64,000 bases of DNA, from NCBI RefSeq assembly GCF_035594765.1, contig NC_085847.1, forward strand, positions 8,866,001 to 8,930,000, written 5' to 3'. The translations under genes were made by a program, and so were the position numbers. The notes under the pieces are model-generated. The model ran no database searches, was not told where the DNA came from, and saw only the letters and a list, made by a program, of their open reading frames with translations. Source of the DNA: Anolis carolinensis (taxonomy: Eukaryota). Below, piece after piece: positions 1-64,000 of this stretch; position 1 is the stretch's first letter, and every line of letters starts with the position of its first letter.

Positions 1-1171
1 TGCACGTTTTAAAATGCCCAATTTAGTGTCTGAAAAGTGTCATTAAAATCTACTTAAGATTTAATTCTGTGTTGAAAAGTGAAGGCAAAAATACCGGTAA
101 AGGATTATCTATTAAAAATTATGTACATCATGCTACTCAGCTTATGGGCAGTATCTCGCCAACCGAACATAATGGTTTTACAGCATATATGCACAGAACC
201 TACACCTCCTTGGTTCTCTACTCTCTATCCAAACTCCTCCTTTAGAAGAGAGGTCTGGTTAGCAACTTGCTGTACACTGGCTTCCAAAGATTGGAAATTT
301 CACTTTGTTCTTCAGTTGCTTTGCACTTCCTGTTGCTCAACATGTTCAATATAGTAGCTGCTATTTTTCCCCAGTAATGATTGTAGCACTTACTATTGAC
401 TGCCAAGAGACTATAGATCCCTCATATGAACTTACTAGTATTAGCAACAGATCTTGGCCGTGACTCAAAGCACTTTCTTCAGTACATACAATCCTTGATT
501 CTGTACAAGGGGTTTCACACTTCTTGTATGTTCCTATCTCCTGATCACTTTAGTGAGAGACCAGTTTGTGCCAAAAGTATGCGTGCAAGCCAGAACCACT
601 CAAGATTTTAGAAATTAGCATCTCTATTTTGAACAGAGAGAACAAGTTTAAGAAAAAAGTGTAGTGGAGGTGGGACTGGAAAACAGCAGCAGTTCATAAT
701 ATCATTGTAGAACTTGATCTTCCCATCGATAAAAACGACCATGCTTCAGTTCTCAAAATAGCAAGCTGGCCAACCATAAAATGCCAGCTCAGATCTTACA
801 TTTTGTTAAAAGAATTTAAATAAGTATAAACTATGGTTCCTGATTTCAAGTTGTCCTTCACATTTCCTTGTTCTCTACTTGTAGGAAGGTAACGTGTTTT
901 CTGTTTTGTCAGTTTAATCTATTTTAGGTTTTGTTTATAATTTAGTAACTTGTTTTGAAAACAAGGGTACAGCTCTAGTCTGCTCATGTCTCAAATGTGC
1001 AAACTGCTTTCAAAGAGCAAGCCATTTGGAAAAAGGCAGGTGAGAATTATTTCTTTGAAATGGAATTTGCTTTCTGTTTTTAAGGTGTGGTTTCCGTGAG
1101 TCAGCAAACATCTTTTAATGGTGCAGTAAACCTAGGGGATATCTAATTGCAAGTGAATAAAGGACGGCTAA

Positions 1172-20636
<19,465 letters not shown>

Positions 20637-21542
20637 CCTGAGGGGATGGTAGTTTGACAGAGCGATGTTTAACTTAATCAGTTTTTTTTATTGTTTAAAG
20701 CAATTGTCTTATTCTGCTGAAGTTTCACATGAACATATTTGCCGGTGACTGAGGTTCCCATATTCAAAACGTTTGGTTTTTCCTTTTCCTTTTTTTCTTT
20801 TTGTTTTGATCCCTGACTCCAGTGGGGAAGTAGTATCCCCCTCTCCCCCTGCCTTTTATACACATCTAGGGTGTCCATTGACATGTACAGAGAAATTAAC
20901 ACTATTTTATGCAAATATTTTTTGTAGAGGAGACGCATGTACAGTGTTCTGTTTAATAGTCAACTCATCCTTGTAAAAACAAATCAGAAAAGTGTTTTTG
21001 GGGGGAGTGCCAGTGGACACTGTATCTTGAGCAAACTGTAACTGGTAGCAGATTTTAGGGAATGAATGTCTGTGTATGTGTGTTTTTGTTTTTCTTAAAC
21101 TAAAAGCATGCAACTATTTGTCTTCTGCATGGTCATCTAATCTTAATTTGTCATTCATTTGGTTTTTTCTGCACTGGGCAGATTATACTGCTACCTCAGT
21201 ATCTTTCTTCCCCACCTTCCATTTTTTGCCTTTTCCTTTCTATTTTCTTTTTTTTTTTAGATTCAGAATAAATCTTGTTTACACCTGTCTTTGTGAGAGG
21301 TATGCCTATTCTTGCTGGTGCAGAAAACATCATTCCAGGGGCAACCTGCTAGTATTCCCTCCCCCTCCCCTCCCCTCAACACATGTAGGTTATTTTTTAA
21401 CATGAATTATTTATTTAAAGATATCGTATGCATTTTTATTGTAACAGCATTGTTTCACCAGCATTGCCCACTTTGGGGGGGTGGGGGGAGGGCCAAAGAG
21501 GGAAAAGACTACCTGGATGATTTAAAAGGAAGAAACAAGAAT

Positions 21543-21548
21543 AATAAA
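21543..21548 (+). terminator. Candidate proximal poly(A) signal for SERCA2b mRNA (a second AATAAA at 22125-22130)
   Basis: AATAAA about 0.9 kb after the SERCA2b stop, followed by T-rich sequence. Confidence 0.55.
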
Positions 21549-22851
21549 ACGTTTTTTAATTGAAAAAAATATATACTGCTTTTCATTTCATTTATATCAT
21601 ATAGGAGGCTTTTGAGTTCCATTTTAGCAAATAGGATCTATGTGCCAGATCTTTCCATTCCTTTTTGATTGGGGACAGTTGTAATGGGACCTGGAAAAAA
21701 AAAAGCGAACAACTCTCACATATAATCCACTGACCACATCCTACCCTGAAGTGGAGAAGTAACAAATTGTGTGTGTGCGTGTATGTACATGTGTGTTTTT
21801 TGTAAGATCTGTAAATACCACATGACCAAATGAACATATTGTATAGAACTATTTTTATTTTTAATGTGGCACTAACCACCATCATTCTATTGCGATAAAT
21901 GTTAGCGCATGATGTTGTGTTTCCCCCTGTTCAAATTGAGTCCTGTATCAACCAATGTGTAAGTTCATTAACAGTCCTAACTGTGTGGTGTTTCTCTCCA
22001 ATGCCTTCCAACATTCATCGACTGAAGTGAGTATTTCTTCCATTTCACCATTTCAGTGGTGATATGCTGTGTAAAAAAAGAGTGAGAGAGACAAAAGATA
22101 GCATATGCTGTATAAATGTTAACAAATAAATGCTAATTTTTCCTTCATTCCATGCTGCGTTTTGTCAAATATTCTGCTGTGCTACATTATTATCACCACT
22201 CTTCATGTCCTGTATATGGCAGCATTAATATCCAGTGTATTTGTGTCCCTGGTTTCTTTTGGCATCAGTCTTTAGAATCTAAACCAGTGGGAACAGTGTC
22301 CTAGGAGGCTCAGAAAATGTAATCTAGTTTAAAATCACGGGCATTCCATCCATGTGATTGATGGCACTTTCAGAATGACTTGATTAAGGGGAAGCTTTTT
22401 TAGAGTCACCAGTCAGATGTCCTCTTCCTTGCATCTCAAGCGTAATAAAGGCATCTGGGTGCCAGTCCTGAGTAGGTTCTCTCACGCTGCGCTTTGATAC
22501 TATTGGACTCCTTTCCTTTTTGTCCTAAGTGTTAACGTCAAAACATACGGCTCTTGCAGTTGCATTCTCATTGACCTCTGTTTGTGATAGAAACCTTTTT
22601 TGATGACTCCCGCTGTGTTAGAAGTCGTCTTGCGTCTCTCAAACACAGGCTAGATTGTTGGAATTAGCCTGCCTTAGTTTGAAGACATAGGAAACAATGT
22701 TCTGGGAAGCAGCTAATGGTACACTGAGTTTGTACGTGCGAGTGGCTAATTCTTAGACTAAACTTTGGCCGTAGTTGTGCTGAAAAACTTGTCACTGGCA
22801 CTAGATCACTCGGTGCATTTCTGATTGTCTAAACATGGAATCAGATTAATA

Positions 22852-23052
22852 TAGTGGCTTGACTGTTGAACGACGACTTTGGAGATCAGGGTTTGAATCT
22901 CTGCTTTGCCATGAGACCCACTGGGTGACCTTGGGCAAGTCCCACTCCACCTCAGAGGAAGGCAAGCGTAGATAGTTTACCAACAAACCCAATTATAAGT
23001 TCCCCTTAGGATTGCCATAGGTCAGAGACAACGTTAAGGCACACAGCAACAA
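22852..23052 (+). mobile_element. tRNA-derived SINE (older copy)
   Basis: B-box-like ggtttgaatc, core gtgaccttgggcaagtc, tail aaggcacacagcaac; related copy at about 28045-28272. Confidence 0.6.
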
Positions 23053-25600
23053 AGCATGGATGCTCTCGGATTTATCAAGTCAACCTTGGATCATGGAAGA
23101 TTTTACATGTGTCTGTGTTCAAACAGTTCCTTACAATAGTAATTGATCTTTATGCAAAGATGCCAGAAATCATCCTAAATACGTAGACTCTAGTGCTCGC
23201 CATAATACAATATATTATCTAAGATATATAATCATACATACATGTATGTATGTATACAACTTCACCATTATGTGATGGCTTTGACCTCTTGTCCACTGTG
23301 TTGGGAACAGGGGACAGCATAATATTGGTGTCAGACCACATCTTTGTTTTCAAGCAGGGTCATCGCAAAGCCTTTTCTGTCACCACTATGTTGGTTGGCC
23401 ACATATACACTGGTAGAAGATTTTTGATCTCCTCTGGCAAAAAGTGTGCTACAGTATAAAGTCTCCCCTCTCCTAGCGTGTTTTTATTTGCCTTCCATAT
23501 CTCACTCTGTCACAATCAGGGTAGATGCCCTGAAATTTCCAGTTTAAGACATATAGGTCTTAAGACATGAGATAGGCCCATATAGGTAGGCCCATACATA
23601 GTTCAGTGGGAAAGCAGATTTTATTTTTACACATAGTCTTTGGGAAATTTGTCCCAAGTTGTGGAGAGCTCTTGCTCTCACCACTGGGATGGATGAGCCC
23701 CAGCCTACGTTCTATGATAGCGTCAAACATTCCTCTCTCAAGCATAGCTCCAGCTACAAAGTGGCCTTCCTCAGTGTTAGTAGCTCCCCCTTCTATGCCC
23801 TCATACTGAAGAAAGGGGACAATAAATATGTGTTTGTGGTATGGTAGAATAAGTAGTTGAGAACTTCCAATTCATGGTACCAAAATGGGATCAAGAACTC
23901 ATGGACCCAAAGGAAATGTATACTTACCATGCTAATGAAACATTTGAAGATGTGAGATGGCCCAGTGGAACCCATTCATCAACTTCTCCATTGATTCAAG
24001 AAGCTCTTGAGAAATAAGTACTCTTCAAAAATGTAACTGAGTTAGTCTTGTTTCAGCATAAAATGACACAAAGGACTCCTGTAGCATCCTTGAGACTAAG
24101 CAAAAGAAATGCCTAAGCTTTTGTGGACCCCAGTCCACTTTCATTCATAAGTATCTGAGTGACAGGTGAGCCATTCCTTTGAAATGAGTAACAAGAACCA
24201 GGTTTTGCGAACTTCATACAGGAAATGCCGAGGGGTTCTCCATCTCACGCTCGTCTCCTTGGACAAATAGCCTCTTGAATCAGATTTTGTTGAAACCCAA
24301 AAGTGGCTGCCCGGGTGGTGATAGGGATTCAGGACTGCCTTCGACCTGGGTGAAAGATCTAAACACGGTGGTGATAAAATGCAGTACAGCAGTCTTCTAG
24401 TGTCTTCCACGGACACGGCCGATAAAAGACAAATGGAGAAAAACGGGGATGGTTGCAGAGGATGGGCGAGGCATAGGTAAAACAACCCAAATTGTCTGTC
24501 TTGCACCTGTCTCGTTTGACTTCTTGCACTTCTTAACCATTTTTTCCCTAATCTCTGCTCTCACTGCACTAAAACCAAACTACCAATTAACACTGTCATT
24601 AAAACAAAAACACCCTCTGCATACTTTCTAACACAATTTCCATGGGAAGGGGAGAGAGCGTAATTCTGTTAACGCCAAACTGAAAATCAAAACAGAACAG
24701 GAGGAAGCAAAGATAAGGGGCTGCAGCCTGAATTTGGTCAAAACGTCTAGTCCTAAATTTTCATGAGAAGAAATAGGCTTGTATGCCATGTGTCTAGTGA
24801 AAACGTGTTTCCCAGGGACAATATAAGTTTGCTGTTCTTGTGTTGTCTACCTTTTAAATTTTTTTTAATTGTATTTGGAAGATTGGGGAGAGACAAGCCA
24901 ATAGAATGTCTTAACTACGTATGTCTCTCCTCATTCATGTTCAAGAAATCGCTGTTTGCATCTCAAAACTTGCAGCATGTCCTGAAGGACTCACATTTTA
25001 AAGCATGGCACAAAATGCACTCCAGTTTAAGAAGAAAGAGGTGCCCTGAACAATGGAGTGGCGGCTGTGAATTATGCTGCCGGTTGAGATCTTGAAAAAG
25101 AAATTAACCGGGATAGCAACAAAACTGATCTGTTTTTTCCAGATGGGAAATGCACAAATGAAACGATATGCAACAACACAGCTAGTTTGTATTGCGACCC
25201 TTGCTGTGGGCTGGAAAATGGAGTGATATGAATTCTGATGTGCCAGAGAGTCTCAGCATACTATGCACTTTATCCCATTTTCAGTAAGCTTTTCCACAGC
25301 CGCAGACAACCAAAGCTTGTTCGTAGATCAAGGCTTCAAAGGAATGGTACAGATTGAGCATTCCTTCTCCAGAAATCTGAAATAATCCAAAATTCTCCAC
25401 ATGAGCAGTTGAGATAGTTATAGCTGTTTTCTGATGGTTCAGGGCACACAAATGTCTTAAAAATACTGTTTTGAAATTACCTTCAGGCTATGATCTCACA
25501 TGTAGAAGGGGTCCTTATATTGAGAACTGCTCCGAGACCCAGAACCACCTCAATCTGGCCTTGATCACTGGTGGTTAATTTGAAGTTGCTTTTATACAGT

Positions 25601-25776
25601 GGGTTGCTGTGAGTTTTCCGGGCTGTCTGGCCATGTTCCAGAAGCATTTTCTCCTGACATTTCGCCCACATCTATGGCAGACATCCTCAGAGGTGGTGAG
25701 GCCTGCCGTAGATGTGGCAGCCCGGAAAACTCACAGCAACCCAGTGATTCCAGCTATGAAAGCATTTGACAATACA
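25601..25776 (-). mobile_element. Penelope-like element terminal-repeat fragment, internally inverted, with 15-bp flanking direct repeat
   Basis: gggttgctgtgagttttccgggctg ... cagcccggaaaactcacagcaaccc inverted pair; ttgcttttatacagt at 25586-25600 and 25777-25791; hammerhead-like motif on minus strand. Confidence 0.75.
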
Positions 25777-26266
25777 TTGCTTTTATACAGTTGGCCATTC
25801 AAAATCAGTAAGTGATGAGAATTTGTTGGAATTGGTTCCCAGGGGCCTTCCATGATGAAATCCTATGCTGTCCCATTAGACTCCATTCCTTTTAAGGGAA
25901 TGGACGATCCAGTACAGAGTGTCTCCATTCTTCCCTTTTGCAACAGCTACCAAATCAAAAGCTCTGGCAGTGAGCGAGATGCCTGCCATCCAAACCATGA
26001 GCAAAGCTCCCCGACTCTGAAAAAGTGATGGACGGAGGACTGCGAATGGGGTGTTCTTCCAGCTTTTAATTCTCTTTCATTGCTTTTTTCAATTAACCTG
26101 GATCTCCCCATTGGAAAAAAAAAATGGGGAGGCTCACGATCAAACTATGTCAAAATGGTCTTTCGTGCCTGAGCTTTTAAAACAAAGTCCTTGCTTTTAT
26201 TAAGTTCTCTTTATTCATCCTTTTCACTAATGTTGTTCCCTTTTCTCTCTCTCTTTTCCTTTGCAG

Positions 26267-26280
26267 CCAAACTGGAGTAA
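26267..26280 (+). CDS. ATP2A2: SERCA2a-specific terminal coding exon (A-K-L-E-stop), spliced from the internal donor at 20487/20488
   Basis: Long pyrimidine tract then ttgcag|CCAAACTGGAGTAA. Joined to GAGCCTG|gtaaag it gives ...YLEPAKLE*, matching the known SERCA2a ...EPAILE* architecture. Confidence 0.9.
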
Positions 26281-27148
26281 TCATTTAGCCCTAAACACAT
26301 TTTTGCAGACTTGTAAGGTTAATTTTCTTGCATGCGTCTTTAGCAACGCATCTCCTGAAAACATCTGCATGAATCTTGTAAATGGAAAAAACAAAAACAA
26401 AAAACAATATCTTTCCTTAGGGAGGGAGAAAAAAAATAGAACTGAAAAACTTGTGTTTCAAGAAGGAAGTGTGTGGTGCTCTTTAAAGCTTCAGTTTTAT
26501 GCAGATCTACCAATGTGCAATATAGTTTTTAAACTGAAAACAGACCTTTGCAAAAGACGTTTTGGGGTTGCATGAAGTCAAGACTCCCTAAACTGCTAAA
26601 CAAGAATTAAAGAGTGATGATTGGCCAAGTTTGACCTTTTTTTTCTTTCCATATCGCGTTGTGTAAAACGTCATAGTTTATAAAATGTACAGTATCAAAC
26701 TGTAATGCATGCCTTTCAATTGTAAGTAGCTGATGATCTTTATTGTATCTTAGCATAACACTTTACAAAGCTCTGTACAATATGCAAATCTATTTATACA
26801 GACTCGTTGACAAATGGTACTGTTGCTGAATGTTTAAGAAACTGTTAAAAACGTCGATTCCATAACTTCAGCTTTTTGAACAAAAAAAAGATCTTGGAGT
26901 GTGCAAATAGACTTCTTTTGCACTGTAATAATGTAACTTATTTAAAAGTAAAGCCGTAGACACACATTGGTGCAATACACATGTGATGCGTTTTATCATA
27001 ACGAAGAAAACAAAAATCCCTAATAATGAACCTAGTCAGTTCATAAAGACAGCATGTGTGACTTTTTTTAGAAACTGTAAATAACATTGTCTGATTCAAT
27101 GCTGATGGTGACTAGCATCACACCTACTACCATCCTAGTTTTGGGTAA

Positions 27149-27154
27149 AATAAA
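27149..27154 (+). terminator. Poly(A) signal of the distal ATP2A2 terminal exon
   Basis: AATAAA followed by a GT-rich downstream element (tgtagttgctgtgttgtctggatgtattttt) at the end of an AU-rich UTR-like stretch. Confidence 0.7.
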
Positions 27155-28044
27155 CTTATTATACAATATGTAGTTGCTGTGTTGTCTGGATGTATTTTTA
27201 GATGCGGTGGGAACATGCCTCTTGTTCCTCAGTTATCTTCACATTACATAAAAACAAGATAGTTCTGGACAGTTTCACTTCATATGCGGTGCCAGAACGT
27301 TCCCCAAGTGTTCGTAAAAAGAAAATTTGCCACCAATATATTTGTCAGATTTTAGCATATAGGTCCTCATCTGGTTTGCCACATCTGAGGAGCTTTTTAC
27401 ATAGGAAAATACTCCAAAATATGAATTCTTATCTGTAGTCTCATACGGTACAGTCCAGAGAGCTCAACCTGGTCATTCGACATCATGTCAAGACTGGCTT
27501 GTTGAGAAAGTTGCAGAGCCAGAAACCAGAGCACCAATACCAAATGGCTTTGAACAATGGGTTTATTCTAAAAGCAAGCCACTCTCAACAATAACTGAAG
27601 AGCCTTTTCAAATCTGCCTTCTAGTCTGCTACTACAAGAAAAGAAAAAAAGACTATTGAACCCCATACACAAATCCTTGGGTGCCTCCTAAGGTGTAACC
27701 TTTGATCCACAACATGTTTTCCCATTTTGATTTCTTAATAATTCTACGGTCCAGGTTTTTTTTCAAGCATGTGTTCCTAGTAATACCAGCCAACAATTCC
27801 TACTCGTAGATTCATATAGCTTCTTCCCCCCCTTGTCTGTACTTCTTACACGAGAACCTCGACACGAAACATAACAGTAAAAAGACCATTCCCCCTACTT
27901 CATGCTCCTAATGGGATGTCCTAAGGTCTATTTCACTGCTAACCTAGTTGAATCCTGTATGTAGAAAGGGAGCCCATCTTGCCAGTTGCCTCTGATTGGG
28001 CTGGCCCTGCCACATATTACCGAAATCCAGCTTGAGTGAGACAG

Positions 28045-28272
28045 CGAGGTCTAAAGGTTTGAGCCCTGGAACAAGATCTGGGAGACCGTGTTTCAAATCT
28101 CTGCTTGGCCATGGAAACATACTGGAAATGGAAACCTACTCTCTCGGCCTCAGATAAACAGAAGGCCAAACCCTCTCTGAACACATTTCTGCCAAGAACA
28201 CCCCAGTCTAGGTTGACCTTAAATCAGACATGACCTAAAGGTACGCAACAATAACAACAACAACAACAACAG
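28045..28272 (+). mobile_element. tRNA-derived SINE with (CAA)n tail
   Basis: Similar to 22852-23052; ends in caacaataacaacaacaacaacaac. Confidence 0.6.
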
Positions 28273-29814
28273 ATGCTGGGGTGTTCCTGGGGTATAGCTA
28301 GTCATAGAAAGTCATTGGAATACTTTTGAGCTGTTGGCGGAGGAAAGGGGTCTAAATATAGAGACGAGGACACTGGAGGGGAAAAATAACGGATGAACCA
28401 GCAGCACAGTGGATTTGAGCGGAATTCGGTTCCAAAGATGCATCAAAGGCAGCTTGGCAAAGGGGACGAGAAATAATCAGCGCACAAGATTACTAGTTGC
28501 ATTTTCAAGAGTTTGGAACATTTCCTGATTGGGAGTCCCAGCTCTGAAAAAAATGAGCAGTTGGCAGGAATTGGACACCACTCCTGGTAATGCAAAAAGC
28601 CCAGATCAGGTAGGGTTTCCACCTTTGGACCCTTCCCGTTCAGAGTTTAGGCAGGTATACCTCTTGTGTGGTTGGATCACCGTCAGATCTGTACACAAGA
28701 TAAGTAAGCAAAAGTTTGGAGCCACAGATGATAGGTCTGGTAATGTCTCTTTAAAAAAAAAAAGCACACAAAAATAATTATACAATATAAAATACACAGT
28801 GGCCTCAAACTCAGCATCGTTTCGGTTTTTTAGTTTGTCTCAATTTGAGCCCAGCCTGCATCTTGCTGACACTCTGCTTCTAGTCTGTTTGGCTCATTGG
28901 TGAATATTCAGTCTGTAGCATGTTGCCGCTGTTGATTCGGCTCGGGCTTGTTGTAAACCAACAGCGTCTCCCGTTTTAACATATCGCTGTCGTTTGTCAT
29001 TGTTTCGCATTTTAAAAAAATGTATGAGCCGCCTTCTTTCTTCCAGCCGAAAAAGCAATATAAATGTTGTAGATGAAATAATATGTATTCCTTATATAAA
29101 ACTTTGTCTTTGCGCAGAAGAACATAGCCGCCAATTGACATCTTCTTGCTCTGGAACTATGAAGTCTTCATCAATAGGTGTCTGTTTTTATATAATGTAC
29201 TTTTAAAAAAAGAAAGAAAAGAAAACCTGTCATGCTTAGGCAGCCCTGGTGTGGGCGTGCAACTCGCAGCCTCATAAAAAAGCACTTAGAAAAATGAAAA
29301 AGGCAGCTTCTTCTGCGACAAGGGAATGTGGTTTTTCCAAGTCCATTAAAGCCCCCCTGCTTGTGTGCTGGAGGCTGGAGAAAGGGAGGTTGGCAGTCAT
29401 TTTAATGACAGATTTCGTAACATAAATATCCATCACCAGCTGCAGTAAAACTTCCAATGCTCCTTCCCCGCATGGCATTAAAAAGCTATTAAATCCATCA
29501 TTATTAACACTGGAGGCAGGCGGTCCAGAGGCATTCAAAGGAAGTGACGATGAGTGATGTAAACTGCCCACCAGCCTTGGCTTTGGCTCGCGGGGATATT
29601 TGCCCTGTCGGTTCAAAACGCCAGACTCCTTTCTCTGCTTCGAAGCTGGCTGAGCAGAATTGTATCAATTTGCTCCATGAGCAAACTCGTGAGTCACTCT
29701 AAATCATAGGCAGCGGCAACAGATTGTGGCGTTGGGCTGGTAGACTGTGCCCCCTTCTTGCCAAACCGATTTTAGCTTGGCAGCTCTTTGAATAGGCAGC
29801 TTCTTTCTTTCCCC

Positions 29815-30245
29815 CTCATGTCTAGTTCTCGGCAGCGCAATCCAAGGAGGACGTGGGCAAGCTGAAAGGGGTCCAGAGGAAGATGGCCAAAACGGTCCAA
29901 AGCCTGGAAACTACAAATCCCTCTGAGGAGCAGCAGCTGAGGGAGCTTGGTGTGTTTCGCTTGGAGAAGAGAAGGCCAAGATAAAGGAAACATGATAGCT
30001 ATATTTAAATATTTGAAAGAAGGTGCTAGGCTTGTTTTCTGCTGGGACACAGTGCACCTAAACTCTAGGAAGAACTTCCTGACACTAAGAGCAATTTAAC
30101 TGTGAAATATGTTTCCTTGAAGTGTGGTGGAATCTCCTTTTCCGGAAGATTTTGAACAGAGACTGGATGACCATCTGTTGGGAGGGCTTGGGTTGTGCCT
30201 GGTGGAATGGGGTTGGACTAGATGGCTCTTGGGTTTTCTTCCAAG
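29815..30245 (+). mobile_element. Degenerate CR1 LINE 3' fragment
   Basis: Colinear with the younger CR1 at 53845-54640 (gtccagagga..., gagcttggtgtgtttcgcttggagaagagaagg, aggaagaacttcctgac, agactggatgaccatctg). Confidence 0.75.
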
Positions 30246-31889
30246 GCTGAATGCAGCACCAACAGCAGTTCTATTAAGCTGCTTCCTCCTTAGAATCTTG
30301 CCTATCTCTTAGCTGCTCCTTTCTACAGACTTTTCCCTCTCTGATTTCTTTCCTTTTGGATAGGCAGACACTTCCTTTTACTCTCCTCCTTCTCCATGTT
30401 TTGCAAGTGGTGGTGGAAGACTTTGCTGCTTGGAAATTGTGGTTTGCAGAGGTATAGAGAGGATGACTGACTGCAACTGAATGCAGCTCTTTTCTTCTGC
30501 TTTTCGTTTCACCTTTGTGAACATTAAATGAGCCATCCTTTGCTTTATGACAAATATTAAGCCTTGCAAGACTTAGAAAATCAGAACAAAATTCAAAGAA
30601 TGAATATTATGAACCTAAGGATGGTTGTAGCCATTTCCCTTCAGTCTTATTAATTATCTCCACAGACAAGATTCAACTTCACAAGGAATACAGAACTACA
30701 ACCATGGGGAAAGTCTGCATCAAAATTTATTGCCACCTCAGGTCTTGCACACAATTCTGGCCTCGGAAGACAAGTGTCAATTAAACATAAACTGAACCTT
30801 TTAATTTCCAAAATAAATACAAAAACCCAACCCTCTAAAGTCTCCTGCAGAAAAGCCAAATTCTATTTCCAGGGGATGGAGGAGAAATTCTTGAAAGGGT
30901 TGGAATAAATCTTCCCCACCCCAACTGTTACTTAGCGTGTGTCATAAGAAATAAATGTCAATTCTAAAACCTGTAATAAATAAACCCAAAGAGGCTCAAA
31001 GGGCAGAAAAGAGAGAGGAAATAGCCTCACTTGTTGAGAAAATGTTTAAAAGAACAACCCTTGTAGTTATGGATTCTTTTCTGCAGGCGGCTTCAACAGG
31101 GCCTGTCCAGGAGAACTTATTGCTGGACCGTGTCTTGACAAAGCACAAAGTGTGAACAAGGAAGTTTTAATATTCCTATATTCCTGGGAGCGATGGGGGA
31201 GGGAGGGAGGCATTGTTACTTGATGCTCCTCAGTATGAAACAATCTTAAGAGCCTCTTCCCGGTTGCATTTCCCTCAGTGCTGCTCCAATTTTCCCGTGA
31301 CTCATATAGAGACTTTGGCGCTTGTTAGTGCAGAAGTGGCATGCTTTTATTTTAGAGTGCGCTTGTGAAGTGGCCTACACAAAAACACAGGAGAGAGGGA
31401 CAGGGCTGGGAGGAAAGAGACTGCTCCTTTGTGGGACCCCTGTGGGTTTCTGGAGGAGGACATGCATCTCAAGACATTGTACAGGCTCCGACATCAAGCT
31501 TTCTTTCACAAAAGGGTATAAGAGCCGCCTACATTCATCCGCCACTGGAGATCGAGCGTAATTAGTTTGCAGCATGATTGCAACATCGTTTTAGTCTGTT
31601 ATGCGCTTTCAACCTTCTAATTTTAGACCTAAGAACCCAAAATCTCTGCTTGACATCCATGCCTCCCCACCAAGCCACTCAAGTTGCTCGGCCTTCACAT
31701 GAAATACGGAGCAGAACACAGACACAGAATGGAAATACTTTATGCAATGGCTTCACGGCTTTGGATGAGGCCTCGGTCCAGTTTCTCCAGCAGCACACGC
31801 CGCCCTTGGCGTTTGTCAAGCCAGGAAGACGCAGGAGATCTTGGATCTCGCCTCCCGTGAGATGATTCCCAGGCACCTTCAAGGCCACC

Positions 31890-34800
31890 TCACTGCATGC
31901 CAAACCACTGCTCCTGATCCGCCCACTGGGCTGCCTCACTGTCACTACCTTCTAGATCTCCTTCCTCTCCACTGCCTTCCATGTCATCCACATCTTCTTC
32001 CTGGGTAGCATCGGTAGGGCTTTCCTCTTTCTCCATCTTCTGCATTCCCTCCAGTGACTTCTGATCGTTTGGATCCAAACTGAAAGAACAAAACGATATC
32101 CTGAAATGAAAAGGACTGGCCTGCCCACGTGTATTTTTTTTAAGCTTCCTGGCTTCAGCATACTGTTTCTGATGCATACAGCTCCCGCCTTTCTCCCCAG
32201 AGATACATTTAAGCATCCCCACACATTCCGAGGAGGAAGCGGCTCATAAGCAACCACTCCACATTCTCACAGTGTAGCTTTTGAACAAGCTCAGCTAAAC
32301 CCCTTGAACCTTCTTGTGGTTTATACGCATACCTCTCAAATCAATTACAAATACAAACACACAACAGGCAAGACGGACAATGCGATCTTTGACTATTGTA
32401 AGGAAACACTTTAGCACAGCTTCAACTCACAGACGTTGGTTCAATTATGGCTCCAGGGCCATAGCAAAGAAGGGGAAACGTTTCACAAAGAGAGATGATG
32501 ACGCTGTGGTGGGTTCAAAGCAAGTGCACTCAAGAAAGTGTCTTGCAAACTTACTCAAAGTCTAAATTCCCAGTTGGCTTGTTGGCCAGCCAACTTTCTT
32601 AAAAGCATCACACAGCTTTAAAGAGTGAGGCTGTGGCCTACCCACCATTCCAAGTGCACCAAAGGCAATCCTGTGGTGATGGATGGGGAGTAAAAGAACA
32701 GGGGAATGTATCCATCTACAGATTCAGTATTAAAACTGTCACCTAAACTCAAGCCACATACAATCAAATAATAGGAAGGAGAATCTATCAGGAAATTGTG
32801 GAAGACGATTGCCCTAGGAGTTGCAAATCTTCACCATTGGATAATGATAATACTTCCAGAAAGTTACCTTAGAGCAATACTGTACTGGTCCATGGCTTCC
32901 TGATACTCATTAACAGCTACGAGGAAGTCTCCTAACATTCGATGCAGAATGCAGTCACTCTGGTTGGCCAGAGCATTCCTCAGCAAAGCAATCCCATCGT
33001 CATACTTCTGTTCCCGGCCTGTTGACACAGATTTAAAGCTACTTATATCAGGGACATCCTGCATTTAAAATCATCTCTGTTGATTAACTGCACAGATTTC
33101 ACAGCTTTTGGATAGTTTTAAAATTAATTTTATTCAGTGTTTACATTCTGTCTCTCTTATTGTAAGGTGGCTTGCAATAATTTAAAATAAAAGTTTAGCT
33201 AAAATTTTATATTACAAAAACGGTATTTCACATCAAGGTGATGTGCAAAAATAATTGATTATAGTCCATGCACCTTCATGGAGAAGGTATTATGCAGAAG
33301 GAGACAGACAGACACAGATCCCTCTCAGAAAAAGCATAGTTTTGTATAGGAGAAAGAAGGAACTATCCCTGTTCTTGTAAGGGACACTCGCTGATTAAAA
33401 AACAATGCTGACAAGATTGTAACAATGACTAGAAGAGGGTTGGAAACTGACTTACTGAGAAGCTCTGCCTTTTTAACCACTGCTTTGATGTAATCGGGGC
33501 GCTGCGTCAACGCTTTGTCCAGTAAAGTTTTTGCTTTCTCCTGTGCCACAGGATCTTCCAGACAAACAGTGGCCAAAAGAGTCAGCGTCTGTGCATTGGC
33601 TCCCAGGGTTTTGTACACATTATTGGCCATAACCGTGGCTTCGCGGAGACCATTTGATGCCAAGTAGCACTCAATGAGGCCTGGGAGAGCAAAGGGGTTA
33701 AGGTTATTATCTGAAGATATAGCCAGATTTTTAAAAATTTCAGTACCATTTACAGAAGGTGGTGGTGGTGGTGTGTGTGGTTGGGGGTTATCTATTTAAT
33801 TCAAAAATCTCACAGAAGCAACTATCAAAGAATTTTGCACATTGGCTTGGCAGCTCAAAATCTTTACAAAGGACTCAGACATGCCAAAATGTGCGATCTC
33901 AGGGATGTAGTTCATTTGATAGCCTACAAGGATTTTCACTCTGCCACCAGATTCAAGAGCACACATTTCCCCAAAGTTTGCCATCTTCACTTGCCTTCGT
34001 AGCAGTCCAGCCTGCAAGGAGCGAGCCGTATAGCTTCGCGGAAATGGATGATGGCTTCTTGCACTCTGCCCATGTTTCGAAGAGCTGCCCCTTTCAGCAG
34101 CAACGCTTGGACGCTGTTGCTATTTAGCTGAATTGCTTTGGCTCCTAAATACAAAGCCCGGGAGTAGCGCTTGCTATAGAAACTATGACACCTGCAGAAA
34201 GGAGGAGGCAACAGTGGACTGTTACATTTTACACTGGTTGCAACCCTTTTCCCTGCATTGTTTAGTATTTTTAAGAAATTAATTTATCAAAAAGTGGACT
34301 CCCAGACAACTTTCCTACTAAAATTAAGAAATGCAGCTGTAGTTTTCAGCATTCAAAATACTCAAAACTGTTCAAAAGAGAAGCAAAAAGGTAGAAAGCA
34401 ACATGCTATTACCCCGACACCACCCAAGGCTCAGCGTGCTGATCAGAAATATTGAAAAGCCGACAGCCTAGATTCTCCACATCCTCCAAGCGACCTTCAC
34501 GGGCTAACAAGTACCCATACACGTCCATTCCTAAAAACAAAATGAAAGAAGTCGATACTCAAAGGATGCCAGTTTGAGGATACTCAAACTGATGCTAGTT
34601 TCATTCCCCTTTTGCTTTGGCTCAGTACTAAAATTACTACATTATGCAAATTTAGCCAAAAAAGGTGACCATTAGATTCAGGTAAATACAGTATAAGTCT
34701 TCTCCCAATCACTTGTGTTCTATATTCAATCTAAAAGTGCCAACTGGGCCTCCACAAGGAAGATCCTCTCGCTAGGCGGAAACAGAGCAAGATCCCTACA

Positions 34801-37800
34801 ACTGAGCATATTTCTGGGATACAGGCATATATTGGAGATGAATTTACCTTTTATTAAATATGGATCCAACATCTGTGCTTGCTCAAATTTTAGAATGGCA
34901 TTCTTATTGTCACCAGCTCTGAAATACAGATCTGCTAAGCTGCCCAGTATATCCACATTATCCCTCAAGAGTGACTTTTTTTCCAGTGAGCTTATAGGAG
35001 TAAAAGAAATTGAGAAAAAAGAGAACACAATATAAATTTAAATGTGGAGTATTTTTGTTTATCTATTATACACCCTGTATATTATACGCCCTGAGTCCCC
35101 TGATGGGTGAGAAGGGCGGGGGTAGAAGTGATGTAATAAATAATAATATTATAGTGTCGAAGAATTACAGATGGACAGGACAGTGAGATCAGTGCATTAT
35201 GAAATGGAATTGAGATGCCGTCAAATACAACATACTGTATAATTAAATTCTATAAGCAATTAAGAACTCAAAAAAATTGGTAGTGAAAATGCAATTCTCT
35301 CAGGAGCAACTCAAATGTTCTTTAGGAAGCCTGTCCTGGTCTCTTACCAGATGGTGTTAATGGCTCTTGTGTTATCTCCTGTGTGCACAAATGCATATGC
35401 TTTGATCCACACTGAAAGCCAATCCAAGTTTGGGATACTCTGGATCACATTCATCGTCATAGAGGCAACTTCTGCACCTTTCACTGAGAGCGACAACAAA
35501 CCTAAATAAGAGGCAACGATAGTGGTCACTCCTGTTCTGGCCAAGAGGATCATCACATGGGGCTGGCAGCGTGCATCTTTATTATTATTATTTGAATTAC
35601 TATTACTATTTAAATGTTTGTAGGCATAGTGCTTGTGAATGTGGAAAATGCAGAAGTAATTAATTTGCAAAACCCCAGTCTCGTGAGATCAAAAGCTCCA
35701 ATTCTTTCCGGGGGGAAGGGTGGTTAAAAAGAAGAAATGGACAAAGAGAGACAATGAACAGATTGGGAGGAATTACAATGGAGAAGCTGAGATAAGCTAA
35801 CTATGTATTCATCTTACTGAAAGTACTGACAACAAAGAGTGGCTATCGTGGCATGCTCCAGCTCTTAGCAAGACAGGTTGTCAATAATCACTGATAACAA
35901 GAAATATATCTACCTAGGATGGCATCAAGAGCAAGTGGGCACTGTCTCAGAACTTCTTTGTAACTTGTCACAGAGGAGCGTTCCTGGCCCGCCTTTTTAT
36001 ACAGGTTCGCCAGCATCATGTTAATCTGTAAACCATGGAAACACAACAGTGAAGTTATAAAGTAGAAATAGAGGTAGTGCTCTGACACACGTCAACAACT
36101 CGCAAGAGATGAAAACCACACTTCAAACTTGGTATAAGTACTAAGGGGGACTTGGGGTGTGCACCTTGAAGCCATCTGATTTTAAAAATTGATTTTTTTA
36201 TTTCCATGTGTCTGAAGCTCTCTTTTTGAAGGGTTATCTCTAGTTGACTCACTTCCCTATTCTGTGTGCAGGCTTCTAGTCAATTTAGCCTTTAAGGATC
36301 AGGCTGATATGGTTTCACTTGGGTTAACGTAGAAAACTGTTAAGATCTCTACATAATTGTTTGCCTTGAGACTTTTCCTCCAGAAAAATAAGCTAGAATT
36401 ATATATCCAGTGTTTCTTTGCCTCCCTGGCACGTAAGGATTGCTGATACAATCCTCTGGGCTTGATTGCCATGATCAATGCCTTATATCTTGCAACCAAA
36501 GATTGCTGAAAGAATTGTTCTATCTTGTATGCTTCTGACGAAAAGCTCAAGTAACTTTCCTTTTCTTTTTTTGGCAAAAGAGAAACCTACCTTTGGAGTT
36601 CTCTGTCTGGAAGGGATCCCGTCAAGAATGGCAATGGCATCTTTGTCTTGCTTTAACATTGTGTAGCACTCTGCCATTTTGTACTTCACTTCGATTTCAG
36701 AAGGCAGGCACTACAAATACAATGGAGACCCCTCTTTAATGATTTCATAGCTCTTGCAACACATGATAAAAGACAAATACTTTGTTCATAATAGATTTTA
36801 AAGTTTAAAGACGTACTCTACAACAAGTCAAAACCATGGACAATCTGACTCAACACTGAATATTGGAATTTCTCCATAATTTTCTCAGGCAACCGTCATT
36901 CACAGAAAAAGTGCAGAAGCCAGGGACTAGATTTTACTCTTAATGTATATCCTATCCCTGAGCTGGACCGTCATCCTTTTTTCTTTTAAACATTACATTT
37001 TCAATTGATATTTTAAAGTATCAAAACAAGAAGAGGAACATACCATCCTAATACAATGCAATGGAAACCATCCCTACAAATATATTTTCAGGGATTCAAT
37101 GCCTCCTTCTGGGATCCAGGACAAACCTGGCTGGCTACTGAATGACCTACATACACACACACACACACTGTATTTGGATAAGATTTTTTGTCATTGATTT
37201 TCACAGCCAATGCAACATGGGTTTGTCTGATAAACAAGACATGATTTGACTACCTGGTTTTGAGGAGTAGATGCCCCATTCCCGGTCGAAGGCCTGACTT
37301 TGGATGTTTTACTCAAGGCTTTCTTCTGCTGCAAGGCCATTGTGTACTTACTGACGGCATTTCGGTACTCCTTGTCGTGGAAAAGAGAATCAGCATGGTA
37401 CACAAGCAGCTGATACTTCTGTGACGGGGAAAACAACTCACTGGAAGAAACAGAGAGCAAATCTTGTTGGTTGACCTTCACCGAGTAGAAGTAATTAATT
37501 TGCAAAACCCCAGTTTTGCGAGATCATAAGCTCTGATTCTTCAGGACAGAGAATTATCTCCACAAGAGGAAACGAAATTTTGGATAGAGGATATAAAAAG
37601 AAGTGGCTCAGAGGGAGGGGGGCACTATGGTGAATGATAGAAATATAGACAAGTGAAATTTATAGTATACATTAAAGCATATGTTTATTGTATATGTACT
37701 ACAAATGTATTATTTTTTGTTTTATATAATAATGAAATACAAATATATAAAACTAAACTGGATTATATGAGTCTGCCCTGCCAAATAATCTCGGATAAAC

Positions 37801-39450
37801 AGAAAACATGGGATCAAATCCTGGGATATAGGACCTGTCTGGAAGGGCCCGTAGAAAATGCCCTTCCATGCAGCCATAGAATTCAGTGTTACTGTTTTGT
37901 TTTGATATTCATTGTAATCGCTTTATTCTGTTTTGTTTTGGGCATCGCCCCATGTTAGCCGCCCCGAGTACCTTCGGGGAAATGGTGGAGGGGTAGAAAA
38001 ATAAAGTATTATTATTATTATTTATCTAGGCAGATAATCCACAAAATCTGTTTTGGACTAGGTTATCTAAATCCACACTGCTATATAATCCAGTTCAATG
38101 TGTATACAGCTGTGTGGAAGGGGCCTATATCCCAGGATCTGATCCCAGATTATCTGTTTATTCCAGGTTATCTGGCAGTGGGGACTCATGTATTCCAGTT
38201 TAAAGCAGATAATCTGGGGTCCCTTCTACACAGATGAGTAAAATCCCACATTTTCCTGCTTTGAACTGGAATATATGGCAGTGTGGACTGACACAGATAA
38301 CCCAGTTCAAAGCAAATTTTGTAGGATTTTATGCCTTGAAATTCTGGGTTCTATGGCAGTGTGGAAGGGCCCTCAGATAACCCAGTTCAAAGCAGATATT
38401 GTGGAATTTTCTGCCTTGATATTCTGGGGTCTAGGGCTGTGTGAGTTATGTGAGTCCACACTGCCATCTATCCCAGTTCAAAGCAGATAATGTGGGATTT
38501 TCTGCCTTGATATTCTGGGGTCTAGGGCTGTGTGAGTTATCTAAGTCCACACTGCCATCTATCCCAGTTCAAAGCAGATAATGTGGGATTTTCTGCCTTG
38601 ATATTCTGGGGTCTAGGGCTGTGTGAGTTATCTGAGTCCACACTGCCATCTATCCCAGTTCAAAACAGATAATGTGGGATTTTCTGCCTTGATATTCTGG
38701 GGTCTAGGGCTGTGTGAGTTATCTGAGTCCACACTGCCATCTATCCCAGTTCAAAGCAGATAATGTGGGATTTTCTGCCTTGATATTCTGGGGTCTAGGG
38801 CTGTGTGAGTTATCTGAGTCCACACTGCCATCTATCCCAGTTCAAAGCAGATAATGTGGGATTTTCTGCCTTGATATTCTGGGGTCTAGGGCTGTGTGAG
38901 TTATGTGAGTCCACACTGCCATCTATCCCAGTTCAAAGCAGATAATGTGGGATTTTCTGCCTTGATATTCTGGGGTCTAGGGCTGTGTGAGTTATCTAAG
39001 TCCACACTGCCATCTATCCCAGTTCAAAGCAGATAATGTGGGATTTTCTGCCTTGATATTCTGGGGTCTAGGGCTGTGTGAGTTATCTGAGTCCACACTG
39101 CCATCTATCCCAGTTCAAAACAGATAATGTGGGATTTTCTGCCTTGATATTCTGGGGTCTAGGGCTGTGTGAGTTATCTGAGTCCACACTGCCATCTATC
39201 CCAGTTCAAAGCAGATAATGTGGGATTTTACTCAGCTGTATGGAAGGGGCCTCGGTGCGCCTGCATGGCTTCTCAGCCCATTCCCGTTTGGTTGGAAGCG
39301 GGTCGGAGGCCACAAAGCCTCCCTGGTCGGCCTCCAGCGCCTCACTCACGGGTTGTTGCCGCTCATGGTAAGGAGGAGGCCGCTCAGGAGCCTGACGTTG
39401 GAGTGCAGCCCCGCCGCCGCCATCTCCCGCACATGGTCCACCACGCTCAT
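31890..39450 (-). CDS. ANAPC7: Anaphase-promoting complex subunit 7 (TPR protein), 565 aa
   Basis: 11 exons (minus): 39350-39450, 37254-37440, 36591-36710, 35914-36025, 35348-35501, 34848-34990, 34413-34530, 33995-34191, 33456-33680, 32868-33018, 31890-32079; total 1698 nt. Starts MSVVDHVREMAAAGLHSNVRLL, ends WADQEQWFGMQ*. GC donor after exon 8. Confidence 0.97.
38025..39251. mobile_element. Cluster of Harbinger-like MITE sequence in ANAPC7 intron 1 (contains the 91-bp array)
   Basis: Repeated gtggaaggggcc / cccttctacacag termini and ccagttcaaagcagataat motifs. Confidence 0.7.
38380..39227. repeat. 91-bp tandem repeat, about 9 copies
   Basis: ctagggctgt recurs at 38431, 38522, 38613, 38704, 38795, 38886, 38977, 39068 and 39159 (exact 91-bp spacing). 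Confidence 0.97.
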
Positions 39451-39960
39451 GGCCTCGGAAAGACTCGACCCAGGGACAGGAACGGGGAAACGGGCGGCGA
39501 CAACGGACAGAGTCCCCTCAGCAAGTCTAAAATGGCGCCTCTCCGAAGGGTCCTCGCCGAGAAAGCCGCCCTGACACTTCCACAACAACCATCCCCGAGG
39601 AAGGGCTGCCCCAGCGTTCGCCTGTTCGCCTCAGGGGCAACTTCCCTTCTTACACATCGCGGAGTTACTGTCCTGCTTCGGGTATAGCTTTCCCTCTTTT
39701 TTTAAAAAAAGTTATTTGCAAAGAGGTGATTTTTAAAATAAAATAAAATCAGGTACTGATGTAGCCACCTTTCCCGAGTGGCGACTATAGAAGAGAGAGG
39801 AGCGAAGAAGGTGTCTGAGCATGCGCGGCTTCTGAGAAGGGCTGCTTCGGTTCCCTTCTGTCGGTGTTGTGGCCTTTTCCGAAGAAAAGCCTACATTTTT
39901 AGGCCCAGAATGCATAATAGTCGTCCGTAGAGGCTGAGAGAGTGTGAGTCACCTGTTGGG
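39250..39960 (-). promoter_or_regulatory. CpG-rich ANAPC7 promoter / first exon
   Basis: High CpG density around the ATG at 39450; YY1-like AAAATGGCG near 39529; NRF1-like GAGCATGCGC near 39817. Confidence 0.7.
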
Positions 39961-40164
39961 TGGGCATTGGAACCCTCGTCTCCAGAGTCATAGCATCTAC
40001 ACTGTAGAATTAATGCGTTTTAACACCACTTTCACTGCCCCGACTCAGGGCTCTGTCCACACAGCCATAGAACCCAGAATATCAAGGCAGAAAATCCCAC
40101 AAGATCTGCTTTGGACTGGGTTGTCTGAGTCCACACTGCCATATCATCCAGATTATGTGATTAT

Positions 40165-40472
40165 TATCCAGATTATTATTACATATATACATATACAATT
40201 TACAATAATATATATTATAATATATTGTATATGCATATAATATTAATAATATTACTTTGTAATACAATATAATACTAATAATACAATATATTAATTATAT
40301 ATTACATGTAATATTATTATTAATAATATATAGATATAGTACAATATGGTAATTTATTGCTAGTATTGTGCTATGCTAATAATATAATATTGTATGTAAA
40401 TTTAATTTGTAAGCCGCTCTGAGTCCCCTTCGGGGCGAGAAGGGCGAGATATAAATATATTAAATAAATAAA
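40165..40472 (+). mobile_element. Retroposon with AT-rich body and gtaagccgc..gagtcccc..gggcg..(TAAA)n 3' tail (L2-type LINE/SINE tail)
   Basis: Inverse copy at about 49485-49775. The same tail occurs at about 35085-35145, 37955-38010, 41458-41527, 52258-52330 and 59020-59085. Confidence 0.65.
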
Positions 40473-40626
40473 TCTGCTTTGAACTGGATTCTTTGAGTCT
40501 ACACTGCCATGTAATCCAGTTCAAAGCAGATCATCTAGATTGTATCTGGCAGTGTAGGTTTTAGAAAAGTATGAGCACTAGATGGGATTCGGGAGTATAC
40601 AGTTTGCAGATCGGTGCTTTTTATTA

Positions 40627-40630
<4 letters not shown>

Positions 40631-40695
<65 letters not shown>
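40631..40695. repeat. (TAT)n microsatellite
   Basis: Perfect trinucleotide run; similar (ATT/AAT)n runs at about 43947-43994 and 44838-44895. Confidence 0.95.
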
Positions 40696-40696
<1 letters not shown>

Positions 40697-42030
40697 GGAA
40701 GCTCAGGGTTACCAAGCAGGTCCTTGGGAAGTCTGCCTATTTGTATGTATGTATGTATTTGTAAGATAGGAAAAAATACGCAATGCAGGGAATAATAATT
40801 ACCGACAAATCTGGTTAACAATGTGATTGTTATGAAGACTGACAAAATAAATATTAAAAAAATAAGACATACTGTTATATCTTAAGCAATACGGAATCCC
40901 CTATGAAGGACACAATTGGACTATAAACAAAGACTTTGGTTGTTTCTCACTGTATCTTTGTGACTGGTGAAGCTGGTTGGGGGAGGGCTGGTTTATTATT
41001 GTGGTTGTTATTATATGTATATGCCACTTTCCCTCTCTTCAGAGAGACTCAGAGTAGTGAATTCTTGCTGCGAGCATAAAGGGAAGCTTCCGAGAACCTC
41101 CAGTATTTGCAAGATTTGCTAAACAGGCTGGTTTTCCTTTTTATGGAGTCCAGCTAAAGCATCTTTGGAGCGCACTATAAGCACTGTACCTTGTTGCTCA
41201 CAGATTCATGTAAATAGGTGGCATTCAGGATTTTTTTTCGGCGCCAAATTTTTCGGGACCCCAACATTGAGCCAAGGGGACCTCACAGTTTAAGAAGCAG
41301 TGGACTAAATTAACCCGAATAGCTCTGACTTGTGGACAAATAGATCTATTTGTTTTAAAACTGTTTTAAAATTTTTATATTGTATTTAATAGTTTTAATT
41401 GATTTTTATGTACTGTGCAATTTTGATCTTGTGTAGGCATTGAATTACTGCCATTGTTGTAAGCCGCCCTGAGTCTCTTCGGGTGAGAAGGGCGGGATAT
41501 AAATGTTGGAAATAAATAATAAATAAACCCCCTGTGATCTTTTCCAGTTCCCTTGTGTATGTGCTTCATGGCTACTAGGTAGGATGTCTGAATGTTATCT
41601 CTGGCATGAGCAATCTTGTCCCATTCTAGCCTTGGGTGGGAAGGTAGAAGAGTTTTTTTTAAAAGGCAGATCCAAAGAGAAATAAAAGAACCCAGTCCTT
41701 AGAACTGCACCCCCCCCCCCCCGGGTCTTTAAGCAAGGCAGTTCTTGCCTTTCTAGATTATGGCCAAGGCCAATGTGGTCATCAAATGCAAGGACAGACA
41801 AAACAACGTGAGAACCCACTTCTTTTTTATTGTTGTCATTGATCAACCCCTTCAGTGCAACAAGATACGCGCATGATTATCGCTTCCTTTTTGTTTTTCT
41901 TTCCAAGGTGACTTTTCTCCTATTCATGGAAGCACGTATTTGCGTGTGGTAGAAAACATTGTAAAACAAAGGCAAAATTTATACATCCAGAAGTGAAGCA
42001 CTGTGATTTCTCAAGTCGCAGGTTCCCTCC

Positions 42031-43946
42031 TCACTGCCCTGGACCCGACAGGCTCTTGTTCATGAACTGCCGCTTCACAAAACAGGTCCACCACTAAGAA
42101 GGAAACAAAACCAAGATGTCAAAGCAGAAGAAAAGGGGAGGTGGCCCTTAGGGTTTCCCTTAGAACAGCTCTTTGCAAAAGACGCCAAGTTCCCATAGCA
42201 AATGGCAGTCCGATGCTTCAGGAGAGCGAAGTCACAAGTGAGATCCACCTCCTACCTTGCTAGGTTTGTCACTCTGGGGATCGAAAACCTTTTCGCAAAG
42301 CCTCAGGCCCGTCTCTTGCCTCAGCTGCTGTAGGTAGGCTCTCATGATCTCTGAAAGCAGAAAGAATTGCAGCCAGCTGGGACCATGAGATCATATGATA
42401 GTTCTCATTCACGCTGGCATGTATCTCATTTTGAAAAAATTCCCTCTTCAACCAGGGGGCATACAGAACACAAAGATGCTGTTGCTATGCAGACTTGCTT
42501 TACAATAGACCCCAGAGAACATCATAGTCCCTACATCAAGGCCAATACATTTCTCCACCTGCGGCCCTCGCTGCCGCATCCCGCTTACCTTCCTCTTGCT
42601 TGTTTACTGGCCTGGCATAGAGCGCGTTCAGTGGGAAACCTGGCTCTCCAGGGATCGGGAAGTTGGTGATTCCCAATGTATACATCTCCTTCTCGCCTTG
42701 GCCCTTGGCATTGCACTGGAGGCAAAAGAAAGCGGAAGCAAGCGTGACCCAGGGAAGAGGAGATAAAGAGATAAACAACGGGTGTCAATATGGGTTGCAG
42801 AAAAAACATGGAAAGCCACAAATTTGCCTTGATGTTTCATGCTGCTAGAATTGCCAGTTCATGAAACAGACGGTCATTAATACTCCAACTTTTGCCCAAC
42901 AGAGGACTAAATAGAGCTTATATAACAAGAATACAAACACAGTTTTACTCTCTGGAAGGGTTTAATAGTGCAACTCTATATAGATCCCCCTCGGAGTAAG
43001 TCAAGGGACATAGTTCCAATGGTAGCTTTGGGTTCACGGCATAAATATGGGTTTCTTTCTTCTCAAAGTCCACTCCTTTCCCTCTCCCTGGAGCCACAAT
43101 AATTTCGAAACACTACCAGAGCAAGCACATTTTACCCCTTTACTAAACCGAAAATAACTGCTCAATCCAAAGAAGCATACGGAACCACAAAGGACTTTGC
43201 GAACAACATTTGTACAGTGTGACACCAGACTAGTTGGGGGGGAAAAATCCAATAGCTTAATAAACCAATTTTAATAGGGGTTTTTTTGCCTGTTTGAAAA
43301 ACATGCTCCTCAGTTGAAAGCAACAAACCAACCCAAATGAAGCCTTCCGCTCCCTTACCTTCTGCAGTTTTTTCAAGCACTCTGAAATGTAGAGTGTGAC
43401 ATAGATCAAGGTTCGGTCGGCCTCATTCTGAAATTAAAAGAATAGATCCAATTGGCTCATAGGAACAGCTGAGATCGCAATTTCCAAGAACTGTCCGAAG
43501 CCCCTTTCCTCGCACCCTCTTACCTTGATTTCGTAATTTTTGAAGAAGACGTTTGCTTTGAAGTAGCAGATGGCTTCGTCAATGATGTCCATATCCTTTG
43601 CTGCCAAGGGAGGAAGAGAGGCACAATGCGTTGGCAAGGAATAAAAACAACGGCATTGAAGCAAGATCCATGCAAAAAGGGCGAAACAGCCAACCATTAT
43701 CCACTGTCTTGTTTTATATTCACTCCATTTATTTGGGAGGTCACTCCCTTTGATGCCCTTTAAGGCAAGGGTAAGCAACCTGTCGCTTCCTAGATATTTT
43801 TGGAATGCAATTCCCATCATCCCTCACCAATTCCAAGGCTGCTGGTAGCTGCAGTCTTACAATACCTTGGCCGCAAAATAATAACAATAATTATAAAAAT
43901 AATGTAAAATACTACTACTAATAATATACTAATAATACGATATAAA

Positions 43947-43994
<48 letters not shown>

Positions 43995-44838
43995 GGTATT
44001 TGTTACCTGTACCCAGCTTTCCCCACAGCACCTTACAAGATGATTAAAATAGATGGATACAATATAATATTAAAATACATATATTCCAATACACTATTGC
44101 TAATGTCAGCTAAATCTTTGCAAGGCACCCTATCGATTTTGAGTAGTGTACTTCGTGATCATTAGGAAGCTATAATGATTGTTCCGCCATACAGATATTT
44201 CAAAGGCGATCAGAAAGCTGCCAACTTACTTTCTCTGGGCGCTGGCCCTTTAAACTGGCTTTTAATTGGGAGCAAAGCCATGTTCCCAATCAGTTTGGTG
44301 TCTGAATCCATCAGAGTAGAATGATAGGCCTGCAAGGGAGAAGTGAAAGGTCAGCAGTGGATTTTAAAAAATTCAAAAGCTCAACTGCATTAATTCTCCA
44401 GTGTAGATGCACCCCTGGGTTGCGGAAATTTTACATTCAATATGCCGTTGACTCACACGCTTTTTGATGCTAAGTACAGTATTACGCACATTATCTGCAG
44501 GGATACGTTCCCTTGGCAACTGGAAACCGTGAATAGCAATCTATTTAGGGATGAAAAACTTCCAGAATCCTGCTGGAGGACCTAGACAATTCCTAGAGAA
44601 GAACACATTTTGTCCGATGAAGGTTCATTACTGTCCTAGGACCATAAGAGTCATACTATACAAAAAACTGTACAAACTTTGGGGAAATGCACAACTATTT
44701 TATTTCTTTTTCTCTCCGTTTTGGATTCCTTGTATTGTATTTATCAAATCACTGTTCAGTTGTTGTTTCACGTGCATTTATGGATGTATTATAACTACAC
44801 TGTACCCCACCGCAAACCACACAGAGGCACAGAAAATA

Positions 44839-44887
<49 letters not shown>

Positions 44888-53627: not shown

Positions 53628-56600
53628 ACTATATCGCAAAAACAAAAAGCACACACACACACAAATAGCCATTTGATTTGGTATCTCATAGAATCATAGA
53701 TGAGATACCAAATCAAATGGCTATTTGTGTGTGTGTGTGTGTTTTGTTTGTTTTTGCTATATAGTTTTTATTTATTTCTTAAGAATGAGAATACATAGAA
53801 AGTGGGGGAACAAAATAGATAGTGAAAAATAGTGAAGAAGAAGAATGTTGACAAGCTGGAAAGCGTCCAGAGGAGGGCGGCTAAAATGATCAAGGGTCTG
53901 GAGAACAATCCCTCTGAGGAGCGGCTTAAAGAGCTGGGTATGTTTAGCCTGCAGAAGAAAAGGCTGAGAGGAGACGTGATAGCCATATACAAATACAGTA
54001 GAGTCTCACTTATCCAAGCTAAAAAGGCTGGCAGAAACTTGGATAAGTGAATATCTTGGATAATAAGGAGAGGTTAAGGAAAAGCCTATTAAACATCAAA
54101 TTAGGTTAGGATTTTACAAATTAAGCACCAAAACATCACGTTATACAACAAATTTGACAGAAAAAGTACTTCAATAGGCACTAATGTTATGTTGTAATTG
54201 CTGTATTTACGAATTTAGCACCAAAATATCACACTATATTGAAAACATTGACTACAAAAATGGCTTGGATTATCCAGAGGCTTGGATAAGCGAGGCTTGG
54301 ATAAGTGAGACTCTACTGTATGTGAGGGGAAGCCATAGGGAGGAGGAAGTAAGCTTGTTTTCTGCTGCCCTGGAGACTAGGACGCGGAGTAATGGCTTCA
54401 AACTACAGGAAAGGAGATTCCACCTGAACATCAGGAAGAACTCCCTCACGGTGAGAGCTGTTCAGCAGTGGAACTCTCTGCCCTGGACTGTGGTGGAGGC
54501 TCCTTCTTTGGAGGCTTTTAAGCAGAGGCTGGATGGCCATCTGTCGGGGGTGCTTTGAATGAGATTTTTCTGCTTCTTGCAGGGGGTTGGACTGGATGGC
54601 CCGTGAGGTCTCTTCCAACTCTACGATTCTGTGATTCTAGGAGAGGGAGTGAAGAAGAGGCAAAGAGAAGAAGGAAAAAAAGGATTTGTGCTTTGACTTC
54701 CCATCCATGCTTCAAAGCCTTTTCTTTCATCTTCTCTGACATTTTCTTTCATTTATTCTAACCTCCATCCTTTTTGTTTGTTTTTATATGCAAGACAGAT
54801 CTATCATGAAGTTCATTCTTTCTCTCAAGATACTTACATTTATCCAATCTGTTTTATTCTTCACTTCTCTTATCTTTTGTGTCAATATGTCCCTATGTAT
54901 AATGTCTAATATTTTAATCAGCCAATCTTCAACATTTGAAGCTTCTTCCTTTTTCCAAACTCTTGCTGGAGTCAATCTTGCTGCTGCGCTAATGTGGAAT
55001 AATAATCTATCTTCATTTTTATTTAATGTTGTTGTTGTGAATCCTAGTAAGTACGTTTCTGGTTTTAATTTAAATTTGGTTCCTAACATTTTTTGCGTCA
55101 TTTTATGTGCTGTCTTCCAAAATTCTTTGATTTTTGGACAGTCCCACCATTGGTGGAAAAAGGTTCCTGTTTTTTCCCCACATTTCCAATTTTTATTAAA
55201 TTTTGCTAGCCTTTCCAGGGTGTAATACCAGCGGTATTGCATCTTATACCAATTTTCTCTAATATCAGTTGCTGCCGTGTACTTTATTTTTTTCCTCCAA
55301 ATCTCTTCCCAAAATGGCTATTTGTGTTGATTTGCCATTGAGAGCCAACATGTGGAAATTCTCATGAACACTTACGAGAGAGAATAAATTGTCAATTTAA
55401 AAAAAAACCAAAATGAGCCGTGTGAAACTGCAAAGCATCACTATTCATTAAAGAGGTATAATCTTCTGATAAAGGGGACTATTTTTCATACTACCCTGGT
55501 ACGCTTTCTGTGGTTTGTAACAAGCTACCATATGGGAAAGAGGATTTATGAACCTCTCCTTGACAAAATAAATGTTGGGTTGGGAGGAAGGATCTGTGGT
55601 TATTAAAAAAAATGAATAGTCTTCATTGCAGCTAATCAGATGGGGTAATCTGTTTTCATCCCCTTTCTTGCTCCGAACATGATGCTTTACAAGAAGCTGA
55701 TGGCATACATTTTACAATGTCATTCAATAAAAAATGTTCTGGGTGGCCAGCAGCAATTAATGTACAAACCAGAAATTTTTTTTTAATGTTTTCACATGGG
55801 CATGCTGTTGAGAGAATGTCATGTTCCTTATCCTTAAAATCTATTTTCTGTTCTTTCCACAGTTTGCTCATTGCCAACAGAGGTGAGTTATCTTTATTGC
55901 TTCTGTCAGTCATCTTTCCATGGCCTTTGCGTATGCCCAGTCCTCTGCTATTTTGAGAATGTTCTTCACAGTTTTGTACTTTTCTAAACCTTGCCACTTT
56001 CCTGTGGCTTAGTGGTGCCCATTTGATTACAAATGCAGTGACGCTTACAGCTGGAAATTTGGAAACATGGTGAATGATATAAGTGCGCACAGGTGCACGT
56101 ATTTGCATGAGTGTGCATTCTTATAACATCACTGTTGTAAAGATTTCTGTCAGTCTATGAGAATTTGTCTGTGTGCAGAGTCCCCTCAGGTTGCAAATGT
56201 GTGCTGTGTTTCTCCTACAGTACTGCGAATACATGCCCGACGTGTCAAAATGCAGGCAATGGCTAGAGAAGAATTTTCCAAACGAGTTTGCAAAACTTAC
56301 TGTAGGTAAGAAGAGGCCTGTGTTTTTTTTAATGAGCAGCTTAGGTTGCAGTCTGATATAGTGTAGTGGAATCTTTATTCATTTCTTTCCATGGTCAAGC
56401 TTAAACATTGTTGTTCCTTTCTGTGTTCTCCTTTAGAAAAATCTCCCAAACAAGAATCTGGAATTGGAGAAGGTCAAGGAATAACTGGTGAAGAGGAGGA
56501 GAAAAAAAAGCAAAAGAGAGGCAAGGTCTAAATCATTATTTGTGGGTTCGATTCAGTAGAAGAAAAGTGAAATACTAATTTGAATATGAAGACTAGCTAT

Positions 56601-57761
56601 TGTTTGCTATTTTGGGTCGGATCAGCACTAGTGGATGGACTGGAAACCCAAAAACCTGTCCCTTCTGATTCTGTGTAGCCTTGCAAGGTATAATTGGTGT
56701 TTTCTGTTTTCCCCATCCCTCCAGGTGGAAGAGGTCAGATAAAACAGAAGAAGAAAACGGTCCCTCAGAAAGTCACGATAGCAAAAATTCCAAGGGCAAA
56801 GAAGAAATATGTGACAAGAGTTTGTGGTCTCGCAACTTTTGGTGAGTGAAGAAGGACTTGGCACCCACTGGGATCTCTAATCTCTATTACTGGTTTTAAT
56901 CATTGGTTTTTTTCCCCCCAAAACAGAAATCGACCTTAAGGAAGCACAAAGATTCTTTGCTCAGAAGTTCTCTTGTGGTGCCTCAGTGACGGGAGAGGAT
57001 GAAATAATAATTCAAGGGGACTTTACAGATGACATCATTGATGTCATCCAGGAAAAGTGGCCAGAGGTGAATTATTTCTTAACCTACACTTGCGTGTCTG
57101 AGTGACTGAAAGAGAGAATTTCATTTCCTATTCTATCTATTCATTTGAAGTCGGAGCCACTGTGTGTTGTGCTTTTGCGCTACTCAGAATTGTAGTATTT
57201 ATAAGGCAAGATAGTAAGAGTGACTAGACTGGCCTCGGGTTTAGATTTTTTTCCTCAACAAAGCTTTTCATGGATTTTTGTTAGAGATTTTTCAGCATTC
57301 AATTGTGTTCTATTACCAATCAACTTTATTGGTTGAAGTATTGTGAAATAGGATTATGAAAGAGAGTGAAACCTTTCAAGTGATCTACTCTGCCCATACC
57401 ATATATAAACCATCTGTTGTTTTCATGGATTTATTTATAAATCGTAATCCTCTTGGTTATATTTTTCTTCATAAACTGAAAAGGAAAAGGCGCTTCAATT
57501 CCTTTAGATAGAGCTTTATCTTTTTACCTCCAGGTCCAATCATTCCACTAGACCTTCATACCTTCCTTTAGCAGAAAGTCTATGTGTGTGTTTTAAAATA
57601 GTTTATCTTTGTTTCACATACAAGGATTGTTTTGGGAAAGAAAAATCCCAAATCCAAGCTTGCCTTCTTCTACTAGATGGTATTATAGTGCTGATAATGC
57701 TATTTGTCTGTTGTAGGTTGATGATGATAGCATCGAAGATCTGGGAGAAGTCAAGAAGTGA
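53428..57761 (+). CDS. DENR: Density-regulated reinitiation and release factor (SUI1 domain), 196 aa
   Basis: Coding exons 53428-53527, 55863-55882, 56221-56305, 56437-56520, 56725-56841, 56927-57066, 57717-57761; total 591 nt. [26 protein letters not shown]...[20 protein letters not shown] donors at 53528 and 56521. Confidence 0.96.
53845..54640 (+). mobile_element. CR1 LINE 3' end
   Basis: Translates as [18 protein letters not shown]...[18 protein letters not shown] and [29 protein letters not shown]...QWNSLP; ends in octamer tail attctgtgattcta. Confidence 0.92.
53996..54318. mobile_element. Tc1/mariner-superfamily MITE inserted in CR1
   Basis: Perfect TIRs cagtagagtctcacttatcc / ggataagtgagactctactg with TA duplication that splits the CR1 reading frame. 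Confidence 0.9.
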
Positions 57762-58351
57762 AAATGTGTTTTTAAAAAACGAAACCTGCCTTCCGACTAG
57801 CACCGGGTTCTAATTGATGTAGCCAAAATAAGGCTTCTTCTCCGTGTGTTTGCCTGGCAAAAAGAACTGTTAAAGAACGGCACCCTTACTGTTGGCATTT
57901 TCTGTCTTGGCTATGTATATTCTGTTTGTGTTTTTGCCAAAGTTTAAACCTGGAGGAAGTGGGACGATCGTGCTTCCAGACACAAGAGTTCATTGATTAA
58001 AAAGTTATTGTTCCTCACGCAAATATTTTCTTGGTTTTTTTTCCCCTAACGGTTTGTGGTTCCTCTGGATTATGTTGTCAGAAGAAGGCGGATGGTTTGA
58101 ACAATTGATCTATAGGAAATCAAATGAGAGTTGTCTACATGTTCTGCCCCAAGTTTGCAGTGTAACAAGATACCATATTTACTCTAATTTAACGCTCACC
58201 TTTTTCGGCAAAACGACCTTGCCAAAATTAGGGTGAGTATTAGATTTGTGTAACATGGTAATCTTTGTCCTGATCCAAAACAAAAAGAGAAGCTACTTCA
58301 GGAACTGCACCTGGAGCTCTTCTTTGAAGGACGCCATCTCTAATTTAATTA

Positions 58352-58744
58352 CTGTATATACTCGAGTATAAGCCTAGTTTTTCAGCCCTTTTTTAGGGCT
58401 GAAAAAGCTCCCCTCGGCTTATACTCGAGTGAGGGTCCTGGCCGGCTTCTATTCAGGTTGGGTTATACTTGAGTATATAGGTATTCAGAGTTGGACAGTC
58501 TTATCTTATTAAAGTCTTATTATCTTAAATTACAGTTTTATATAAATATTCAAAAACATTTAACCTACTTATGCCTCAAATAATGCAATTTTATTAATAT
58601 CTATTTTTATTTTTGAAATTGACCCATAGCTGCTGCATTTCCCACCCCCATCTTATACTCGAGTCAATAAGTTTTCCCAGTTTTTGTGGTAAAATTAGGT
58701 GCCTTGGCTTATATTCGGGTCGGCTTACACTCGAGTATATACGA
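58352..58744. mobile_element. Tc1/mariner/pogo-type MITE
   Basis: TIRs ctgtatatactcgagtataagcc / ggcttacactcgagtatatacga with TA flanks. Confidence 0.85.
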
Positions 58745-59019
58745 TACCATGGCTCAATTAATTGCAATGCTGGGATTTGTAGTTTGGTAAGCCGTCAGCT
58801 TTCTTTGGCAGAAAAAGCTCAAAATTTTGTGAAATTGCATCCCCTGTGATTCCATAGCATTGAACCAAGGTAGTGAAAGTGAATGAATTATTCCTATTCC
58901 ATTGCTGGAAGCTTTGGTGTTCTAACACTTTTATTTTGAAAGAAGGAATGCTAAGCCTGCAGCAACTGTAATGCGTACCTTTAATGTCTCCGTGGCAAAT
59001 AAAATGACTTTTTCAAATA

Positions 59020-59243
59020 TTTATTTATTTATTTACAGTATTTATATTCCACCCTTCTCACCCCGAAGGGGACTCAGGGCGGATCACATTACACATATAG
59101 GCAAACATTCAATGCCTTTTAACATATAACAAAGACAAACAAACATAGGCTCCGAGCGGGGCTCGAACTCATGACCTGGTCAGGGTGATTCATTGCAGTT
59201 AATTGCACTGGCTTGCTCTCCCGCCTGCGCCACAGCCCGGGCC
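59020..59243 (-). mobile_element. Near full-length tRNA-derived SINE
   Basis: (TTTA)n tail at left; GTTCGAG B-box on minus strand near 59163; GC-rich head. Confidence 0.7.
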
Positions 59244-59628
59244 TAATAATAATCCAGGCAATACCGGGTCTCCAAGCCAGTAATGTGATAAAAACGTTTT
59301 GTTAACTTTCCCTCAACAACATTTTCCCTTTCCGAGTTGATTCATTCGATATGTGATATTAAAGTTATTAAACTCCTCTAACAATAACTTGAATAAATTT
59401 GATCCCTCCTTCGCCCTCCCTAATGGACATTGTGGGATAAATAAATAAAATTAAATGAAATAAAAAGACGGTGATGCAAAGGATCCCTTTGGAACAAACT
59501 TTTTAAAATTGAGCAACTGACGAAGCAGAAACCTTGAAATCAAGAGTTCTATATCAAATGCTATAAATTTTTATGAGGGGGTATGTGGCCAAAATCGTGC
59601 ACTCAAAATAGTCGAATGTTTTGAAATA

Positions 59629-59954
59629 CTGTAGTATCTCGCTTATCCAACATAAATGGGCCTGCAGAACATTGGATAAGCGAAAATGTTGGATAATAAG
59701 GAGGGATTAAGGAAAAGCCTATTAAACATCAAATTATGTTATGATTTTACAAATTAAGCACCAAAACATCATGTTTTACAACAAATGGATAGAAAAAGCA
59801 GTTCAGTACATGATAACGTTATGTAATAATTACTGTATTTATGAATTTAACACCAAAATTTTGCAATTTATTGAAAAATTTACTACAAAAACGTTGACTA
59901 CTAAAAGGCAAACTGCGCTGGATAATACAGAACCTTGGATAAGCGAGACTACTG
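59629..59954. mobile_element. Tc1/mariner MITE (family of 46021 and 53996)
   Basis: ctgtagtatctcgcttatcc ... ggataagcgagactactg with TA flanks; internal sequence colinear with 53996-54318. Confidence 0.85.
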
Positions 59955-60667
59955 TATAACGTTCGTTATATTCTTCGTAACTTCAAGCGTTTCCAACTTT
60001 TTTTGTAACAATATCTACTCATAAAGGGTTTGCTACTGTGTTTCTCTTCAGAGTCAGGCTGAGTTGCATCAAGGCCGCACTAGGTTTCCATGGTGACCGA
60101 GGGGGCCTATCAAAGTCCGAATCCAAACAAACAAAGAAACCCACCATCCTGGCTTGTTGAATACTGGTTTATACTCTGTTCATCAAGTAGAGGTGGCTTC
60201 TTTAGCGGAAACGTTGGTACCAGAGACAGAAATAATGTGGAAAGAAGCAGGTTTCCTGTCAGAAAACACAGGCTGCTCCATTGTGGAGAAGAAGCACACT
60301 TTGAGGTCATGTATTTCTTTGATTCTAGGGCGCACTTTTTCCTCACAAAAATATATCTACAACAGGGTGTTTCGTTTTCTTCCATTTCCCCCCCCCCCCC
60401 TGTTTTGCAGATGGTGGCATATGGTTTCCCTCCCTTTTTAGGCTTCCATAGAAGCTCCAGGCCCTCCCTTTTTCTCCGCACCATCATGGCTCTCCTGAGG
60501 TAAAAAGTAGGGGCAAATAGGGCAGTGACTGTACTGAGATGGGACACTCAGCCTCTCCTAATTTGCCCGCCTATTTCCCCCAGGTTTTTTGTTGTTGTTT
60601 TGTTTTCAATTTATGAACCATCTGTGTCACTGAATCAGATACTATCATGATATTGTGACTGTTAGAG

Positions 60668-60830
60668 ACTTTCCTTCCTTTCCTCCCCCTTCTCCATTTC
60701 CCTTCTTTTTCTCTCTTTCCTTCCTTCCTTTCCTCCCACTTCTCCTTCCTTCTTTCCCCTTTCTTTCCCTTCTTTTTCTTTCTTGTCTTCTTTCCGTTCC
60801 TTTCCTTTCCTTCCCCTTTCTCTCTTCCCC
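60668..60830. repeat. Polypyrimidine/polypurine low-complexity tract
   Basis: About 160 nt almost exclusively C/T on the + strand. Confidence 0.9.
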
Positions 60831-61919
60831 AGCTCTGGGGGGACTTCCCTCACGATGTCTCCATGGCAACAACGGCTTTCTTGGTGGCTCTTTCCTTCCC
60901 CTCATAAACAGGTCGTCTTTCTTTCCCAATGGCATCACAGAGGGCCACTTCACCTAGAAACAGCCTTTGTGGTACGGTGATAGCTCAAAGGGCCTTGCAT
61001 CAGACACATGGATGGACAAAAAAACAGACGTAAGAGTTTTTTATATATCGATATATTTATTATTCATATCTGATCTTTCCAGATTGGAACTCAAACGGTT
61101 TACAACAGGGAAATATGCAAGGTCAAAAAATATTAAAAAGCAATGAAGCCATCATATAGCATCACATGAAGAACAAGAGTCAGACAGCATGCAAATGTTT
61201 ACATGGGCCAAAGTGGAGGAAACACTGTGACTTAGGAGAAAGTCCTATTGAATCTAGAGGGACCTATGCTTCAGCAAATACACACAGGTTTGCCCAGCAA
61301 ATATGCCTGGGTGCTTTCACGGGGACCATTACAGTGGAACGAGATGCCATCAACCTGGAAGATGCCCGGCCTCAGGTATTTACAAATCCAAAGTATGACA
61401 TTTACATCCACAATGTATAGCAGGATTTATTTCTTTATTAATGGATTAAACCAGGCAGCTTACAATAAAATCAATTCGAAACCATAAATACAAACAACAG
61501 ATTTAAAAGATTATCAATATATTGAAGGATTTATCAGTTAAAAGCAGACAATTCTGCATAGCACAACCAGAAGATATAATCAGTTAGGCAGAAGGCTTTA
61601 ATAATAAGCCATGTTGTGATTTGGTGCTGAAATGATCCCAAATGTCGACGCCAGCTGGCCTTCCAGAGACAGCCGATTGCCCCCCCCCCCCCTCCCAACC
61701 CCTAGGACCACAAACAGCTCTCCAAAGCAATATTTGGCCCTTCAACCCTCCAGATCCATGGATCACCCCTTTTCAGAAGACAGAAACAGGGCATGGCACG
61801 ATTAAAAGGTTCCTTGTATTTTGAACTAGATTGTTCTGTAATTACTTTCCTAATTAAAATTGTGATAGAGCGGTGTGTTCTCTCTCCAGATACCCCCACA
61901 GATCTAATAAGAATTACCG

Positions 61920-64000
61920 CTGCCCTCCCCCCAACAAGGACCAATGAACTCTATGGAACTCCAAAGAATGGGGGGCACCAAAAGGTTGGGGTGCTCCAAG
62001 AAGGCCAAGGAACTGTGCTGACAGAGCACCCAAGAAAGAAGAATCTGGTGTGCCCCGAAAGGACCAAGAAGAGTTAGAGGTGCCTCAAAAGAACCATAAA
62101 GAATTCATGATGCCCTCCCCCCCAAACTAATAAACTCTATGAAACTCTAAATCATGGGGGGGGGGGGGGTTGGAGTGCTTGCCTACAAGATACCCAAGAA
62201 AAAAGGATTTGGTGTGCCCCAAATGGACCAAGAAGAATTAAGGGTGCCCCCCCCAAAAAAATCAATATACTTTTCAGCTATGGGGGGCACTGAAATGTTG
62301 GAGTACTCTGAAAAGACCAAGAAACTCTTCACTTGGGGGACACCCAATAAAGAAGAATGGAGATGGGTGTCCCCCCCCCCCCAAAAGCACCAATAAACTC
62401 TCCAGCCAGAAGACACCAAAGGATGGGGCCCCCAAAATGCTGAAGACTATGAAAATATGGGGAACTAACGAATAAATTGGGGTACCCTGAAAGGACCAAG
62501 AAACTCTGTGGTTGTGGGACCGAAGAAAGAATTTGGAGCCCCAAAATGATGAATGGGTGATGCTTGCCCTGATTTCACTTGACATGAAAGCTCCATTGGT
62601 AGAGAGAGAGGGAGAAATAGGGAATTCTAAAAGTTTTGTTTCTTTCACTTTTGTGTCTGCGTTTTTTTCCTCTTTTTAATTGGGTTCATTTTTAGTTGCA
62701 TTTTTTAAAATGTAATGCAAATTAAGTTTTTAAAAGAAATAAAAAACAGGGGCAGCTGACAGAAACCCAAACAAGTAGAATTTGGAGACTCAAAATGATG
62801 AATATATTTTGCACTCATTGGTATACGAAGAAGAGTTTGGGTTCTTCCAGAAGGACCAAGAAATGATGCGGCTATGGGGCACCCAAGAAAGAAGAACTGG
62901 GTGCCCCCAAAGGGCCAAGAAACTCTGCAGCTACTGGTAGCCCAAGAAAGAAGAATTGGGGGCGCCTCTAAAGGACCAAGAAACTCTGTGGCTATGGGGC
63001 ACCCAAGAAAGAAGAACTGGGTGCCCCAAAAGGAGCAAGAAACTCTGCAGACATGCCCCCCCCCAAATGGGGGGGGGGGTTGAAATATCTAAGGCTGTGC
63101 TGCAATTGGGCACCAAAGAATGAGGGCGGAACTGAAACAATGAAGGCCTTGCACGAAGTGAAATGACATAATCTTCAGAACACGAGAGAATTTCTGATTC
63201 CTGGACTCTTCACTCCAAGCCCTCAAGGTAGACCTTCATTTATAGTTTAACCTAAGGGGAAGGGAAAATGGGTGGAAATTATTTATTGGTTCCATTTCCT
63301 TTAAGAAAGTAGAGAAACAGAAAGCAGCCGCAGCTGCAGAAGGAGCAGAACAGTCCGGAAGTTGGCAACAGCCCCACCACCAGATCTCAGCAACCTCCAT
63401 GTGTGATGCTGTTCCTGATTTCACTTGACATGAAAGATCCCAAGGTAGTTGATGGCAGAGAGAGAGAAGGAGACATGGATTTTGTAAAACGATCGTTTGT
63501 TTCACTCTAATATCTGTTTTTCTATCTTTAAATGGGTGAATTTTTGTTGTAGACGAGCACCCTGAAAGGACCAAGAAACTCTGCAGCTAACAAGAACCCA
63601 AAGAAGTACAATTTGGAGCACCAAAACGACCAAGAAATTTTGCAGCTATGGATGCCCAAGGAAGAAGAATTCGGACCAAGAAGAATTACGGGTGTCCTAA
63701 AAGGACCAATAAACTTTCTAGCCATGAAGCGCCAAAGAATGGGGCACACAAACATTAAAATCTTTGAAGCTATGGGGTGCTAAGGAATACAGGGAAGGAC
63801 ACTGTCAGAAATTGACCTCTGAACCAGACAGCATTACCATTGAGAAGGAAGAGAAACAAATTCCAGCTGTTCACTTCAAATCCAGTAGATTATGATAAAC
63901 AGCCCAAAAAGACCAATATATTATCAGGCTATGAGCTGTGAAAGAAAAGAGGGCACCACTGTGTTGGGGTGCTCTAAGAAGACCAAGAAACTCTGCATCT
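61920..64000. repeat. Degenerate ~60-bp minisatellite region
   Basis: aaggaccaagaaactctg..gctatggggcacccaagaaagaagaa recurs, with 60-bp spacing at about 62851, 62911, 62971 and 63030, and looser copies near 62060, 62225, 62314, 62491, 63567, 63628, 63701 and 63980. Confidence 0.85.
63806..63966 (+). pseudogene. Degenerate, frameshifted exon resembling the N-terminal coiled-coil exon of CCDC62
   Basis: Piecewise translation QKLTSEPDSITIEK / KRNKFQLFTSNPVDYDKQPKKT / YQAMSCERKEGTTV resembles recalled CCDC62 QNIGSEVEISTIEKQRKELQLLIGELKDRDKELNDM...QQLLSWEEDRQKVLTL. Two frameshifts needed; same strand as and downstream of DENR, as in mammals. Confidence 0.55.

Follow-up and report, generated by a model that had tools for sequence, protein, structure and literature searches.

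Remnants of CCDC62 downstream of DENR in the green anole indicate a pseudogene with exon pieces multiplied within a minisatellite

CCDC62 is an acrosome protein that functions in forming the acrosome and in male fertility, and nonsense mutations in its gene lead to globozoospermia-like defects in the repro29 mouse and in a human patient (PMC6993856). The question raised by the locus studied here is whether Anolis carolinensis still possesses this gene at the place where other lizards carry it, directly behind DENR. The window analysed is a whole stretch of 64,000 nucleotides (NCBI RefSeq assembly GCF_035594765.1, contig NC_085847.1, positions 8,866,001 to 8,930,000 of the forward strand). An earlier note on its letters had proposed that a minisatellite near the end of the window contains a decayed exon of CCDC62, implying pseudogenisation. 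Our analysis bears out this proposal through a DNA alignment with lizard exon 2 and through relics of intron 1 and exons 3, 4 and 5 nearby. The segment 63802-63907 is very probably a genuine leftover of exon 2 of CCDC62, part of a much-decayed pseudogene that sits in the ancestral place of the gene, directly behind DENR and on the same strand.

DENR is encoded on the + strand of the window by seven coding exons (53428-57761), all of which match the A. carolinensis DENR protein P0391 (XP_003222792) exactly, and a search with a single DENR exon returned DENR relatives. Upstream of it are ATP2A2, ANAPC7, ARPC3 and GPN3; GPN3 and DENR stand head to head in the window and in every squamate locus examined. 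The comparisons were carried beyond the window with locus L001 (GCA_035594765.1, CM069373.1), which is identical to window 43428-64000 and continues for 3761 bases past the window end. Adding 43427 to an L001 coordinate gives the window-equivalent coordinate used below, so that L001 ends at 67761. The anole sequence covered consists of 24 kb of the X locus (3.8 kb of it past the window) and two DENR-Y loci. For DENR and CCDC62 each exon was compared separately, and spliced models were never joined.

DENR is one of seven known X/Y gene pairs in the green anole (PMC5741051), so the window most likely belongs to the X chromosome, and its DENR is probably the X-linked copy (gametolog). Two "DENR-like" genes on a 1.3-Mb record adjoin a UBE2L3-like gene. 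Neither CCDC62 nor satellite sequence is present at the two DENR-Y loci.

The claim that CCDC62 directly follows DENR on the same strand holds in Pogona vitticeps and Lacerta agilis, both of which have an intact gene. In the Pogona locus (L003), the gene is on the + strand, encodes 680 aa and begins 3.5 kb after DENR; in the Lacerta locus (L004), CCDC62 (686 aa) begins 4.9 kb after DENR on the same strand. A mammalian CCDC62 query found exons 2–8 in frame in Pogona and exons 2–5 in Lacerta, the matches to exon 2 reaching E = 9e-27 and 9e-28, respectively, and the lizard exon 2 proteins are 69–76% identical to mammalian exon 2. A called gene follows DENR in Thamnophis (product of 385 aa) and in Varanus (product of 579 aa) as well, and each of these loci contains CCDC62 exons; in the Varanus locus a run of N (L009 16501-16600) stands where exon 2 would be expected. 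Across these four species the gene starts 2.3–4.9 kb past DENR. No gene is called within 10 kb after DENR in the gecko locus, and the 10-kb flank of Anolis sagrei contains a 7.5-kb insertion, so that its end corresponds to about 60.5 kb of the window only. The Pogona and Lacerta loci give the squamate ancestral arrangement as GPN3 (reverse), DENR (forward), CCDC62 (forward). The anole relics, located at 61.8–67.0 kb on the + strand downstream of DENR, occupy the orthologous position of CCDC62. In the anole record, the 10 kb behind DENR contain no protein-coding call; the annotation table holds protein-coding calls only, and an existing pseudogene annotation would not appear in it.

Translated from 63780 onward, the three + frames gave KLTSEPDSITIEKEEKQIPAVHFKSSRL followed by two stops, RRKRNKFQLFTSNPVDYDKQPKKTNILSGYEL followed by one stop, and YYQAMSCERKEGTTV; the second of these frames also reads RRKRNKFQLFTSNPVDYDKQPKKT. 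The first ends at the TGA TAA of 63893-63898, and the three frame pieces and this double stop are thus as the earlier note had described them. Its weak cag acceptor was also recovered (63806-63808), preceded by purine-rich satellite sequence with no pyrimidine tract, and exon sequence follows at 63809-63907, corresponding to about codons 13–45.

Comparison with mammals was not sufficient to identify this exon. The mammalian proteins used were those of camel, cat, narwhal, colugo and pocket gopher, and the N-terminal query was taken from the camel (Camelus ferus) protein P0013, a fused DENR-CCDC62 prediction with which the N-terminus given in the earlier note agrees. In tblastn against the window, this query matched 63788-63862 with 19.2 bits and E = 3.8, sixth among matches at chance level, so the mammalian sequences on which the note had relied are statistically inadequate as evidence. 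A search with P0013 gave, among the matches listed (at least 120), only mammalian CCDC62 proteins, and a look-up of CCDC62 in the ESM Atlas gave generic coiled-coil clusters only. The mammalian tblastn seemed to favour chance resemblance, in which the lysine- and glutamate-rich translation of repeat DNA mimics a coiled-coil protein, and this reading was overturned by the lizard orthologues.

With blastn, Pogona 17042-17145, which starts 6 nt before exon 2, matched window 63802-63907 (E = 1.5e-5), and Lacerta 23472-23562 matched 63816-63907 (E = 4e-8); our summary of the blastn evidence from lizard exon 2 for this copy gives E = 3.8e-6 and 4e-8. A first, less sensitive blastn had matched Lacerta exon 2 to 63816-63869. 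Local DNA alignment scored 30 with Pogona exon 2 (shuffled target 11.4 ± 1.9) and 37 with Lacerta exon 2 (11.8 ± 1.9), and in each case none of 500 shuffles reached the score. These alignments, which include the acceptor (ctgtag/aat in Pogona and ctgtcag/aaa in the anole), lie 10–13 standard deviations above the shuffles. At the protein level, tblastn aligned LTSEPDSITIEKEEKQI with LTSELESATIQKQRKEL, and the anole peptide LTSEPDSITIEK fits Pogona LTSELESATIQK and Lacerta SSEPESSTIQK much better than it fits the mammals. The homology of 63802-63907 to CCDC62 exon 2 is therefore clearly above chance with lizards and at chance level with mammals. The frameshift that had been placed near 63848 corresponds to a real +1 insertion, one extra base near 63851 relative to Pogona.

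The homology stops at 63907, at about codon 45. Neither blastn nor local alignment extended lizard exon 2 past this point; only the first 100 nt or so of the exon are recognisable, and its 3′ two thirds are missing. The earlier note had continued the exon with a third piece, YQAMSCERKEGTTV (63921-63962), which it matched to LLSWEEDRQKVLTL. This piece is satellite sequence and not CCDC62, because a satellite unit begins where the exon 2 homology stops. From 63903 onward the window aligns to other satellite units, and the unit 63908-63966 matches those at 61963-62018 (80%), 62252-62331 (68%) and window-equivalent 64152-64253 (82%).

The minisatellite setting described for the exon was recovered with TRF and nhmmer, which found satellite units around the relic. 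TRF reported a head-to-tail repeat of period 59 at 62847-63048, with 3.4 copies and 77% matches. A satellite HMM was built from the TRF units and used in iterated nhmmer searches; units were located at 61936-63120, 63565-63739 and 63978-64000 in the window, and 25 units were found in L001, spanning 61936-65846 and filling the gaps between relics up to the latter position. The HMM gave no match at 63780-63905, and no unit at E ≤ 0.01 was present in the Pogona, Lacerta, A. sagrei or DENR-Y loci (best E = 0.053).

When translated, the satellite core reads QETLQL, which mimics KELQLL of CCDC62. By eye the core can be aligned to the coding part around KELQLL, and we considered whether the minisatellite was derived from exon 2. 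This origin is not supported, because the satellite HMM matches exon 2 of neither Pogona nor Lacerta.

Chance resemblance could draw on this mimicry, on the non-significant mammalian comparison and on the purely satellite nature of the third piece. Against it stand the lizard alignments with their acceptor, the silence of the satellite HMM both at 63780-63905 and in lizard exon 2, and four other CCDC62 pieces nearby on the same strand (Table 1). We consider such a coincidence very improbable.

These other pieces extend the homology well beyond exon 2. A 120-nt segment from the end of Lacerta intron 1 (L004 23331-23450, stopping 15 nt before exon 2) scored 31 against shuffles of 11.8 ± 1.9; at the end of the anole counterpart stand a pyrimidine tract and a ccag resembling an acceptor, immediately followed by satellite. 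For exon 3, the Pogona and Lacerta local alignments both cross the exon/intron boundary. This piece had also been tried as exon 1, and the end of exon 3 plus the start of intron 3 fits clearly better (score 26 versus 13). Its position upstream of the exon 2 relic means that the exon order is scrambled. The relic of exon 5 contains two in-frame stops and several frame-shifting gaps. Radical replacements are numerous in exon 4, whose donor GT has become TT and whose frame is locally open; the second stub of exon 5 is degenerate and carries a stop. The earlier note was right about the identity of exon 2 but not about its number, since the relic it described as a single exon is one of three tandem copies, named A, B and C here. 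No relic of exon 1 was found within 59.5–62 kb, and tblastn detected none of exons 6–8 up to 67761. Rfam searches of window 52000-64000 at gathering thresholds and of L004 19300-19950 at E ≤ 0.01 gave nothing.

Table 1. Features of the DENR–CCDC62 region of A. carolinensis in window coordinates (window-equivalent past 64000).
Feature	Coordinates	Strand	Evidence	Remarks
DENR last coding exon and TGA stop	57718-57761	+		Context anchor; stop codon 57759-57761
Intron 1 3′ end relic	about 61769-61889	+	Lacerta intron 1 end alignment; blastn E = 4e-5	
Degenerate minisatellite of about 59 bp	61936-64000, on to about 65846	+	TRF, nhmmer	Core ...AAGGACCAAGAAACTCTGCAGC...; broken by exon relics
Exon 3 3′ part and first ~28 nt of intron 3	63168-63257	+	blastn (Pogona 18837-18874, 84% identity, E = 1.6e-4); local alignments	Exon part to 63227; GT donor 63228-63229
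Exon 2 relic, copy A	63802-63907	+	Lizard exon 2 DNA alignment, blastn, tblastn	
Satellite unit holding the third piece of the earlier note	63908-63966	+	Aligns to other units	Not CCDC62-derived
Exon 2 relic, copy B	64095-64183	+	79–81% identical to copy A	Internal deletion
Exon 2 relic, copy C	64469-64573	+	79–81% identical to copy A	No +1 insertion; 3-nt net deletion instead
Exon 5 and part of intron 5	64916-65119	+	tblastn E = 6e-11; DNA score 66 vs 14	
Intron-6-like sequence	65188-65356	+	blastn	
Exon 4	66645-66769	+	tblastn E = 3e-6	
Intron 4 end and second exon 5 stub	66800-66984	+	Score 34 vs 15	

Repeat-rich regions are prone to misassembly, and the indels and stops might be regarded as artefacts in an intact exon. 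Contigs from four runs of four studies, however, cover 63303-64000 and agree with it letter for letter, the sole indel among them being located in a G run at 63069. This agreement among independent runs indicates that the frameshifts are real and not assembly errors. Moreover, two thirds of exon 2 are missing, and not merely shifted, so an assembly error is hardly credible as an explanation. All 20 runs holding the stretch behave as DNA runs do, their depth being even over intergenic sequence.

Taken at the ancestral locus, the CCDC62 copy of A. carolinensis is a non-processed pseudogene. The open frame and intact splice sites of a functional gene are not present: exon 2 is truncated, exon 5 has stops, the donor of exon 4 is lost and the order is scrambled. 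Nor is the copy a retrocopy, with exons joined without introns and away from the parental locus, because remnants of introns 1, 3 and 4 flank the relic exons at the parental locus itself. The exon 2 relic would have no coding function. With respect to GPN3 and DENR, the anole relics agree in position and strand with the CCDC62 of Pogona and Lacerta, and their DNA homology covers intron 1 and exons 2, 3, 4 and 5, splice junctions included. Unlike it, they have frameshifts, stops, a lost donor, truncated, duplicated and scrambled exons, kilobases of minisatellite and no gene call.

Another explanation for the same pieces is a dead partial duplicate, with a functional CCDC62 surviving beyond 67761 or at another genomic site, for instance after moving off the X. 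Exons 2 and 5 are multi-copy, the scrambled order is such as segmental duplication would leave, the frame of exon 4 is locally open, and the sequence examined extends 3.8 kb past the window, all of which a duplicate would accommodate. However, the pieces that are in correct order (exon 4, intron 4 and the exon 5 stub) are damaged too, and exon 4 is preceded by neither an intact exon 2 nor an intact exon 3. In addition, the 10 kb after DENR in which other lizards carry CCDC62 contain no called gene, and the two DENR-Y loci lack it. We therefore find a surviving functional copy unlikely.

As for how the pseudogene took its present form, a minisatellite may have expanded at the boundary of intron 1 and exon 2, either after inactivation of the gene or as the inactivating event. 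Such an expansion would have separated exon 2 and its pyrimidine tract and eliminated the 3′ part of the exon, and block duplications of satellite plus exon stub would have given the three copies of exon 2 and the scrambled exon order. These block duplications are spaced about 310–375 bp apart. All three copies are truncated alike and join the satellite at the same point just upstream of the acceptor, which suggests that truncation and satellite invasion predate the duplications. The +1 insertion of copy A is probably later and specific to that copy, because copy C does not have it.

The relics are also more divergent than the exons of the lizard genes that look intact. Jukes-Cantor distances among the Pogona, Lacerta and Varanus exons are 0.08–0.26 with at most 2 gap positions, and those from the anole relics to these three species are 0.34–0.54 with 3–11 gap positions. 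This excess suggests that the inactivation is old, by tens of millions of years or more.

Whether the species has lost CCDC62 altogether is a wider question than the state of this copy. We lean, by a small degree, to a true loss of the functional gene in A. carolinensis, in which decay would have followed X-linkage and local satellite expansion. Such a loss would be old enough to be common to other anoles, perhaps also to other pleurodont iguanians, in which this X is shared, and the acrosome would be built without CCDC62 or with a substitute. Mammalian CCDC62 belongs to the same orthologous family and is needed for male fertility, while the anole copy at the ancestral locus is dead. This makes a candidate loss in a model lizard: at its ancestral locus, a gene that is indispensable for the formation of the sperm head and acrosome in the mouse, and that has been linked to human globozoospermia (PMC6993856), appears to be dead. 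The probable X location also gives a testable question on the fate of testis-specific genes on the dosage-compensated anole X. None of the papers in the library searched connected CCDC62 with reptiles.

In having intron remnants, intact orthologues in related species and multiple independent disabling lesions, the anole copy resembles unitary (non-processed) pseudogenes, for which "unitary" is here a candidate designation only. It differs from the usual ones in that a higher-order tandem repeat has taken up its relic exons and multiplied them. A pseudogene is an ordinary kind of object and the present case is an unreported one, a modest but solid result of comparative genomics, and the region merits annotation as a CCDC62 pseudogene. 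The locus is also a clear example of exon remnants carried and multiplied within a higher-order tandem repeat.

Four genes were arranged upstream of DENR, and the last of them, GPN3, was directly followed by DENR, the pair standing head to head at a CpG-rich promoter (window 52.5-53.5 kb). The GPN3-DENR adjacency was common to all the squamate loci fetched. On human chromosome 12, these genes are located far apart from one another.

Genes upstream of DENR in the A. carolinensis window
Gene	Window position	Strand
ATP2A2	~10.9-20 kb	+
ANAPC7	~33-37 kb	-
ARPC3	~43.5 kb	-
GPN3	~48.6-52.8 kb	-

Two separate DENR-like genes, about 390 kb apart and with products of 227 and 198 aa, were found on CM069374.1, a 1.317 Mb record of GCA_035594765.1 (loci L005 and L006), and one of them is adjoined by a UBE2L3-like gene. 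The DENR-like product P0349 continues into intron sequence resembling that of the X copy (NYLLSCT... versus NYFLTYT...). The record fits the Y chromosome, and its DENR-like genes fit the known DENRY, but in two copies.

Compared with Pogona and Lacerta, CCDC62 exon 2 in the garter snake Thamnophis elegans (L007:23640-23900) has a 1-nt insertion, the site reading ...AAAGATCCGCGACAAG... in T. elegans versus ...AAAGACCGTGACAAG... in the two lizards, by which the exon is divided between two frames. The annotated T. elegans product is only 385 aa. Either the insertion is an assembly error or CCDC62 is compromised in the garter snake too. In Varanus komodoensis, exon 2 was not found upstream of exon 3 (L009:15064-17322), and a run of N (L009 16501-16600) lies within this region at the expected place of the exon. 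The called product of this species, 579 aa in length, begins within exon 3.

Our search against Rfam at gathering thresholds returned no family in window 52000-64000, including the span 52674-52714 proposed as a hammerhead ribozyme. About 1.7 kb 3′ of DENR, a 64-nt element is shared with 89% identity between Lacerta agilis (L004:19591-19654) and Anolis sagrei (L002:21216-21279). It had no blastn match in the A. carolinensis DENR flank and no Rfam match. Possible identities for it are a conserved non-coding element and a repeat common to the two species. The DENR 3′ flank at window 58350-59950 is dense in very high-copy dispersed repeats, with summed contig depths of up to millions, and copies of these repeats are also present in the DENR-Y loci.
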